Origin: an uncultured Candidatus Saccharibacteria bacterium
GTDB lineage: Bacteria; Patescibacteriota; Minisyncoccia; Phycocordibacterales; DATDWN01
Length of the DNA stretch: 64,000 bases
Direction: 5' to 3'
Assembly: GCA_964551495.1 (NCBI GenBank)
Contig: CAZKCA010000002.1
Location: 19,648 to 83,647 of the forward strand
Shown here piece by piece: positions 1-64,000 of this stretch. Every line of letters starts with the position of its first letter. Positions within the stretch are counted from its first letter, which is position 1. Both the position numbers and the translations under genes were made by a program. The notes beneath the pieces are model-generated. The model did no database searches. It worked only from the letters and a program-made list of their open reading frames with translations, and had not been told where the DNA came from.

Positions 1-795
1 TAGTTTCCAAGCATCCACATTGGCTTGAGCAGCCATCATTCTATCTACTAGTTGTTGAGAACTCATTTCAAGAGAAAATATTCCAACAGGAGTTTTGTGG
101 TTGACTGAAGCTTGTCTGGCAATATCTAAAGCTAATGATGTTTTACCAACAGATGGCCTAGCAGCCAAAATAATTAGATCTGATTTTTGTAAACCTGAAA
201 GTTTTTTATCTATATCTACAAAACCAGTTGGTATTCCTCTCATTCCTTGTCCTTCTGTATGGATTCTATCCAACCTTTCCCAAGCTTCATTTAATTCATC
301 TTTAATAGGAACAAATTTATGAGTTGTGTCGTAGTTTGTAACTTCAAATATTTTTTTCTCGGCACCCTCCAAAAGATCTTCTAGTTCTTTACTTTCATCA
401 TAACCCATCTGACTTATATGATCAGAAGCTTCTATAAGTCTTCGCATCATGTATTTCTTTTGAACTATCTCTGCATAATAAGAAATGTTTGATGCAGAGG
501 GAACGGAATGAATAATTTCGGTTAGATATGTGTTTCCGCCTATTTGATCAATCCATCCTTTTTCGGTTAGTTTGCTAGAAACAGAAAGAAGATCTATTGG
601 TTGGTGTTTGGAAAATAGCTCCATCATAGAATCAAAAATTATTCTATGTTTTTCTGAATAAAAAGAATCTTTAGAAATAATGTCTATAATCTCGTATAGA
701 GATTCTGGTCTGAGCATTATAGATCCCAAAAGTGCCATTTCTGCTTCCAAGTTTTGGGGAGGTATTCTCATTGCTTTTGGTTTTATTTCTGCCAT
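1..795 (-). CDS. dnaB: replicative DNA helicase DnaB, N-terminal 265 codons (gene runs off the window start)
   Basis: Not in the ORF track because no stop falls in the window. My minus-strand translation from ATG 795..793 is MAEIKPKAMRIPPQNLEAEMALLGSIM...GIPTGFVDIDKKLSGLQKSDLIILAARPSVGKTSLALDIARQ. This shows the DnaB N-domain and Walker A motif. Confidence 0.9.
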   Translation of the reverse strand, partial: MAEIKPKAMRIPPQNLEAEMALLGSIMLRPESLYEIIDIISKDSFYSEKHRIIFDSMMELFSKHQPIDLLSVSSKLTEKGWIDQIGGNTYLTEIIHSVPSASNISYYAEIVQKKYMMRRLIEASDHISQMGYDESKELEDLLEGAEKKIFEVTNYDTTHKFVPIKDELNEAWERLDRIHTEGQGMRGIPTGFVDIDKKLSGLQKSDLIILAARPSVGKTSLALDIARQASVNHKTPVGIFSLEMSSQQLVDRMMAAQANVDAWKL

Positions 796-872
796 AAGAA
801 GAATTCTAACATTTTAAAAAGGAGCTGGGCTACTTTACAATGTGTCTATACTGTTTGTAAGTTGGGGAAATC

Positions 873-2279
873 TTATTTTTTGGAGATTTTTGGGCCGTTT
901 TCAGTATCTTTTACAGAAAAACCTAGATTTTCTATCTTTTTTCTTATTTCATCAGATTTTTGCCAATCCTTTTCTGCTCGAGATTTTTCTCTTTCGTCGA
1001 TTAGTTTTTTGACTTCTTCTGGTATTTCTACAATTTCAATTGAATCAAGATTTAAACCAAACACTTTATCAAAATCTAAAATTAGGTGTTTTTTTTGGGA
1101 GTTGTCTAATGAATCATCTTTTATTATATCCCAAGTTAAGGCGAGTGCTTTTGGTGTATCTAAATCATTATTTATAAATTCTTTGAATTTTTCTTTGTAG
1201 GTTTCTGTTTGGTTACTGTCTGTTTCTGGACCAAATTCTAAAACTTTTTCTTTTAGTCTTTCCAGGGCATTTTTAGAAGCTTCTAATGATTGCCAGCTAA
1301 AAAGTAGTGGGGAAGAGTAGTGGGCTGTCAGTATTAAATATCTAAAAGAAAGAGGATCAAAACCTTTGTCTAAAATCGTTTGTAGTCTGATGAAATTTTC
1401 TTCAGATTTGGCCATCTTACCAGACTCCACATTTAAAAAAGCATTGTGTATCCAAAAATTAGCTAAAGGTTTTTCGTTTGCACAAGTTGATTGAGCTATT
1501 TCATTTGTGTGGTGCACTGGTATATGATCTATTCCTCCAGTGTGGACATCTATTGTTTCTCCCAAAATCTCTTTTATCATTGCTGAACATTCTATGTGCC
1601 AACCAGGAAAACCCATCTTGTCACTTCTTGGACTTTTCCATTCTTGAAGTCTGTGTTCTCCAGGTTTTGAAAATTTCCATAATGCAAAATCTTGTATATC
1701 TTCTTTTTCTCCTGTTGGTATAACTCTAGCGAATTCTTCCTCCATATTACTTCTGTCTATACCAAAAAGTTTTTGATATTCTGGAAATTTTGAAGTTTTG
1801 AAATATATTGCGTCATCTGTAATATAAGCGAAATCTTTATCCAGCAGTTTTTCGATCATATTTTTTTGAGATTCTATATGTTCAGTAGCTTTAGGAAAAA
1901 TTATTTTTTCTCTATGTATATTTAATCTATCTAAATCTTCAAAAAATTTTTCTGTATAAAACTTAGTTATCTCTTCTGCATCTTTTCCTTCTTTTTTGGC
2001 TTCTTTTTCTATTTTGTCTTCGCCAAAATCCGCATCTGAAGTTAGATGCCCAACATCAGTTATATTTATTACCTGTTTTACAGAAAAATCATTATACTCA
2101 AACATTCTACGTAGGGTGTCTGCAAAAATATAACTTCTCAGATTTCCTAAGTGTGCATAGTTGTAAACAGTTGGACCACAGTTATACATTAATACTTCTC
2201 CTTCTTTTATAGGTCTAAAAGTTTCTTTTTTGCCAGTAAGACTGTTTTGTAGTTTTATTTCCATTTTATTTACATCCAT
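873..2279 (-). CDS. cysS: cysteine--tRNA ligase
   Basis: 468 aa with [17 protein letters not shown] (HIGH region) and KMAKSEENF (KMSKS). The true start may be M6 (ATG 2264), which would remove the 10-nt overlap with the upstream gene. Confidence 0.95.
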
Positions 2280-3184
2280 TTTTTGTTTTTAGCATATATG
2301 ATGGCTATGACAACAGATAATAACATTATTGTTATAGCCATCCAAAATCCATTTGGATTATTGGCAAAAGGAATATTTGACATACTCATTCCAAAAACTT
2401 GTCCAATAACAGTAAGAGGTAGGATTATAAATCCCATAATAGTTAACTGCTTCATTATTTCATTTTGTTTTGAAGACAAAAGAGAATCATTAGTTTCTCT
2501 TAGTTGTTGCAATATCTCCAGGTTGCTGATTATAGTGCTATGTATTTTTGAATATTCAAGATAAACAGATTCCATATCTTTAACAAATTCTTTACCCAAA
2601 AGATCTTTACCGTTTATTATTATTGACTCAAGGATTTCTTTGTGAAGATCTGTTGTTTTTTTGAAGTCCAAAAGAATTCTGGTTATCTCAGAAATTTTTA
2701 TAACCATTTCTTTTTCTTTGCCTTCAAATATTCTATTAGTGATTTGTTTAGTTGTATCTTCCATGTATAACAACTCATCAAAAATACCCTTGTATAGTGA
2801 TTTAAGCATTGAAACAAAAATGGAGTGACCATTTAGTTCTTCTTCTCTGTCTGTTATCTCTTTTACTTCTAGTTCTTTGGCAAATTTGTGTAGAGGATCT
2901 ATTGTATCGTATCTAGCCGTTATGAGAATATTTTTACCAAGAATAAAATCAATCTCTTGGTCGGGCATATTTTTTTTGTGAGTATGCTTAAACGCTGGGA
3001 AATGAATTATTGTATAAACATAACCATCCCTAAATTCTATTCGTGGTTTTGGGGTTGTAGAAGTTAGTTCTTTTGCAACCAGAGGGTGTACAGAGTATTC
3101 TTCCATTATCTGACTAATTTCTTCTGGTGTTGGATCGTTTAGATCAACCCAGGTCTCTTTTTTATAGGTGTATTTATTTATCAT
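2270..3184 (-). CDS. corA: CorA-family divalent cation transporter-like protein (GMN motif replaced by GMS)
   Basis: 304 aa with a cytoplasmic domain and two C-terminal TM helices. The signature position reads VFGMSMSNIPF where canonical CorA has YGMNF. Confidence 0.75.
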   Translation of the reverse strand: MINKYTYKKETWVDLNDPTPEEISQIMEEYSVHPLVAKELTSTTPKPRIEFRDGYVYTIIHFPAFKHTHKKNMPDQEIDFILGKNILITARYDTIDPLHKFAKELEVKEITDREEELNGHSIFVSMLKSLYKGIFDELLYMEDTTKQITNRIFEGKEKEMVIKISEITRILLDFKKTTDLHKEILESIIINGKDLLGKEFVKDMESVYLEYSKIHSTIISNLEILQQLRETNDSLLSSKQNEIMKQLTIMGFIILPLTVIGQVFGMSMSNIPFANNPNGFWMAITIMLLSVVIAIIYAKNKKWM

Positions 3185-3227
3185 ATAAGATAATTATATA
3201 AATCTTTATAAATAAACACAAAATTAT

Positions 3228-3256
3228 TTGACCTCTTAAAAGTTATTTGCGATAAT
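3228..3256 (+). promoter_or_regulatory. putative sigma70-type promoter giving a near-leaderless transcript
   Basis: TTGACC (3228-3233), 17 nt, GATAAT (3251-3256). The ATG at 3265 is only 8 nt after the -10 box and no SD is present. Confidence 0.45.
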
Positions 3257-3264
3257 TTTTTCAG

Positions 3265-4491
3265 ATGGATAAATTAATTTCTAATAAAAAGCATTTAACA
3301 GTTGGACTCCTTATTATATTAGGAGTGTTTTTTTCTGGATTTTTTATAGGTAAAGCCAATCAGTCTGATAAAAGTAAAATACTAAATGTAACAAACAAGG
3401 ATCCGGAAGGTAATGTTTCTGTTGATTTTTCTCCATTTTGGAAAGCTTGGAATACTATAAATGAAAAATATATACCTACTTCTACTACAACTTCTGAAAT
3501 AGATGATCAAAAAAGACTTTATGGTGCTATAGCTGGTATGACAAAAGCATTGGGTGACCCGTATACTGTATTTTTCCCACCAGTTGAGTCAAAAAGTTTT
3601 GAAGAAGAAATAAGTGGAAACTTTGAAGGGGTTGGAATGGAAATTGGTATAAGAGATGGTGTTTTGACTGTTGTAGCGCCACTTAAAAACACTCCAGCCT
3701 ATAGAGCAGGTATCCTTTCTGGTGATAAAATAATACAAATCAACAACGTTTCCACAAATGATCTAAGTACAGAAGAAGCTGTCTCTATGATAAGAGGTAA
3801 AAGAGGAACAGAGGTTGAATTTACAATGCTAAGAGACGGAGAGGAAGAACCTATTAAAATAAAAGTTATAAGAGATGTTATAGATATTCCTACTATAGAT
3901 ACAGAAATAAAAGGTGATGTTTTTATAATCAGACTTTATAATTTTTCAGCTATTTCACAAAATCTTTTCAGGCAAGCACTACGAGAATTCGTAGAGTCTG
4001 GAAGGTATAAGTTGGTATTGGATTTGAGGGGAAATCCTGGTGGATATTTGGAGGCATCTATAGATATGGCTAGCTGGTTTTTACCACCAGGAAAAGTAGT
4101 GGTTAAAGAAGATTTTAAAGATATATCAAAAAACCAGTCTTTTAGAAGTAAAGGGTATAATATTTTTAATGATTCTTTGAAGATGGTCATTTTGATAGAT
4201 GGTGGTTCTGCTTCAGCTTCTGAAATATTAGCAGGTGCTTTAAATGAACATGGTGTAGCAAAACTTATAGGAACCAAATCTTTTGGAAAAGGATCTGTTC
4301 AAGAGTTGGTAAAAATAACAGACGATACTTCACTAAAAATTACAGTGGCTAGATGGCTTACTCCAAATGGTCATTCTATATCAGATGGAGGATTAACTCC
4401 TGATATAGAAGTTGCTCTAGATATCGAGGCTTTTAAAGAAGGGAAAGATAATCAATTGGAAAAAGCCTTAGAATACTTAAAAGAGTTCTAG
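3265..4491 (+). CDS. S41 family carboxyl-terminal processing peptidase with PDZ domain
   Basis: 408 aa with an N-terminal TM anchor, a PDZ-like GDKIIQINNVSTNDLSTEEAVSMIRG and the S41 core GGSASASEILAGAL. Confidence 0.9.
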   Translation: MDKLISNKKHLTVGLLIILGVFFSGFFIGKANQSDKSKILNVTNKDPEGNVSVDFSPFWKAWNTINEKYIPTSTTTSEIDDQKRLYGAIAGMTKALGDPYTVFFPPVESKSFEEEISGNFEGVGMEIGIRDGVLTVVAPLKNTPAYRAGILSGDKIIQINNVSTNDLSTEEAVSMIRGKRGTEVEFTMLRDGEEEPIKIKVIRDVIDIPTIDTEIKGDVFIIRLYNFSAISQNLFRQALREFVESGRYKLVLDLRGNPGGYLEASIDMASWFLPPGKVVVKEDFKDISKNQSFRSKGYNIFNDSLKMVILIDGGSASASEILAGALNEHGVAKLIGTKSFGKGSVQELVKITDDTSLKITVARWLTPNGHSISDGGLTPDIEVALDIEAFKEGKDNQLEKALEYLKEF

Positions 4492-4588
4492 ATTTTGATT
4501 TAATCTTGTGATAGAGTGTTTTCACTAAATTTTATTAATTAATAAACAAAATAATCTTCTTTTATTTGCGAGATTATTTACAAATAGG

Positions 4589-5032
4589 ATGAAAGTCATA
4601 TTACTTAAAGATGTTGCTAAAATAGGAAAAAAGTTTGATATAAAAAATGTTGCTGATGGTTATGCTTTAAATTTTCTTATACCTAAGAAATTGGCTATAT
4701 TGGCTACAAAAGAAGCTGTTTCTAAAATAGAGGAATCCAAAAAACTCCAAACAGCAGAAAAAAATATCCAAGCAGAGCTTCTACTCAAGAACTTAGAGAC
4801 TTTGGCTTCATCTAACGTTGTTATTAAAAGTAAAGCTAATGAGAAAGGGCATCTTTTTGCAGGGGTAGATAAAAAAGAATTAATTGCAGAGATAAAAAAA
4901 CAAGTTAGGTTAGACATTCCAGAAGATTTAATTGAATTAGAAAAACCAATTAAAGAGGTAGGGGATCATAAAATAAAAATGTCATTTGAAAAAAAGAAAT
5001 TTGAGATGACTGTAAAAATAGAAAATATATAA
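4589..5032 (+). CDS. rplI: 50S ribosomal protein L9
   Basis: [36 protein letters not shown] is a typical L9 N-terminus. 147 aa. Confidence 0.95.
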
Positions 5033-5033
5033 C

Positions 5034-5061
5034 AAAAAACTCCCAGAAAGGGAGTTTTTTG
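5034..5061. terminator. bidirectional rho-independent terminator between rplI and rpmA
   Basis: ACTCCC-agaaa-GGGAGT hairpin flanked by an A-run and a T-run. Confidence 0.75.
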
Positions 5062-5334
5062 TTATATTACATTAACTACTTTTTTTATTACTGTTTTATT
5101 ATTGAAGTGAGTTTTTCTTTTTGTTCCAAACTCTATTTTACCTTCTTTTAGAGCATAAAGAGTGTGGTCTTTACCCATACCAACATTTTTACCTGGTAAA
5201 ACATCTGTTCCTCTTTGTCTTACAATAATAGAACCAGCAAAAGCTTTATCACCTGATGTGACTTTTACACCCAAATACTTTGGATTTGAATCTCTACCGT
5301 TTTTACTTACACCGGCTGATTTTTTATGTGCCAT
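5062..5334 (-). CDS. rpmA: 50S ribosomal protein L27
   Basis: [25 protein letters not shown]...IIVRQRGT is canonical L27. Confidence 0.95.
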
Positions 5335-5375
5335 ACTGTTTTAATTCTAAATTTTTGCTGATAAAATAATGTTGT

Positions 5376-5768
5376 ATGAGTATAAAAGAATTTGTGGAAA
5401 AAATCAAGCCTTTATACACCCTTTTTCTTATAATTGTAATAGCTAGTATTTTCTTTGCTCTAGGTAGGCTTTCAGCCCTAGAAGATAGAAAAACACCACT
5501 TAAGATAATAAATCAAGATATAGGCCAAAATAAGCCTTTAGAAGGGCAGAATACAGCAAATGTCATAGATTCTGTTGTTTTAGAGAGTCAAATTAGCAAT
5601 CAAAACTCTGGTGAAGTGGTAGCTTCTAAATCGGGTAGTAAATATCATTTTCCATGGTGTTCTGGTGCAAAGTCTATAAAACCAGAAAATCTTATAACTT
5701 TTGGTTCTATTGAAGAGGCCAGAAAGGCTGGCTACGAGCCAGCTAAGAATTGTAAGGGCTTGAAATAG
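5376..5768 (+). CDS. membrane-anchored hypothetical protein with C-terminal Ada-like Cys domain
   Basis: 130 aa with an N-terminal TM. The C-terminus KYHFPWCSGAKSIKPENLITFGSIEEARKAGYEPAKNCKG resembles the YH-x-P-x-C...AGY-x-P-C-x-x-C small metal-binding domain. Confidence 0.5.
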   Translation: MSIKEFVEKIKPLYTLFLIIVIASIFFALGRLSALEDRKTPLKIINQDIGQNKPLEGQNTANVIDSVVLESQISNQNSGEVVASKSGSKYHFPWCSGAKSIKPENLITFGSIEEARKAGYEPAKNCKGLK

Positions 5769-5776
5769 AGTAATAG

Positions 5777-5808
5777 AAAAACCCGCGCCAAGGTGGGAGG
5801 CGCGGGTT
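5777..5808 (-). terminator. GC-rich hairpin terminator for the minus-strand 196-aa ORF
   Basis: ACCCGCGCC (5781-5789) pairs with GGCGCGGGT (5799-5807). A T-run follows only on the minus strand. Confidence 0.6.
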
Positions 5809-5821
5809 GCGAAGAATCCTT

Positions 5822-6412
5822 TCATTCTTCAGTGTTGGTCTTGCATGGCAAGACCGGACAGATCCCGAAGGGGCGATCAGGGAACTTCTTGCAAAACCTT
5901 TTCAAGGTGGTCACAGTGATTCCTTTCTCGTCACTGTAGACTGTGAGGAATTCTCCTCGATGTTTTTGCGGACAAACAAGTCCGCTTTCGGCGTATCGAA
6001 TTCGTGGAGATTTCACTCCTCTGGATCTTTGGATTGCAAAGGATGCAGTTTCTGAAAACAGATACTGCATAACAGTTTGACATTTGAAAGAATGAAATTG
6101 TTCAGGAGTCCCTCTGAACTCAGGATGAATTTCAAATCCGAAAGGAAAACAAACTATTTCCTCTTCGGAAGAAGGGTCAACCTCGATTCCGTTGTCAACA
6201 TTTATGATGACGCCGAAATTTATCAGAAACAGGTCCAGCGCATCAGCAAAATGAAGCCTGGATGTCACAACTGGCTCTGCTTTGTCAAAGTAGGCCAGGG
6301 TATGGTTTCTCACAGAGATCGAATGGGGAACTCGTAGATTTTCCCCAAATAGATCAAGAATGCTTGTAATTCTTGTTGGCCATCCACCAACTAAGGCGAC
6401 AGCAGCTGACAT
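5822..6412 (-). CDS. hypothetical protein, GC-elevated accessory gene
   Basis: 196-aa ORF with no family recognised by eye. It is visibly more GC-rich than its flanks and has its own terminator. The antisense ORFs at 5807..6055 and 6077..6337 are shadows of it. Confidence 0.5.
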   Translation of the reverse strand: MSAAVALVGGWPTRITSILDLFGENLRVPHSISVRNHTLAYFDKAEPVVTSRLHFADALDLFLINFGVIINVDNGIEVDPSSEEEIVCFPFGFEIHPEFRGTPEQFHSFKCQTVMQYLFSETASFAIQRSRGVKSPRIRYAESGLVCPQKHRGEFLTVYSDEKGITVTTLKRFCKKFPDRPFGICPVLPCKTNTEE

Positions 6413-6481
6413 TGTTGTTTCCTTTCTTTTTCCCTGCTATCAGGGAATTCTTATTAAAATTTACAATTTTTTGTCTGTATG

Positions 6482-6529
6482 TGTCAACACTTATCCACTG
6501 TTGACTTGTTAACTATAAAAATGTAAACT
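6482..6529 (+). promoter_or_regulatory. putative promoter with overlapping inverted-repeat operator for the efflux/MarR operon
   Basis: GTCAACA (6483-6489), N9, TGTTGAC (6499-6505). TTGACT (6501-6506), 17 nt, TAAACT (6524-6529). AGGAG SD sits before ATG 6543. Confidence 0.45.
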
Positions 6530-6542
6530 TTTAGGAGTATTT

Positions 6543-7835
6543 ATGAAATCGGCAGAATTGACTAAAAAGAGAGAGAAAAGATTTGATAAATTTAAAACCT
6601 CCATATCTCTTGGTTTCTTTTTGGCTATAAGACAAATAAAAAGAAGTAGTATTGGAACTACTGCGCTTATTGTTTTTGTGATGACACTAACATTTCTAAA
6701 CCTTGTCGTTGTTTATGGTATTTTGGTTGGACTAATACAGGGTTCTGTTGATGTTTACAAAGAAAAATTTTATGGAGATGTAAATATTTCGTCTTTGCCC
6801 AGAAAAGAATACATAGAAAAAAGCCCTGAAATAATTGAAATAGTTAAAGGTTTGCCTTGGCTGGAATCATATTCTGCAAGATACACAAAAAGTGGAACAG
6901 TAGAAGGGACTTATAAAGAAAGAATAGACTATACAGAAAAAGCAAATATAGCAGGAGGAATATTGACTGGGATTGATCCAGAAAAAGAAGATGCCACAAC
7001 TGAAATATCAAAATTTGTTGTAGAAGGACGATATCTAACTCGAGAAGATTCTGACGGGGTTATTTTGGGAGCCAATACACTCAAAAAATATTTAGATATT
7101 GATGCACCAGAACTTCCTCTTTTGGAAAACGTAGAAGTTGGGGACAAAGTTAGGATTATTGTTGGTGATTATACAAAAGAAGTTACGGTTATTGGTGTCA
7201 TAAAAAGTAAAGCAGATTTCGATCAGAGAATTGTAATGCTTGATACTACACTTAGAAATCTTATAGGAAGAACAGATTATAACGTAAATGAAATAGCTAT
7301 CAGAACAAAACCTTTTACTGATCCTTATTTGGTAAAAAATGCATTGATGCAAAGTGGAGTAGGGGAAACAGCTTTGGTTCAAACTTTTGAGGAAGGTTTG
7401 CCAAAATTTTTGAAAGATATTCAAGCAACTTTTGGACTTTTGGGTAATGTAGTTGGATCTATTGGTTTAGTAGTCGCCTCCATTACAATATTTATTGTTA
7501 TTTATATAAACGCTATTACTCGCAGAAAGTTTATTGGTATTTTGAAAGGTATAGGTATAGATTCAATAGCAATAGAATTTTCCTACATACTACAATCTCT
7601 ATTTTATGCAGTCATGGGTATTCTTTTAGGAATGACTATTCTATACGGATTTTTGGTTCCTTATATAGACGCAAATCCTATAAACTTCCCATTTAGTGAT
7701 GGTATTTTGGTTGCAAATTTGGGAGAAACTTTGATTAGAGCCGGACTTTTGCTTATCGCAACAATATTTGCTGGATTTATACCTGCGCGATTGGTCGTAA
7801 AACAAAATACATTAGATGCTATTTTAGGAAGATAA
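6543..7835 (+). CDS. ABC transporter permease, FtsX/MacB-like
   Basis: 430 aa with an N-terminal TM, a large extracytoplasmic domain and three C-terminal TMs (FtsX-type topology). It is directly followed by an ATPase gene. Confidence 0.85.
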   Translation: MKSAELTKKREKRFDKFKTSISLGFFLAIRQIKRSSIGTTALIVFVMTLTFLNLVVVYGILVGLIQGSVDVYKEKFYGDVNISSLPRKEYIEKSPEIIEIVKGLPWLESYSARYTKSGTVEGTYKERIDYTEKANIAGGILTGIDPEKEDATTEISKFVVEGRYLTREDSDGVILGANTLKKYLDIDAPELPLLENVEVGDKVRIIVGDYTKEVTVIGVIKSKADFDQRIVMLDTTLRNLIGRTDYNVNEIAIRTKPFTDPYLVKNALMQSGVGETALVQTFEEGLPKFLKDIQATFGLLGNVVGSIGLVVASITIFIVIYINAITRRKFIGILKGIGIDSIAIEFSYILQSLFYAVMGILLGMTILYGFLVPYIDANPINFPFSDGILVANLGETLIRAGLLLIATIFAGFIPARLVVKQNTLDAILGR

Positions 7836-7840
7836 AATTT

Positions 7841-8530
7841 ATGGAAGAAATAATAAAAGTAAAAGGATTGGTTAAATCATATAAAAGCGGAGATTCAGAG
7901 CTGGTTGTTTTGAAAGATTTAGATTTGTCTGTTCCAAAAGGCCAATTTATCTCTATCACCGGTAAATCTGGTTCTGGTAAGTCAACTCTTCTTTATCAGT
8001 TGGGTCTTTTGGATCATCCAAATAAAGGTCTGATAATAATAGATGGTGTTGATATTAGTGATTTGGATGCAGAAGATAGGACAGATTTTAGACTTTCAGA
8101 ATTGGGCTATGTTTTCCAAGACTATGCCTTGATACCGGAATTAACTTCTATGGAAAATGTTATGCTACCTCTACTTATGCAAGGATTAACAATCAAAGAA
8201 GCCACAAAAAAAGCAAAAGACTCTTTAGAAAGAATTGGGCTTGGTGATAAAGTTAATAACTTACCAAGTCAGCTTTCTGGAGGACAACAACAGAGAGTTT
8301 CTATAGCTAGAGCCATAGCCCATGATCCAAAAATAATTTTTGCAGATGAACCTACTGCAAATTTGGATACTGAAACCTCAAAATCTGTCTTGGATGCTTT
8401 TTTGGATTTACATAAACAAGGACAAACTATAGTTATGGTAACTCACGAAAAAGAATATGCAGATTTAACAGATAGGGTTGTGTTGTTAAGTGATGGAAAA
8501 ATTATGTCAGATTTAATGAATAAAAAATAA
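7841..8530 (+). CDS. ABC transporter ATP-binding protein (MacB/LolD-type)
   Basis: Walker A GKSGSGKST, signature LSGGQQQRVSIARA and Walker B IIFADEPT. Confidence 0.95.
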   Translation: MEEIIKVKGLVKSYKSGDSELVVLKDLDLSVPKGQFISITGKSGSGKSTLLYQLGLLDHPNKGLIIIDGVDISDLDAEDRTDFRLSELGYVFQDYALIPELTSMENVMLPLLMQGLTIKEATKKAKDSLERIGLGDKVNNLPSQLSGGQQQRVSIARAIAHDPKIIFADEPTANLDTETSKSVLDAFLDLHKQGQTIVMVTHEKEYADLTDRVVLLSDGKIMSDLMNKK

Positions 8531-8532
8531 TT

Positions 8533-10071
8533 ATGAAAAAGACAATTAATTTTATAAAAACAAGATATATTTTAAGTAGTATTATAGGTTTAGTTATTAT
8601 TTTAATCGTTGTTTTTGCTGTAAAATCTGGTAATGGTAAATATGAAATATTTGAAGTAACTAGAGGTGATGTGGTCCAAAAAGTTGTTGTTTTAGGAAAA
8701 ACTAAATCTGCTCAAGTAGTAGATCTTGGATTTGAAGTATCTGGTAGAGTAAGTCAGGTAAATGTTTCTGTTGGTGATAAGGTTTTTGTTGGACAAAATC
8801 TGGTTTCACTCGATCAGGGGACCGCCTATGCTGAACTTCTTAAGGCACAAGCAAACCTAGCTTCAGAAGAAGCTAACCTGTCTGAGTTAAAAAATGGAGC
8901 AAGATCTGAAGAAATAAGTATCTCTGAAGCAGAAGTTTCCAAGGCTCAAATTGCTGTTGTTGATTCAAAAGACGAGGTTTCTTCTAAAACAAGAGAAGCT
9001 TATATAAAATCTGACGATGTTATATATAATACAGTCGATAGTTTTTTCTCAAATCCTAGAAGTCAAAACCCGCAAATAAACTTAACTTTGTCTGATCTTC
9101 AATTGAGAAATAACCTAAATAATACCAGACTTTTGATAGAACCTTTGATGCAAGATTGGCGAGACAGTTCTTTTGATGGTTCAAGAGAATCAGTCTCTTT
9201 GGCTAAAAAAAACTTAAACTACCTAAAAAACTTTCTTGATCTTATGGCTAATGCTGTTAATAGCCAATCTGCAAACTCATCTCTTTCGCAAACAACCATT
9301 GATTCATATAAAGCATCTATTTCTGCTGCTAGAACAACCCTTATAAATTCTCTAAGTGGCGTTACAACAGCTGAAGAAAAACTTAATACTTCTGAATCTA
9401 ATTTGGTAGTAGCAGAAAGAAATTTAACTTTGAAAAAAGTTGGTGCGACAGAGGAAACAATAAAATCTGGAGAGGCTAGGGTGTTACAAGCACAGGCATC
9501 TGTTCAAAGTGCACAGGCTTCTCTATCTAAACTATCACTTAGATCACCTTTAAATGGAGTTGTGACTGTAAAAAATATAAATCCTGGTGAAATTGTAACT
9601 CCTGGATCAGTTGCTGTGTCACTTATATCTGAAAGTGACTTAGAAATAGAGGCTAATGTTTCTGAGATAAGCATAGGCAAAGTTACAGTAGGAAATGAAG
9701 TTGATATAACTTTTGATGCTTTTCCTGGTAGAGTTTTCAAAGGAGCTGTTGTCTATATAGACCCAGCTGAAACAGTTGTTAACGGTGTTGTAAACTACAA
9801 AGTAACAATTCAGTTTAATGAAAATTATCCAGAAGTAAGGAGTGGTTTAACTGCTAATCTAGATATTAAAACATCTATTAAACCTTCTGTCTTAAAAATT
9901 CCTCAGTATGGAATTATAAACAAAGATGATGGCAAATACGTTTCTGTTAAAAAAGGTAATTCTTTTGAAGAAGTCAAAATAGAAACTGGCTTGGTTGGCC
10001 AAGATGGTTTTGTTGAAGTATTGAGTGGACTAGAAGAGGGACAGGAAATAAATTTGGTTATAAAACCATAA
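8533..10071 (+). CDS. HlyD/MacA-family periplasmic adaptor-like protein
   Basis: 512 aa with an N-terminal TM, long coiled-coil-like central region and a beta-barrel C-terminus (SPLNGVVTVKNINPGEIV). It lies in an operon with the ABC pair. Confidence 0.8.
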   Translation: MKKTINFIKTRYILSSIIGLVIILIVVFAVKSGNGKYEIFEVTRGDVVQKVVVLGKTKSAQVVDLGFEVSGRVSQVNVSVGDKVFVGQNLVSLDQGTAYAELLKAQANLASEEANLSELKNGARSEEISISEAEVSKAQIAVVDSKDEVSSKTREAYIKSDDVIYNTVDSFFSNPRSQNPQINLTLSDLQLRNNLNNTRLLIEPLMQDWRDSSFDGSRESVSLAKKNLNYLKNFLDLMANAVNSQSANSSLSQTTIDSYKASISAARTTLINSLSGVTTAEEKLNTSESNLVVAERNLTLKKVGATEETIKSGEARVLQAQASVQSAQASLSKLSLRSPLNGVVTVKNINPGEIVTPGSVAVSLISESDLEIEANVSEISIGKVTVGNEVDITFDAFPGRVFKGAVVYIDPAETVVNGVVNYKVTIQFNENYPEVRSGLTANLDIKTSIKPSVLKIPQYGIINKDDGKYVSVKKGNSFEEVKIETGLVGQDGFVEVLSGLEEGQEINLVIKP

Positions 10072-10096
10072 ATTTTTTGTCTCTATTTTTAAAATT

Positions 10097-19420: not shown

Positions 19421-19633
19421 ATGAATCTTCAACAAGGGGACATTGTCGAAGCCAGGATTCCGACAAATAACCATTTTGCGGGAGATGGATACACTAAAGC
19501 AAAAGTCTTGGAGGTCATCTCTCAAGATGAAGTTTTGCTCAGAATCTCAGCTTTTGGCGACACAGTCATTGCTCCAGAGAACAAATGTCACTTTGTTCTC
19601 CATGGATACGCTTACAACAAGCGCCCTGCCTAA
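19421..19633 (+). CDS. hypothetical 70-aa protein (GC-elevated mini-gene)
   Basis: It has a strong SD and its own promoter-like signal, and its stop codon is embedded in a GC hairpin terminator. No family was recognised. Confidence 0.55.
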   Translation: MNLQQGDIVEARIPTNNHFAGDGYTKAKVLEVISQDEVLLRISAFGDTVIAPENKCHFVLHGYAYNKRPA

Positions 19634-19644
19634 GGGCGCTTTTA
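19621..19644 (+). terminator. rho-independent terminator
   Basis: GCGCCCT-gccta-AGGGCGC followed by TTTT. Confidence 0.7.
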
Positions 19645-19691
19645 CACTGTAATTTTTATTATAAATTTGATAGTATGGGGTAGATAAACAT

Positions 19692-21086
19692 ATGAAAAGA
19701 ACCTATATAAAAGATTTAACAAATTTTGTTGGTCAAGAAGTTATTATAAAAGGCTGGGTAGATGTTCGTCGTGATCAAGGTAAACTTGTTTTTATGGATA
19801 TGAGAGATATGACAGGTAAAGTCCAGTGTGTTGTTTTACCTAACCACACAGAAGCCATGGAGTCTGTAAAAGATGTCAGAACTGAATGGGTTTTAGAGAT
19901 TAAAGGTCTTGTAAATAAAAGACCAGAAAAAAATATAAAAGAAGGAATATTAAATGGTGATATAGAATTAGAAATATTAGAAATTGTTGTCTTGAATAAA
20001 TCAGAAACAACTCCTTTTGATATAGGACAGGATACAAAAAATGTTTCAGAGGATGTGAGACTGAAATATAGATACTTAGATTTGCGTTCAGATAGAATGC
20101 AAAAAAATATAAGAAATAGACATAGGGTTATAAAACATATAAGAGACTTTTTAGACAGAGAAGGTTTTGTGGAAGTAGAAACACCCCTTTTAACAAAGTC
20201 TACTCCAGAAGGCTCTCGCGATTATGTGGTTCCCGCTAGACTTTATCCCGGAACTTTTTACGCATTACCTCAATCTCCTCAACAATACAAACAACTTCTT
20301 ATGACTTCTGGTATCGAAAAATATTTTCAAATAGCTCGTTGCATGAGAGATGAAGACACAAGAGGGGATAGACAACCAGAATTTACTCAACTGGATTTAG
20401 AGATGAGCTTTGTAGAGAGAGAAGATGTCATGGAAATAAACGAAAGATTGATGATAGATCTGGTATCTAAAATCTACCCAGAGAAAAAGATTCAACAAAT
20501 TCCTTTTCCTAGGCTTACTTACAAAGAAGCTATGGAAAAATATAACTCAGACAAGCCAGACCTAAGAGAAAACAAAGAAGATCCAAATCTTTTGGCTTTT
20601 TGTTGGATAATAGATTTTCCTTTCTTTGAAAAAACAGATGAGGGCGGTTGGACATTTACACACAACCCTTTTTCAAAGCCAAAAAATGAACACATGGATC
20701 TTTTGATGAACAAAGAAAAAATAGATCAAATTTTAACAACTCAATACGATTTAGCTTTAAATGGCTATGAAGTTGGAGGAGGGAGTATAAGAAACCACAT
20801 ACCAGAAGCACTGGAAAAAGTTTTTGAAGTAATGGGACACAAAATAGAAAACATAAAGAAAAATTTTGGACACATGATGGAGGCATTTTCTTTTGGAACA
20901 CCTCCTCATGGAGGAATAGCTTGGGGTCTAGATAGACTTATGATGCTTCTCCAGAATGAACCAAACATAAGAGAAGTTATAGCATTTTCTAAGACTGGAG
21001 AAGGAAAAGATTTAATGATGAATTCACCTTCAGAAATTAGTCAGGAGCAACTAAACGAGTTGAATATTTCCCTTAAAAAGAAATAA
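19692..21086 (+). CDS. aspS: aspartate--tRNA ligase (short form lacking the bacterial insertion domain)
   Basis: OB-fold N-terminus. Class II motifs are FRDEDTRGDRQPEFTQLDLE-like (CMRDEDTRGDRQPEFTQLDLEMSF) and GGGSIR...GTPPHGGIAWGLDRL. Confidence 0.95.
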   Translation: MKRTYIKDLTNFVGQEVIIKGWVDVRRDQGKLVFMDMRDMTGKVQCVVLPNHTEAMESVKDVRTEWVLEIKGLVNKRPEKNIKEGILNGDIELEILEIVVLNKSETTPFDIGQDTKNVSEDVRLKYRYLDLRSDRMQKNIRNRHRVIKHIRDFLDREGFVEVETPLLTKSTPEGSRDYVVPARLYPGTFYALPQSPQQYKQLLMTSGIEKYFQIARCMRDEDTRGDRQPEFTQLDLEMSFVEREDVMEINERLMIDLVSKIYPEKKIQQIPFPRLTYKEAMEKYNSDKPDLRENKEDPNLLAFCWIIDFPFFEKTDEGGWTFTHNPFSKPKNEHMDLLMNKEKIDQILTTQYDLALNGYEVGGGSIRNHIPEALEKVFEVMGHKIENIKKNFGHMMEAFSFGTPPHGGIAWGLDRLMMLLQNEPNIREVIAFSKTGEGKDLMMNSPSEISQEQLNELNISLKKK

Positions 21087-21105
21087 AAATTGATATAATG
21101 ATTCT

Positions 21106-21837
21106 GTGAACGAAAACTCATACACAGTTAAAACAGAGATATTTGAAGGTCCACTGGACACTTTGCTTGGTCTTATAGAAAAAAGAAAATTATTTATAAA
21201 TGATATATCTTTAGCTCAGGTGGCTGATGATTTTATAGCTTATGTTAAAAACTTAGGTGATTTTCCTATGGCAGAATCAGCCAATTTTATATTGATAGCA
21301 TCTACTTTGGTTTTAATTAAATCTAAATCTTTATTGCCCAATCTTACTTTATCTCAAGAAGAAGAACAAAGTATAGATGATCTACAAGATAGATTGAAAG
21401 AACACCAAAAATATAAAAGATTAGGAGAAAGTCTTTTAAAGATTTTCAATAAAAAAAATTTATATATAAAATTACCACCTAAACAAACAAAAGTTTTGTT
21501 TGTTCCAGACGAAAGAATTAATTTAAAAAGATTGTATGAAGGTATAATGGGGGTTATATCTCAAATACCTAAAGTTGAAAATTTACCAAAAACCGTGGTT
21601 CAAAAAGTTATCAGTTTAGAAGAAATGATAGAAAATCTCACAGACAGAATAACAAAAAGTTTCAAAATGAGTTTTAAAGATTTCTCTGGAATAGGCAAAG
21701 AAGACAAAGTAAATGTTATAGTAAGTTTTCTGGCTATGTTAGAATTAGTAAAACAGGGAATTATACAAGTTAAACAAGATAGAGCTTTAGACGATATAGA
21801 AATAGAAACAAACAGTGTTAGTGTTCCAAGATATTAA
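21106..21837 (+). CDS. scpA: segregation and condensation protein A
   Basis: FEGPLDTLLGLIEKRKLFINDISLAQVADDF is a typical ScpA N-terminus. The start codon is GTG. Confidence 0.9.
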   Translation: MNENSYTVKTEIFEGPLDTLLGLIEKRKLFINDISLAQVADDFIAYVKNLGDFPMAESANFILIASTLVLIKSKSLLPNLTLSQEEEQSIDDLQDRLKEHQKYKRLGESLLKIFNKKNLYIKLPPKQTKVLFVPDERINLKRLYEGIMGVISQIPKVENLPKTVVQKVISLEEMIENLTDRITKSFKMSFKDFSGIGKEDKVNVIVSFLAMLELVKQGIIQVKQDRALDDIEIETNSVSVPRY

Positions 21838-21838
21838 T

Positions 21839-22378
21839 ATGGATATAAATTTAATTTCAAAAAAAATAGAGGCCGTTCTTTTTTATCTATCAGAACCAGT
21901 AGATATTAAAAGATTATCTAAAATACTAGAAGTTTCTACAGAACAAATAGTTGAGGCGGTTAAAATACTAAATGATTTATACCAAGACAGAGGGATAAGT
22001 CTTATCATTCACGGTAATGAAATATCTTTAGTCACATCAAATAGCGTAACTGAAACAATAGATAAACTAATCCAAGATGAACAAAAAAGAGATATTGGCA
22101 AAGCGGGAATAGAAACCTTGGCTATAATAGCTTATAAAGGAACGGTTTCAAGAAGAGAGATTGAGTATATAAGAGGAGTAAATTGCCAATTTGCCCTAAG
22201 AAACCTACTAATAAGAGGACTTATAGATAAAAAACCATCTGAAACAGATGAAAGAATAATGCTTTATACTATAACTATGGATGCCTTGATGCATTTGGGT
22301 ATAAAAAATATAGAAGAATTACCAGAATATGATAAAGTAAAAAGAGAGATCGATATTTCACCAGAAATAGAAGAATAA
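21839..22378 (+). CDS. scpB: segregation and condensation protein B
   Basis: IEAVLFYLSEPVDIKRLSKIL and TLAIIAYKGTVSRREIEYIRGV. I chose the start at ATG 21839. The ORF-track start at 21815 overlaps scpA. Confidence 0.9.
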   Translation: MDINLISKKIEAVLFYLSEPVDIKRLSKILEVSTEQIVEAVKILNDLYQDRGISLIIHGNEISLVTSNSVTETIDKLIQDEQKRDIGKAGIETLAIIAYKGTVSRREIEYIRGVNCQFALRNLLIRGLIDKKPSETDERIMLYTITMDALMHLGIKNIEELPEYDKVKREIDISPEIEE

Positions 22379-22387
22379 AAATAATTT

Positions 22388-23338
22388 ATGGATACAGAAA
22401 ATAAAGAAAAATTACCCTTGTGGTTACTAATTTTAAATGCCTTTTTAATAATGGCCATAATTTGGTTGTTTTTCCTTATATACGGAAATATAAAAAGTTC
22501 TAAAGTTGTAGAAGCACAACAAACTGAAGAAATTGTAACTTCTCAGTTTTTTGAAAATATTGAAATAGAAGCAAAGTCTGCATACATTTTAGATATAAAA
22601 GAAAATAAAATTTTATACACAAAAAATGAAAATGCTCAATTACCTCTAGCTTCTATTACAAAATTGATGACTGCTATAGTTGCTCTAGAGTTGGTACCAA
22701 ATAATTCTAAAGTAACAATTAGGCCTGAATTTCTCTATGAATACGGGGATGAAGGGCTATTACCTGAAGAAAATTGGCAGTTAAAGGATCTTTTAGATTT
22801 TTCTTTGATTACCTCCTCAAATGATGGATCTCGTGCCATAGCTTCTGTTGTAGGATCAACTTTAGCTCAAACAGACGACTATAATTTGGGAAGGATAGAG
22901 TTTATAGAAAAAATGAACCAGAAAGCTAAAGATTTAGGTCTTGCCAATATGTATTTTGTAAATGAATCTGGGCTTGATATAAGTTCTTATCAAGCTGGAG
23001 CATATGGAACCTCAAAAGAAGTGGCTACACTTTTAAGTTACATAATAAAAAATAGACCAGAAATAGTAGAACTTACAAAATATAGCCAAAAAACAATAAA
23101 TTCAGAAACTGTTCGTCATAATGTTAGCAACACAAACAATCAAGTAGGGGAAATACCAAATTTAATACTTTCCAAAACTGGATATACAAATTTAGCTGGA
23201 GGAAACCTGGCTATAGTATTTGATGTTGAAATAGGCAGACCAGTTGCTATAGTTGTTTTAGGCTCCAGTTTAGATGGTAGGTTTAAAGATGTTTACAAAT
23301 TAAAAGAAGCTACATTTGATTACATTAGATCTCTATAA
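22388..23338 (+). CDS. D-alanyl-D-alanine carboxypeptidase (peptidase S11, PBP5/6-like)
   Basis: N-terminal TM, SxxK (ASITKLMTA), SSND (SxN) and KTGYT (KTG). Confidence 0.85.
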   Translation: MDTENKEKLPLWLLILNAFLIMAIIWLFFLIYGNIKSSKVVEAQQTEEIVTSQFFENIEIEAKSAYILDIKENKILYTKNENAQLPLASITKLMTAIVALELVPNNSKVTIRPEFLYEYGDEGLLPEENWQLKDLLDFSLITSSNDGSRAIASVVGSTLAQTDDYNLGRIEFIEKMNQKAKDLGLANMYFVNESGLDISSYQAGAYGTSKEVATLLSYIIKNRPEIVELTKYSQKTINSETVRHNVSNTNNQVGEIPNLILSKTGYTNLAGGNLAIVFDVEIGRPVAIVVLGSSLDGRFKDVYKLKEATFDYIRSL

Positions 23339-23341
23339 ATT

Positions 23342-25189
23342 ATGTGTGGAATATCTGGAATAATTGATAAATCTGTATTAAATAAAGATTCTGTTATAAA
23401 AAAAATGACAGAAAGTATTCATCATAGAGGACCAGATCAAGATGGATTTTTTGTTGATGATTTGGTTGGTCTTGGAATGAGAAGACTTTCTATTATAGAT
23501 CTTTCTACAGGCAAGCAACCTATTTTTTCAGAGGATGGAGAAATATGTATATTTTTTAATGGTGAAATATATAACTACAAAGAATTAAGAGAAGATCTGG
23601 TCAAAGAGGGTGTTTTGTTTAGTACAAAAACAGACACCGAAGTCATTCTTCAAATGTACAGACTGTATGGAGAGTCATCATTAACAAAACTTAGAGGAAT
23701 GTTTGCTTTTTGCATATATAACACAAAAAATAAAACATTGTTTTTAGCTAGAGATTTTTTTGGTATTAAACCTTTGTATTATTTAAAAGAAGAAAACACA
23801 ATAAGAGCGTTCTCCTCAGAAATAAAAAGTTTTTTAGAAATAGATAATTTTAAAGTGGAAATAAATGAAAATGCTGTATATAACTATTTATCTTTTCAAT
23901 ATAATCCGCTAAATGAAACTTTTTTCAAAAACGTATACAAATTGCCTCCCGCTCACTTTATGCATATAAATCTAGAAACAGGTGAAAGTCAAATAAAAAA
24001 ATATTGGTCATTTGAATTTGAGCAAAATAATAAATTAGAAAAAGAAGAAACCAAAAAGAAAATTTTAGAAACAATTGAAGATTCTGTGGCCCACCATATG
24101 ATAGCAGATGTGGCAGTAGGGTCGTTTTTATCTGGTGGGATAGATAGTAGTATCATAGCTACACTAATGCAAAAAATAAGTGGAACTAAAAAAATAAAAA
24201 CTTTTACTGTTGGATTTAGTTCTCTTTCTGAAGGAAATGAAGCCAAAGAAACATCAAGTTTTTTGGAAACAGATCATAGGGAAATTATTATAGGTCCAGA
24301 AGAATACTTTAATATTTTACCAAAAGCAGTATGGCACTTTGACGAGCCTGTTGCTGATCCATCGGCTATTGGTTTGTATTTTGTGGCAAGAGAAGCAAGA
24401 AAACATGTTACAGTTGTATTATCTGGGGAAGGATCAGATGAATTTTTTGGGGGTTACAATATTTATTTAGAACCTTTTGCCAGAAAAAAAGCATCTTGGA
24501 TACCAAAAAAAATATTAGATTTTGTTATATCTTTACCTTTTGAATTTTTTGGTAAAAATTATTTAAAAAGAGCCTCTAAAAATTTGTCTGACTGGTATAT
24601 AGGAAATGCCTCTGTATTTACAAAAGAAGAAATAGCTAAGCTTTGGAAAGGAGATGCAGGAGAACATCATTCTATTCTTCCTCTGTATAGTCATACAGCT
24701 GGACTGAGCCAATCTACACAAATGCAATACATAGATATAAATACCTGGCTAATAGGGGATATACTAGCTAAAGCTGATAAGATGACAATGGCTAATTCTT
24801 TAGAATTAAGGGTCCCATTTTTAGATAAAGAAGTTGCTCTACTAGCTAGAACTTTACCGGACAATTTTAAATGGCATAGGGGTGTAACTAAGTATTTACT
24901 GAGAGAAGCTTTCAAAAAAATCATTCCAGAAAATACAAGAAATAGAAGAAAGTTAGGTTTTCCTACACCGGTCCAAAATTGGTTTACTAAAGATAAAGAC
25001 GAATTATATAATACAATTCTGGAAAATGATTTTATCAAGAAAAAAATGAATATTTCTTATATAAAAGAAATTATAGAAGAACATACAAATCAAAAGAAAA
25101 ATAATTCTAGAAAAATTTATTTACTACTTATCTTGGCCTTGTGGTACGATATTTTTGTTCAAAAAAAGAAGATTTATCAACATATTTAA
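23342..25189 (+). CDS. asnB: asparagine synthase (glutamine-hydrolysing)
   Basis: MCGISGI N-terminal nucleophile and SGGIDSS PP-loop. 615 aa. Confidence 0.9.
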   Translation: MCGISGIIDKSVLNKDSVIKKMTESIHHRGPDQDGFFVDDLVGLGMRRLSIIDLSTGKQPIFSEDGEICIFFNGEIYNYKELREDLVKEGVLFSTKTDTEVILQMYRLYGESSLTKLRGMFAFCIYNTKNKTLFLARDFFGIKPLYYLKEENTIRAFSSEIKSFLEIDNFKVEINENAVYNYLSFQYNPLNETFFKNVYKLPPAHFMHINLETGESQIKKYWSFEFEQNNKLEKEETKKKILETIEDSVAHHMIADVAVGSFLSGGIDSSIIATLMQKISGTKKIKTFTVGFSSLSEGNEAKETSSFLETDHREIIIGPEEYFNILPKAVWHFDEPVADPSAIGLYFVAREARKHVTVVLSGEGSDEFFGGYNIYLEPFARKKASWIPKKILDFVISLPFEFFGKNYLKRASKNLSDWYIGNASVFTKEEIAKLWKGDAGEHHSILPLYSHTAGLSQSTQMQYIDINTWLIGDILAKADKMTMANSLELRVPFLDKEVALLARTLPDNFKWHRGVTKYLLREAFKKIIPENTRNRRKLGFPTPVQNWFTKDKDELYNTILENDFIKKKMNISYIKEIIEEHTNQKKNNSRKIYLLLILALWYDIFVQKKKIYQHI

Positions 25190-25221
25190 GTATAGATAAT
25201 ATTTTGCTATAATAGTATTCA

Positions 25222-26277
25222 ATGATAGATATACTGAAAATAGTAATACCTTCTGTTTTAACATTTTTTCTGGGTATATTTATTACTCCTTTTTTCACTA
25301 ATATATTCTATAAATATAAAATGTGGAAGAAAAATCCACGTACTGAAACAGGAGATATAACCTCTGAAGATTTTAATAGAATTCATAACACAAAAGGAGA
25401 ACTTTCTACACCCCGAATTGGCGGTGTTATTATTTGGATTTCAGTCCTACTAACAGTAGCAATCATATACTTAACTTCAGTTATATTTCCAACAGACCTA
25501 ACTTTAAAATTAAACTTTTTTAGTAGAAGCCAAACACTGATTCCTTTGTCCACACTTATCTTGGCGGCATGTATCGGATTGTTTGATGATATGATGCATA
25601 TTTTAGGGAAAGGAGCTTTTGCAAAAGACAATATAATATATAGAAAATTTAAAATTATACTAGTAACAATAATTGGTCTAGCTATATCTTTGTGGTTTTA
25701 TTTTAAACTAGATATGTCAACGGTCCATATTCCTTTCTGGGGAGAGTTCGATATATATTTATGGTTTATACCTTTCTTTATAATAGTTATGCTGGCTGTT
25801 TTTTCAACTTCTGTAATAGACGGAATGGACGGCCTTTCTGGAGGTGTATTGGTTACAATATTTACATCATATTCAATAATTGCTTTTGTAAACAACCAAA
25901 TAGATATTGCTGCATTTTGCGCTGTTTTGGCTGGGGGCATTTTAGCATTTCTTTGGTTTAATATACCACCTGCTAGATTTTATATGGGAGAAACTGGAAT
26001 GTTAGCCTTAACAACTACTTTAGCTGTTATAGCATTTCTAACTAATTCTGTAATACTGCTTATTATTATAGCTTTTCCTCTGGTTGCAACATCTGCTTCC
26101 GTTATAATTCAAATAATATCTTACAAGTTTTTTAATAAACATCGAGTCTTCAGAGTGGCACCACTTCATCACCATTTTGAAGCTATAGGATGGACTAGAG
26201 AAAAAGTAGTAATGAGATATTGGATTATTTCAGTTGTGTCAGCAATAACGGGAACAATCTTGGTTTTAATAAGCTAG
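25222..26277 (+). CDS. mraY: phospho-N-acetylmuramoyl-pentapeptide transferase
   Basis: Polytopic protein with motifs DDMMHILGKG, NVIDGMDGLSGG-like (TSVIDGMDGLSGG) and APLHHHFE. Confidence 0.95.
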   Translation: MIDILKIVIPSVLTFFLGIFITPFFTNIFYKYKMWKKNPRTETGDITSEDFNRIHNTKGELSTPRIGGVIIWISVLLTVAIIYLTSVIFPTDLTLKLNFFSRSQTLIPLSTLILAACIGLFDDMMHILGKGAFAKDNIIYRKFKIILVTIIGLAISLWFYFKLDMSTVHIPFWGEFDIYLWFIPFFIIVMLAVFSTSVIDGMDGLSGGVLVTIFTSYSIIAFVNNQIDIAAFCAVLAGGILAFLWFNIPPARFYMGETGMLALTTTLAVIAFLTNSVILLIIIAFPLVATSASVIIQIISYKFFNKHRVFRVAPLHHHFEAIGWTREKVVMRYWIISVVSAITGTILVLIS

Positions 26278-26283
26278 ATTTTA

Positions 26284-27384
26284 ATGAAAAAAATAAAAGT
26301 TGATATTCCTTTTTTAATATCGGTAATTATTCTTGTACTAGGTGGATTTTTGATATTCTCCTCAGCCTCCTTAGGACTACTTTCAAAACACGGGATAAAG
26401 TATGCCAATGTAGCCTTTAATCAGACTATATTTGGCTTATTTTTGGGCTCTATTGCTTGTTTCGCCACCTCTCATATAAATTATACTTTTTGGAAAAAAC
26501 ATGCTTTTTACATATTTTTGGCTGGTATAATAGCTACTTTACTTGTTTTTATACCAGGCATAGGTGTAGAACATGGTGGAGCCAAAAGATGGATATACTT
26601 AGGTTTTGTATCTTTTCAACCATCAGAATTACTAAAAATAGCTTTTATTATTTATCTTTCTGCTTGGCTTTCAAGTGTTAAAAACAAAATAGAAACTATC
26701 TCATATGGATTCGTTCCTGTATTCATAATGCTTTGCTTGGTTGGTTTAATTTTACTTTCACAACCAGATACCGACACTTTTATAGTCATATGCGCAGCAG
26801 CTCTATCAATATTTTTAATTGGGGGAGGAAAATGGAGACATATTATTATATTTGGAATTATAGGTATAATCGGTCTTGCAACTATTGCTTATTTTAGACC
26901 ATATATAAAAACAAGAATAGAAACTTTTATAAACCCAGGATCAAATATTCAAACTAGTGGTTATCAAATAGAACAGTCTCTTATAGCCATAGGTTCGGGA
27001 GGTATGTTTGGAAGAGGTTTCGGACAAAGTATACAAAAATTTAATTTCTTACCAGAACCAATAGGAGATTCTATATTTGCAGTGGCCGGAGAAGAGTTCG
27101 GTTTTATAGGATCCAGTTTAATCATACTTTTATTTATTTTCTTTACCTTAAGGGGACTTAAAATATCTATAAATGCACCTGATAGCTTTAGTAGACTTCT
27201 AACTGCTGGAATTGTTATAATGATAATGACTCAAGCATTTATAAATATAAGTTCGATGGTTGGAATACTACCTGTTTCTGGTATTCCTTTGCCTTTTATT
27301 AGCCATGGAGGAACAGCTTTATTTTTTGCTTTAGCTCAAGTCGGTATTATTCTTAATATTTCTAAATACGCAAAAAAGAAATGA
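26284..27384 (+). CDS. ftsW: SEDS-family peptidoglycan glycosyltransferase FtsW/RodA
   Basis: Ten-TM pattern with FQPSELLKIAFIIYLS, PDTDTF and PLPFISHGGTA. Confidence 0.9.
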   Translation: MKKIKVDIPFLISVIILVLGGFLIFSSASLGLLSKHGIKYANVAFNQTIFGLFLGSIACFATSHINYTFWKKHAFYIFLAGIIATLLVFIPGIGVEHGGAKRWIYLGFVSFQPSELLKIAFIIYLSAWLSSVKNKIETISYGFVPVFIMLCLVGLILLSQPDTDTFIVICAAALSIFLIGGGKWRHIIIFGIIGIIGLATIAYFRPYIKTRIETFINPGSNIQTSGYQIEQSLIAIGSGGMFGRGFGQSIQKFNFLPEPIGDSIFAVAGEEFGFIGSSLIILLFIFFTLRGLKISINAPDSFSRLLTAGIVIMIMTQAFINISSMVGILPVSGIPLPFISHGGTALFFALAQVGIILNISKYAKKK

Positions 27385-28508
27385 AAATATTGCTCACAGG
27401 AGGAGGATCAGGTGGACACTTTTATCCGATTATAGCCATAGCCCAAGAAATACACTCTTTAGTAAAAGAAAATAAATTGGTTAAACCCGAAATTTATTTT
27501 ATGTCTACAGATCCTTACAACGAAGGATTACTTTATGAAAATGACATAATATTTAAAAAGGTTACTTCTGGAAAAATAAGAAGATATTTTTCTTTGATGA
27601 ATTTTTTTGACCTATTCAAAATATTTTGGGGAAGTCTTAAAGCCCTGTGGCTTGTTTTTAGAATCTATCCTGATGTGGTTTTTGGAAAAGGTGGATTTGC
27701 CAGTTTTCCGGCGTTATTTTCTGCTTGGATATTAGGTATACCAATTGTTATCCATGAGTCAGATATAGTTCCAGGTAAAGTAAATGCATGGGTTGGAAAA
27801 TTTGCAAAAAGAATAGCTGTCTCGTATCCAGAATCTGTTGATTATTTCCCAAAAAACAAAACTGCTTATACGGGCAATCCAATAAGAAAAGAAATTATGG
27901 AACCCCAAAATACTGGCTCACATGAATTCTTACAACTAAACGAAACAATACCTACAATACTAGTCTTAGGAGGCTCCCAAGGTGCCCAAAAAATAAATGA
28001 TCTAATAATAGATGCTCTTCCATATTTGGTAAAAAATTATCAAGTTATACATCAAACAGGTAAAAACAACATAAAAATAATTAAAGAAACTGCAGATGTT
28101 GTGCTTTTAAACAACCCAAACAAAGACAGATACAGACCTTATGATTACTTAGACTTGTTAACCATTAGAATGGCCGCTGGGGCTTCAGATATAATCGTAT
28201 CTAGGGCTGGATCTACTATATTTGAAATAGCTAGTTGGGCCAAACCGAGTATATTGATACCTATCACTAAATCAAATGGAGATCACCAGAGAAAAAATGC
28301 ATACTCTTATGCTAGAGCCGGTGGATGTGTTGTTATAGAAGAAAAAAACCTAACATCAAATATACTTCTAGCTGAAATAAATAGAATTTTACAAAACCCA
28401 AATGAAAAAGACAAAATGATAGAGTCGGCCAAGAAATTTTCTAGAAGAGATGCTGCTAAACTAATAGCTAAAGAAATACTATCAATTGGATTAAAGCACG
28501 AAGAATAA
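27381..28508 (+). CDS. murG: UDP-N-acetylglucosamine--N-acetylmuramyl-(pentapeptide) pyrophosphoryl-undecaprenol N-acetylglucosamine transferase
   Basis: TGGGSGGHFYPIIAIA N-terminus, GGSQGA and SRAGSTIFE. It overlaps ftsW by 4 nt. Confidence 0.92.
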   Translation: MKILLTGGGSGGHFYPIIAIAQEIHSLVKENKLVKPEIYFMSTDPYNEGLLYENDIIFKKVTSGKIRRYFSLMNFFDLFKIFWGSLKALWLVFRIYPDVVFGKGGFASFPALFSAWILGIPIVIHESDIVPGKVNAWVGKFAKRIAVSYPESVDYFPKNKTAYTGNPIRKEIMEPQNTGSHEFLQLNETIPTILVLGGSQGAQKINDLIIDALPYLVKNYQVIHQTGKNNIKIIKETADVVLLNNPNKDRYRPYDYLDLLTIRMAAGASDIIVSRAGSTIFEIASWAKPSILIPITKSNGDHQRKNAYSYARAGGCVVIEEKNLTSNILLAEINRILQNPNEKDKMIESAKKFSRRDAAKLIAKEILSIGLKHEE

Positions 28509-28510
28509 CC

Positions 28511-29968
28511 ATGTCCGAAAAAAATAAAATTGTAACAAGATTTGCCCCTTCACCAACTGGATTTATGCACGTTGGCGGTGTTAGAACTGCATTATATGCA
28601 TGGCTTTTAGCTAAAAAAAATAATGGTCATTTTATATTAAGAATAGAAGATACTGATAAAGAAAGGGAAGTACCTGGGTCTATAGAACACATAAAAGAGT
28701 CTTTGCGATGGTTAAAACTTGATTGGGACAAAGGACCAGATAAAGAAGATCAAATTTCTTATATTCAATCAGAAAGATTGGATTTATACAAAAAATATGC
28801 CGAACAATTAATAGAAAAAGGGCTGGCTTTTGCGGATCCATATTCTCCAGAAGAGTTGGATAATTTAAGAAAAAAAGCAGAAGAAAATAAACTACCTTTT
28901 TTGTATAGAAATCATAGACCAGAAAATCCTCCAAAATGGGATGGCTCACAACCTTTAAGATTTAAAATATCGGACATAGAAAAAACTGAATGGAAAGATT
29001 TGGTATGGGGTGAACTATCTGCTGGACCTGATGCTTTGGATGATTTTATTATTATAAAAAGTGATGGCTATCCTACTTATAATTTTGCTCATATAGTCGA
29101 TGATATAGAAATGGGTGTCACACATGTTGTTAGAGGCCAAGAATTCATCTCTTCCGTCCCAAAGTTTTTAGCACTTTATAAGGCTTTAGATATTGACCCT
29201 CCTTACTTTGTAACAACTCCACCAATCATGGCGGCAGATGGAAAAAAGAAATTAGGCAAAAGAGATGGAGCAAAAGATATACTTGAATATAAAAAAGAAG
29301 GTTATTTACCAGAGGCCATGATAAACTTTCTTGCTCTTTTGGGTTGGAATCCAGGAGATGACAGAGAAATATTCTCAATAGAAGAATTGATACAAACATT
29401 CAGTGTAGATGGGATACAAAGATCTGGAGCACGATGGAACGATCAAAAATTAAATTGGATAAACAAAGAGTTTTTGAAAAAACTTCCACAAGAAGAGATC
29501 CAAAAAGAAATTCAAGATAAATTATTGGAAAATAATAAAACCAAAAATTTTGAACTAGTAAAAGATAAGGAATTCATTTCAAAAATTTCCTCAATAATTT
29601 TTGACCGAATAGATAAATGGTCAGATATAAATAACCTGATTGAAGAAGGGGAGTTACAGTATTTCTTTGATAAACCAAGCTATAGTATTGATAAACTCAT
29701 ATGGAAGGAGTCTAACAAAGAGGACACTAAAAAATATTTACTAAAAATTTCTGAGCTTTTGAATAATTCAAATAATTTTTCTAATATAGAAGATATAAAA
29801 AATATCATATTTGATTATGCCACAGAACAGGGTAGGGGATCTGTTTTATGGCCTTTAAGATTTGCTTTATCAGGAAAAGAAAAAAGTCCAGATCCATTTA
29901 CTTTGATATATATATTAGGAAAAGAAGAATCCTTAGATAGAGTAGCTAAAGCTATAGAAAGTTTGTAA
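28511..29968 (+). CDS. gltX: glutamate--tRNA ligase
   Basis: RFAPSPTGFMHVGGVRTALY (HIGH-type) and KLGKRDG (KMSKS-type). Confidence 0.95.
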   Translation: MSEKNKIVTRFAPSPTGFMHVGGVRTALYAWLLAKKNNGHFILRIEDTDKEREVPGSIEHIKESLRWLKLDWDKGPDKEDQISYIQSERLDLYKKYAEQLIEKGLAFADPYSPEELDNLRKKAEENKLPFLYRNHRPENPPKWDGSQPLRFKISDIEKTEWKDLVWGELSAGPDALDDFIIIKSDGYPTYNFAHIVDDIEMGVTHVVRGQEFISSVPKFLALYKALDIDPPYFVTTPPIMAADGKKKLGKRDGAKDILEYKKEGYLPEAMINFLALLGWNPGDDREIFSIEELIQTFSVDGIQRSGARWNDQKLNWINKEFLKKLPQEEIQKEIQDKLLENNKTKNFELVKDKEFISKISSIIFDRIDKWSDINNLIEEGELQYFFDKPSYSIDKLIWKESNKEDTKKYLLKISELLNNSNNFSNIEDIKNIIFDYATEQGRGSVLWPLRFALSGKEKSPDPFTLIYILGKEESLDRVAKAIESL

Positions 29969-31233
29969 TGAATAAATATGTACTTACATTTATAATTTTA
30001 ATAATATTTTTTGGATTCAGGTATTCTTTTGCTGATACTGTTTCTGAATTACAAAATAAAATAGAAGATAGATCAAAACAAATACAAGAAATAGAAGAGG
30101 AAATAAAACAATACACCGAGGAGGTAAATAGAATAAATAAACAATCTAAAACACTATCTAACGCAATAAAAAGTTTAGATACTACTCAAAAGAAAATAAG
30201 TGCTGATTTAAACTTAACCACTCAAAAAATAAACCGAGCAGAATTAACCATAGAACAACTTAACAACGAAATATATAATACTGGAATCAAACTATCTAAA
30301 AATAGAGAAATTGTAGCTAATACAATAAGAACAATAAACCAAGCTGATGAACTAAGTTTAATTTCGCTTGTTTTTTCAGGAAAAAGCATAACTGAAGTTT
30401 GGGAAGATTTAGATTCAATTAAAAAACTTCAATATGAAGTAAGAAACCAATCTAACGAGTTAACCATGATAAAAAAAGAAATGGAAGACAAAAATTTAAG
30501 TTTGGTTAATCAAAAAAGAGAACTGACAAATTATCAAGGTGATCTTGTTGGCCAAAGACAAGTAATTGAGGAGAATAAAAAAGAAAAAAGTAACTTATTG
30601 AATCAGACAAAAAATCAGGAACAAGCATACCGAACACTAATTGAAGAAAAAGAAAGAGAAAAGGATCAATTTGAAAAAGAATTATTTGAATATGAGTCTC
30701 AATTAAAGATATTTATAGACCCAACAGGATACCCTAGTCCAAGAAATGGAATTTTATCTTGGCCGTTAGACAATGTCTACATAACTCAATCTTTTGGTAG
30801 AACAGTTGCTGCTCAAAGACTTTATGTTTCTGGATCACACAACGGAGTAGATTTTAGAGCTAGTATTGGAACAAAGGTTAAATCTGTTTTAGATGGAGTA
30901 GTAGTTGGCACAGGAAATACAGATGCTTATCGCGGATGCTACTCTTTCGGTAAATGGGTAATGGTAAAACATCCTAATGGTCTTTCTACTATATATGCAC
31001 ACCTCTCTGTTATATCAGTATCTCCTGGGGTAGAAGTTAGAACTGGAGATACAATAGGTTTTACTGGTAATACAGGATACTCTACTGGCCCACACCTACA
31101 CCTAGGACTTTATGCTACCCAAGGAGTAAGAATTGAAAAACATGCAACCAGTAGGGGATGTAAGGAGGCAACAATGCCACTGGCAGATATAAAAGCATAC
31201 TTAGATCCTCTACCTTATTTACCTGCACTATAA
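29968..31233 (+). CDS. M23 family peptidoglycan metalloendopeptidase with N-terminal coiled coil
   Basis: Signal/TM, a long coiled-coil region, then HNGVDF...GNTGYSTGPHLHLG (LytM/M23 motifs). Confidence 0.88.
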   Translation: MNKYVLTFIILIIFFGFRYSFADTVSELQNKIEDRSKQIQEIEEEIKQYTEEVNRINKQSKTLSNAIKSLDTTQKKISADLNLTTQKINRAELTIEQLNNEIYNTGIKLSKNREIVANTIRTINQADELSLISLVFSGKSITEVWEDLDSIKKLQYEVRNQSNELTMIKKEMEDKNLSLVNQKRELTNYQGDLVGQRQVIEENKKEKSNLLNQTKNQEQAYRTLIEEKEREKDQFEKELFEYESQLKIFIDPTGYPSPRNGILSWPLDNVYITQSFGRTVAAQRLYVSGSHNGVDFRASIGTKVKSVLDGVVVGTGNTDAYRGCYSFGKWVMVKHPNGLSTIYAHLSVISVSPGVEVRTGDTIGFTGNTGYSTGPHLHLGLYATQGVRIEKHATSRGCKEATMPLADIKAYLDPLPYLPAL

Positions 31234-31266
31234 AACCCTCCCTACTTTTTCAAGTGGGAGGGTTTT
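31232..31266. terminator. bidirectional hairpin terminator
   Basis: AAAACCCTCCC...GGGAGGGTTTT. Confidence 0.7.
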
Positions 31267-31363
31267 GTTCTTTATCATCTTTTAATGCTACGTAGTATAA
31301 AGCAAGAACCGTTATAAAAAGACAAAATAGAGCTGTTAACACTAAGGCCATATCAGGATTCAT
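31250..31363 (-). CDS. possible 37-aa single-TM peptide, translationally coupled (ATGA overlap) to the upstream 147-aa ORF
   Basis: My translation is MNPDMALVLTALFCLFITVLALYYVALKDDKEQNPPT. The ATG (31363..31361) overlaps the TGA (31362..31360) of the preceding gene. It is not in the ORF track because it is under 60 aa. Confidence 0.3.
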   Translation of the reverse strand: MNPDMALVLTALFCLFITVLALYYVALKDDKEQNPPT

Positions 31364-31803
31364 TTTCTCACCTTCAATAAAAAGTCGAGAGCGTCCATTA
31401 CGGCCTTGAATTTTTCAAGTGAACAAGACCTTACAAAATCACCCTGTTCTATATTTTCAAAAAAAGATAAAACTTTACTTATAGAATACAGATGATTATC
31501 ATAAAAACCTTCTTTGTTCCTAATGTTCATATTCTTATGAATACTTTTTAGTTTTTTATGATAGATTTTAATTAGTCTAACAAGACATTTATATTCTTCT
31601 CCTCCGTGGATAAAATAAGGTTTATTGCCTATAATAAAATCCACCTCTGCTTCATTTCTAATAAACAAGATTAGAAGCTTTATCTTTTTTAGATCTTCCT
31701 TAGATTCTGTTATCTTTTTCAGCGGATCATAATTAGAATCTCTAATCATTACTAACATTAAAAGACAGAGAACTAAAACAAAGAAAACCACAATGAAGAA
31801 CAT
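31360..31803 (-). CDS. hypothetical membrane-anchored protein
   Basis: 147 aa with an N-terminal TM. AGGAGG SD lies 7 nt before the ATG. No family was recognised. Confidence 0.5.
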   Translation of the reverse strand: MFFIVVFFVLVLCLLMLVMIRDSNYDPLKKITESKEDLKKIKLLILFIRNEAEVDFIIGNKPYFIHGGEEYKCLVRLIKIYHKKLKSIHKNMNIRNKEGFYDNHLYSISKVLSFFENIEQGDFVRSCSLEKFKAVMDALDFLLKVRK

Positions 31804-31924
31804 CTCAAACCCTCCTAAGCGAAAGATTATAATAAAAAAGCAATTAAGTCAATTTCATTATTTTATCTTTTTTAATAAAAATTGTTATAATATAAACATA
31901 TTTAATTAGTTAAAAAATAAAAAT

Positions 31925-32179
31925 ATGAAAAGAAATGTTGGTTCTTTAGATAGAGCAATTAGAATAGTTTTGGGACTACTTTTTATATGGTGGAGCACAA
32001 GCCTTTCAGGACTTCTCTCTGGGCTAACGCTTATTATAGGAACTATATTGTTTATTACAGGAGTAGTAGGAAGATGTTTGATGTATAAACTACTAAAAAT
32101 GAAAACTAATAAATGTGAACACTGCGGTAAAGGAGAATGTGACTGCAATAATATCCAAACTAATACAAACAACCAATAA
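31925..32179 (+). CDS. DUF2892 (YgaP-like) small membrane protein with Cys-rich tail
   Basis: MKRNVGSLDRAIRIVLGLLFIWW...GRCLMYKLL matches the DUF2892 pattern. The C-terminus is CEHCGKGECDC. Confidence 0.7.
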   Translation: MKRNVGSLDRAIRIVLGLLFIWWSTSLSGLLSGLTLIIGTILFITGVVGRCLMYKLLKMKTNKCEHCGKGECDCNNIQTNTNNQ

Positions 32180-32204
32180 TAAAATAAGTAAGATGCCCAA
32201 TAAA

Positions 32205-32241
32205 AAATAAACACAGCATATTTTTGCTGTGTTTATTTTTT
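32205..32241 (+). terminator. rho-independent terminator
   Basis: AAATAAACACAGCA-tatttt-TGCTGTGTTTATTT followed by a T-run. Confidence 0.75.
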
Positions 32242-32602
32242 GATACCTAAAATAAAGGGTAGGGGACTTCCCTATTGGGAATAGAAAATTAGTCACTAAA
32301 TCTTTTTATGAGATAAAAGATATTTGACGTATTAGGGGAATAGATAAATATACACGATAAACTAATAATCATAATAAAAATAAACAAATTACATTGAACA
32401 AATTGTTTAAAAGATCAATAAATTATTTTAATAGATTTAAAGAACTTTCTCTCTTATATAGAGTGACCAAAGATATATTGTGCGACGTATAATGTATTTA
32501 TTCCCCTCTGTAAATAAAGACCTTAAATGCAAACTTGAAAATAAAAAATAAATGGAAAAACTCCCTACCCTGTGGTAGTATGGTCCTCGGAGGAATGGAG
32601 AA

Positions 32603-32665
32603 ATGCAGAACAACTACTTTGATCCCCTGGAATTTGAAAAAGGCGGCCGACTTATATCAAATTAA
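32603..32665 (+). CDS. possible 20-aa upstream ORF MQNNYFDPLEFEKGGRLISN, coupled (TAATG) to the next ORF
   Basis: GGAGG (32589-32593) lies 9 nt upstream of ATG 32603. The stop TAA at 32663-32665 overlaps ATG 32665. Confidence 0.25.
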   Translation: MQNNYFDPLEFEKGGRLISN

Positions 32666-33027
32666 TGATTGTTATAATTATTATTTCAATAATACCCCTA
32701 ATGATCTTCGTACAATCTTCTATGAAGTCACTTAGGCAAGACCAGAACAAAGTAAGTTGGATAATGGAAACTAAATTAGAACAAATTGGGCCCTACCACT
32801 ACGTAGGATATGCCAAAGAAAACGGAAAAGAAGGTATCCGAGTTGTTACAATCAACTTAGTAGATTGTCCTAAAGAGTTTAAGTTTCGATTTCCTAAAAA
32901 AGGAGATTTTGTCCGTGTTGAACTTTACAAACAAGAAGAAATAGCAGAGACAAAATCTGGAGACCTTATACTCACCCTTCCTAAAGATTTTATAAAAATG
33001 GGAATACTAGATCCTCAATGTAAATGA
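32665..33027 (+). CDS. hypothetical protein with N-terminal hydrophobic anchor
   Basis: 120 aa (MIVIIIISIIPLMIFVQSS...). No family was recognised. A terminator follows. Confidence 0.5.
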   Translation: MIVIIIISIIPLMIFVQSSMKSLRQDQNKVSWIMETKLEQIGPYHYVGYAKENGKEGIRVVTINLVDCPKEFKFRFPKKGDFVRVELYKQEEIAETKSGDLILTLPKDFIKMGILDPQCK

Positions 33028-33037
33028 CACCAAACTC

Positions 33038-33059
33038 AAAGCCCCTAATCGGGGCTTTT
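33038..33059 (+). terminator. rho-independent terminator
   Basis: AAAGCCCC-taatc-GGGGCTTT. Confidence 0.75.
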
Positions 33060-33101
33060 CTTTATTCAAAAAATGTGATAATTTTTTGTTTGGAGGCGCC
33101 G

Positions 33102-33200
33102 GTGACATTAAAAGAATTGGCGATCGGTTGTCTGACTGGTCTTGCTGTTTTTTCAATAATGACAGCGGCTAGCATAATGTTTTTTCTGAAATGGAGGTGA
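33102..33200 (+). CDS. candidate 32-aa hydrophobic peptide (GTG start) MTLKELAIGCLTGLAVFSIMTAASIMFFLKWR
   Basis: GGAGG (33092-33096) lies 5 nt before GTG 33102. An extended -10 TGtGATAAT is at 33074-33082. The stop TGA overlaps the SD region of the next peptide. Confidence 0.4.
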   Translation: MTLKELAIGCLTGLAVFSIMTAASIMFFLKWR

Positions 33201-33205
33201 CAGGC

Positions 33206-33274
33206 ATGTTTTCCAACGAACAAACCGTTTATGCACTCATTGTCCTTGCCTGGGCAATAACATTTCTTTTCTAA
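33206..33274 (+). CDS. candidate 22-aa hydrophobic peptide MFSNEQTVYALIVLAWAITFLF
   Basis: GGAGG (33193-33197) lies 8 nt before ATG 33206. A terminator follows 9 nt after the stop. Confidence 0.4.
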   Translation: MFSNEQTVYALIVLAWAITFLF

Positions 33275-33282
33275 CCCACAAC

Positions 33283-33304
33283 AAAAGCCCCTTTCGGGGC
33301 TTTT
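33283..33304. terminator. bidirectional terminator
   Basis: AAAAGCCCC-tttc-GGGGCTTTT. Confidence 0.75.
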
Positions 33305-33314
33305 ATCGTGAATA

Positions 33315-33755
33315 TTATTTATTCATAGCAAGAGCGGACTCATATTTACCCCAACAAGCTTTGGATGAAATCCAAGGCTGAGTTCCCTGCTTTTCATACA
33401 ATTTTCTTGCATAAGCAGTGTTACCTTCTATGGAATAAATATTATAATTCTCTTTTTCTGCTGTCTCTAAGTGGTAATACTCGTTTATTTGCATTACACC
33501 CACGTCAGCATTATTTACTTTTCCTCTATGAACTTCTCCTTTGGAGTCTAGATGTCTAAATGTTGATTCACATTTAGCAATCTCAATCATAATCGGAATA
33601 TCTGAGAAGTACTGTCTAATATACTGTTCAGTACTCATTAATTTTTCAACGTCCTTCTTTGAAACTTCTCTCACTAACTGAGGCTTTTGTTCTGGTATTT
33701 CGGTTACAGTAACTGGACTGTTAATACCTGATATACTTCCCAAAGCCATAAACAA
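33315..33755 (-). CDS. lysozyme-like / lytic transglycosylase (SLT-type) domain protein
   Basis: IAKCESTFRHLD...NNADVGVMQINEYYH shows the catalytic E-S plus the GxMQI(N) pattern. A signal-peptide-like stretch (LILQFTVVSLFMALGSISG) extends upstream of the first canonical start, so the true start is uncertain. Confidence 0.7.
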   Translation of the reverse strand: MFMALGSISGINSPVTVTEIPEQKPQLVREVSKKDVEKLMSTEQYIRQYFSDIPIMIEIAKCESTFRHLDSKGEVHRGKVNNADVGVMQINEYYHLETAEKENYNIYSIEGNTAYARKLYEKQGTQPWISSKACWGKYESALAMNK

Positions 33756-33966
33756 ACTAACTACTGTAAATTGTAAAATAAGACTTCTGTTAAGTTATAA
33801 TTCTGAAATTTACTCGGAGAAATGAAAACTCAGTAAATTACTGAGTATGTATATATTATAGCACCTTATGATTTATTTGTCAAAGCAAAACACACAAATT
33901 GGACCTTGAAAAGGGTTATAAAACCTATATTTTAAGCCATTTATTATCTTTTTTTATATAAACAAT

Positions 33967-33990
33967 AAAACTTGCTTTTTAGCAAGTTTT
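33967..33990 (-). terminator. terminator downstream of the giant surface protein gene
   Basis: AAAACTTGCT-tttt-AGCAAGTTTT. Confidence 0.7.
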
Positions 33991-34017
33991 ATAAGTTATG
34001 CACTAATTCCCTACCCT

Positions 34018-37000
34018 TTAGAACTCCCTGTATATCAAAGGCTTGAGAGAAAATACAGCTGTGACAGTTTTAGGTGAATTTATTGTCAAAACACAGTTTC
34101 CAGTACCAGAACAATCCCCTTGCCAACCAACAAATCTCCAAGCGGAAGAATCTGGATAAGGAGTTAAGGTAACAACAGTACCAGAAGCATAATTTCTAGA
34201 ACAATTTGATCCACAGTCTATCAATGTATCAACACTTTTAACAGTTCCACCATAAGTTTTGAAAACTTCCAAGTTATGAGTTGTATTAGGAGTAATAGTT
34301 ACAGAGTCACTATCCCCTCCTTCAGTATTTGAACAGGTTAAAGTATAAGTTGTATTGTTTATTATTCCATTTATATCCTCACTACCTCCCAATACAGATT
34401 TTGATCCACTCCAACCACCAGATGCTGTACAACTAGTTGGATTTCCCGTTGTAGACCAAGAAATAGTTGTGGATAGAGGAGCATTACCTGTTGTTGGATT
34501 ACCACTTATTGTTACAGTAGGAACTGTTCCTTGTTTTTGCCAAGTCAATCCATACCCAGCCCCACCTCCATTTTCATACATTTCATAAACAAGAGTTCTC
34601 TGGCCAGCAGATAATACAACAGGAGAACCTGAGGTGCTTCTTATTGCATGGTCAGACCAATCATTTACCAAATATCCACTATCTGGAACACCATCGTTGT
34701 TATCATCAAAATATGCACGAGAACCATCATCTGACGCCGTAGTAAATACATATGTTCCAGCTGTAAAATTGAATCTTCCTTTCCATCTTACAGAATAAGT
34801 ATCTGTCAAAGTTCCTGGACCAGCAGATCCCCAGTCAACATTCGGCAGAGGTGAAGCTGTATTTGGTACAGGAGAAGCTAGGACAGGTCCAGTTATTGGA
34901 TTTATAGCAGCTAAAGTATTAAATGCAGTTCCTGTATAAGCACAACCATACATTTGATTTGTCCCTACTGTGGCAGGGTTACAAGAACCACCTGAGGCAG
35001 CTCCGACAGTAACTGAAGCATACCTTGTTACAGATGCTGGAGAAGCGTCAGCTCTATCACACCTTATACCAAAAGTATAATTTGAGCTTGGAGATACATC
35101 TGTATAACCACCACTTACACTCTTTGATCCGCTCCAACCAAACCCAGTTCCATTATACGCATAACAAGAAGTTGGGTTTCCCGTTGTAGACCATGTCAAT
35201 CTTGAACTATTTCCGGTTGTTATAGAAGAAGGTGTTGCTGTAAATGTTAATCCTATAGTAGGAGAAGATATAACAGGTACGGATACGGAAGTCGCACAAC
35301 CAGCATCTTTTCTTATTTCTATAGTATAAGTTCCTGTTCCAGAAAGAGGATAAACGTTTATTTGATTTGGTCCTCTATAAGTTGTAGGAACATTAAAACC
35401 ACTAGGACTATAAGTTATAGAGGCATTGTCTATTTCTGATTGTGTCCCGAAATTACCATAAATTATAAGGTAGCCGTTCATGTAAACTTCTGGAGTGTAC
35501 ACACCTGTACTAGCATTATAACCGTTATATCCGCTGACACTAAAGTTACAAGCATTAGGATTTACTTTGACAGCAACAGAATCCACAACATCAGCAGTCC
35601 CAGATTTACTACAAATTATATTGTAAGTATAAGTTCCAGCGGTTAAACTAGATCTTAATTCAGAACCACTAGGTACTGATTTGGATCCAGACCAATAACC
35701 AGAAGCTGTACAACTAGATGGACTCCCAGTTGTAGACCAACTAAGTGTTGTTGAGTTTGTAGGTAGGGTCATATTTGTTCTAGAAGCAGAAAGGTCCACA
35801 GTTATAGGAGAAGTTGCCCCAACTGTTACTGTGGCATTTGCAGAAACAGGAGAAAGACCTGCTTTGCTACATGTAATACTGTATGTATATGTCCCTGCGC
35901 TAGGAATAGAAACACCCTGACTTCCGCCGGATGTAGACCTAGACCCAGTCCATGCTCCACTAGCTGTACAACTATCTGGAGCACCTGTTGTTGTCCAAGT
36001 AAGTGTAGAAGAGTTTGAAGGCCATGTCATAGATGTTGGGCTAGCAGACAAAGTCACTCCTATAGAAGCTGGAGCAGATAGATTTACTGTAAGAGTAGCC
36101 AGCGTTCCTCCAGCTGTTGTATCTCCTCTTCTTTGCAAATAAAATACAGTTCCATTGGAAACATTGGACACAGCAACACTTCTACTACCTGAAAGATGCT
36201 GAGCCTCTAGTGTTCCAGAAGTACTTCCCCTTCTTACATCGTGATCACAATTTACATCAGAATATATAGTTGTAGCACCAGTTGCATTTGAAGTAACTAT
36301 TGGATTTGGGTTAGCATAAAAATTTGTAACAGAACAAGTTGGCTGAGTAACAACAACAGTGGCTTCTTTGTAATAATCCGCAACACCAGTCTTTGTACAA
36401 GTTATTCCATATGTATAAGTTCCAACAGTCAGACTAGATCTTACCTCTGAACCACCCGCTGTACTTTTTGCCCCACTCCAAGCTCCACTAGCTGTACAAC
36501 TTTCAGGATTTCCTGTTGTAGACCAAGTAAGTGTTGTAGAGTTTGTGGGTAGTGTCATAGATGTTGGAGTAGCTGAAAAATCTACAGTAATAGGTTCTGG
36601 TGGGACAGGACCAACTCTTGTAGCCATTGTCACTGGTCCAACGTCTCCATCGTTTGCCAAAGACATACCAATAGAAACAATAACTGTTCCAGCAGGGGCT
36701 CTTAGAACTCTTTTTAATGAGCTAATTGATGGATATCCATGTAACCTACAACTCCCTATATAAGGATCCTCCCAGCCTTTATATCCTGCGGTGTTATTAT
36801 TCCCAATATCAACAAGACTTGCATATTCTTGATAATAACAAGGTTTTTCTGGTGAATCATCTATATATGGACTAGCACTACCCATACCTCCAGAAGTAGG
36901 CCTTCCGGATCTTGTTCCCCATGTCCAACCAACAGCATATCTTCCTGTTTGATATGGAGCTCCTGGGTTTGCCGGGTCATTTCCTGGACCATTTGTACAA

Positions 37001-37239
37001 GTTATACTTGTAGATCCTATAGAATTAAAATTTATAGTTCCATCTGGATTCACTGGGGCGTATAAAATAGACAAAGTACAAGCCTTGTCGTCTGAACCAT
37101 ATCCTATAGCAGTTAGCCCACTACCCTCGGGAACAGTCATAAGTGCTCCAGAGTCATAATAATTTTCGGCATTGACTGATGATAGCCCCGCAAAAAATAA
37201 AATTGATGCTAATAAACAAATTTTTAATAATCTTTTCAT
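34018..37239 (-). CDS. 1073-aa secreted surface protein: unknown N-domain, five ~80-aa Ig-like repeats, PA14 domain, C-terminal InlB B-repeat-like domain
   Basis: Signal peptide MKRLLKICLLASILFFAGLSSVNA. The repeats carry a conserved TLTWSTTGNP-SCTASG-WSG-KS...GTYTY-I-C pattern at aa 217-298, 393-474, 478-559, 661-745 and 906-983. PA14 lies at aa ~760-903 (YSVRWKGRFNFTAGTYVFTTASDDGSRAYFDDNNDG...GYGLTWQ). The C-terminus reads GTVVTLTPYPDSSAWRFVGWQGDCSGTGNCVLTINSPKTVTAVF. Confidence 0.85.
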   Translation of the reverse strand: MKRLLKICLLASILFFAGLSSVNAENYYDSGALMTVPEGSGLTAIGYGSDDKACTLSILYAPVNPDGTINFNSIGSTSITCTNGPGNDPANPGAPYQTGRYAVGWTWGTRSGRPTSGGMGSASPYIDDSPEKPCYYQEYASLVDIGNNNTAGYKGWEDPYIGSCRLHGYPSISSLKRVLRAPAGTVIVSIGMSLANDGDVGPVTMATRVGPVPPEPITVDFSATPTSMTLPTNSTTLTWSTTGNPESCTASGAWSGAKSTAGGSEVRSSLTVGTYTYGITCTKTGVADYYKEATVVVTQPTCSVTNFYANPNPIVTSNATGATTIYSDVNCDHDVRRGSTSGTLEAQHLSGSRSVAVSNVSNGTVFYLQRRGDTTAGGTLATLTVNLSAPASIGVTLSASPTSMTWPSNSSTLTWTTTGAPDSCTASGAWTGSRSTSGGSQGVSIPSAGTYTYSITCSKAGLSPVSANATVTVGATSPITVDLSASRTNMTLPTNSTTLSWSTTGSPSSCTASGYWSGSKSVPSGSELRSSLTAGTYTYNIICSKSGTADVVDSVAVKVNPNACNFSVSGYNGYNASTGVYTPEVYMNGYLIIYGNFGTQSEIDNASITYSPSGFNVPTTYRGPNQINVYPLSGTGTYTIEIRKDAGCATSVSVPVISSPTIGLTFTATPSSITTGNSSRLTWSTTGNPTSCYAYNGTGFGWSGSKSVSGGYTDVSPSSNYTFGIRCDRADASPASVTRYASVTVGAASGGSCNPATVGTNQMYGCAYTGTAFNTLAAINPITGPVLASPVPNTASPLPNVDWGSAGPGTLTDTYSVRWKGRFNFTAGTYVFTTASDDGSRAYFDDNNDGVPDSGYLVNDWSDHAIRSTSGSPVVLSAGQRTLVYEMYENGGGAGYGLTWQKQGTVPTVTISGNPTTGNAPLSTTISWSTTGNPTSCTASGGWSGSKSVLGGSEDINGIINNTTYTLTCSNTEGGDSDSVTITPNTTHNLEVFKTYGGTVKSVDTLIDCGSNCSRNYASGTVVTLTPYPDSSAWRFVGWQGDCSGTGNCVLTINSPKTVTAVFSLKPLIYREF

Positions 37240-37240
37240 G

Positions 37241-37783
37241 TTATTTTATTGTTAAGGATATTGTTACATAAGAAAGACCTCCGTCTATAGAAGAAACAGT
37301 GATAGAAAAACGATCGTTTTCTTTTGAAGCAGATAGGAAATCATACTTTGATTCATTGACTTCTTCTAAGAGATAATCTTCTCTAGAAAAAAAATCTTTA
37401 AAAGAACCTACTATTTGATTTCTGGATAAAATAGAATAATAGACATAATTTACAAAAGTCACTTCTCTCTCTGTCCCAGCAAAATTTGTTACTGCCTTGC
37501 TCAGCTCTATATCTACTGGGTTTGTTTCTACAGGCAAACCAAGTAGATACCCAGTAGGAGCTTTGTCTTTTTCTTCAAATAATACAGTTTCTTGTTCTGC
37601 CTTTAGTCGAGCATTTTCTTCTGCCATTTCTGGGTCAGAAACATAAACCTGCTCTCCTCCTACTACTGGCTTATTGTTAAAGTAGTATTTAACAAAGAAA
37701 AACCCTCCTACCAACACAACTAAAAGAACTAATAAAATTATTAAATTACTTTTTTTAAAAGTATTATTTGTAGTTTCGTCCAT
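37241..37783 (-). CDS. hypothetical membrane-anchored protein, same operon as the giant surface protein (1-nt gap)
   Basis: 180 aa with an N-terminal TM. No family was recognised. Confidence 0.55.
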   Translation of the reverse strand: MDETTNNTFKKSNLIILLVLLVVLVGGFFFVKYYFNNKPVVGGEQVYVSDPEMAEENARLKAEQETVLFEEKDKAPTGYLLGLPVETNPVDIELSKAVTNFAGTEREVTFVNYVYYSILSRNQIVGSFKDFFSREDYLLEEVNESKYDFLSASKENDRFSITVSSIDGGLSYVTISLTIK

Positions 37784-37886
37784 AATAAAATTATATATTG
37801 TTTCTAGCTAGTTAGCCAATTATAGCTATGTAAAACTGTGTAAAACTGAAGACCACAAAAATACAAAAAGTAAACCTGTGGAAAAC

Positions 37887-37915
37887 TTGACTTTTTTTAA
37901 AAAATAGTCTATGGT
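37887..37915 (+). promoter_or_regulatory. putative promoter of the beta-barrel gene
   Basis: TTGACT (37887-37892), 17 nt, TATGGT (37910-37915). Confidence 0.5.
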
Positions 37916-37964
37916 GGAGTCAGACAGCCTTGCTGTTCTATCTTTTAGATTCGGAGGCTTCGAG

Positions 37965-38612
37965 GTGAAAAAGTTTGTCTCGCTCTTTGCAATCCTTTTG
38001 GCGATCGTACTCGCGACCGCCTCCATGAACGCTCAAGAAAACCGCAAGGTTGCCTTTTATGCTATCGGTGCTGGTAGCATCGATAGTGGATCTTCTTCCA
38101 GCAACATCAGCGGACTTGGCACCCAAGTGGGTGCTGGTGTCGACATCAATCCTGAGGGCTTTGGCCTTGGACTACGGTTTACCAACGGCTCCCCTGTGGA
38201 CCAAAGCTTCAGTCGAGGCTTTGATAACCTTCCTCCGTGGTATACGGGGCAAGTTCCTCAAGCCAACTATAGGACCGAAAACAGAAGCCGAGTCTTCTCA
38301 GCAATGTTCCAGAAAGGGTTCGGCAACCAAAAAGCCAAACTTATTCTGGGTGCTGGACCAGGAGTTCTGCTAACCCGTTCAAACATCACGGAAAGTTACA
38401 CCGGTGTACCGGCAAACTTTCCTTTTGGAGACACTTCCACAAGAAGTTTCTCTAACAAGCAGAACACTTTTGTCGGCACCTTCGGCGCCACAATTGTCGT
38501 CCGAGGAGGAAAAAACTTCGACTTTCGGTTCGGGGTTCAATATCTCCGAGGATTTACCGGAGAAAAACAGTCTTTCATTATGCCCGTTGGCGGTGCCGGC
38601 GTTGGCTTCTAG
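37965..38612 (+). CDS. outer-membrane-protein-like 8-strand beta-barrel protein (OmpX/OmpW/PF13505-like pattern), strongly GC-elevated
   Basis: GGAGG lies 7 nt before GTG 37965. Signal peptide VKKFVSLFAILLAIVLATASMNAQE. Amphipathic strands alternate (KVAFYAIGAG, GTQVGAGVDI, GLGLRFTNG, RVFSAMFQKGF, KLILGAGPGVLL, FVGTFGATIVVR, FDFRFGVQYLRG, SFIMPVGGAGVGF). The terminal Phe matches the OMP C-terminal signature. Confidence 0.6.
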   Translation: MKKFVSLFAILLAIVLATASMNAQENRKVAFYAIGAGSIDSGSSSSNISGLGTQVGAGVDINPEGFGLGLRFTNGSPVDQSFSRGFDNLPPWYTGQVPQANYRTENRSRVFSAMFQKGFGNQKAKLILGAGPGVLLTRSNITESYTGVPANFPFGDTSTRSFSNKQNTFVGTFGATIVVRGGKNFDFRFGVQYLRGFTGEKQSFIMPVGGAGVGF

Positions 38613-38640
38613 TTCTTCCCGCCCCTTGGGGCGGACAAAG

Positions 38641-38691
38641 AAATCCCATAATTTGGGCTTCCACGTGGAAGCTCCAGATTATGGGATTTTT
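38641..38691 (+). terminator. two-tier hairpin terminator after the beta-barrel gene
   Basis: AAATCCCATAAT...ATTATGGGATTT (12 bp) encloses the 16-nt palindrome GCTTCCACGTGGAAGC and is followed by a T-run. Additional hairpins lie at 38619-38634 and 38704-38724. Confidence 0.7.
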
Positions 38692-38731
38692 CTATTACAC
38701 TAAGTGTCAAGGGGCATCCTTGACATATTTT

Positions 38732-39211
38732 TTACAAAAACAAAAGAATAGCCAAAGGAACCAAAGTTAACCAGAACATATAATCATTTGAGAAAATGTT
38801 ATCCACACTACTTCCAAAGTTGTAAAAAGAATCTAGTGACACAACAGAATAGCTAAAGACTAATACCAAGACAACTAAAGCAAGTGAGTAAGCTATGATT
38901 TTCAGATATTTTGACCCGCCATATCCAACAGAAGAAACATACCTGCCAATTATTATATCTAGTGGTATTAGGAATATTAGAAATAAGACCACTTTATTTA
39001 TAAGCAAAGCTACACCCCCATCCATAAACAAAAGTTTATCTGTAAAAGGAAAACTACTAAAAAGATAAAGTGCTGGATAGAAAGAAAGAATAAGAGAAAT
39101 CATTCTGTTCTTTCCAAAGTAAAGAGCGTAAGAAAAAAATATAATGAATAAAACTAATAAAGCGATTATATCAGTTGAAACAAAAGAACCATTTAAAAGA
39201 TTTGAGAACAT
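38732..39211 (-). CDS. polytopic membrane protein (possibly CvpA-like), hypothetical
   Basis: 159 aa with ~4 TM helices. Confidence 0.5.
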   Translation of the reverse strand: MFSNLLNGSFVSTDIIALLVLFIIFFSYALYFGKNRMISLILSFYPALYLFSSFPFTDKLLFMDGGVALLINKVVLFLIFLIPLDIIIGRYVSSVGYGGSKYLKIIAYSLALVVLVLVFSYSVVSLDSFYNFGSSVDNIFSNDYMFWLTLVPLAILLFL

Positions 39212-39252
39212 ATAAATATATTATACAGACAAAACAAAAAGAAAAAAGGAGG

Positions 39253-40335
39253 TTATACCCCCTCTTTTCTTAACTCCTCTACTATTTTCTTTGCACTTTT
39301 GGAAAGTTTGTTTGGAAGAACAATCTTTATATTTACCAATATGTCCCCTCGTCTGTTTTTGTCATAAGGTACACCTTTATTTTTTATCTTCAAGATTTCT
39401 CCGTGAGAAATACCCTCTGGAATTTTTAGAGAAATATCACCATCTAGTGTTTTGATACTATACTCTGCACCAAGCAAAGCATCTGAAAGTTTTACACCCA
39501 AATCCATCACAAGATTTTCTCCAACTTTCTTGAAAGTAGAATGTTTTTTGACATAAATCTTTATATACAAGTCCCCTGGTTGTCCATGAGATATTGCCTC
39601 TCCTGCACCAGAAAGACGGATCATCTCTCCATTTTCTATACCAGCTGGAATATGGACTTTAATTTCACTTTCTTTTTTGTTTATACCTGCACCTTTACAT
39701 ACAGAACACTTAGTCTTTGGAACCTTCCCAGATCCTCCACAAGTAGAACAAGTGACAATATTTTCAAAACTACCAAAGAAAGATTGTTTTACTTCACGTA
39801 TGCTTCCATTTCCATTACAAGTAGTACAAGTAACCATCTCAGAACCTTTTTCTGCTCCTGTACCAGAACAATGACCACATTCAGAAGCTTTGTTTAGAAG
39901 AATTTTTCTTTCAACTCCAAAAATAGATTCTTCAAAAGAAACTTCTAGGTCAATAGAAATATCTCTTCCTCTTTTTACTTTCTGTCTTCTTCCGCCACCA
40001 AACACATCTCCGAATATGTCTCCTAGATCAAACTCAAAGCCTCCCGCACTTCCCTGATTGAACCCAGAAAAGTCAAAACCTCCAAATCCACCGAAGCCTT
40101 GGCCAGCCCCTGGACCTCCTCCGCCAGCAAAAGTCCTACCATAAGCATCGTATTCTGCTCTTTTCTTATCATCAGACAGGACAGAATAAGCCTCATTTAC
40201 TTCTTTGAATTTAGCATCATCTCCATCTTTTTTATCCGGATGATACTTATGAGCCAAAGTTCTGAAGGCTTTTTTTATTTCATCTTTGGAAGCCTTTTTT
40301 GGGACTCCCAATACTTCATAGTAATCTTTTGACAT
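39253..40335 (-). CDS. dnaJ: molecular chaperone DnaJ
   Basis: J-domain with HPD (KYHPDKK), G/F-rich linker and four CxxCxGxG zinc motifs. Confidence 0.97.
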
Positions 40336-40370
40336 ATTTTTATTATAGTTTTTTTGGTTGATTAGTATAC

Positions 40371-40398
40371 TTGACTAGAGCCAATTTTCTGGTAATGT
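40371..40398 (+). promoter_or_regulatory. putative promoter of the 82-aa accessory ORF
   Basis: TTGACT, 16 nt, TAATGT. GGAGG at 40406-40410. Confidence 0.45.
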
Positions 40399-40414
40399 TT
40401 GGTCTGGAGGAAAA

Positions 40415-40663
40415 ATGTTCACAATCATTTTGGATAGAAATAGAACCATTGAATTTGGTGAATTTGAATCTATAGAAAAGGCACAGGAACTTTTAAAAGA
40501 TAAGGGGTGGGAACAAATCAATCTTAATAACTTTATTGTAAGAACACGATATCGTTCTTATTCTGCTCAGATCATAAGAGCAAACGAAAGGAAACCTCAC
40601 ACAGACTTGCCAACCAGATCAAACTATAGTTCAAATCCCCACGACAGTGAAATGATAATTTGA
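40415..40663 (+). CDS. hypothetical 82-aa protein
   Basis: It has its own promoter-like signal, a GGAGG SD and a downstream hairpin (AGCCACGGT...ACCGCTGGCT followed by a T-run). No family was recognised. Confidence 0.5.
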   Translation: MFTIILDRNRTIEFGEFESIEKAQELLKDKGWEQINLNNFIVRTRYRSYSAQIIRANERKPHTDLPTRSNYSSNPHDSEMII

Positions 40664-40766
40664 ATCTAGGATTTCCTACAAAAGCCACGGTAACCACCGC
40701 TGGCTTTTTCTTTTATCCAACTTCCAACTTTAGATCAAAATAATTCTAACAAAAAAATAATTGAGT

Positions 40767-40896
40767 TTAAATGAAATCTCGTTGAGGCACTGTATTTTTG
40801 GAGACTTCGCAAGCGCGACGGCGCGAGACCGAGCAAAATTTCAGCAGAAATTTATGCGTGCTCCAAAAATACAGTGCCGAGAAAGAGATTTCATTT
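40767..40896 (+). repeat. nested-hairpin palindromic element, family 1, copy A
   Basis: 13-bp outer stem (TAAATGAAATCTC/GAGATTTCATTTA), internal loop, 18-bp perfect middle stem (GGCACTGTATTTTTGGAG) and a 57-nt core ACTTCGCAAGCGCGACGGCGCGAGACCGAGCAAAATTTCAGCAGAAATTTATGCGTG. Confidence 0.85.
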
Positions 40897-40915
40897 ATCA
40901 AAAATTTAGTAATCC

Positions 40916-42829
40916 TTACTTCTGATCTTCATTCTTTTTTTCTTCAAACTCCGCATCCCTTACATTCCCCTCTTTATTCTCTTCTGCTTTATTCTCAGAA
41001 GAATTCTCTTGAGTTTGCTTGTTTAGGATTTCACCGATTTTTGATATTTCAGATGAAAGTGTTTCTGTGGCTTTCTTTATAGTTTCCAAATCTTCACCTT
41101 CTTTAGCTTTCTTCAAATCCGCTACTTTTGTTTCTATAGAAGTTTTTAGATCTGCTGGTACTTTATCTCCTGCATCTTTCAAAGACTTCTCAGATGTGTA
41201 TATAAGCTGTTCAGCCAAGTTTTTGACCTCTGCCAAGTCTTTCTTCTTTTTATCTTCTGTAGCATGAGCTTCTGCATCTTTTTGCATTTTCTCAATATCT
41301 TCTTTAGACAAACCAGAACGAGCCTCTATCCTGATGGATTGTTCTTTTCCTGTCGCTTTATCTTTTGCTTTAACAGAAAGAATTCCATTTGCATCTACAT
41401 CAAAAGTAACTTCAACTTGTGGCATACCACGAGGAGCTGGCGGAATACCGTCTAGGATAAATCTTCCAAGAGATTTGTTATCACTTGCCATTGCTCTTTC
41501 ACCTTGGACTATATGAATCTCTACAGAAGTTTGATTATCTGCTGCAGTAGAGAACACTTGAGATTTAGAAGCTGGGATTGTTGTATTTCTTTCAATAAGA
41601 TGTGTTGCAACTCCTCCCATTGTTTCTATACCAAGAGAAAGTGGAATAACATCCAAAAGCAAAACATCTTTGACGTCCCCTGACATAATACCCCCTTGAA
41701 TAGCAGCGCCTAGAGCAACAACTTCATCTGGGTTAATAGACTTGTTTGGTTCTTTTCCAAAATATTCTTTAACTCTTTCTACCATTTTTGGCATTCTTGT
41801 TTGTCCTCCAACCAGTATAACTTCATTTATATCACCCACAGAGAAGCCAGAAGCCTCCATAGCTCTCTTTGTGATAGACATAGCCCTATCTATGAATTCT
41901 TCTGTAAGTTCCTCTAATTTAGCCCTTGTAAGCTTTATAAGAAGGTGTTTTGGTCCAGAAGCGTCAGATGTAATGAAAGGAATATTTACCTCTGTCTCAA
42001 CTGCAGAAGAAAGCTCAATCTTTGCCTTCTCAGCTGCTTCATCTAACCTTTGCAAAGCCAAGTTATCAGATCTTAAATCAATTCCATTTTCTTTTTTAAA
42101 TTCATCAGCAAGGTAGTTTATTATTTTCTGATCAATATCTTTTCCTCCCAAGTGACTGTCTCCATCTGTAGATTTTACTTTGATATCTCCACCAACTTCG
42201 TCCACATCAACCTCCAAAACAGAAACATCAAAAGTTCCACCTCCAAAGTCAAAAACGACTATCTTTTCATCTTTTCTGTTTTTATCAAATCCATACGCAA
42301 GAGCCGCTGCAGTAGGTTCGTTTATAATTCTTTTTACATCTAGGCCAGCGATGGCTCCGGCGTCTTTTGTGGCTTGTCTTTGAGAGTCGTTAAAGTATGC
42401 GGGTACTGTAATAATCGCTTCTGTAACTTTTTCACCGATTTTAGCTTCAACATCTGCTTTGATTTTAGAAATAATCATGGCAGAAATTTCTTCCGGAGTA
42501 TATTCCTTATCATTCATTTTTACTTTTACTCCACCATTTGAAGCTTTTATCATTTCGTAAGGCACAATACCTTTATCTTTTTGGACTGGAGCATCTTCAA
42601 ATTGATGTCCGATAAATCTTTTTATTCCAAAAATTGTGTTTTTTGGATTTGTTACTGCTTGCCTTTTAGCCAAAAGGCCTACAAGTCTTTCTCCTGTTTT
42701 TGATACAGCAACAATAGAAGGGGTAGTTCTAGCGCCTTCTGCATTTTCCAATATTTTTGGCTGTCCAACTTCCATAACTGCCACAGCCGAGTTTGTTGTT
42801 CCAAGATCAATTCCAATTATTTTAGACAT
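40916..42829 (-). CDS. dnaK: molecular chaperone DnaK (Hsp70)
   Basis: [18 protein letters not shown] and the rest of a full-length Hsp70. 637 aa. Confidence 0.98.
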
Positions 42830-42849
42830 AGTTTTTAGATTAAGTTAGG

Positions 42850-42980
42850 AATCAATAAATCCTTGCCTTGCCATACCTTTTGTGGAGCACGCATAAATTT
42901 CTGCTGAAATTTTGCTCGGTCTCGTGCCGTCGCACTTGCGAAGTCTCCACAAAAGGTACGACTTCGACGTGATTTATTGA
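42850..42980 (-). repeat. nested-hairpin palindromic element, family 1, copy B (inverted relative to the other copies)
   Basis: The reverse complement carries the same core with a compensatory pair change (GCGC..GCGC becomes GTGC..GCAC). It has unique outer (ATCAATAAATC) and middle stems. It lies 21 nt upstream of the dnaK ATG. Confidence 0.85.
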
Positions 42981-43024
42981 TAACAAATTTTTAAGATCGA
43001 ATAATTTAAGTAGATAAATTAAAT

Positions 43025-43161
43025 AATTCAAAACATTCGCAGGTTTTTGGCTGAAATAAAAGCGAGAAGCGCCAGCCGGAGACACTGTCTGAGCGTAGCG
43101 AGTTTGGCGAGAGGCCAGCTTTGAGTGCTTTATTTCACAAAAACCGAGGACGTTTTGAATT
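43025..43161 (+). repeat. nested-hairpin palindromic element, family 2, copy 1
   Basis: Outer stem AATTCAAAAC/GTTTTGAATT. Conserved unpaired ATTCGCAGG and CCGAGGAC. Inner stem TTTTTG..TGAAATAAA(A)GC / GCTTTATTTCACAAAAA. GC-rich centre. Confidence 0.7.
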
Positions 43162-43169
43162 GTTTACAT

Positions 43170-43478
43170 TTAGCTGATCTTATAGGATGGAGCGCGAGGT
43201 TTTGAACCTAAGAAAGATAGAATATTAAAATCAAAATATGGAGAAAGTATTTTATGATCTTTTTCTTTTTCTACCTCAAACTCAAAATTATCTTTAAGTG
43301 TCTCAAGACACAAAACTTCTTTATTTTCCAAACTTTCATCTAAGTAAACCACATTTAAAAGTCTAGCTTTTACTCTCCCGGATTCTTGGTACACACAAAA
43401 AGAGGCCCTGACAAGTCTTCCATCCTTGTCCCTCAAAACTTTTTCTATTAGATTGCCTCTAGGAGTTGTTATTTTCAT
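43170..43478 (-). CDS. hypothetical protein
   Basis: ORF-track 43170..43490 begins at TTG, so I prefer ATG 43478 (MKITTPRGN). A TATAAT lies on the minus strand at 43500..43495. No family was recognised. Confidence 0.5.
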   Translation of the reverse strand: MKITTPRGNLIEKVLRDKDGRLVRASFCVYQESGRVKARLLNVVYLDESLENKEVLCLETLKDNFEFEVEKEKDHKILSPYFDFNILSFLGSKPRAPSYKIS

Positions 43479-43523
43479 AATAGTTAACAAGTAAATTATA
43501 CCAAAGACTTCCCTATTGTGTAG

Positions 43524-43552
43524 TTGATTATAATATCAAAATGTGATATAAT
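43524..43552 (+). promoter_or_regulatory. putative promoter of the 101-aa ORF
   Basis: TTGATT, 17 nt, TATAAT with an extended TG (TGATATAAT). GGAGG at 43560-43564. Confidence 0.5.
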
Positions 43553-43570
43553 TAATAATGGAGGTCCGAA

Positions 43571-43876
43571 ATGGCTCTGAAAAAGAGATTGAAAGATATT
43601 GAGGCTTTACTTGCAATTTTAACACAAGGTTGGAGTGATCAAAAAATATTCCAAGAATCTATACCTCAATATTCAGCTCTTGATGATACTCACGAGTACA
43701 CATTAAACTACGGGTGGGCAGGTATTATTAACAACTTAGCAAAGTTACTAGGTTTTGAACCTTATATCAAAAAAGCTCATGAACCAACCATCACTTCAAG
43801 CAAATTAGATTCTCTAATAAGTGAAGCAGAATGTTTTATTGATTTTTTTGAGGAGAATACCAAAAGCGGCCAATAG
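43571..43876 (+). CDS. hypothetical 101-aa protein
   Basis: Strong promoter and SD. It converges on grpE. No family was recognised. Confidence 0.55.
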   Translation: MALKKRLKDIEALLAILTQGWSDQKIFQESIPQYSALDDTHEYTLNYGWAGIINNLAKLLGFEPYIKKAHEPTITSSKLDSLISEAECFIDFFEENTKSGQ

Positions 43877-43885
43877 GTCGCTTTT

Positions 43886-44488
43886 CTATTTCTTAAACTC
43901 CCCTACTTTTACCTTTGGAGGACGAATTATTTTATCATTTAGTTTGTAACCAAGACTTAAGACTTCCACTACCTTATGGTCGTCTTCTTTTTTATCTACT
44001 TCTACATTTTCTATGGCTTCGTCTCTATTTGGATCAAAAATCTCTCCTATTGGATTTATTTGAGATACTCCATGATTTACTAAAACATTTAAAAGTTGTG
44101 AGTGAATATACTCTACTCCCACACGCCAGTTTTTATCTACTTTTTCCCAAGCTTCTTTATTTTTAAAGGCAGACTCAAAAGAGTCTAATACTGGAATAAG
44201 TTCATTTACAATATCTTCTTTAGCAAATTTTATAAAATTATCTCGTTCTGAAGCGTCTTGTTTTCTAGCATTTATAAAGTCAGCTTTGTCTCTTTGCCAA
44301 TTGTTCAAAAGGTCAGCTTTTTCTTTTTCAAGCTCTTTTATGCGCTTTTTAAGCTTTGCCAGTTTTGCATTTGCATCAACAGAAGTAACTTCTGTGTTTT
44401 CTTCAAACACAACATCATCAGAGTCAATTTCTGTTTCTTCTATCTCATCTTGAGATATCTCTTCTTCTTTTTTTAGATCGTCGTTCAT
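43886..44488 (-). CDS. grpE: nucleotide exchange factor GrpE
   Basis: Acidic N-terminus, coiled coil and C-terminal pattern VLDSFE...VGVEYIHSQLLNVL...GYKLNDKIIRPPKVKV. The ORF-track start at 44527 is TTG, so I prefer ATG 44488 (MNDDLKK). Confidence 0.9.
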   Translation of the reverse strand: MNDDLKKEEEISQDEIEETEIDSDDVVFEENTEVTSVDANAKLAKLKKRIKELEKEKADLLNNWQRDKADFINARKQDASERDNFIKFAKEDIVNELIPVLDSFESAFKNKEAWEKVDKNWRVGVEYIHSQLLNVLVNHGVSQINPIGEIFDPNRDEAIENVEVDKKEDDHKVVEVLSLGYKLNDKIIRPPKVKVGEFKK

Positions 44489-44527
44489 AGAAAGAATACT
44501 ACCAAAAGTTACTAAATTTTCAAACAA

Positions 44528-44649
44528 TTAAATCTTATTGAGGTATGGTATTTTTGGAGACTTCGCAAGCGCGACGGCGCGAGACCGAGCAAAATTTCAG
44601 CAGAAATTTATGCGTGCTCCAAAAATACTATACTGAAAAAGAGATTTAA
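44528..44649 (+). repeat. nested-hairpin palindromic element, family 1, copy C
   Basis: The core is identical to copy A. The stems are different but complementary (TTAAATCT/AGATTTAA and GGTATGGTATTTTTGGAG/CTCCAAAAATACTATACT, the latter with two G:T pairs). Confidence 0.85.
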
Positions 44650-44665
44650 TGATAAATATAAACCA

Positions 44666-44687
44666 AAAATCTCCCGAAGGAGATTTT
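44666..44687 (-). terminator. rho-independent terminator, probably the ancestral rpsI terminator
   Basis: AAAATCTCC-cgaa-GGAGATTTT, 4 nt downstream of the relic rpsI stop. Confidence 0.7.
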
Positions 44688-44691
44688 TTAA

Positions 44692-44718
44692 TTAACGTTT
44701 TGACCACTGTGGAGCCTT
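44692..44718 (-). pseudogene. relic duplicate of the rpsI 3' end (KAPQWSKR + stop)
   Basis: The minus strand reads AAG GCT CCA CAG TGG TCA AAA CGT TAA. The live gene end is AAG GCT CCA CAG TGG AGT AAG AGA TAG (44836..44810). The first 15 nt are identical and the remaining codons, including the stop, differ only by synonymous changes. Confidence 0.55.
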
Positions 44719-44809
44719 ATTGCCGAAGCACTGAAGCAAAGCTTAGTACTCGACTGCGGAAGACTAACGTAATTTGAAATAATTACAGACTACCGAATAG
44801 ACAGTAAAA

Positions 44810-45208
44810 CTATCTCTTACTCCACTGTGGAGCCTTTCTTGCCTTCTTTAGACCGAATTTTCTTCTCTCTTTCATTCTTCCATCTCTCTTTAGAAAACCT
44901 TCTCCTTTTAGAGTTTTTCTAAAATCTGCATTAAATTTAACGATGGCTCTTGCTATACCGTGTCTTAGTGCCTCTGATTGTGAGTGAATACCCCCACCTA
45001 CTATTTTGGCTGTTATTTTAAATCTTTCATCTACTTTTGTAAGAGGCATTTTAGAGATAAGTTCCATCTCACTTGTAGGAAAATAGTCTTTTATATCTTT
45101 ATCATTTACTGAAATGGTTGTTTTTGAAGAAGGAGAAATTCTAACTCTGGCAACAGATGTCTTTCTTCTTCCAACGGCTCCTGTATATTTTGTATTTTTA
45201 TCTTCCAT
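44810..45208 (-). CDS. rpsI: 30S ribosomal protein S9
   Basis: GGGIHSQSEALRHGIARA...RDGRMKERRKFGLKKARKAPQWSKR. Confidence 0.95.
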   Translation of the reverse strand: MEDKNTKYTGAVGRRKTSVARVRISPSSKTTISVNDKDIKDYFPTSEMELISKMPLTKVDERFKITAKIVGGGIHSQSEALRHGIARAIVKFNADFRKTLKGEGFLKRDGRMKERRKFGLKKARKAPQWSKR

Positions 45209-45213
45209 AATAT

Positions 45214-45558
45214 TTATTCTGAAATCTTAAGGTTAAGGATCATTTTTGATCTTAGTTTGTTTTTAGGAAGCATCCCCCAAACAGCATTTTTAAAAATTTC
45301 ACTATATCCTTTCTTTTCTACAACCTGCTTCATTGTTGGTTGTTTCAACCCTCCTGGATATCCTGAGTATCTACTATATTTTTTTTGATCCATTTTCTTT
45401 TCGTCTATCAAAGCTTTTGAAGTGTTTTTTATTTCAACTGTGACATTAGGAATAGCATTCCTTTTAAAATCAGGATTATTTTTACCCATTAGATAAACCG
45501 CTGCTTGTGTAGCGATTCTTCCAACTCTTTTGTTTTCTGCATCTAATACGTATTTCAT
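45214..45558 (-). CDS. rplM: 50S ribosomal protein L13 (short, 114 aa)
   Basis: GRIATQAAVYLMGKNNPDF...YSRYSGYPGGLK...AVWGMLPKN. Confidence 0.9.
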   Translation of the reverse strand: MKYVLDAENKRVGRIATQAAVYLMGKNNPDFKRNAIPNVTVEIKNTSKALIDEKKMDQKKYSRYSGYPGGLKQPTMKQVVEKKGYSEIFKNAVWGMLPKNKLRSKMILNLKISE

Positions 45559-45563
45559 ATCTT

Positions 45564-45911
45564 TTATACAAATTCTATTACTGCCATTTTACTTCCATCT
45601 GAAAGTCTCTGAGGAAGTTTAGTGATTCTAGTATAACCACCAACCCTTTCTGCATATTTAGGAGATATTTCTTTTATTATCTTTTTTGCACCTGCAGGAC
45701 CAATTTTGGCTGCCAAAAGTCTCATTGAAGTTAGATTATTTTTTCTTCCTTGAGTAACCATTTTTTCTACATAAGGTCTTAGTTCACGAGCCTTTGCATC
45801 TGTTGTCTTTATTTTGTTGTTTGTAACCAACGCCAAAGCTAAAGACTTTAGAAGTGCATTTCTAACTTTTCTTACTCTACCAAATTTTCTGTTTGCATTG
45901 TGGTGCCTCAT
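45564..45911 (-). CDS. rplQ: 50S ribosomal protein L17
   Basis: MRHHNANRKFGRVRKVRNALLKSLALAL...GGYTRI. Confidence 0.95.
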   Translation of the reverse strand: MRHHNANRKFGRVRKVRNALLKSLALALVTNNKIKTTDAKARELRPYVEKMVTQGRKNNLTSMRLLAAKIGPAGAKKIIKEISPKYAERVGGYTRITKLPQRLSDGSKMAVIEFV

Positions 45912-45920
45912 CTCTCTTTT

Positions 45921-46880
45921 TTATTTCAGTGTTATATTGAAAGCTTCTAGAACTGACTTGATTTCTGTAAGTCCTTTTGCTCCAAGACCTTCTATTTCTA
46001 GAATGTCTTTTTCTCTTTTTCTAGCCAATCCTCCTATTGTTCTTATATTGGCGTTAGAAAGAGCATTCAATGTTCTTGAAGAAAGATCTAGACTCTCAAT
46101 TCTTGTCTTCAAAACATCGTCGTCTACACTATCATTTTTTTCAGAAAAGTCCAAATCTTTTGATTCACTTGATGAAAGAATAACATCCTCCTCCTTAAAA
46201 CCTACAATCGCTTTAAGTTGATTTATCATTATTTCTATAGATCTTTCCAAAGCCTCTCTAGGAGTGATTGTTCCATCAGTTTCTATGAAAATTTTCAACC
46301 TATTGAAATCTGTTCTATCACCAACACGCATATTTTCAACTTCATAACTAACTCTTCTAACAGGAGTAAATATAGCATCCAAAGCTATACTTCCTATATC
46401 AACTCTGTTTTTTTGCAAAACATCCTTTGGAACAAAACCAAGTCCTGTTTCAGCTGTAATTTCCATATCTAATTCAGCATTTTTATCTGTAAGATTTGCG
46501 ATAACCAATTCAGGATTAAGTATTTCAACCCCTCCAGGTACTTTTATGTCTCCAGCTGTTACCTCTTTTACTCCTTTAACTTTTAGAGTTAATTTTTGAG
46601 ACTCATCTCCAACAAGTCTTATTCTTACTTTCTTCAAATTTAGAAGAATAGTTATGGCGTCTTCTTTAACACCAGATATTGTAGAAAACTCATGCTCTAC
46701 TCCTGAAATTTTAACAGAAGTTATAGCAGAACCCGGCAACGAAGAAAGAATTATTCTTCTAAGAGAATTACCTAAAGTGTTTCCGTAGCCAGGATAAAGA
46801 CCATCTATTTCATAGTGGCCACTGAAATTATCTTCTGATATTATTTGTGGTTTTGATGGTAATACTATTGAGTCAGACAT
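45921..46880 (-). CDS. rpoA: DNA-directed RNA polymerase subunit alpha
   Basis: The N-terminal domain has PGYGNTLGNSLRRILLSSLPG-like sequence (LYPGYGNTLGNSLRRIILSSLPGSAIT). The C-terminal domain has LSSRTLNALSNANIRTIGGL. Confidence 0.95.
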   Translation of the reverse strand: MSDSIVLPSKPQIISEDNFSGHYEIDGLYPGYGNTLGNSLRRIILSSLPGSAITSVKISGVEHEFSTISGVKEDAITILLNLKKVRIRLVGDESQKLTLKVKGVKEVTAGDIKVPGGVEILNPELVIANLTDKNAELDMEITAETGLGFVPKDVLQKNRVDIGSIALDAIFTPVRRVSYEVENMRVGDRTDFNRLKIFIETDGTITPREALERSIEIMINQLKAIVGFKEEDVILSSSESKDLDFSEKNDSVDDDVLKTRIESLDLSSRTLNALSNANIRTIGGLARKREKDILEIEGLGAKGLTEIKSVLEAFNITLK

Positions 46881-46945
46881 AAATTTATTATTTTATTTAA
46901 ATTTAACTTGTAAATTATACACTATTTATCCAATAAAATCAATGA

Positions 46946-47548
46946 TTATCTACTATAAAACTCAATAACAGCATTTAAATCAAACATTACATCAGAACCA
47001 GCGAGCTGTGGACTACCTACTATCTCAGCAGTTTTCTTGTTTATATCAAATTTTATCCAAGAAGGAGTAGATACATTTTTTATAGTTTCATCTACTTTAG
47101 CAAAAAGAGGTTTGTTTATAGAAGCAGGTCTTATAGATATAACGTCTCCTGTTTTTATTTTTCTTGAAGGAATAGTTGTTCTTTTGTTGTTAACCATAAT
47201 ATGACCATGAGAAACCATTTGTCTAGCCCCTAGTCTTGTAGAAGAAAGACCTATCCTAGCAATAACATTATCTAATCTAGATTCAAGTATCCCAAAAAGA
47301 ATTTGTGCTGGATGATTACTTTTTTTAGACAAAGCCTCTTTAACATAGTTACGGAACTGTTTTTCTGAAACTGCATATGTAAATCTAGCTTTTTGTTTTT
47401 CATTAAGCTGAAGACCAAACTCAGATTTTGGCTTAGTCATTCTAACTTTTTTTCTTTCGCTTCTAAGCACGTACTTTTGTGTTTGAGTTTTCTCAAATAC
47501 AGGTGCTCCTAATCTTCTTGCTATTTTATATTTTGGACCTATTTTCAT
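46946..47548 (-). CDS. rpsD: 30S ribosomal protein S4
   Basis: The S4 domain reads RLDNVIARIGLSSTRLGARQMVSHGHIMVNNK. Confidence 0.95.
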   Translation of the reverse strand: MKIGPKYKIARRLGAPVFEKTQTQKYVLRSERKKVRMTKPKSEFGLQLNEKQKARFTYAVSEKQFRNYVKEALSKKSNHPAQILFGILESRLDNVIARIGLSSTRLGARQMVSHGHIMVNNKRTTIPSRKIKTGDVISIRPASINKPLFAKVDETIKNVSTPSWIKFDINKKTAEIVGSPQLAGSDVMFDLNAVIEFYSR

Positions 47549-47559
47549 AAATTATAAAA

Positions 47560-47994
47560 TTATACTCTTCTTGGTTTTTTAGGTTTTGGACCGTTATGAG
47601 GAACCGCTGTCATATCTTTTATAGAAGTTAGATTAACTCCTTTAGATATAAAACCTCTAATTCCTGATTCTCTCCCAGATCCTACTCCTTTTACAAAGAC
47701 AGCTACTTCCTTCATACCCATAGCAGAAGCCTTTGTTCCGATAATTTCCCCAACTTTGGCTGCAGCAAAAGGAGTTCCTTTTTTAGCACCTTTAAATCCT
47801 ATTGAACCAGATGAAGAAGTAGCTAAAACATTACCTTTATTGTCAGTTAAAACAATCTTAGTATTGTTATAAGTAGACTGAACAAAAAGAAGACCAGTAT
47901 CCGCCTTTCTTTTAGACACAGCAACAACTGAAGAAGGTTTTAATACCTCTCCTTCGCTTGTTCCTCCTGTAGTTACGATTCTTTTCTTTCCCAT
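47560..47994 (-). CDS. rpsK: 30S ribosomal protein S11
   Basis: NNTKIVLTDNKGNVLATSSSGSIGFKGAKKGTPFAA...DMTAVPHNGPKPKKPRRV. Confidence 0.95.
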   Translation of the reverse strand: MGKKRIVTTGGTSEGEVLKPSSVVAVSKRKADTGLLFVQSTYNNTKIVLTDNKGNVLATSSSGSIGFKGAKKGTPFAAAKVGEIIGTKASAMGMKEVAVFVKGVGSGRESGIRGFISKGVNLTSIKDMTAVPHNGPKPKKPRRV

Positions 47995-48002
47995 ATTATT
48001 TA

Positions 48003-48383
48003 TTATTTCTTATCAGCCGCCTTTCTTCCAGTTCCCATAGTCTTTCTAACATTACCTCTACGAGTACGAGAATTTGTTTTTGTTCTTTGTCCTCTAGAAG
48101 GCAAACCTCTTTGGTGCCTAGAACCTCTATATGAACTAATATCTTTTAATCTTTTTATATTACCAGCCACCTCTCTTTTCAAATCACCTTCAATCTTGTG
48201 ATTTTCAACAATTTTCCTAATAGCATTTTCTTCGTCTATAGTCAGGTCTTTTGATTTCTTATCAAAAGGAACTTTAGCTTCTTTTAGTATTTTTTGAGCC
48301 AAAGGACGACCTATACCATAAAGGATAGTTAGGCCAATTTCAATTCTTTTTTCTTCTGGTATTGTTATTCCTAGTATACGCAT
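48003..48383 (-). CDS. rpsM: 30S ribosomal protein S13
   Basis: MRILGITIPEEKRIEIGLTILYGIGRP. I chose the start at ATG 48383. The ORF-track extension to 48440 runs through rpmJ. Confidence 0.95.
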   Translation of the reverse strand: MRILGITIPEEKRIEIGLTILYGIGRPLAQKILKEAKVPFDKKSKDLTIDEENAIRKIVENHKIEGDLKREVAGNIKRLKDISSYRGSRHQRGLPSRGQRTKTNSRTRRGNVRKTMGTGRKAADKK

Positions 48384-48387
48384 AATT

Positions 48388-48504
48388 TTAACCTTGTCTC
48401 TGTTTGTGTCTTGCGTTAGCTTTACATACAACATAAACATAGCCCTTTCTTCGGACTACCTGACACTTTGGACAAATTTTTTTAACTGAAGATTTTACTT
48501 TCAT
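48388..48504 (-). CDS. rpmJ: 50S ribosomal protein L36
   Basis: Not in the ORF track (38 aa). My translation is [38 protein letters not shown]. Confidence 0.92.
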
Positions 48505-48505
48505 T

Positions 48506-48727
48506 TTATACTCTTTTAACTATTCTACCCTTTCCTCCGTAAGGATCTATTTCCACTATAACCTTATCCCCAACAAGGACACGGATTCTATGCAAGCGCA
48601 TTTTACCTGAAAGATAGGTCAACATCTCTTCGCCATTATCATCACGCTTCACCTTGAAAAATGTGTTCGGCAAAGCCTCAGTAACAACCCCAGATATTGA
48701 AATATCTTTTTTATTCTGTTCTTGCAT
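48506..48727 (-). CDS. infA: translation initiation factor IF-1
   Basis: [60 protein letters not shown]. Confidence 0.95.
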
Positions 48728-48791
48728 TACAATTTAATCAATGGGTTACATACTAGCAGAATAGAGCCTAGTTAGTCAAGTCTTTATTTGG

Positions 48792-50198
48792 CTAAATCTC
48801 TAGGGTATTTACAAGTTTGACCTTTTCTTCATTTTTAGGTACAGACATAAACCAAAAAGGTTTGATCTCTATAGTGGCTTCTTTTATGGCTGGATACCTT
48901 GATATAGCCTCCTTTACATCATTTTTTGATAAACCTGTTATTTCCGATACTAGAGAATTCTGGTCAAAAAGCCAGACTAATTGAGGTTGTCCTTCTAATT
49001 TAAAGCTTAAATTGCCTGTATTTTGTATATCAGAGATATTTCCTGTAAATGAAAAGTTGAGCTCATCCAAGTTAGAAATTTTAATATTCTGATCAGCAAT
49101 ATTTGGAGAAGTTGCCTCAATAATTTCTCTTGTAAGAGTAACTCTATCAAAAATAAATGCTGTTGCTGTGGCTTTTTTATTAATTATAGCTTTATCTCCT
49201 GATCCGCCCACTTGAGTCGGCGAAGAAAAAGAATAATTTACACTGTTTTTATACATCACAAAATTAGCAGGTATTTGACCTTCTATTTCAGAAGAAAGTA
49301 GATTTTTTAGTTCTTCTTCTAATTCTTTACTTGCTGTTCCAAGATTCTCTTCAGATACAACCCTCCTCTCTCCAACAAAACCACCTGTCATATCAGTTTT
49401 TGAGCGAGCATATACTTGCTCATATTTAGCAGTACCTTTAAAGCCAGGAACAGTAAAATCTTTAAGTCCTATGTTATATCTGTCCCCAGTCTGGTCAGCT
49501 TCTACTTGAGTATCAATACTTCCGGGAACTGTTTTACCATCTTTTACTGTTCTGGCGGGAACTGTTATTGCATTTGGGATCCTATAAACTAGACCTTCTG
49601 GTGTTTCAAATCTTGTAGTAGCAATGAGTCTTTGCGATTCGGCTGTGTTATTAAAAACAGTTATTGTTCCTTTAGCCTTAACACTGACATTTTCTGAACC
49701 AGAAGCGGAAACCTCTTTAGAGACCTCTTTAGAAACACTTACTATTTGAAAACCCAAAGTTGTTCCTACAGCATCCTTTCGTGCTGTAAAAGATGAATCC
49801 AAAGCCACAACCTGACTATGAGGAGTTATTGTTATAACAGCTTGTTTAAATAATGCTGAAATAGCAAATCCTATAATTAGGATAGCAACAATAACAGCAA
49901 CATACAGTATTTTTTTGCTTGGTTTTTTTACTTCATCTTCATATTCATAATGATAGGTGTTTTCTTTTGTTTCTGATTGTTTAGAAGGCTTAACAGGTGT
50001 GTTTACATCAACATCTTTTTTTATTGAAACTGGCCTAGAAAACTCCTGCTCATCATAATCATCTTTTGTGCTAACCCTAGAAACATCATTTGATATAGAA
50101 GATCTTCTAGATCTATTTGGTAACTCTATGTTTCGTATAGATCTTTTTGATGGCAAAACATCTTGAACTAGATTTTTTTTATTTGATTCGTTTTTCAT
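48792..50198 (-). CDS. hypothetical single-pass membrane protein
   Basis: 468 aa with a basic cytoplasmic N-terminus, a TM (ILYVAVIVAILIIGFAISALF) and a large extracytoplasmic domain. No family was recognised. Confidence 0.55.
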   Translation of the reverse strand: MKNESNKKNLVQDVLPSKRSIRNIELPNRSRRSSISNDVSRVSTKDDYDEQEFSRPVSIKKDVDVNTPVKPSKQSETKENTYHYEYEDEVKKPSKKILYVAVIVAILIIGFAISALFKQAVITITPHSQVVALDSSFTARKDAVGTTLGFQIVSVSKEVSKEVSASGSENVSVKAKGTITVFNNTAESQRLIATTRFETPEGLVYRIPNAITVPARTVKDGKTVPGSIDTQVEADQTGDRYNIGLKDFTVPGFKGTAKYEQVYARSKTDMTGGFVGERRVVSEENLGTASKELEEELKNLLSSEIEGQIPANFVMYKNSVNYSFSSPTQVGGSGDKAIINKKATATAFIFDRVTLTREIIEATSPNIADQNIKISNLDELNFSFTGNISDIQNTGNLSFKLEGQPQLVWLFDQNSLVSEITGLSKNDVKEAISRYPAIKEATIEIKPFWFMSVPKNEEKVKLVNTLEI

Positions 50199-50244
50199 AT
50201 TTCTTATGAAATTTTAACTCATTATTTGCCAATTGAAAAGAAAA

Positions 50245-51465
50245 CTACCTGTGAATAGTGTACTTATGGAACAAAGACAGTATAGCAATAAATTCACTAT
50301 GTTTGGCATCTGATTTAAAACTGACTAATCTATTTAATAAATCCTTAGATAAACCTATCTTGTTTAAATTTTTTCTAAAACTTGCGGTACTATCACTTTT
50401 CGATAAATTAAAAAAATCCATATATATAGGAGCAACATCTTCTTCCGAAGTTATATATAGAGTTGTGGGCAAAAGCATTTCTGGTGATAATTTCATAAGT
50501 GAATCTTCTAAATATATGGCCCATTCTTTTTCTACATCAGAAAATATATCAACCATTCTTTCTGTCATATTGGTATCGGTTTTCTTTTTATTAAACATAT
50601 GCATAAAAGATTCTGCTATTTCAAAAGAAACACCAAAAACCTTGGCTATCTGTTTTATAATAAAATTTCTACCAATAGGAAAAGAAGATGTTGATACTAT
50701 TGTTCCATTTCTAACTAAAGCAAAACAAGTCATCTCTGAAGTTATATCCATTAAAATATAATTGATTGTTTTTGGATAAAGAAAACCTAAAACATTAAAT
50801 GAAACAAAAGGAAAAGTGTGTATATAAATATCATTATCGTCCAAATGTGTATGGGTTTTTATTATTTTTCTGACACTAGAAACCATCTGATCTAGAACGA
50901 GACTCATGTAAACACTTAATTCTAGATTTTTGGTTTTTTTGCCTATACTTTTTTCTACAAAATACCCGTTTACTTTTGTCCTAGTTATAGCTTTTTCTAC
51001 ATAAGAGTTATCTCCTTTATGGAAAAAATCATCAGATTCTGAAACTTCTTTTATAAAAACTTCTGATTCTTTTTCCAAAACACTTTTCAAAAAATTTTCA
51101 GTAATCAAAAATTCTTTTTCTTGGTTTATCTTTATTTCTTTTGTTTTAGATAAAAACCAAGGAGAAGAAAAAGAAACCAATACATTGTCTACTCTTTTGT
51201 TGTGTTTCTTTTTGTTAAAATACTGACTTGTAAAAGTTTTCTTGATTGACTCTACAACAACCCTGTTCAACATTTTTTCAAAATGGGAAATTATTGTTTC
51301 TATATCAGAATCTAAACCAATTGAAATAGGAAAAACAGTGTTGGTTAAAATATAAGGAGAGCTGTTACCTTTGTAAATAGCAGAAGCAACAGAAATGCTT
51401 CCATTACCTATATCTATAAGTAGGGATATTTCATCTTTTTTACTAAAAAGACTTTTAAGAAACAT
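50245..51465 (-). CDS. actin-like ATPase fold protein (FtsA/PilM-like), tentative
   Basis: The N-terminus LLIDIGNGSISVA resembles the phosphate-1 motif of FtsA/PilM/MreB-type ATPases. 406 aa. Confidence 0.45.
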   Translation of the reverse strand: MFLKSLFSKKDEISLLIDIGNGSISVASAIYKGNSSPYILTNTVFPISIGLDSDIETIISHFEKMLNRVVVESIKKTFTSQYFNKKKHNKRVDNVLVSFSSPWFLSKTKEIKINQEKEFLITENFLKSVLEKESEVFIKEVSESDDFFHKGDNSYVEKAITRTKVNGYFVEKSIGKKTKNLELSVYMSLVLDQMVSSVRKIIKTHTHLDDNDIYIHTFPFVSFNVLGFLYPKTINYILMDITSEMTCFALVRNGTIVSTSSFPIGRNFIIKQIAKVFGVSFEIAESFMHMFNKKKTDTNMTERMVDIFSDVEKEWAIYLEDSLMKLSPEMLLPTTLYITSEEDVAPIYMDFFNLSKSDSTASFRKNLNKIGLSKDLLNRLVSFKSDAKHSEFIAILSLFHKYTIHR

Positions 51466-51469
51466 GACT

Positions 51470-53314
51470 TTATTGTAACACAGCTTTAATTCTTCTTACT
51501 CCTGTGGAAATCCCCTCCTCTTTGGAAATTTTAAATTTTCCCAAAACGCCCGTATTTTCTACATGTGGACCACCACAAAATTCTTTTGAATAAGCAGTAT
51601 CTATAGAATCTCCTATGAAATAAACGCTGACTTCATCTCCATAAGTATCATTGAAAAAATGTAGTGCTCCAGTTTTTTCAGCATCTTCTTTTTTCATAAC
51701 AACTCTATTTACGGGCAGATTTTCTTTTATTTTCTGATTTACAATTTCCTCTACTTTTTGTTTTTGTTCATCTGTCATTTTTTCAGGATGAGAAAAATCA
51801 AAACGAAGTCTTTCGGCTGTTATGTTGCTTCCTTTTTGTGAGACATGGTCACCCAAAACATCCCTAAGAGCTTGGTGGAGCAAATGTGTAGCTGTGTGGT
51901 ATTTTGTTTCCATTTCTCCGTGTCCACCCAGTCCCCCTTTGAATTTTTGTTCTGCCCCAGCACGAGAAAGCTCTTGATGCTTTTTGAATAAATCGTTAAA
52001 TTCGTTTTCTGCAATCAATATATTTTTCTTGAGTGCAATTTCTTTAGTTAATTCAGGAGGAAAACCATAGGTTTGATAAAGATCAAAAACAACTTCTCCT
52101 GGCAAAAATTTATTTTTTTCTAAATGTTCAGCTAAATCATAATGCTCACCATTTAAACTGTTTTTATTCTCTACAATAAAATCTACTGCCTTATTAAACT
52201 GAAGCAAACCTTTATTAAGAGTTTTATCAAACTTTTCTGATTCTTTATTTATTACATCAACAATCTCTTCTCTTTTTTCTTTTATATTTTGATAAACATT
52301 CCCATACACAGAAACAATAGAATCTACAATTTTTTCTATTTCTATTTTTTCTAATTTCCTATCTTTTGTATTAAATACAGCTCTTCTTATAAGTCTTCGC
52401 AAGATATACCCTTGATCTGTGTTACTTGGCAAAACTCCATCTGAAATCATAAATACCGAAGCTCTCATGTGATCAGAAATAATTCTCTGAGATTTTAAAT
52501 TATCTGATATCTCTTTTGTAGTTTCCATTATCGGCTCAAACAAATCTGTATCGAAAATATTATCTCTACCTTGCATCACAGCAACAACTCTTTCAAAACC
52601 AGAACCAGTATCTACATTTTTATTTTCCAATTTTCCAATAACCTTTCCGTCTTTTTTGACATACTCCATAAAAACATCATTCCAGATCTCAACAACTCTT
52701 TGTTCATCATCTGCTTTTAGGTACTCTTCCAAAGTCATACCCTCTGTAAGTTTTCCTGTAAGATCATAAAACATTTCTGTATCTGGACCACAAGGACCAT
52801 TGTCTCCCGGAGACCACCAGTTTTTATCTGCTGGCCTAAAATAAATTCTTTCTCCTTCTATATTATTTTTTTCAAAAATTTCTTTCCAGATTTTGTAAGA
52901 CTCTTCATCTCTTGGAGCATTTTCATCCCCTTCAAAGCAAGTAACATAAAGCCTTCTAGGATCAAGCTCTAGACCTTCTTCTTTTGAAGTTAGAAACTCA
53001 AAACTCCATTCTATGGCCTCTTTTTTGAAATAATCCCCCAAAGACCAGTTTCCCATCATCTCAAAGAAAGTAGCGTGAGTATTGTCTCCTATTTCGTCTA
53101 TATCCCCCGTCCTAACACACTTTTGAATATTAGCCAGACGAGTTCCTTTTGGATGTTTTTCACCTAAAAGATATGGGGCTAGAGGTTGCATACCGGCAGT
53201 AGTAAAAAGGACAGAAGGATCATTTTCTGGTACAAGTGAATATGAAGGAATTATGGCATGTCCTCTATTTTCGAAAAATTTTAAAAACCGCTTTCGTATT
53301 TCTTCAGATTTCAT
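51470..53314 (-). CDS. alaS: alanine--tRNA ligase (short, 614 aa; lacks the long C-terminal extension)
   Basis: MKSEEIRKRFLKFFENRGH, the catalytic core, editing-domain motifs HTATHLLHQALR and CGGPHV. A TATAAT lies 6 nt upstream of the ATG. Confidence 0.95.
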   Translation of the reverse strand: MKSEEIRKRFLKFFENRGHAIIPSYSLVPENDPSVLFTTAGMQPLAPYLLGEKHPKGTRLANIQKCVRTGDIDEIGDNTHATFFEMMGNWSLGDYFKKEAIEWSFEFLTSKEEGLELDPRRLYVTCFEGDENAPRDEESYKIWKEIFEKNNIEGERIYFRPADKNWWSPGDNGPCGPDTEMFYDLTGKLTEGMTLEEYLKADDEQRVVEIWNDVFMEYVKKDGKVIGKLENKNVDTGSGFERVVAVMQGRDNIFDTDLFEPIMETTKEISDNLKSQRIISDHMRASVFMISDGVLPSNTDQGYILRRLIRRAVFNTKDRKLEKIEIEKIVDSIVSVYGNVYQNIKEKREEIVDVINKESEKFDKTLNKGLLQFNKAVDFIVENKNSLNGEHYDLAEHLEKNKFLPGEVVFDLYQTYGFPPELTKEIALKKNILIAENEFNDLFKKHQELSRAGAEQKFKGGLGGHGEMETKYHTATHLLHQALRDVLGDHVSQKGSNITAERLRFDFSHPEKMTDEQKQKVEEIVNQKIKENLPVNRVVMKKEDAEKTGALHFFNDTYGDEVSVYFIGDSIDTAYSKEFCGGPHVENTGVLGKFKISKEEGISTGVRRIKAVLQ

Positions 53315-53369
53315 ATATAGATTATATTTACATAAAATAAGCCTTTTTGGAAGATTATCGTGTACAAAA

Positions 53370-53491
53370 AAACAAACTCGTTGAGTTGATATGATTTTGG
53401 AGACTTCGCAGTCGGGTAGACGAGACCGAGCGATTTTTCAGCAGAAAAATACGCGTGCTCCAAAATTATATCAATGAAAAAGAGTTTGTTT
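53370..53491 (+). repeat. nested-hairpin palindromic element, family 1, copy D
   Basis: Outer stem AAACAAACTC/GAGTTTGTTT, loop GTTGAG, middle stem TTGATATGATTTTGGAG/CTCCAAAATTATATCAA (one G:T). The core is diverged, with the hairpin ATTTTTC-AGCA-GAAAAAT. Confidence 0.8.
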
Positions 53492-53498
53492 AAAAATT

Positions 53499-53921
53499 TT
53501 ATTTCAAAATAGTCAAAAAGGCTCCAGTTGCAATCATAGCAACTCCGACTATTTTATAAACAGTAAACCCTTCTGACAAAAATAGTCCAGCCAAAATTGC
53601 TACAAAAACAATACTTAACCTATCTATAGCAGAAACAGTTGTTGCATCCCCATTTTTTAGAGCAAAAAAATAGAAAAGCCAAGATAAAGCTCCTGCAACT
53701 CCAGAAAAAACAATAAACAAAAACTCTCTTGACCCAAAAAAGTCTGTAGAAAAACCATTAAATTTTTTAAGTGAAAAAGAAACCAATATTAGAAACAAAG
53801 CCATTACAACAGAACGAATTGTTGTCGCCAAAGTTGAATCAATATCTTTTAATCCTATTTTTCCAAAAATAGCAACAAGAGAAGCAAAAACAGCTGATAA
53901 AATTGCAAATAATATCCACAT
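53499..53921 (-). CDS. EamA-like (DMT superfamily) small membrane transporter
   Basis: 140 aa with 4-5 TM helices. The N-terminus MWILFAILSAVFASLVAIFGKIGLK is typical of single EamA-domain proteins. Confidence 0.7.
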   Translation of the reverse strand: MWILFAILSAVFASLVAIFGKIGLKDIDSTLATTIRSVVMALFLILVSFSLKKFNGFSTDFFGSREFLFIVFSGVAGALSWLFYFFALKNGDATTVSAIDRLSIVFVAILAGLFLSEGFTVYKIVGVAMIATGAFLTILK

Positions 53922-53926
53922 AAGTT

Positions 53927-54532
53927 TTAAATATATTTTTTAAGTATTTGAAAATCTTTTAATAAACTTTCTTTGTTCTTACCATTATACAGTGCTACAG
54001 CTGGATGATACAAAGGAACAATAGAAACTTTTCCATAACCCCACTGACCTACGAACTCTTTTCCATGAGCTTCTGTTATTGAATATTTCTCTTTTATTCC
54101 AAACTTTTCTATTATATAAACCATAGAAAATCTACCTAGAGTAGCTATTACTTTTGGTTGTATTATGTCTATCTGTCTATCTAAAAAAGAGGAATAGAGT
54201 CTTATTTCTTGGGGGGACGGATCTCTATTTTCTGGGGGTCTGTCTTTAACAACATTTGTTATATAAACATCTTCCCTTTTCAAATTTATAGAAGATAGCA
54301 TTTCATCTAAAAATTTTCCTGACCTTCCACAAAAAGGTCTTGCTGTTTCAGCTTCATTTTTTCCCGGAGCCTCGCCTATAAACATTACACTTGCAAAATG
54401 ACTTCCTTCTCCTACTACAGGAAAATATTTATTTTTTATCCTATATTCATACAAAGGAGATTCTTTAAAAGAAAGAAGTTCATCTCTAATTTCTTTCATC
54501 TTTTCAAATCTTTCTTCCTTTGAAAGTGACAT
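53927..54532 (-). CDS. uracil-DNA glycosylase, family 4
   Basis: GEAPGKNEAETARPFCGRSGKFL (motif A) and HPAVALYN (motif B-like). Confidence 0.85.
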   Translation of the reverse strand: MSLSKEERFEKMKEIRDELLSFKESPLYEYRIKNKYFPVVGEGSHFASVMFIGEAPGKNEAETARPFCGRSGKFLDEMLSSINLKREDVYITNVVKDRPPENRDPSPQEIRLYSSFLDRQIDIIQPKVIATLGRFSMVYIIEKFGIKEKYSITEAHGKEFVGQWGYGKVSIVPLYHPAVALYNGKNKESLLKDFQILKKYI

Positions 54533-54533
54533 T

Positions 54534-55151
54534 TTATTTTTTGTTTCTATTTACCCACCAATTACTCTTTTGACTTTTCTTGTCATACCACCAATCATTT
54601 GAATCTGTCTTCATTATTTCCTTGGCTATTGTTTTAGCGGTATCTGTTTTTAATCTTTTTATTGCAGAATCAATCCAAGTTAACGCTCTTGTATTACCAG
54701 TATCAATTTCTTCTTTCAAAGAAAGTATCCACTCCAAGTTATCTGCATCTTTTACAAGAATTGATTCTGGACTTTTTCTTTCTTCATACTCTTCAATTAA
54801 ATTATAAAATGTTTCTCCAAAAGGCACAGAGGCGGCAATATCTTTATGGGCTTCGTGTTCTTTTCTTTCTACATATTTTTGATGAACATAATTTAAGTCA
54901 GATATTCTTGTTTCTGAAATATCATGAAGAAGTGCCATCTGCAACACCTTAGAAATATCCACTTTACCATCCATAAGCGCTAGAACGTAAGCAATAAAAC
55001 ATGCTCTATTTACATGTTCTGCAACAGTCTGATCTCCTGTGCCCAAAAAATGAAAACCGCTTCTTGGTGTTTTAGCCAAAATTCCTACTTCAAAAAGGAA
55101 ATTCGTTATTTTCTTTATGTCCCCCTTTCCTTTTTTCATATTTTTTTTCAT
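54534..55151 (-). CDS. HD-domain phosphohydrolase (YfbR-like 5'-deoxynucleotidase family)
   Basis: PRSGFHFLG...TVAEHVNRA...LLHDISETRISDL...KDADNLE. Confidence 0.8.
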   Translation of the reverse strand: MKKNMKKGKGDIKKITNFLFEVGILAKTPRSGFHFLGTGDQTVAEHVNRACFIAYVLALMDGKVDISKVLQMALLHDISETRISDLNYVHQKYVERKEHEAHKDIAASVPFGETFYNLIEEYEERKSPESILVKDADNLEWILSLKEEIDTGNTRALTWIDSAIKRLKTDTAKTIAKEIMKTDSNDWWYDKKSQKSNWWVNRNKK

Positions 55152-55155
55152 ATTT

Positions 55156-56001
55156 TTATAACAAACTTATCTCCATTAAAACTTTGTTTATTTTTTCTTT
55201 CGGAACACCTATATCTTCCAATAGTTCTGTATTTTCTTCTATTGTTTTACACAACACAATACCTTTATCTAATAGTTCTTTTTTCTCTCTTCCATCCAAA
55301 GTTCCTAAGCAGGTTAAAGGATGAAGTTTTGCCTTGACTATCATATCCCGCAAATTTCCTTCTGGTGGATAATTCCAACCAATAAGTTTAAGTCCTCCTT
55401 GGCAGGAGCCGTATTCAATAGCTGTGGTAGTAAATTTTGTATTTGTGACAATCCAACCTTCATCCAATTTTCTTTCTCTTCCACCATAGTTAAAACTGAC
55501 ACTATTTAAATCATCAAAACGAGCTTTTACATACAAAGCCACTTTTAAATCTGATTTTACGCCAAGTTGATTGTGGAACTTTGCCTCCACCATTATTAGT
55601 TTTTCTTCATTCCAAGCAACAACATCTATCTCATGTTCAACACAATGACCTTTAACAGTCTGACCTGTTAAAGTCTCATACCCCATTCTATTAAAAATCT
55701 CCGCAACAAATTTCTCAAACGGAAAACCTGAGGGTCCAAGTTCCATTATGGCCCTTTTCAAAGAATACTTTAAAGCAACTGGTTGATCTTTTTTATACAA
55801 AAGCTCAAAAGCATGATTATAAATATCATGAGTAGTCATTCCATCTTTTATATAGTATGAAGTCTGAGAAACAATATCTAAAACCTCTTCTTCTGTTGCT
55901 CCAGATTTTCTTAAAGAATCTTCTAATTTTGAATTATCAAATAGTTCTTTTGTTCCATCTGCCTTTAATATGTATTTTGGTTCTGTATTCATAAAAACCA
56001 T
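55156..56001 (-). CDS. ATP-cone domain protein fused to a restriction-endonuclease-like (Mrr-cat type) domain
   Basis: The N-terminus ILKADGTKELFDNSKLEDSLRKSGATEEEV is ATP-cone-like. The middle has EIDVVAWNEEKLIMVEAKFH (a D...E-x-K nuclease-like core). The start may be M4. Confidence 0.65.
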   Translation of the reverse strand: MVFMNTEPKYILKADGTKELFDNSKLEDSLRKSGATEEEVLDIVSQTSYYIKDGMTTHDIYNHAFELLYKKDQPVALKYSLKRAIMELGPSGFPFEKFVAEIFNRMGYETLTGQTVKGHCVEHEIDVVAWNEEKLIMVEAKFHNQLGVKSDLKVALYVKARFDDLNSVSFNYGGRERKLDEGWIVTNTKFTTTAIEYGSCQGGLKLIGWNYPPEGNLRDMIVKAKLHPLTCLGTLDGREKKELLDKGIVLCKTIEENTELLEDIGVPKEKINKVLMEISLL

Positions 56002-56029
56002 TATCTCATAAAGGTATTGCTATTTCCAA

Positions 56030-57238
56030 TTAAATTATAGTTTCCATTATTCCTCCTCCGAGACATTTTTCTCCTTGGTAGAATACAGCGGACTGACCTT
56101 TTGCTACTCCATTTTGGGGTTTTTCAAAAGAGATTTTATAACCTAATTCTAACTTTTCTACCTTACAATTTTGTTTTTCTTGTCTGTATCTTATCCTAAC
56201 CTGACAATTTAAAGGAAATTCTGGCTCTACCCCATCTATAAAATGAATATCTTTTATAAAAATCTCTTTTGTATTGAAAACTAAATCTAGCTGATTTTCT
56301 TTGTCTGCTACAGTTATAGTATTTTTTTCTAGGTCTTTTGACACAACAAAAAAACTTGGGTCATTTGGAGTCTTTTTGGTAATAGTAAATCCATGTCTTT
56401 GACCTATGGTATAAAACAGTGCCCCATCGTGAATCCCAACAACCTCTCCTTTGGAATTTAAAACATCTCCTTTTTTAGTTTCAATGAAGTGTTCAAGAAA
56501 ATCTTTCATATCTACTTTTCCAATAAAACAAAGTCCTTGGCTATCTTTTTTTGTGGCCGTAGGAAGACTAAACTTCTCTGCCAGTTTTCTAACTTCTGGT
56601 TTTGTTAAGTGTCCTACAGGGAAAAGTGTTTTTGAAAGCTGTTCTTGGTTTAAAGTGTAAAGAAAATAACTTTGATCTTTATTTTTATCATTTGATTCAT
56701 GAAGTTCAAACCTATAGTTTGATAAATCTTGTTGAGACAAGAGGTTTCTGAAACATTGCGAGCGCGACGGCGCGAACACGAGGAATTTTTCAGCAGAAAA
56801 ATATCCGTTTTCAGAAACCTCTTGAGGAGAAAGAGATTTATCAAATACCAAATTCTGAGCATAGTGTCCTGTGGCTATAAAATCAGCCCCCATCTCTTTG
56901 GCTTTATCTAGAAAAACTCCAAATTTTACATACTTATTACAAAAAACATCTGGATTTGGAGTCCTACCGGCTTTGTATTCAGAAATCATATAGTCAACTA
57001 CTTCTTTTTTATATTCCTTCTCACAATCAATAGTTAAAAATGGGACATCCAAAATGGCACAAACTCTCATAGCACTTCTCCTTTCTTCTTTCCAGTCACA
57101 AGGTAAAAACTCTGGATGCCAAACTTTTAGAAAAACCCCCATGACGTCAAAACCGGCTTCTTTAAGCAAAGCCAAAGAGACAGAAGAGTCCACTCCGCCT
57201 GATAGACCAACAAAAACCTTTGGCTTTCTATTTTCCAT
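56030..57238 (-). CDS. mnmA: tRNA 2-thiouridine(34) synthase MnmA, carrying a ~37-40 codon in-frame insert derived from a palindromic element
   Basis: VGLSGGVDSSV PP-loop, ATGHYAQ, KDQSYFLY and GLCFIGK. There are 58 residues between ATGHYAQ and KDQSYFL, whereas my recollection of characterised MnmA proteins is ~20. A TATAAA lies 7 nt upstream of the ATG. Confidence 0.95.
   Translation of the reverse strand: MENRKPKVFVGLSGGVDSSVSLALLKEAGFDVMGVFLKVWHPEFLPCDWKEERRSAMRVCAILDVPFLTIDCEKEYKKEVVDYMISEYKAGRTPNPDVFCNKYVKFGVFLDKAKEMGADFIATGHYAQNLVFDKSLSPQEVSENGYFSAEKFLVFAPSRSQCFRNLLSQQDLSNYRFELHESNDKNKDQSYFLYTLNQEQLSKTLFPVGHLTKPEVRKLAEKFSLPTATKKDSQGLCFIGKVDMKDFLEHFIETKKGDVLNSKGEVVGIHDGALFYTIGQRHGFTITKKTPNDPSFFVVSKDLEKNTITVADKENQLDLVFNTKEIFIKDIHFIDGVEPEFPLNCQVRIRYRQEKQNCKVEKLELGYKISFEKPQNGVAKGQSAVFYQGEKCLGGGIMETII
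56720..56841 (+). repeat. nested-hairpin palindromic element, family 1, copy E, located inside the mnmA coding sequence
   Basis: Outer stem GATAAATCT/AGATTTATC, loop GTTGAG, middle stem CAAGAGGTTTCTGAAA/TTTCAGAAACCTCTTG. The core is CATTGCGAGCGCGACGGCGCGAACACGAGGAATTTTTCAGCAGAAAAATATCCG. Confidence 0.78.
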
Positions 57239-57278
57239 TGCTGTATTTATAACACAAATCCATTACAAAACACATCCT

Positions 57279-57462
57279 AATCAAAAACATACACGAGAAA
57301 ACCATTCGCAGACTTTTGTTTAAGATAACAACAATTTTTTCTAGCCGTGAGCACTAACCCCTATGAAATAAGGGGCGACCGAAGGGAGTTTGCGGTAAGG
57401 CAGAAAAAATTGTGCTTTATCTTACAAAAGACGAGGACGGTTTTGGAGGTATGTTTTTGATT
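57279..57462 (+). repeat. nested-hairpin palindromic element, family 2, copy 2 (four stacked stems)
   Basis: Stems are AATCAAAAACATAC/GTATGTTTTTGATT (14 bp), AAAACC/GGTTTT, CTTTTG(tt)TAAGATAA/TTATCTTACAAAAG and ACAATTTTTTCT/AGAAAAAATTGT (12 bp). Conserved unpaired ATTCGCAGA and ACGAGGAC. Confidence 0.7.
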
Positions 57463-57464
57463 TT

Positions 57465-58460
57465 TTAACTACTCAAATAAAGTTCTTTATTTCTCTTATG
57501 CTCATCAAAAGTTTTAGCGTAATACATAATACCATCATGACCTGTTAGAAAATATAAATAATTTGTTTTCTCTGGATTTAAAGCGGCCATTATAGAATCT
57601 AATCCAGGATTTGAGATAGGTGTAGGAGGAAGACCTTTGTATTTGTATGTATTATAAGGAGAATCTATTTGTAGATCATCCAAGGTTAAATCAAAAGTTG
57701 TTTTACCATTTACATAAATAAAAGCAGTATCAACCTGAAGTGGCATATTTATAGAAATTCTTTTCCATAAAATACCTGCAATGAGAGGTCTATCTTTTGG
57801 TTTGGCCTCACCTTCCAAAATCGAAGCCATTATTATTATCTCCTCTAAAGTTTTATCGCTATTTTTAAATTCATCTATTTTTGAAATTTTCAATTCAAAG
57901 TTTCTTTTCATTATTTCAACCAAATCTTTCTCTCTTATTGTTGGAGAAACAAAATAAGTATCAGGGAAAAGATATCCTTCATATTTTTTAGCAATATCTA
58001 AAAAATTATCCCTATCAAATCTTACTAAATTTTTCTCAAGATAATCAGCCATTTGATAAACATTCCAACCTTCAGGTATTGTTACCCTAACATCATCCAA
58101 TTCAAAAACACCGTTTATAAAACGCTCAGCCAAAAAGATGGCTCCTTGTTTTCTACTTATAAAATAATCCCCCGCTTTTATTTTATTTTCGCCTCCTCTT
58201 AAAATAGTATACGTTCTAAATATAAATTTAGATCTTATTAATCCATCTTCATACATCTGATTTGTTATTTGTTGCAAAGAATCCCCTGAATTAATAGTGA
58301 TTATTTGTTGTGTCTGAAAATTTGGACTACTTATAAAAATCCCGGAAAAAATATAAACAGACAAAAAAACCACACCAACTAAAATTGATTGAATCATTAT
58401 TTCCTTTTTGTTTTCCTTACAAAAGGAATGTATGTATTTCATTTTATCTTTTAAAAACAT
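57465..58460 (-). CDS. mltG: endolytic murein transglycosylase MltG (YceG family)
   Basis: N-terminal TM, the YceG pattern ASILEGEA and PPTPISNPG. Confidence 0.9.
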   Translation of the reverse strand: MFLKDKMKYIHSFCKENKKEIMIQSILVGVVFLSVYIFSGIFISSPNFQTQQIITINSGDSLQQITNQMYEDGLIRSKFIFRTYTILRGGENKIKAGDYFISRKQGAIFLAERFINGVFELDDVRVTIPEGWNVYQMADYLEKNLVRFDRDNFLDIAKKYEGYLFPDTYFVSPTIREKDLVEIMKRNFELKISKIDEFKNSDKTLEEIIIMASILEGEAKPKDRPLIAGILWKRISINMPLQVDTAFIYVNGKTTFDLTLDDLQIDSPYNTYKYKGLPPTPISNPGLDSIMAALNPEKTNYLYFLTGHDGIMYYAKTFDEHKRNKELYLSS

Positions 58461-58472
58461 TGTTTTTATTTT

Positions 58473-59738
58473 TTACATAGGTAAATTAGAAGGGGCTTCA
58501 GATTTCTTTGAAGAAATCCTAGACAATGTTGGTGTTTGAGCAACATTACCAGGTATATGAAATATACTAGCCAATTCTTCTGTATTCAAAACAAAGAATT
58601 TTCTCCTGTGTTCATTCCAAAAATATCCTCTAGCTTTATAAGCATCCAGAAGAATTGATTTTTCTAAATCAATATCTGCTTTTGGCCTGTCTTTCCAAGG
58701 AAACCACTTTCTTTTTGGGGCTGGAATATTTGTTGGTTTAAACCCGTTTAAGTTAGAAGAATTGAAATGAGTAATACCCCCAACAACACCCCCAACATTA
58801 TCCATACTGAAAATATCCTTTGGAGCTGTGTAAACAACCCTAATACCAGTGTCAAAACCTACTTTAGAAATACTTCTCTCCAAAGCTTTTATTGTTTCAG
58901 TTTCTCCATCTGTTAAAAATCTTCCTGTACCTGGAACTGTTTTGCCTGTTTCTTTGTCTTTTTCACCTTTAGCTTTTTCTTGAATTTTTTTGATGGCCTC
59001 TTCAGCAGCTTTTTTCCATCTAAGATCAACCATCTTTACTTCTCCAGTTTCTTTATTTTTCTCTTTATCCTCTGCTTTATGAGCTCTAACGATTATTTGA
59101 ACCCATGCTTGATGACCCTGACCCAAAGAACCCATAAATTCTAAAAGAGGTGTTAATGGATCTATTTTATATTCTTCTTTTGGATCCTTATCTAAACCAT
59201 AATCAACATAGGTTTTTATAGGGTAAGCATCTTCTTTGGTAAGCTCGAACTCACAGGCCCACAATCCAGTTTTTTCTGGATCATAACTAACAGGTAAAGT
59301 GTAGTCTGGCACTTCATATATTTCTATACCTGGATATTGTGAATAAAGTCTTGATTCTATTAAATTTTTATAACCTTTTTTGGTATAAACAAAAAAGTGC
59401 ACAGCTCCACCAATGGAAACAATTTCCAAAGAAAAATGTGCTCTAACTGACCCCTGCCAATACTTTTGATACCAATTTGCCTCTCCAAAAGTCTGGTATA
59501 GACTTTCTAAAAAGAATTCCATGGCTTTGGGAGATTTAAAAACATCTTTAGGTATTTTTATTTCCAACAAAATATAACTTTGTTTAGCCAAAAACTGAGA
59601 TCTTCTATATGTTATCCAGAGATCCCAAACTAGATAAAAGAAAAACACTGGCAGCCAAAAGAATGAGGTAAAATAAAGAATTCTTAAAACTGTTTGAACG
59701 GTTTCTAAATTTAAAATATTTGAATAAATTTCAAACAT
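58473..59738 (-). CDS. hypothetical membrane protein
   Basis: 421 aa with two N-terminal TM helices and then a soluble domain. No family was recognised by eye. Confidence 0.55.
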   Translation of the reverse strand: MFEIYSNILNLETVQTVLRILYFTSFFWLPVFFFYLVWDLWITYRRSQFLAKQSYILLEIKIPKDVFKSPKAMEFFLESLYQTFGEANWYQKYWQGSVRAHFSLEIVSIGGAVHFFVYTKKGYKNLIESRLYSQYPGIEIYEVPDYTLPVSYDPEKTGLWACEFELTKEDAYPIKTYVDYGLDKDPKEEYKIDPLTPLLEFMGSLGQGHQAWVQIIVRAHKAEDKEKNKETGEVKMVDLRWKKAAEEAIKKIQEKAKGEKDKETGKTVPGTGRFLTDGETETIKALERSISKVGFDTGIRVVYTAPKDIFSMDNVGGVVGGITHFNSSNLNGFKPTNIPAPKRKWFPWKDRPKADIDLEKSILLDAYKARGYFWNEHRRKFFVLNTEELASIFHIPGNVAQTPTLSRISSKKSEAPSNLPM

Positions 59739-59770
59739 ATGTGTTTATATAATTATACAAAATAATAAAC

Positions 59771-59797
59771 AAAAAACCACCCGAAGGTGGTCTTTTG
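59771..59797 (-). terminator. rho-independent terminator
   Basis: ACCACC-cgaa-GGTGGT with flanking A and T runs. Confidence 0.65.
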
Positions 59798-59798
59798 T

Positions 59799-60917
59799 TT
59801 AAACTAGAGTATATTTACCGTCTTTTAATTTTTTAAATACTTTTGAATTTTGAAGATTGACCATAATAGTATTCTCTTTAACATATCTCTCTTTCAAAAC
59901 TTTTTCGACAATTTCTTCTTTTGTTAAAGGTCCATTTTTCTTTAATATATCCTTTATAACATCTTTAACAACACCAGACATATAGCCCCACTCTGCAAGA
60001 GCGTAAAGACCTCTTCCCACCAAAACAAAACGAGGGTCTTTAATCAACTCATTGTGGGTAGTAGCAACATGAGCTTTTTTCTTAAATATTTCAGTAATTA
60101 ATTTAGCAACTTCTTTAAAGTGTATAGGGGAACCATGTCTTCTTATCACTAGGTAAGAATAATCTCTCATTCCCTTAGCATTGATATTTGGAGAAGTCGA
60201 TTTACCCCATTCACCAAGAGGATTTTTACCTATAAGTTTTGACAAAGCCAACCATCTTTTAGCAACTTCTTCTGTTTTGTATTTTTCAGAAACATCTTTT
60301 AGGTGTTCTAAAAACTTCTCTATCATATCTGATTCAAGCATTATCTCGTCATCAGACAAAGTTGAATAAAGAGTTTTTATTGCCTCATGAATTTTTTTTG
60401 AAAGATCCTTATCTACATGCCATCTATGTTTGAATTCTGCATCTTCTTTTTCTTTGAAGAAAGCGTCTCCTACAACAAAAAGAAAATGAACATGATTTTG
60501 AGTAGATTTGTTTTTTGATATATAACTCAAAAGATCTTCTTCAGAAATTACAACACCCAAATCATGAATTAAATTTTTTAATTCTTCAAATACAGATTTC
60601 TCCTTTTCGTATTCTTTTGACTTTCTAATGTTGGTTATAGAATAATTTTCTATTTGTCTTATTCTTTCTCTGGTAATTTTGTATTTTTTACCAATAGACT
60701 CTAAGGTCATTCTTTTTGGATCACTGCCCAAACCAAAACGACCGATTATAACATCTCTTGACCTAGGAGAAAGCACAGAAAGAAGTCTTTTGGTTACTTG
60801 CTCTGGTTTAAAATTTATAGGTAATTTTTCACTCATAATTTTAATTTTTTTAATTAAGTTGCTTTTGAAGGACAACGAATGTTTACTATTTTTATCATTA
60901 TTATCAAATATAGTCAA
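59799..60917 (-). CDS. DNA-binding protein with sigma-70 region-4-like HTH and C-terminal HARE-HTH-like domain
   Basis: RSRDVIIGRFGLG...TLESIGKKYKITRERIRQIENYSITNIRK is region 4-like. The C-terminus SPIHFKEVAKLI...LIKDPRFVLVGRGLYALAEWGY follows the HARE-HTH pattern. The start may be M28 (ATG 60836). Confidence 0.6.
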   Translation of the reverse strand: MTIFDNNDKNSKHSLSFKSNLIKKIKIMSEKLPINFKPEQVTKRLLSVLSPRSRDVIIGRFGLGSDPKRMTLESIGKKYKITRERIRQIENYSITNIRKSKEYEKEKSVFEELKNLIHDLGVVISEEDLLSYISKNKSTQNHVHFLFVVGDAFFKEKEDAEFKHRWHVDKDLSKKIHEAIKTLYSTLSDDEIMLESDMIEKFLEHLKDVSEKYKTEEVAKRWLALSKLIGKNPLGEWGKSTSPNINAKGMRDYSYLVIRRHGSPIHFKEVAKLITEIFKKKAHVATTHNELIKDPRFVLVGRGLYALAEWGYMSGVVKDVIKDILKKNGPLTKEEIVEKVLKERYVKENTIMVNLQNSKVFKKLKDGKYTLV

Positions 60918-60926
60918 GTGGAAAAA

Positions 60927-63335
60927 TTAGACCACAACAAAATTGATTAATTTGTCTGGAATATGAACTATTTTAATGATTTTCTTGCCATCTAGCCATT
61001 TTGAAACCTCTGTTATACTCTTGACCAAATCTTCCAATTTAGCTTGCTCCATACCCTTTTCTGTCTCAAAAGTAGTCCTTACTTTACCATTAACTTGAAC
61101 AACTAAAGAGACAACTGAAACCTCCATTTTCTTTTTATCTGCAACTGGCCACTTTTCAAAAATTATAGATTTTTTATTACCTAATTTACCCCATAATTCC
61201 TCGGCCAAATGAGGAACAAAAGGAGAAAGGATTCTCAAAAACATTTCAAAATCTTTTTTAGATATGAATTTATGTTTTTCTAAATCATTAATAAATATCA
61301 TCATAGAAGATATTGCTGTATTAAATGACATTGACTCTATATCTTTTGAAACTTTATCTATAGTTTGATGCAATAATGTTTCTATTTCTTTTGGTGTTTT
61401 AGATTTAAAATCATATGTTTGTCCTATCTTGTAAACCCTTTCAATAAACCTTCTAACACCTATTATATTTTCATCAGCCCAAGAAATAGACTGATCAAAA
61501 GGCCCCATAAACATCTGATAAAGCCTTAGAGTGTCTGCACCATAAGTTTTTACTATGGTATCTGGATTTATAACATTACCCTTTGACTTGGACATCTTTT
61601 CCCCACCTTCAGCCAAAATCATTCCATGGGCAGTTCTCTTTTTGTAAGGTTCTTTTGTTGGAACAAGTTTCAAATCATATAAAAATTTGTGCCAAAATCT
61701 TGAATACAATAAGTGAAGGGTTGTGTGTTCCATTCCCCCGTTATACCAATCAACAGGAGTAAAGTATTTCAACGCTTTTGGATCGGCAAACTTTTTGGAA
61801 TTCATTGGATCTGCATATCTCAAATAATACCAAGAAGAACCGGCCCATTGTGGCATAGTGTCTGTTTCTCTTTTTGCTTTTCCTCCGCACTTTGGACATT
61901 TTACATTGACCCATTTGTCTATATTTGCCAAAGGAGATTCGCCTGTATCTGTTGGTTCATATTTATCTACTTTTGGAAGTTTTACTGGCAAATCTTTTTC
62001 TGCGACAGGCACGGTCCCACATTTATCACAGTGAATAAGAGGAATAGGTTCTCCCCAATATCTCTGCCTTGAAAAAACCCAATCACGAAGCTTAAACTTT
62101 GTAACCCACTTACCTCCTACAAATTTTGTAATGTCTTTTTTAACTTCTAGAGAATCTCTTCCGTTAAATTTTTCTGAATTAATCAATTTTCCTTGATCTG
62201 TATAAGCAGAATCCTTAACTCCGCCTTCAGAATTTATAACTTCCTTTATGGACAAATTATATTTTCTAGCAAATTCAAAATCTCTCTGGTCATGAGCAGG
62301 CACAGCCATAACAACTCCTGTTCCATAGTGGGCCAAAACATAGTCAGCAACCCATATAGGAATCTCCTCTCCATTTGCTGGATTTATAGCTTTTATTCCT
62401 TTCATTTCTACACCTGTTTTTTCTTTTCCTTCTGCTGTTCTTTCTATATCATCTTTTTTCTTGGCGTCTGAAACATACCTTGAAACTTCTTCAAAATTTT
62501 CTACTTTGTCTTTCAACTTTTCTACAAGCTCGTGCTCAGGAGAAAGGACTACATAGGTAGCACCAAAAATAGTATCTGGCCTTGTTGTAAAAACTTTAAT
62601 TTTTTCTTTGCTGTCTTTCATTTGAAAATCTATCTCTGCTCCTTCAGATTTTCCTATCCAATTTCTCTGACCAATTTTTATTCTTTCCAAATAATCAACA
62701 TCATCCAAGTCTTTGTCTAATCTCTCTGCATATTTTGTAATAGCAAGCATCCATTGTTCTTTTTCTCTTTTTTCCACTGGAGTACCGCACCTTTCGCAAC
62801 AACCATTTATAACTTCCTCATTTGCTAAACCTATCTTATCTTTTGGACACCAATTTATGGTCATTTTCTTTTTGTAAGCCAAACCTTTTTTATACATCTG
62901 CAAGAAAATCCATTGTGTCCATTTGTAATATTTTGGATCTGTAGTATTTATCTCCCTATCCCAATCAAAAGAAAAACCAATTGACTTTAATTGTCTTCTA
63001 AAATTATCTGTATTTCTTTTTGTTACAACTTCCGGAGGAGTACTTGTTTTTATGGCATAGTTTTCTGTAGGCAAACCAAAAGCATCCCAACCAATAGGAT
63101 ACAAAACATTAAACCCTTCCATCCTTCTCTTTCTAGAAATAATGTCCATAGCGGTGTTGCTTCTAACATGCCCGACATGTAGTCCTTCTCCAGATGGATA
63201 TGGAAATTCTATTAGAGAATAGAATTTTTTCTTTTTGGAATCTAATTTGGTTTTAAAAGTTTTGTTTTTGTCCCAAAATTTCTGCCATTTAGACTCTATT
63301 TTCGAGTGATCGTATTGATTCATACATGCAATCAT
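60927..63335 (-). CDS. leuS: leucine--tRNA ligase
   Basis: KWQKFW, PYPSGEGLHVGHV (HIGH), the CP1 editing domain and KMSKSKGN. The start may be M5 (ATG 63323), which has a TATGAT 7 nt upstream. Confidence 0.97.
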   Translation of the reverse strand: MIACMNQYDHSKIESKWQKFWDKNKTFKTKLDSKKKKFYSLIEFPYPSGEGLHVGHVRSNTAMDIISRKRRMEGFNVLYPIGWDAFGLPTENYAIKTSTPPEVVTKRNTDNFRRQLKSIGFSFDWDREINTTDPKYYKWTQWIFLQMYKKGLAYKKKMTINWCPKDKIGLANEEVINGCCERCGTPVEKREKEQWMLAITKYAERLDKDLDDVDYLERIKIGQRNWIGKSEGAEIDFQMKDSKEKIKVFTTRPDTIFGATYVVLSPEHELVEKLKDKVENFEEVSRYVSDAKKKDDIERTAEGKEKTGVEMKGIKAINPANGEEIPIWVADYVLAHYGTGVVMAVPAHDQRDFEFARKYNLSIKEVINSEGGVKDSAYTDQGKLINSEKFNGRDSLEVKKDITKFVGGKWVTKFKLRDWVFSRQRYWGEPIPLIHCDKCGTVPVAEKDLPVKLPKVDKYEPTDTGESPLANIDKWVNVKCPKCGGKAKRETDTMPQWAGSSWYYLRYADPMNSKKFADPKALKYFTPVDWYNGGMEHTTLHLLYSRFWHKFLYDLKLVPTKEPYKKRTAHGMILAEGGEKMSKSKGNVINPDTIVKTYGADTLRLYQMFMGPFDQSISWADENIIGVRRFIERVYKIGQTYDFKSKTPKEIETLLHQTIDKVSKDIESMSFNTAISSMMIFINDLEKHKFISKKDFEMFLRILSPFVPHLAEELWGKLGNKKSIIFEKWPVADKKKMEVSVVSLVVQVNGKVRTTFETEKGMEQAKLEDLVKSITEVSKWLDGKKIIKIVHIPDKLINFVVV

Positions 63336-63336
63336 A

Positions 63337-63370
63337 CTAAAAAACCGCCCTTTTGGAAAGGCGGCTTTTT
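63337..63370 (-). terminator. rho-independent terminator
   Basis: CCGCC(C)TTT-tgg-AAAGGCGG with flanking A and T runs. Confidence 0.6.
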
Positions 63371-63375
63371 AGTAT

Positions 63376-64000
63376 TTATCTTACGCTTGGTTTATATATT
63401 TGTTCATTTATAACATAAGTAAAACATGATCTACCTTCTTTATATGACCAATCTGAAGGAGTTGTGTAATTGTATTTTGGATCTATATAAGACCTACTGT
63501 ATGGATTGTTTTTTCCAGAATCAAAATTAAAATCAGCACAAATCTCAAATGAATTTGGAGATGCTACACTGTATTCGTAAGGTTTTTTACTATCAGGTTG
63601 ATTTAAATCAAAGTAACCATCCTGACCAGCAACTTCTGACAAATTTTGTGGCAGATTTCCATTTATCTGCCAAAATGATACAACTGAAGATTGTAATTGT
63701 TGAATATCATTTATTTTTTCTTGATCATAATTTTTTAACCTTTGACTTCTAGGTGAGCCGATAATTACAAAACCCAATACGATAGATAAAAGAATTATAA
63801 GTGAAGCGGACAAAAGCCAGACTTTCTTTGACCTTGAAGTCAGTATATTTCTTGCATCTGAAATATAATAACCAAAAACCAAAATTGAAATAGCAAAAAC
63901 AGAAAAGAATTTAAGTAAAAATCCTGTAGTTAAATCTCTACCGTCTAGAAAATAGTAAAGCACTGTAACTAAACTTCCAGCCACAACTAGACCTGATACA
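63376..64000 (-). CDS. multi-TM membrane protein with extracytoplasmic C-terminal domain (DUF5671-like), possibly continuing beyond the window
   Basis: The ORF-track start at 63984 is GTG, and the frame stays open to position 64000. There are several TM helices followed by RSQRLKNYDQEKINDIQQLQSSVVSFWQINGNLPQNL. Confidence 0.5.
   Translation of the reverse strand, partial: VSGLVVAGSLVTVLYYFLDGRDLTTGFLLKFFSVFAISILVFGYYISDARNILTSRSKKVWLLSASLIILLSIVLGFVIIGSPRSQRLKNYDQEKINDIQQLQSSVVSFWQINGNLPQNLSEVAGQDGYFDLNQPDSKKPYEYSVASPNSFEICADFNFDSGKNNPYSRSYIDPKYNYTTPSDWSYKEGRSCFTYVINEQIYKPSVR

Follow-up and report, generated by a model that had tools for sequence, protein, structure and literature searches.

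Small hairpin elements with a conserved structured core recur at gene ends in Patescibacteria

The window, meaning the whole 64-kb stretch of DNA analyzed here, carries seven elements belonging to two hairpin families, all of them between 40 and 58 kb, and none is found in its tightly packed left half (Table 1). Family 2 is represented by copy 1, which shares the leader of dnaK with family-1 copy B, and by copy 2, which occupies the spacer between mltG and mnmA. Neither of the two accessory ORFs beside copy 1 gave a Pfam match, and a scan found no promoter-like site ahead of copy 2. Copy B and copy 1 are separated by 30–44 nt, depending on the arm end chosen, 44 nt being the figure of a preliminary description of this DNA. 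The same description had placed two different elements in tandem upstream of dnaK; this arrangement is real, and the divergent family-1/family-2 layout is also present in L072 and L077 (numbers of the type L012–L102 are labels of loci and contigs outside the window, taken from genomes and metagenomes).

Table 1. Positions of the hairpin elements and associated features within the window
Feature	Position	Strand	Basis or remark
Family-1 copy, dnaK-dnaJ spacer	40770–40894	+	−59.6 kcal/mol, z −9.9
Family-1 copy B, sense in dnaK leader	42842–42990	−	inverted repeat; family-1 model 105.4 bits
Sigma-70-like site, TTGATA-17-AATAAT	42977–43005	+	consensus match only; transcription would begin immediately ahead of copy 1
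Family-2 copy 1, subtype A, complete hairpin (arms and core)	43020–43166	+	MFE fold, covariance model, nhmmer
Copy 1 5' palindromic arm, copy-specific	43020–43033	+	partner 43153–43166
Copy 1 conserved core	43034–43152	+	alignments; stems P2–P4 and apical three-way junction
Copy 1 core edges	C-ATTCGCAG, 43034–43042; CGAGGAC-G, 43145–43152		alignments
Family-1 copy, rpsI-grpE spacer	44526–44650	+	missing from same spacer in L100, L101
Family-1 copy, diverged	53373–53490	+	family-1 model 85.1 bits
Family-1 copy, in frame within mnmA, antisense to gene	56724–56839	+	family-1 model 96.8 bits
Family-2 copy 2, subtype B, complete hairpin (arms and core)	57279–57462	+	fold, covariance model, nhmmer
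Copy 2 conserved core	57303–57439	+	P5, internal loop, P6, three-way junction
Variable hairpin in copy 2 apical junction (CCCCUAUGAAAUAAGGGG)	57358–57375	+	alignment/fold

The kinship of the segments at 43025–43161 and 57279–57462, first proposed from shared motifs, is one of homology. A nhmmer profile built from 31 homologues of other organisms, with the window sequence excluded, matched the window only at 43026–43159 (E = 1.5e-24) and 57299–57445 (E = 4.7e-42). The family-2 covariance model scored copy 1 at 117 bits and copy 2 at 152 bits, with at most 16.4 bits elsewhere in the window, where the best scores came from copies 1 and 2 on the opposite strand. When aligned, the two copies have 76% column identity, and the main difference between them is an extra 18-nt hairpin in copy 2, at a position where the hairpin of subtype A is short, with just 4 bp. 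The exact 8-mer ATTCGCAG occurs in the 64 kb only at 43035 and 57304, and CGAGGACG only at 43145 and 57432. With one mismatch allowed, either end 8-mer alone occurs at chance frequency in this AT-rich window, so that the significance of the motifs, which the preliminary description had proposed to check, is lacking for single 8-mers and present for the independent profile. The combination of motifs is specific, whereas a single end motif is uninformative.

Both copies fold far better than dinucleotide shuffles of themselves, with 0 of 200 shuffles as good in either case (copy 1, −53.4 kcal/mol and z −5.5; copy 2, −65.5 kcal/mol and z −8.2). The minimum free energy fold of copy 1 pairs 43020–43034 with 43152–43166, with weaker pairing continuing outward to ∼42996 and 43190, and the arms of copy 2 are 57279–57302 with 57440–57462. 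The elements are present where they had been placed, but their palindromic arms reach beyond the motifs by which they had been delimited.

The family-2 core is ∼120–135 nt long, has the edges C-AUUCGCAG ... CGAGGAC-G, and stands on a near-perfect palindromic basal stem of 13–32 bp with a sequence that differs in every copy and arms that are 88% Watson-Crick. A C:G pair forms the sharp edge of the core, and it is here that similarity between copies stops. Inside it lies a junction module, in which C-A-UUC-GCA-G stands opposite C-GA-GGA-C-G; the end motifs had been described as unpaired, which is correct only in part, as UUC pairs with GGA, including one invariant U:G, and GCA/GA forms an internal loop. 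The invariance of the end motifs is partly circular, because the search patterns imposed them. The P2 stem contains an invariant UUUU/AAAA stretch and is followed by the covarying stems P3 and P4. The apical domain consists of P5 (GCC/GGC), a GA-rich 4x4 internal loop (GUGA/GGAA), P6 (GCR/YGC, with covarying R:Y), and a three-way junction comprising a variable hairpin, a 2-bp mini-hairpin, and a conserved GAGUY. In copy 2 the order is P5 GCC/GGC, a GUGA/GGUAA internal loop, P6 GCA/UGC, and the three-way junction. Subtype A includes copy 1, L048/L077, L064, and L079, whereas copy 2 and most other copies are of subtype B.

Covariation was assessed on 33 non-redundant sequences, with column shuffles and slid alignments as controls. 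Of the cells, 93.9% were paired, against 73.5% in the column shuffles and 42–57% in the slid controls, and compensatory double changes were observed in 29 of 37 pairs. P5 and P6 both covary, the third pair of P6 being A:U in 16 and G:C in 6 of 22 sequences. The earlier observation that the arms differ and yet stay complementary was thus confirmed, and extends to the inner stems. A kink-turn requires tandem sheared G.A and A.G pairs, in the correct register, after a bulge of 3 nt. When the GCA/GA and GUGA/GGAA loops were checked by hand for this motif, GA-rich loops were present, but their registers do not seem to fit a canonical K-turn, because the covariation of pairs 22-146 and 27-141 fixes the register of P2. 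A pseudoknot between AUUCGCAG and the apical CUGCGGAA was rejected, as it is preserved neither in subtype A nor in the GUCCGCGG variants.

The preliminary description had held that an absence of further copies would speak against it; ∼40 further family-2 copies were found, all of them in Patescibacteria (Paceibacterota, Zambryskiibacteriota, Saccharibacteria, and CPR-like metagenome contigs). A scan with the exact pattern over one genome per GTDB species returned 53 matches, compared with ∼44 expected by chance on a back-of-envelope estimate, and four of these were unmistakable homologues, all four in Patescibacteria (L012, Zambryskiibacteriota; L027 and L032, Saccharibacteria; L048, Paceibacterota). 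A looser pattern, with the central motif left out, gave 41 matches in JGI metagenomes, of which 34 were real. The family-2 covariance model, R1, scored the copies in the four GTDB genomes and the 34 metagenome contigs at 105–174 bits. It also found copies at L057:2572-2720 and L070:1853-2007 that the pattern had missed because their end motif is mutated to CATTCACAG; L057 and L070 each carry two copies no more than 2 kb apart. On L072, a stretch of 14.5 kb contains four copies of family 1 and one of family 2. In viral contigs the pattern scans yielded no members, with zero family-1 matches and two chance matches to family 2; as both of the latter failed the covariance model, a phage-borne element was rejected. 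In the collections searched, the elements are restricted to Patescibacteria. The MnmA of the window has a relative, at 77% identity, that is annotated as Candidatus Paceibacterota.

Family 1 is built around a three-way junction, in which P1 and the 5' strand ACUUCGCAAG are followed by a short hairpin, GACCGAGC, a second hairpin, whose loop is AGCA, and the 3' strand AUGCGUG. The outer termini of its stem are conserved (AAATCTCGTTGAG...GAGAAAGAGATTT) and the middle segment is variable, so that stems of this type contain a discrete segment, hypervariable yet perfectly complementary, between conserved outer and inner parts. The copy at 40770 has a 73-nt core identical to that of the copy at 44526. 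Outside the window, family 1 was found in L048/L077, L065, L069, L072 (four copies), and L096.

The two families had been suggested to be diverged members of one superfamily. The models themselves do not connect them: the family-2 model gave 11–13 bits on family-1 copies (E = 0.16–0.7), no higher than on plain hairpins, the family-1 model gave no match on family-2 copies at E ≤ 1, and a joint alignment of the family-1 and family-2 cores has no statistical support on its own. The link is provided by hybrids. In L069:128-340, a family-1 three-way scaffold (5' CAUUGCGCAG, second hairpin, 3' AUGCGUG) bears a family-2 apical arm, and this element is matched by both models (E = 4.6e-5 and E = 0.003). 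Elements at L094:7635-7729, L091:7750-7848, and L102:1219-1370 combine CNUCCGCAG and (C/U)GAGGAC of family-2 type with a second hairpin and family-1-like termini. Both families also have in common the module UUCGCA(R)G ... CGAG, whose two halves stand where the main arm is entered and left. Because of the hybrids and this common module the superfamily is accepted, with qualitative support, as a modular family.

Nearly all of the elements lie where genes end, in short spacers, although one is occasionally found in frame within a gene; at most loci the stem begins 0–30 nt after the stop codon of the flanking gene. The flanking genes are ordinary housekeeping genes, and an all-against-all BLAST of ∼200 flanking ORFs revealed no recurrent neighbor, by which a cis-regulator of one particular gene was rejected. 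The neighbors include grpE, dnaK, groES, groEL, clpP, recA, recJ, recR, ruvC, uvrC, dnaE, and topA, and by inspection heat-shock and DNA-repair genes appear over-represented. Where the neighboring genes run in tandem, 11 elements are antisense and 5 sense. Read on the element strand, the flanks have a negative GC skew at 20 loci and a positive one at 14, so that a replication-strand bias was rejected despite the all-plus orientation in the right half of the window.

The relation between cores and arms is most visible in five loci of a single metagenome (L060, L065, L069, L075, and L094), which have different neighbors and unrelated arms of 20–30 bp. The cores of L065 and L094 are identical and that of L060 is near-identical, and L069 and L075 have a near-identical core in common. 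Within what seems to be one genome or population, cores can be identical at separate loci although the stems are unrelated. Identical cores on unrelated stems could possibly result from exchange of the core only, or from gene conversion for which the conserved ends of the core serve as anchors. Several ideas on the arms were rejected. That the elements insert into the loop of a terminator palindrome already in place is contradicted by the empty rpsI-grpE site of L100 and L101, which is not palindromic, and by the mltG-mnmA spacer, in which three relatives carry different elements that have no arms in common; the window does contain 'empty' long hairpins, which had favored this idea. The arms overlap the last codons of recJ, uvrC, dnaE, and topA, from which the idea of an arm as an inverted duplicate of the native gene end arose, but RecJ C termini differ exactly where the arm begins, and a shortened mnmA allele lacks both arms. 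Arms acting as guides to other loci were rejected because no arm has a second match within the 64 kb.

Comparison of orthologous sites revealed turnover. The mltG-mnmA spacer holds the subtype B copy 2 in the window, a subtype A element with different arms in L095, and a larger family-1b composite in L099 and L096. In the dnaK leader, the subtype A copy 1 and family-1 copy B of the window correspond in L101 to an orthologue of copy 1, also subtype A, which ends at the contig end, and in L102 to a third variant; L100 carries the L102 variant inverted (84% identity as the reverse complement, compared with 61% in the same sense) together with one family-1b copy. The rpsI-grpE spacer, occupied by a family-1 copy in the window, is empty and non-palindromic in L100 and L101, which implies that the arms arrive with the element; the insert is flanked by at most a TTT repeat. 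No clear target-site duplication was found around the family-2 copies, and no family-2 empty site was recovered among the relatives compared.

The family-1 element within the mnmA coding sequence is in frame and intact in the window and in L096, its inner part amounting to 30 codons. The comparison of these two shows a compensated substitution in an arm (G:C to A:T) and eight nucleotide differences, of which five are non-synonymous. In L095 the inner 90 nt are missing exactly, between 5-bp CTCAA direct repeats, and the outer termini are kept; in L099 only the left part of the insert is kept, with truncation at the same site. L095 was consequently rejected as a true empty site, since it retains the outer termini and L099 has a different remnant, both being deletion derivatives. 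On this comparison, the mnmA insert appears to be an old insertion decaying by hairpin-stimulated deletions. Some copies, namely those at the dnaE locus (L027/L063) and the recJ locus (L032/L074/L090), keep their synteny across genera, and the changes by which their arms have diverged are compensated. At orthologous sites the elements thus undergo gain, loss, replacement, and inversion, which is the behavior of mobile repeats and unlike that of a locus-bound regulator. Behavior of this kind, which is that of a mobile repeat and not of an RNA motif tied to its locus, could not be seen by the author of the preliminary description.

The plus strand of the window folds better as RNA and has the invariant U:G and the purine-rich loops, and its assignment as the functional strand is moderately supported. 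In the variable stems, the invariant U:G aside, 26 G:U cells were counted against 10 A-C cells, and in the outer arms 19 G-T against 13 A-C. G:U pairs are very few in the stems (∼2%), and these low G:U and A-C counts mean that the stems are essentially Watson-Crick whichever strand is read. The active folded form may be either RNA or single-stranded DNA; what favors the plus strand is the modest G:U excess, the U:G, and the purine-rich loops.

None of the known structured RNAs accounts for the elements. Rfam 15 gave no match in the whole 64 kb at gathering thresholds and, at E ≤ 10, only noise for both family-2 copies and family-1 copy B (best 20.5 bits), all from snoRNA, miRNA, and sRNA models whose gathering scores are much higher; nothing was obtained for the hybrids and variants of L069, L072, L094, and L099. 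ARAGORN found 0 tRNA or tmRNA genes in the window. The models of known self-cleaving ribozymes in Rfam 15 (hammerhead, twister, twister-sister, hatchet, and pistol) matched no variant, although the elements are like small ribozymes in their multi-copy, context-free spread and in having conserved junction nucleotides with covarying stems. A scan for Rho-independent terminators, defined as a G+C-rich stem and a U tract, found none at the 3' ends of the copies on either strand.

Among mobile repeats, the Rickettsia palindromic elements (RPEs) are ∼100–150-bp hairpin repeats of reduced genomes that occur as several protein-less families in spacers and in frame within genes. The present elements resemble them as hairpin repeats of several families in reduced genomes, with family 1 in frame within mnmA, but have no sequence similarity to them, come from a different host clade, and possess a complex core (three-way junction and GA-rich loops) common across CPR classes on a copy-specific basal stem. 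ERIC/IRU and Correia (NEMIS) elements are non-autonomous imperfect palindromes of ∼120–170 bp, intergenic and transcribed, that occur in either orientation and can affect mRNA processing or stability. With these and with MITE-like repeats, the elements share the non-autonomous imperfect palindrome, the intergenic location, the two orientations, and folding as RNA hairpins. In classical MITEs the terminal inverted repeats are conserved, and target-site duplications as well as a related IS are present. Family 2, by contrast, has copy-specific termini with no conserved terminal inverted repeats, its core ends CATTCGCAG and CGAGGACG are not mutual inverted repeats, duplication is not evident, and an IS partner is not known; conserved outer termini do exist in family 1.

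REP/REPIN repeats, with their RAYT partner, and the IS200/IS605-derived PATEs are thought to act as folded single strands and need a trans-acting nuclease. The present elements are likewise multi-copy extragenic hairpin repeats, but no REP/REPIN unit (20–40 nt with a GTAG/CGTC tag) was found in copies 1 and 2 or in the metagenome copies, and paired subterminal hairpins and a GC-skew strand bias are lacking. In IS200/IS605 orientation is tied to the replication strand, which is not the case here, given the skew of 20 to 14 and the one inverted orthologous copy. No integrase, RAYT, or TnpA gene was seen adjacent to any copy, nor did the flanking ORFs reveal a transposase, a reverse transcriptase, or another candidate for the partner. 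The likeness to integron attC sites lies in a variable stem sequence of which the structure and a few positions are kept, in a variable terminal structure, and in the many basal stems of the form ...AAAAC / GTTTT.... The hairpin base is TTCAAAAC/GTTTTGAA in copy 1, GAAAACC/GGTTTTG in copy 2, and CUGAR/UGAAG in many others, and the consensus of the attC boxes (R'' RYYYAAC, R' GTTRRRY) is not matched. Unlike attC, the neighbors are housekeeping genes rather than cassettes, and the conserved part is a large internal core, the opposite of attC.

Collectively, these data are best read as a superfamily that extends across Patescibacteria and consists of small hairpin elements, mobile but non-autonomous, in which a structured core is conserved; we give this reading about an even chance. 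A trans-acting factor would read the conserved core (the UUCGCA(R)G...CGAG junction module and the apical three-way junction) and so enable spread or core exchange, and dependence on such a partner may be the reason why the core sequence is constant across CPR classes. After insertion, an element would be carried passively, its transcripts forming very stable hairpins at mRNA ends that the host might tolerate or mildly exploit. Several observations count against mobility. The syntenic copies with compensatory divergence resemble a functional, vertically inherited RNA; selfish DNA does not usually have so elaborate a core, kept here from Saccharibacteria to Paceibacterota; and identical cores on different arms could reflect gene conversion and not transposition. 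On the same side stand the absence of a candidate partner, and for family 2 that of conserved terminal inverted repeats, of a clear target-site duplication, and of a pair of empty and filled sites, as well as the apparent excess of heat-shock and DNA-repair neighbors.

The main rival, which is rather unlikely in our estimate but would make the finding considerably more interesting, is that the elements are independently expressed small structured RNAs, acting in trans after processing, with the core as a ribonucleoprotein scaffold or a ribozyme. The copy-specific stem would then be an RNase III-type processing stem that frees the core, and the genes would have been duplicated and homogenized by gene conversion. 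The conservation of the core across CPR classes with strong covariation, the syntenic copies diverged with compensation, the invariant U:G and purine-rich internal loops on one strand, and the 26 to 10 count of G:U against A-C in the variable stems would all fit, and stems of at least 20 bp are ideal double-stranded RNA substrates. A promoter-like site precedes copy 1, and a −10-like xxTAAT was read by eye 12–19 nt before the core in about one-third of the copies. However, no promoter or terminator is conserved, similarity ends at the core edge, and copy 2 has no promoter-like site before it. Orientation is fixed relative neither to genes nor to GC skew, and one orthologous site has an inverted copy. 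Copies also lie within an ORF and decay by deletion, different members replace one another at one spacer, and G:U accounts for only ∼2% in the stems. Another rival is a folded single-stranded-DNA recombination site, an analogue of attC, REP, or IS200/IS605 ends read by a recombinase or HUH nuclease as a DNA structure and not as RNA. Overwhelmingly Watson-Crick stems, outer arms without an asymmetry of G-T over A-C (19 versus 13), sharp element edges, cores apparently exchanged between stems, and the modular look of the inter-family hybrids are in agreement with this explanation, which is nevertheless unlikely given the absence of a strict strand bias relative to GC skew, of the attC, REP, and paired-hairpin signatures, and of an integrase, RAYT, or TnpA gene beside any copy.

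A host cis-acting element at gene boundaries is more doubtful still, whether as a factor-assisted and possibly bidirectional terminator, as an mRNA 3'-end stabilizer or processing site, or as a stress-regulon regulator of heat-shock and DNA-repair operons. The start of the stem just after the stop codon at most loci, the great stability of the hairpins, and the heat-shock and DNA-repair neighbors (from grpE to topA) speak for it, but the elements end without the U-tract signature of a terminator, occur in both orientations with an inversion at one site, and are missing from the left half of the window, which is tightly packed; in close relatives the corresponding spacer is empty or has another element, and one copy lies within the mnmA coding sequence. 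Chance likeness of two AT-rich hairpins, with which the frequency of single 8-mers with one mismatch in the window agrees, is refuted by the independent profile (E = 1e-24 to 1e-42), the ∼40 homologues elsewhere, and covariation far above the shuffled and slid controls, and keeps a negligible probability. Finally, it is conceivable, although improbable, that the elements are a new class of mobile element in which the core works as a nucleic-acid machine, either a small ribozyme or the RNA or DNA partner of a CPR enzyme not yet recognized, and installs or exchanges itself at the tips of long palindromic stems. The hypervariable stem segment would then be functional, as a determinant of specificity or a guide-like one, and not a product of drift.

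The general kind to which the elements belong, small palindromic repeats in reduced genomes (RPE, ERIC, REPIN), is already known; new are the complex core conserved across classes, the copy-specific stems, and the modular variants. The family is not catalogued, as it has no Rfam match and a literature search found no description of such elements in CPR. The two covariance models, for family 1 and family 2, permit an immediate census. Should the core be an RNA machine or a protein-binding scaffold, the elements would constitute a widespread class of structured RNA new to Rfam. Patescibacteria make up a quarter of bacterial diversity and have minimal genomes of ∼1 Mb with very little non-coding DNA, and the sampled contigs contain up to five to seven element copies within 15–20 kb. 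The elements account for odd CPR annotations such as spurious small ORFs and 'long' protein variants, for example the mnmA length variants. If they are selfish, they would be a major unannotated source of genome plasticity in these bacteria, through in-frame insertion, remodeling of spacers and promoter-proximal regions, and inversion.

Among the element copies of one genome, the cores are identical or near-identical and the outer termini conserved, with divergence located in a discrete stem segment of 8–12 bp where complementarity is kept, as in GGCACTGTA/TACAGTGCC compared with GGTATGGTA/TACTATAC. The comparisons were between the family-1 copies in the dnaK/dnaJ spacer (40770–40894) and the rpsI/grpE spacer (44526–44650) of the window, and between L099:2195–2400 and L100:6040–6230, both loci of close relatives. 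Judged from these sequences, the segment looks like a hypervariable yet paired window of the stem.

Two genes of the window carry insertions (see the table of features). The family-1 element in mnmA adds ~30–40 residues to MnmA, at the site of a variable surface loop. In related alleles this element is intact, lacks the inner 90 nt, or is truncated, and the same loop in other CPR MnmA proteins holds unrelated insertions. The rpsI insertion is flanked on both sides by the 9-bp direct repeat CCACAGTGG and re-supplies the last rpsI codons in recoded form, where AGTAAGAGATAG and the displaced TCAAAACGTTAA both encode SKR-stop. Within it, CTTCCGCAGTCGAGTAC corresponds to the two junction motifs, UUCGCA(R)G and CGAG, placed back to back; no long-hairpin fold was found for the insertion on either strand (z = -0.1 for the + strand and -2.7 for the - strand).

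Features of the window and of related loci
Feature	Location	Strand	Context
Long perfect hairpin without core	5027–5067
Long perfect hairpin without core	32202–32241
Long perfect hairpin without core	59750–59817
Small ORF, divergent	43170–43490	-	between grpE and dnaK
Small ORF, divergent	43571–43876	+	between grpE and dnaK
Insertion, ~115 nt	44695–44810		extreme end of rpsI
Family-1 element	56724–56839		in frame inside mnmA (56030–57238, minus strand)
Related mnmA allele	L095:440–600
Related mnmA allele	L096:540–800
Related mnmA allele	L099:2896–2958
Family-1/family-2 pair	42842–43166
Family-1/family-2 pair	L072:8340–8635
Family-1/family-2 pair	L077:9055–9339

The core-less hairpins have arms of 17–18 bp and loops of 4–6 nt, are flanked by an A-tract and a T-tract, and probably serve this genome as bidirectional terminators. 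At about 31–33 kb (window ~32000) the sign of the GC skew flips and the genes turn from + to - orientation, converging on this region. It could mark a replication terminus or be no more than a switch of strand. All of the hairpin elements of the window (7/7) lie to the right of this switch. A coding segment in tandem repeat (34377–36594) was also observed within a 1073-aa ORF at 34018–37239, its units being spaced by 258 and 528 nt and sharing 62–74% identity.

Neither small ORF between grpE and dnaK has a Pfam match, and similar-sized homologues of both are found at the same place in the close relatives L100, L101, and L102. Directly upstream of dnaK, L100 (~6240–6400) and L102 (1219–1370) carry one element variant in opposite orientations, with 84% identity as the reverse complement and 61% in the same sense. 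On L066, at the locus also represented by L063 and L076, two orphan family-2 core 5' ends, CATTCGCAGACTTTTT and CATTCACAGATTTTT, lie in tandem (512–580), ~100–300 nt from a complete copy; they resemble relics of older insertions. Three different loci each hold a family-1 and a family-2 copy in the same divergent arrangement, separated by 30–60 nt. The elements may be crowded together because few spacers are available, or the pair may form a composite unit.

Follow-up and report, generated by a model that had tools for sequence, protein, structure and literature searches.

A relic of the native rpsI gene end behind a foreign replacement end and a 91-nt insert: a recombination scar in a CPR bacterium

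The stretch of DNA analysed here (64,000 nucleotides, called the window) derives from a tiny-genome bacterium of the CPR/Patescibacteria (Patescibacteria/Paceibacterota). Its minus strand carries rpsI, the gene for ribosomal protein S9, whose live copy terminates in AAG GCT CCA CAG TGG AGT AAG AGA TAG, encoding KAPQWSKR-TAG with the stop codon at 44812-44810. Beyond this stop lie 91 non-coding nucleotides and then a second copy of the gene end (the relic), which encodes the same eight residues and a stop as KAPQWSKR-TAA. Because the starts of the two gene-end copies are 118 nt apart, the relic is out of frame with live rpsI. The first 15 nt of the two ends are identical, after which only synonymous differences separate the Ser, Lys, Arg and stop codons. 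The relic's first 15 nt form the second copy of a direct repeat that, if one gap is allowed, reaches about 22 nt (GGCAAGAAAGGCTCCACAGTGG versus GGCAAT-AAGGCTCCACAGTGG). The coordinates of these features, together with those of comparable features in related loci, are collected in the table.

The relic is followed by a terminator-like hairpin, AAAAATCTCC-TTCG-GGAGATTTTT, the sole one on the minus strand between 44400 and 45300; within this interval the live rpsI stop was found to have no terminator of its own. Since the live stop lacks a terminator and the single one lies beyond the relic, rpsI transcription presumably continues across both insert and relic as far as the ancestral terminator, so that the insert would constitute a longer 3′ UTR. 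The sequence features described in the original prediction, which called attention to a duplicated KAPQWSKR-stop copy beside the terminator, were all confirmed on re-examination.

The duplicated rpsI end is not due to chance. Among approximately 3,100 open-frame ends from the window and 95 related loci, duplication of a C-terminus and its stop within 1 kb downstream is nearly exclusive to rpsI. The remaining matches comprise a few weak ones of 5-6 of 10 and two exact cases (10/10), both of which lie in repeats, either dispersed or tandem. Two translational explanations were rejected from the sequence, namely stop-codon readthrough, which would meet an in-frame TAA 8 codons past the TAG, and translational bypass at the rpsI end.

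Features at the rpsI 3′ end in the window, and inserts and second rpsI ends in related loci
Feature	Locus	Position	Strand	Basis or description
rpsI (ribosomal protein S9), live gene, 132 aa	Window	44810..45208	-	ORF; Pfam Ribosomal_S9 on identical database protein
Replacement gene end AGT AAG AGA TAG (Ser-Lys-Arg-stop), arrived with insert	Window	44810..44821	-	Empty-site relatives have TCAAAACGTTAA instead; native in L054
Direct repeat copy 1 (AAGGCTCCACAGTGG), within live rpsI	Window	44822..44836	-	Repeat family D11
Probable recombination tract, 3′ two-thirds of rpsI	Window	44837..45130	-	Substitutions versus L002 cluster here
91-nt non-coding insert, type A	Window	44719..44809	-	Absent from L002-L006, L010, L096; 82-87% identity in L007, L008, L009, L012
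Conserved hairpin of ~14 bp, GUCGAGUACUAAGC-UUU-GCUUCAGUGCUUCGGC, at insert 3′ edge adjoining relic	Window	44722..44754	-	Predicted in 4/4 type-A variants
Relic of native rpsI end, AAG GCT CCA CAG TGG TCA AAA CGT TAA	Window	44692..44718	-	27/27 identical to live end of L002, L003, L004-L006
Ancestral rpsI intrinsic terminator, 2-3 nt past relic stop	Window	44665..44688	-	Same hairpin directly 3′ of live stop in empty-site relatives
Type B inserts	L026 (= L110), L073, L080, L102, L106, L141, partially L105			
Type B module	L026	4374-4566		
Type B module	L073	4362-4528		
Type B module	L080	4374-4544		
Type B module	L102	1366-1565		
Type B module	L106	3365-3590		
Type B module	L141	317-530		
Type C inserts	L082, L140, L095, perhaps L160			
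146-nt unit	L084			20 intact relic codons, synonymous-only differences from live end
Insert of ~700 nt	L092	4400-5071		152-aa ORF without Pfam match, own TTGACA-17-TATAAT promoter, flanking terminators
Insert of ~660 nt	L094	4406-5012		DUF7718 + DUF5647 gene pair, toxin-antitoxin-like arrangement
Second rpsI-end copies	L107 and L022			
Insert of 1,364 nt	L150	2219-3582		Fic-motif gene, then 63-nt rpsI relic
Tandem array	L078	4384-4800		Unit (gene end, terminator, inverted copy) recurs 272 nt downstream at 93% identity over 71 nt; 2-3 gene-end-like copies

Comparison with related genomes reveals which of the two 3′ ends is ancestral. The closest relatives, L002 and L003, share 99.3% coding identity with the window (97.7% at four-fold degenerate sites) and an identical L13 protein. 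Their rpsI gene ends in …CAGTGGTCAAAACGTTAA, and the same terminator follows directly, with no insert. The site is likewise empty in L004-L006, L096 and L010, where the relic sequence serves as the live end and has the same terminator next to it. Because these relatives end rpsI with exactly the relic sequence and the same terminator, the relic is the native gene end. A 118-nt unit made up of the foreign AGTAAGAGATAG end and the 91 nt is an insertion/deletion polymorphism within essentially one species. The unit is placed between the rpsI body and the native last nine codons, and it brings the foreign last three codons and stop. This agrees with the original prediction, which held that a DNA segment had been inserted into the 3′ end of rpsI with its own version of the C-terminus.

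By the same comparison, the live and relic ends are alleles from different lineages, as the synonymous differences had earlier been taken to indicate. The relic's TCAAAACGTTAA is the native rpsI end in the window's clade, whereas AGTAAGAGATAG is native in another Paceibacteria genome (L054) and a near-identical AGTAAAAGATAA occurs in L011. A simple target-site duplication was already thought insufficient to produce such a pair, and it fails because beyond the repeat the two copies go on as gene ends that are synonymous but not identical. A local tandem duplication at the end of rpsI with later divergence would fit direct repeats lying 118 nt apart, but the intervening sequence is unlike both the native downstream region and the coding sequence upstream, and the two ends match alleles of different lineages. 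An assembly artefact is ruled out by an independent Logan assembly, L001 (SRR12977061), which has a structure identical to the window's, and by a diverged version of the filled structure in four further sequencing runs, so that the structure has been recovered independently five times. The empty-site comparison and the independent assemblies effectively refute duplication and artefact alike, and we regard either as extremely improbable.

The diverged version belongs to a second filled lineage, sister to that of the window (L007, L008/L009 and L012), which is 80.5% identical to the window at four-fold sites and whose insert shows 82% identity over its whole length and 87% over the 82 nt aligned by BLAST. 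Its relics are decaying and mutually different (AAGCTTCACAGTGGTCAAAAAGTTAA, AAGTTTCACATTGGTCAAAACGTTAA and CAGCTCCTCAGTGGTCAAAGCGTTAA); between L007 and L012, about 5 of 26-27 relic positions differ, versus about 3/93 in the insert. A larger element was considered at L013-L015, whose contigs break soon after rpsI, and was rejected; the sequence downstream in L014 is a rearranged native region matching window positions 43037-43152.

The insert itself, designated type A, contains no ORF and no tRNA or tmRNA detectable by ARAGORN. Rfam 15 gave no gathering-score match in the window, and a search of 44300-45000 at E ≤ 10 yielded matches at chance level only (E > 2). BLAST of the insert against phages and plasmids returned no match. 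Further copies of the spacer, for which the original prediction proposed a search, were found neither in the 64-kb window nor in exact-pattern scans of the conserved insert core through genome, metagenome and viral collections, where diverged copies would escape and 0 matches were obtained. The hairpin of the insert has the sequence GTCGAGYACTAAGCTTTGCTTYAGTGCTTCG. Were the insert to circularise, the expected junction would be …CTTCGGCAAT-AAGGCTCCACAGTGG-AGTAAGAGATAG-TTTTACTG…, also given as …GCTTCGGCAAT-AAGGCTCCACAGTGG-AGTAAGAGATAG-TTTTACTG…. Like miniature inverted-repeat elements with target-site duplications, the insert is small, non-coding and flanked by a direct repeat. Unlike them, it has no terminal inverted repeats at its ends and is single-copy in the window, so that neither of the hallmarks of a MITE or IS (inverted repeats, multiple copies) is seen in the 64 kb.

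A separate MITE-like repeat, about 81 nt long and bounded by terminal inverted repeats of 17 nt (GTATGGTATTTTTGGAG…CTCCAAAAATACTATAC), occurs in the window at 44548-44628, 40792-40872 and 42883-42949 (opposite orientation), with weaker copies at 53395-53465 and 56761-56799. One copy lies between the rpsI terminator and grpE, where it is present in L002, L004 and L007 as well and absent from L010 and L011. Several Logan contigs break inside this repeat.

Several related loci carry a structured module after rpsI that we term type B. Its order is live gene end, terminator hairpin, inverted copy of the gene's own end, conserved core, and gene-end-like copy (CCACATTGGTC…). RNAalifold predicts three helices with compensatory changes. 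In the first stem (10 bp), the A-P-Q-W codons of rpsI pair with the inverted copy, and three synonymous positions show compensatory changes; the second (9 bp) has four covarying pairs and the third (7 bp) has one. Between hosts, the identity of the element is 79-85%, compared with 66-67% for their rpsI DNA. Rfam searches of 13 related loci, type B loci among them, produced no match. A covariance model of the core, R1, was built from L026, L073, L080, L102, L106 and L141 and run on the window together with 171 of the 175 loci under study, the four omitted being duplicate contigs. Its matches are confined to type B loci and always fall just after rpsI, and the core is not dispersed. R1 has no match in the window at E ≤ 10, where the only inverted segment is a vestigial 7-nt complement (TTACTGT) past the stop, and the window insert is outside the type B family. 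Whole modules are exchanged as alleles, because L106 (type B) and L107 (another type) have rpsI genes that are 97% identical and yet carry different modules.

Some further features of these loci were recorded. An extra segment of about 130-150 nt (…GACCTTCTTCTGATATTTTATGAG…ATATCGAAAAGGTGTACTGCTCCTGTAAGGAGG…) breaks up or takes the place of the type B core at L105:3450-3575 and in L108 at ~640-760. A conserved block, ACGAAAAAACCGCC…GGCGAT…AATCGCC…GGCGG, follows the modules in L106 (~3605-3659), L141 (~515-580), L105, L108, L022, L020 and L102; it has no Rfam match at E ≤ 0.1 and could be either another structured RNA or a regulatory region that has been conserved. In several independent modules the Gln codon in the second copy of the gene end is CAT (His), not CAG/CAA, in L026, L073, L102, L106, L141, L107, L022 and L008/L009, a change that weakens pairing with the inverted segment and breaks the direct repeat.

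The type A insert might likewise act as a functional RNA module in the 3′ UTR, with its hairpin and gene-end mimic under selection, for example for mRNA stability or alternative pairing. The window's 91 nt fold better than shuffled sequences (z = -3.3 alone and -4.8 with flanks), and the hairpin half is more conserved than neutral sites, being identical to L007 at 43/47 positions. In type B, moreover, compensatory changes accompany the pairing of the rpsI coding end with a segment past the terminator, and covariation is seen in two further stems. The covariance-model search, however, places type A outside type B, the advantage over shuffled sequences is weak in the other type-A variants (z = -1.6 to -2.4), and there is no Rfam match. 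Conservation of the insert's 5′ half (31/43) is below the neutral level, and the relics of the L007 group decay quickly. The insert is also dispensable, since insert-less strains are otherwise nearly identical. We regard such a functional module, which would parallel type B, as quite improbable. With an overall identity of 82% versus 80.5% at four-fold degenerate sites between the window and the L007 lineage, the insert evolves at about the neutral rate, except for the conserved 14-bp hairpin.

The coding sequence adjacent to the insert carries differences that bear on how the filled allele reached this strain. Of 18 differences from L002 in the 2.7 kb up to the rpsI end, 9 fall in the 2,392 nt upstream and 9 in the last 299 nt of rpsI; this clustering in the last ~300 nt is significant (Fisher p = 4.5e-5). 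From the relic onward there are 0 differences in 124 nt. At the nine differing rpsI sites the window alleles are mixed, some equalling those of L007/L012 and some those of L004, with two being unique. The upstream part of the relic, GGCAAT-AAGG, has a 1-nt deletion common to the L007 group (GACAAG-AAG), so the relic's first bases (GGCAAT-) are old, and beginning with AAGGCTCC the relic matches the native live end at every position.

The clustering of substitutions relative to L002 in the 3′ part of rpsI is the signature of a homologous-recombination tract, and an unsampled close relative was the probable partner in an exchange of the filled or empty allele. Either the window would have gained the insert in this exchange or its sister strain L002 would have lost it. 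One crossover would lie several hundred nucleotides inside rpsI and the other at the relic or the terminator, and the position of the latter would account for a relic that is pristine from AAGGCTCC onward. This donor-tract test bears on the latest exchange, not on the original formation of the insert.

To place the window in a wider context, 160 further Paceibacteria-type rpsI loci from species-representative genomes and metagenomes were surveyed, giving 175 loci in all. A second rpsI end past the live stop is present in about 1/10 of the 160, with inserts that are mostly unrelated and range from 48 to 1364 nt, and with relic lengths near 15, 32 and 61-68 nt. A Fic-motif gene (HPFEDGNGR, 353 aa) with a MITE-like leader stands right after rpsI in L150, L059 (4388-5676), L154, L158 and L050; among these, only L150 has the 63-nt rpsI relic. 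GC content upstream of rpsI versus after the relic changes from 0.56 to 0.38 in L084 and from 0.52 to 0.33 in L150. Such jumps could reflect very foreign DNA abutting the relic, or short metagenome contigs that are chimeric, with the join at the conserved end of rpsI. Profiles of third-position GC within the rpsI genes of L084, L094, L150 and L092 were too noisy to reveal foreign tracts.

We consider the insert to have originated, with somewhat better than even confidence, by homology-facilitated illegitimate recombination and to have spread by homologous recombination, a reading drawn from sequence comparison. Recombination of this kind has been documented in naturally transformable bacteria (PMC6382021). 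In the ancestor of the clade, and with less certainty than the later exchange, a recombination event would have been anchored in the highly conserved 3′ region of rpsI, which is a natural anchor because it is the last gene of a long conserved block of ribosomal-protein genes. On the left side there would have been a homologous crossover in conserved rpsI, and on the right an illegitimate joint at a GGCAA microhomology, approximately 34 nt before the recipient's stop codon, such that the recipient's last codons stayed behind as the relic. GGCAA, whose length is within the 3-10 bp expected of such a microhomology, occurs both at the edge of the insert and in the native sequence where the two join, although it could belong to a longer decayed repeat. 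The route would be transformation, with natural competence of the host assumed, and the same process would account for the many unrelated inserts at the rpsI end in related genomes.

Several observations favour this one-sided recombination. No recombinase, transposase-like repeat or second copy was found, the inserts are diverse in length (48-1364 nt) as are the relics (15-68 nt), and several inserts start with an apparent donor terminator. In L150, the rpsI end and Fic gene block are followed by the 63-nt relic, whereas in L059, L154 and L158 the same block runs into other genes with no clear relic; the latter arrangement is donor-like in layout, as expected for one-sided recombination. For type A, the corresponding donor arrangement (the 91 nt after a complete rpsI without a relic) was not found in exact-pattern genome, metagenome and viral scans. 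Against one-sided recombination, the relic starts in independent inserts cluster at about -15, -32 and -63 nt, more like defined sites than random joints, and some inserts have cargo of the mobile-cassette type (the Fic gene; the DUF7718/DUF5647 pair).

These last features would be natural for a miniature or decayed site-specific integrative element, CIME-like in that attL and attR are kept and the recombinase is lost. Recombination of attP with attB at a gene 3′ end yields a replaced end and a direct repeat of 15-22 nt, and the empty site would equal attB in L002/L003, L004-L006, L010 and L096. The phenomenon is confined to rpsI, relic boundaries are clustered, some inserts have toxin-like cargo, and L078 contains a tandem array. 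There is also precedent in streptococci, where tyrosine-integrase IMEs occupy the 3′ ends of rpsI, rplL, rpmE and rpmG and CIMEs without a recombinase are found (PMC5090054, PMC5704250). The closest known system is IMESag-rpsI of Streptococcus agalactiae, a 9.5-kb element with a tyrosine integrase, a relaxase and demonstrated circular forms (PMC5090054, PMC5704250). The window locus resembles IMESag-rpsI and CIMEs in its target at the rpsI 3′ end, the incoming replacement gene end, the flanking direct repeat and the empty sites in relatives. It differs from IMESag-rpsI in that its insert is only 91 nt, neither its surroundings nor the related loci have a detectable recombinase, and a coding tract of homologous recombination adjoins it.

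The searches speak against such an element. The original prediction had suspected the scar of an integrase-driven element, a suggestion that finds no support: crude motif screens for Tyr/Ser recombinases were negative for the insert, for the whole 64 kb of the window and for the 3.5 kb that follow rpsI in L001-L095. Larger elements bounded by rpsI-end repeats were also sought, and in 3-4 kb flanks at the 175 loci nothing longer than 1.4 kb separates two rpsI ends. Viral contigs yielded no rpsI-end fragment, with 0 matches to a degenerate rpsI-end pattern as candidate attP, and the insert has no phage or plasmid counterpart. In addition, site-specific integration would leave rpsI upstream of the core unaltered, yet this is where substitutions cluster. 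We therefore judge a decayed integrative element to be unlikely, though it is the strongest of the alternatives. Its specific form, in which attP bore the last rpsI codons, the core lay inside AAGGCTCCACAGTGG, and a tyrosine recombinase acted in trans or has since been lost, would be equally doubtful.

A further reading takes the last ~20 codons of rpsI in Paceibacteria-type CPR bacteria to be a shared docking site for recombinase-less cassettes, which would range from hairpin RNAs to Fic or toxin-antitoxin-like genes. Along with a replacement gene end of its own, each cassette would bring a mimic of the gene end, and it would spread by transformation and host recombination or via a hairpin that imitates the rpsI end. 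The 118-nt unit of the window would then be a minimal or decayed member. We hold this to be rather improbable, if less so than a functional RNA module.

The layout at the window's rpsI has counterparts elsewhere. An arrangement of this sort was reportedly described by Paquin, Laforest and Lang in 1994 for the mitochondrial atp6 gene of Allomyces macrogynus, where foreign DNA brought a replacement C-terminus and the native C-terminal piece is said to persist downstream as a pseudogene. The insert there reportedly encodes an endonuclease that is thought to drive the event. As in Allomyces macrogynus atp6, the window has a live gene with a foreign 3′ end, an insert and a displaced native 3′ end; unlike it, there is no endonuclease ORF at the window's rpsI. 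The events made experimentally in transformable bacteria (PMC6382021) share with the window a conserved-gene anchor, trapped foreign DNA next to it, a joint at a short microhomology (putatively GGCAA in the window) and the lack of a dedicated recombinase. The present case differs in that it is inferred from natural variation in uncultivated bacteria, with competence assumed and the type-A donor not found.

The locus is thus a known kind of recombination scar, one that recurs at the rpsI end across the group. The type B module, which was met in passing and whose RNA is predicted to pair with the end of the rpsI coding sequence, is the lead of greatest interest and merits separate study. The scar in the window leaves the function of S9 unchanged, and its value is that of a marker. 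It provides evidence, at the level of sequence, that strains of an uncultivated CPR bacterium have recently exchanged DNA by homologous recombination, and it points to the end of the long ribosomal-protein gene block as a recurrent entry point for foreign DNA in reduced genomes. For annotators, rpsI pseudo-ends are to be expected at the end of this gene in Paceibacteria-type genomes.

Follow-up and report, generated by a model that had tools for sequence, protein, structure and literature searches.

A palindromic element with a three-way-junction core lies in frame within mnmA of a Patescibacteria genome

The window (the whole 64,000-nt stretch of DNA analysed here) carries an mnmA gene with a palindromic element, copy E, inside its coding sequence (Table 1). 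The 402-residue product matches MnmA structures in the PDB at E~1e-91 and all three Pfam MnmA domains (PF03054, PF20259, PF20258). In the orthologue alignment, neither the PP-loop SGGVDSS nor Cys100/Cys237 varies. An earlier note on this DNA had reported the open reading frame, a peptide read across the element and a spacing of 58 residues between ATGHYAQ and KDQSYF, and all of these were confirmed from the sequence. Its limits for the element, 56720-56841, were essentially right, the full palindrome reaching slightly beyond them on both sides. Copy E comprises an outer stem (TTTGATAAATCT/AGATTTATCAAA), an internal loop, a stem (P1) and the three-way-junction core. It folds at −43.7 kcal/mol (z −6.4), and its core scores 83.6 bits (E 3e−21) against our covariance model R1. 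On either side of the 90-nt segment that a close relative lacks stands a direct repeat, which reads (T)CTCAA in the coding orientation and TTGAG on the plus strand.

Table 1. Positions of mnmA, of the parts of its internal element and of the other copies in the window.
Feature	Position	Strand	Remarks
mnmA CDS (tRNA 2-thiouridine synthase)	56030..57238	minus	402 aa; frame unbroken across the element
Copy E, full palindromic element	56718..56845	+	fold-bearing 'sense' strand, antisense to mnmA; 128 nt; codes for MnmA residues ~132-173, FDKSLSPQEVSENGYFSAEKFLVFAPSRSQCFRNLLSQQDLS
90-nt (30-codon) segment missing in relative L001	56732..56821	+	from DNA comparison and protein alignment
Conserved three-way-junction core (inner P1, P2, P3)	56745..56817	+	covariation-supported
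P2	56757..56778	+	helix UGC / tandem G.A / GCGC, GACG loop
P3	56782..56806	+	hairpin GGAAUUUUUC-AGCA-GAAAAAUAUCC, bulged A
Predicted tryptic peptides, MnmA element-gene junctions			SLSPQEVSENGYFSAEK, FLVFAPSR
Copy A	40774..40896	+	intergenic, between convergent ORFs; R1 78.4 bits
Copy B	42851..42975	-	intergenic; R1 77.2 bits
Copy C	44530..44652	+	intergenic; R1 78.4 bits
Copy D	53371..53495	+	intergenic, EamA-like gene / alaS; R1 67.2 bits

The AF2 model of the window MnmA has a pLDDT of 87, and Foldseek gives target-normalised TM scores of 0.89-0.91 to 2HMA and 2DER. In the HMMER match to PDB structures, residues 2-128 and 183-399 align as two separate blocks. The pLDDT falls below 50 in residues 142-162 only, which form the tip of a beta-hairpin with strands at 127-133 and 175-181. 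The model shows an intact MnmA fold outside the insert, and places the insert as ~42 extra residues at the tip of this surface hairpin, a predicted permissive loop. The earlier suggestion of a tolerated surface loop agrees with the low confidence at the hairpin tip. Its placement between domains does not, as the loop lies inside the N-terminal catalytic HUP/PP-loop domain. The natural reading, taken from frame conservation only, is that the insert is translated as a disordered surface loop of this length.

Orthologues without the insert exist. In insert-free Paceibacteria MnmA (45/119 homologues) only 15-19 residues separate TGHY from KDQSYF, and the excess length in the window protein equals the length of the element, as had been proposed. 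All five distant orthologues with an insert have a covariance-model match at the same position, three in the sense and two in the antisense orientation. Every tested orthologue with an extra segment carries element DNA there. The site is read in three different frames/orientations depending on the lineage, which yields the unrelated peptides YFSAEKFLVLAPSRS, RNFSPEKYP and EEFFNRKISVL. The same insert as in the window is present in two further independent assemblies, Logan L002 (SRR27197515) and ENA L127 (ERZ27293400). The three assemblies come from different projects and have diverged flanks. A misassembly or binning error that collapsed a repeat into mnmA, conceivable for MAG contigs that can be mis-joined at repeats, is scarcely credible given this agreement and the five further orthologues with diverged versions at the same site. 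Both refutations proposed in the earlier note, orthologues with the extra segment but no element-like DNA and an assembly artefact, fail.

Among close relatives, MnmA lacks 25-30 of the insert residues, and the length differences (−90 and −75 nt) are divisible by three. L001, the nearest relative in which the core is missing, is 84% identical; it lacks exactly 90 nt and keeps the outer arms of the palindrome. We ruled out L001 as an empty site on account of these remaining arms, and its state reads from the sequence as an internal deletion. The (T)CTCAA repeat at the indel sits within the palindrome, and a deletion by slippage would fit it as well as a target-site duplication would. The insert of another relative, P0121, is identical to that of the window over all 42 residues, and 38 other positions of the protein differ.

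Copy E is one of a set. With filters off, the covariance model found five copies (A-E; 67-84 bits) in the window and no further significant ones; the chance expectation for an exact-type match among copies is 0. This bears out the earlier description of copy E as a true repeat. Within mnmA it is read through without a stop, as also described. All five fold at z −6.2 to −8.5, and copy E shares 74% identity with copies A-D. Copy B is the only one with its fold-bearing strand on the minus strand. Copies A and C have identical 73-nt cores, and their distal P1 stems differ by compensated changes. In a relative, the neighbour of the copy D site differs (cmk in place of the EamA-like gene), and copy D stands in place of a terminator-like hairpin; with the neighbouring gene different, a clean empty-site boundary or target-site duplication (TSD) could not be read there.

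The core is matched at more than 118 loci, every one of them in Patescibacteria records. The family is large and Paceibacteria-wide, and we found no earlier description of it; a literature search for palindromic elements, MITEs or RNA motifs of CPR/Patescibacteria returned nothing. The mnmA insertion is not a single case. Of 114 copies from other genomes, about 17% lie in frame in real genes and are read through, and the in-frame hosts comprise at least nine gene families, including TsaD, PheT, ArgS, MiaA, Dus, a UvrD-type helicase, a PGM/PMM mutase and ComEC. Many of the host genes encode tRNA-binding enzymes. For 18 genic copies the host is confirmed by Pfam; both orientations occur, and peptides such as GSATARARGIFQQKNIR and GYFSAEKFLVLAPSRSQ recur among them. 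Relative to host transcription the genic copies are near random in orientation (10 sense, 9 antisense).

The elements are ~85-130 nt long, and in each the conserved three-way junction closes off a long, sequence-variable stem. The stem sequence differs in nearly every copy, and the conserved part is central. Outer inverted repeats are specific to subfamilies (AAATCTC...GAGATTT; AAATAG...CTATTT), and the outermost paired bases vary between copies. In an alignment of 60 sequences, 94% of cells are paired (slid controls, 33-61%) and the covariation score reaches 0.45 (controls, at most 0.12); none of 500 shuffles scored as high. Conservation within the family is greatest in P3 (100% of cells paired, four covarying pairs in the 60 sequences). 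In P2, pairs 13-38, 14-37 and 18-32 to 22-29 (numbering of alignment A3) show compensatory changes. P1 mismatches, counted in stems found with a symmetric penalty, comprise 64 G.U and 15 A.C (p=2e−8), so the wobble pairs are specific to one strand. A stand-alone version (type 2) has covariation support of its own, and for 10/13 of its copies a same-strand tRNA gene is located 50-300 nt away. The copies that share a genome have often diverged long ago, each being well folded, and do not look like a recent burst. The fold strand coincides with the C-rich strand at 51 loci against 25, a 2:1 bias that is too weak to assign an IS200/IS605-type lagging-strand mechanism.

The absence of stop codons from copy E had been taken as a constraint peculiar to the copy inside a gene. 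In the frame equivalent to that of mnmA, a TAA is indeed present in copies A, B and C, as had been implied, but copy D is fully open in it. The core is free of stops in 5/6 frames, and whole elements are open in 42% of frames, a share that drops to 17.5% in shuffles. The earlier claim is only partly right, since the family is intrinsically stop-codon-poor and openness is not confined to copy E. The 18 genic and seven mnmA copies are all in frame and stop-free, across five frames. Nineteen 'intergenic' copies have ORFs of one strand abutting them; inspection of these flanks by eye and, for part of them, with Pfam revealed no split or frame-shifted host.

The nucleic-acid fold is under selection within the gene. 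Between the window and L127, the element differs at 1/128 nt and the rest of the gene at 173/1081 (16%). At third positions the counts are 1/42 and 124/361 (p=2e−6). Between the window and L002, the element differs at 9/128 nt and the rest of the gene at 166/1057; third positions differ at 4/42 and 117/353 (p=0.001), and two base pairs show compensatory change. In P2, for example, CGCG..CGCG in the window is CTCG..CGAG in L002. Across the in-gene mnmA copies (n=6), aligned by fitting to the covariance model because MAFFT is not structure-aware, 91% of cells are paired and 18/25 pairs show compensatory changes. Among these in-gene copies, 7/10 pairs of P3 covary. The fold of one strand, the 'CAGCAG' strand, is kept in the gene by purifying selection and compensatory substitutions, whichever way the element is read. 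Synonymous sites of mnmA are less conserved than the insert DNA, and the changes in the insert are compensated. Thus, selection acts on the nucleic acid, alone or besides the peptide. The two readings offered by the earlier note, a tolerated insertion or a new peptide module, leave this out.

We regard it as probable, with some reserve, that the mnmA segment belongs to a dispersed family of Patescibacteria repeats that depend on their structure, presumably non-autonomous mobile elements. Such an element would spread, or would have spread in the past, when a factor acting in trans recognises its single strand, ssDNA or RNA, in the folded state. Insertions into tolerant loops of essential genes would survive, as those of Rickettsia palindromic elements do, because the core is stop-free in 5/6 frames. 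Later trimming may occur by hairpin-promoted deletions between short direct repeats, which would give the states seen in L001 and in another relative, L003. Against mobility, we found no mobilising enzyme, no clean pair of empty and filled sites and no unambiguous TSD. The sole indel, that of L001, also counts against it, being internal to the palindrome and deletion-like, as does the frequent age and divergence of copies that share a genome.

It is possible but less likely that the core is a structured nucleic acid of benefit to the host (a small RNA gene or an ssDNA site), present as a stand-alone gene in tRNA operons (type 2) and as dispersed copies. The copies in ORFs would then be dual-coding and kept by selection on the host, and mobility would be incidental or ancient. 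The fold has been kept for a long time at orthologous loci by compensatory change, the synonymous sites of mnmA evolve 2-40 times faster than the element, and copies of the same genome have diverged and are still well folded. Conservation of the fold over such a time at a single orthologous locus is better explained by a function for the host than by a purely selfish, decaying insertion. The position of type-2 copies near same-strand tRNA genes, with covariation of their own, and the strand-specific wobble pairs also favour it. However, with near-random orientation most copies could make the sense RNA only from putative promoters of their own, the loss of the element from many orthologues and relatives has done no apparent damage, and it matches no known RNA family. 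We tentatively entertain the idea that Patescibacteria have, in the three-way junction, a new functional structured nucleic acid, a small RNA or an ssDNA signal. One version would stand alone and be co-transcribed with tRNAs, and the other would be dispersed and SINE-like. If so, the copies in MnmA, TsaD, PheT, ArgS, MiaA, Dus and others would be dual-coding, and selection on the fold would override synonymous drift.

The element could instead be removed from the message like an intron, by excision at the foot of the hairpin, or be bypassed by the ribosome like the 'byp' elements of yeast mitochondria, which would leave mature MnmA without the extra peptide. The mRNA hairpin is very stable (−43 kcal/mol), the peptide is predicted to be disordered and the rRNA genes of CPR bacteria carry unusual intervening sequences. 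Under either process, frame and stops would be irrelevant, yet every genic and mnmA copy is in frame and stop-free, and the indels among relatives come in multiples of three. Split genes were absent among the flanks examined, no Rfam ribozyme or intron matched, and a sequence-specific mechanism at the RNA level would not tolerate both orientations in genes. We consider excision or bypass improbable. Even less likely is a lineage-specific protein module of MnmA, e.g., a tRNA-contacting loop, with the intergenic copies derived or coincidental. The identity of the 42 residues with P0121 despite the 38 differences elsewhere would suit such a module, as would the number of tRNA-binding enzymes among the hosts. 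But other lineages have unrelated peptides at the same site, synonymous positions are conserved as well, the substitutions are compensatory in RNA/DNA stems, close relatives have deleted most of the segment and AF2 gives it no confident structure.

To our knowledge, the in-frame colonisation of essential genes by palindromic repeats has been regarded as peculiar to Rickettsia and a few other pathogens. It is now seen across the Paceibacteria, a major group of uncultivated and ultra-small bacteria, with a three-way-junction fold that has covariation support. Conservation of this fold above the level of synonymous sites points to a function of the nucleic acid, selfish or host-serving, laid over the coding of core translation-related proteins. 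The family explains many hitherto unexplained length differences of 30-60 residues among CPR housekeeping proteins, and the covariance model lets annotators recognise such inserts. The family also offers a new RNA/DNA motif to test, including the version linked to tRNA operons.

Several known systems were set aside. Rfam 15 gave no match to the window at gathering score, and permissive scans of the window copies and five loci, with both types covered, gave only sub-threshold chance matches. Known ribozymes, introns, riboswitches and sRNAs were rejected, with no Rfam family at either threshold. ARAGORN found no tRNA or tmRNA in the window, so by that test the element is not tRNA-derived. An intrinsic terminator was rejected as well, T-runs following 7/82 intergenic copies on the sense strand and 13/82 on the antisense strand, against 6/82 and 8/82 at control positions. 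The core pattern had 0 matches in IMG/VR viral contigs, and a phage vector is unsupported. The TIGR-Tas family was set aside on its general features, and DGRs, integron attC sites and SRP, 5S and 6S RNAs on an anatomy unlike that of the element.

MITEs such as ERIC, Correia/NEMIS and the QMITE of Coxiella can make in-frame fusions (PMC10969869, PMC5896051). The present elements resemble MITEs in being small, non-coding and multicopy, with subfamily-specific outer inverted repeats, a predicted hairpin-forming transcript and an occasional location inside ORFs. MITEs are, however, defined by conserved termini that match those of an IS and by a TSD, whereas here the centre is conserved and the arms vary; we saw no parent IS with the same ends and no clear TSD. 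Conserved, strand-specific folding of a single strand is a feature shared with REP/BIME-RAYT and with the palindrome-associated elements of IS200/IS605, and by analogy a trans-acting enzyme that recognises the folded strand is a plausible model of mobilisation. REPs are simple hairpins of 20-40 nt with a GTAG or CGTC tag (PMC3733652). The Patescibacteria element is branched, 85-130 nt long and without such a tag, no RAYT/TnpA gene was noticed with it, and its branched junction and long variable stem have no REP counterpart. It resembles the GC-cluster/byp elements in forming GC-rich palindromic clusters within genes of an AT-rich genome. In yeast mitochondria, also AT-rich, such clusters are mobile and occur inside protein-coding genes, and byp elements are skipped by the ribosome, so their frame need not match. 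The present family is always in frame and stop-free.

The closest likeness is to the Rickettsia palindromic elements (RPEs), which the earlier note had rightly named as the analogue. RPEs are palindromic repeats found in frame in housekeeping genes, at positions predicted to be compatible with the fold of the protein (Ogata et al. 2000, as summarised in PMC10969869). They share with our family a length of ~100-150 nt, a reduced AT-rich genome, dispersal in intergenic DNA and in-frame location in unrelated housekeeping genes, with a recurrent peptide at a position predicted to suit the fold (PMC10969869). Our family differs in its covarying three-way-junction core with a copy-variable stem, in its occurrence in both orientations at one orthologous gene site and in a purifying selection within genes that is stronger than at synonymous sites. 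We know of no reports of such a core, of two-way orientation or of nucleotide-level selection for RPEs. The host phylum, Patescibacteria, is also different, and the likeness is one of anatomy, drawn apart from the consensus sequences of RPE-1 to RPE-10. We treat the family as an analogue of the RPEs and not as a member.

The minus-strand ORF that hosts copy E, the genic one of five palindromic elements in the window, encodes MnmA, a tRNA 2-thiouridine synthase. The protein matches solved MnmA structures (HMMER, E ~1e-91) and 3/3 Pfam MnmA domains, and its AlphaFold2 model (113 homologues as input; mean pLDDT 87, pTM 0.87) can be superposed on 2HMA and on three E. coli structures of MnmA bound to tRNA (2DER, 2DET and 2DEU), with target-normalised TM of 0.89-0.91. 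An earlier note had described a palindromic element in frame within mnmA at 56720-56841, with 58 residues between ATGHYAQ and KDQSYF. The observation is confirmed, the count is the same here, and the coordinates are essentially right. The TGHY-KDQSYF spacing is 15-19 residues in 45 of the 119 closest homologues, and PDB alignments of the window protein split in two (residues 2-128 and 183-399). In the model, the insert lengthens the tip of a beta-hairpin (strands 127-133 and 175-181), and residues 142-162 are the only long low-confidence stretch. The insert is best read as a tolerated surface loop, probably disordered. The tolerated loop proposed earlier thus fits the model, but its placement between domains does not; by the model and Pfam the site is inside the N-terminal catalytic domain.

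Coordinates and hosts of the elements and neighbouring features (strand, or orientation of the fold relative to the host gene)
Feature	Sequence	Positions	Strand or orientation	Remark
mnmA ORF	window	56030-57238	-	402 aa
Copy A	window	40774-40896	+	intergenic
Copy B	window	42851-42975	-	intergenic
Copy C	window	44530-44652	+	intergenic
Copy D	window	53371-53495	+	intergenic
Copy E	window	56718-56845	+	full inverted repeat; genic, inside mnmA
Segment absent from L001	window	56732-56821		inside copy E
EamA-like gene	window	53499-53921	-	membrane protein, 140 aa
Diverged direct repeats	window	34377-36594		families D1, D2, D6
bAvd gene (PF22296)	L003	1247-1588	-	accessory protein of diversity-generating retroelements
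P0111	L122	4001-5419		MnmA homologue
Type-2	L076	5852-5945	-
Type-2	L086	758-851	+
Type-2	L089	5632-5725	+
Type-2	L036, L037, L043, L082, L091, L098, L112			listed by name
In-frame copy, TsaD	L019, L041, L064, L095, L103, L105		sense	6 genomes, one common site
In-frame copy, PheT (PheRS-beta)	L020, L047, L061, L101, L104		antisense	5 genomes
In-frame copy, ArgS (ArgRS)	L097		antisense	1 genome
In-frame copy, MiaA	L093		sense	1 genome
In-frame copy, Dus	L073		antisense	1 genome
In-frame copy, UvrD-type helicase			sense	1 genome
In-frame copy, PGM/PMM mutase			sense	1 genome
In-frame copy, ComEC			sense	1 genome
In-frame copy, MnmA	window		antisense	1 genome

The same five window copies (67-84 bits) came out of repeat finding, of alignment and of an unfiltered covariance-model search, and none of the three found further significant copies in the 64 kb. 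The intergenic status of copies A-D is taken from ORF lists. The fold of copy E has a free energy of -43.7 kcal/mol (z = -6.4); that of the mRNA strand is about equally stable. Copies A and C share a 100% identical 73-nt core. Their seven differences cluster in distal P1, in a patch of 9 bp where pairing survives through two fully compensated pairs and two substitutions that yield G.U; a hypervariable yet paired patch adjoins an invariant core. One possibility is that gene conversion has kept the core alike in old copies. All five copies are on one side of a terminus-like (or gene-strand) switch, 8-25 kb from it, where GC skew flips from about +0.14 to about -0.15 (window ~30000-34000; cumulative maximum near 32 kb). 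Copy D replaces a terminator-like hairpin (CCCTCGGCATCTTGAATAGGTGTCGGGGG) found in the close relatives L002 and L003. The EamA-like gene lies upstream of alaS; its place is taken by cytidylate kinase (cmk) in L002 and L003, and the more distant L124 and L126 have an EamA gene there too. The diverged direct repeats (~97-219 nt, spacing 258-1281 nt, 62-78% identity) look like a repeat-domain protein gene.

The element belongs to a large, structured and undescribed family. A 30-nt core pattern, CGAGNNANNTTTCAGCAGAAANNTANNCGT, gave more than 118 stretches among the matches listed from a species-representative genome collection, with Patescibacteria in every record title, and no match in viral contigs. 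The P1 stem (median 19 bp) differs in sequence in nearly every copy yet is self-complementary. It is followed by a shared plan, ...GAC UUGC GA GCGC-GACG-GCGC GA GCA CGA GGAAUUUUUC-AGCA-GAAAAAUAUCC GUR..., which forms a three-way junction with tandem G.A within P2 and an almost invariant P3. In 60 non-identical sequences, 94% of cells pair, versus 33-61% with slid partners, and the covariation score is 0.45, a value attained by 0/500 shuffles, versus at most 0.12 in the control; helices P2, P2a and P3 are independent of the search pattern, save the invariant part of P3. Mismatches in P1 are asymmetric under a symmetric mismatch penalty (64 G.U versus 15 A.C, p = 2e-8; 52 G.A/A.G versus 7 C.U/U.C), and folding is therefore preserved for one particular strand, here called sense. 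This strand falls on the C-rich strand 51 versus 25 times (2:1, p = 0.004). A terminator role was rejected on a test of copies. We found no matching family in Rfam 15 at gathering or permissive thresholds, and no description of the family in the literature.

Among the matches listed, 19 of 114 complete copies lie within long ORFs that continue for at least 40 residues to either side, and 18 of these are real genes. Pfam confirmed one representative of every host family except MnmA, the remaining TsaD and PheT copies being assigned by evident similarity to these. Orientation to the host gene is near random (10 sense, 9 antisense). The commonest sense and antisense frames give the recurrent peptides GSATARARGIFQQKNIR and GYFSAEKFLVLAPSRSQ, and the ComEC and Dus copies are read in other frames. 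No gene split out of frame by a copy was found; residence in frame within genes is a general property of the family. The earlier note took only the genic copy to be constrained to stay open. In the mnmA-equivalent frame a TAA does interrupt copies A-C, but copy D is open, and openness is largely intrinsic to the family: the consensus core has 5/6 stop-free frames, and 42% of all frames are open in whole elements versus 17.5% in composition-matched shuffles. Six of the nine host families are tRNA-handling enzymes (MnmA, TsaD, MiaA, Dus, PheRS-beta, ArgRS), which could reflect tiny-genome gene content or a real bias.

Close MnmA relatives came from a search of 5.8 billion proteins, and their DNA was then fetched. 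L002 (88% amino-acid identity) and L127 (91%) carry the same insert. L001 (84%) joins ...TCTCCTCAA directly to CAAGATTTATC..., lacking exactly 90 nt with (T)CTCAA repeated on the flanks. It retains a 12-bp outer stem (TTTGATAAATCT/AGATTTATCAAA) homologous to the outer arms of copies A-D, which rules out an empty site; L001 is therefore an internal deletion derivative. The L003 (77%) hairpin is 75 nt shorter with the core missing, and R1, the covariance model of the conserved core, found no copy in 21 kb of L003. The bAvd gene lies 8 kb upstream of L003 mnmA.

Between the window and L127, the element has 1/128 differences versus 173/1081 (16%) in the rest of mnmA; third positions give 1/42 versus 124/361 (p = 2e-6). 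For L002 the figures are 9/128 versus 166/1057, and 4/42 versus 117/353 at third positions (p = 0.001), with P1 and P2 each holding one compensatory pair, which together make up four of the nine differences. When six copies from within mnmA genes are aligned by fitting to the model, pairing reaches 91% of cells versus 40-53% with slid partners, and double changes occur in 18/25 pairs, which 0/500 shuffles match. The 42 residues encoded by the element are identical in the window protein and its homologue P0121, and 38 other residues differ. Because synonymous positions are conserved too and other lineages use other frames, the constraint is on the fold, not the peptide. Within mnmA, selection thus acts on the nucleic acid.

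At this position, roughly one in three of the closest MnmA homologues is longer by 30-60 residues. Five were chosen for different-looking inserts, and in each R1 scores a match of 26-59 bits at the same place in the gene (three sense, two antisense, one with a flipped, still paired P3 stem). Orthologues without any insert also exist, and the same segment without element DNA, which would have told against the earlier note, was not seen in these five. Two scenarios fit: repeated hits, or one old insertion inverted in place, e.g., by recombination between its own arms. P0111 and P0071 have further 15-45-residue inserts elsewhere, in the N-terminal domain and C-terminal barrel. R1 gives only one match in L122, so the other L122 inserts are not family members by this model; these additional inserts could represent other element families. 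In P0044, P0074, P0081, P0086, P0087 and P0090 the variable site takes a recurrent ~35-residue form that includes the motif SF(S/F)xV(L/F)GASQPD, perhaps what is left of a different or older element at this site.

A type-2 version, ~85-95 nt long, keeps P2, P3 and the junction; its P1 is short, and it has one further helix, GGUC/GACC. Ten of 13 copies are on the same strand as a tRNA gene, 50-300 nt away, and the L086 copy is part of a six-tRNA array, with a tRNA-Arg gene on either side. Type-2 has covariation support of its own in P2 and P3, and no Rfam family. Proximity to tRNA genes and covariation suggest that the core can act as a transcribed small RNA; type-2 copies may be small RNA genes of an undescribed kind, relatives of the dispersed elements.

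We consider the family to be probably a non-autonomous, structure-dependent mobile repeat. It would move as such, and copies landing in permissive loops would be translated. The main rival, a functional RNA or ssDNA element at the level of the host, with dual-coding genic copies, seems to us a good deal less probable, although long-term fold conservation at one orthologous locus speaks for it, where a decaying selfish insert predicts otherwise. A functional peptide module in MnmA is unlikely, with constraint placed on the fold; so is removal of the element at the RNA level, every length difference among the close relatives being a multiple of three. An artefact is unlikely too: an assembly artefact is excluded because L002 (Logan) and L127 (ENA) share the insert in independent assemblies. 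The analysis supports the earlier interpretation in part and takes it considerably further, keeping surface-loop tolerance and losing openness unique to the genic copy.

The prominent precedent for in-frame colonisation of genes is the Rickettsia palindromic elements (2024 review; PMC10969869). The present family shares this way of working. It differs in host phylum and anatomy, and in showing in-gene structural selection. We therefore regard the two as analogous, likened by behaviour and set apart by anatomy rather than by sequence comparison.
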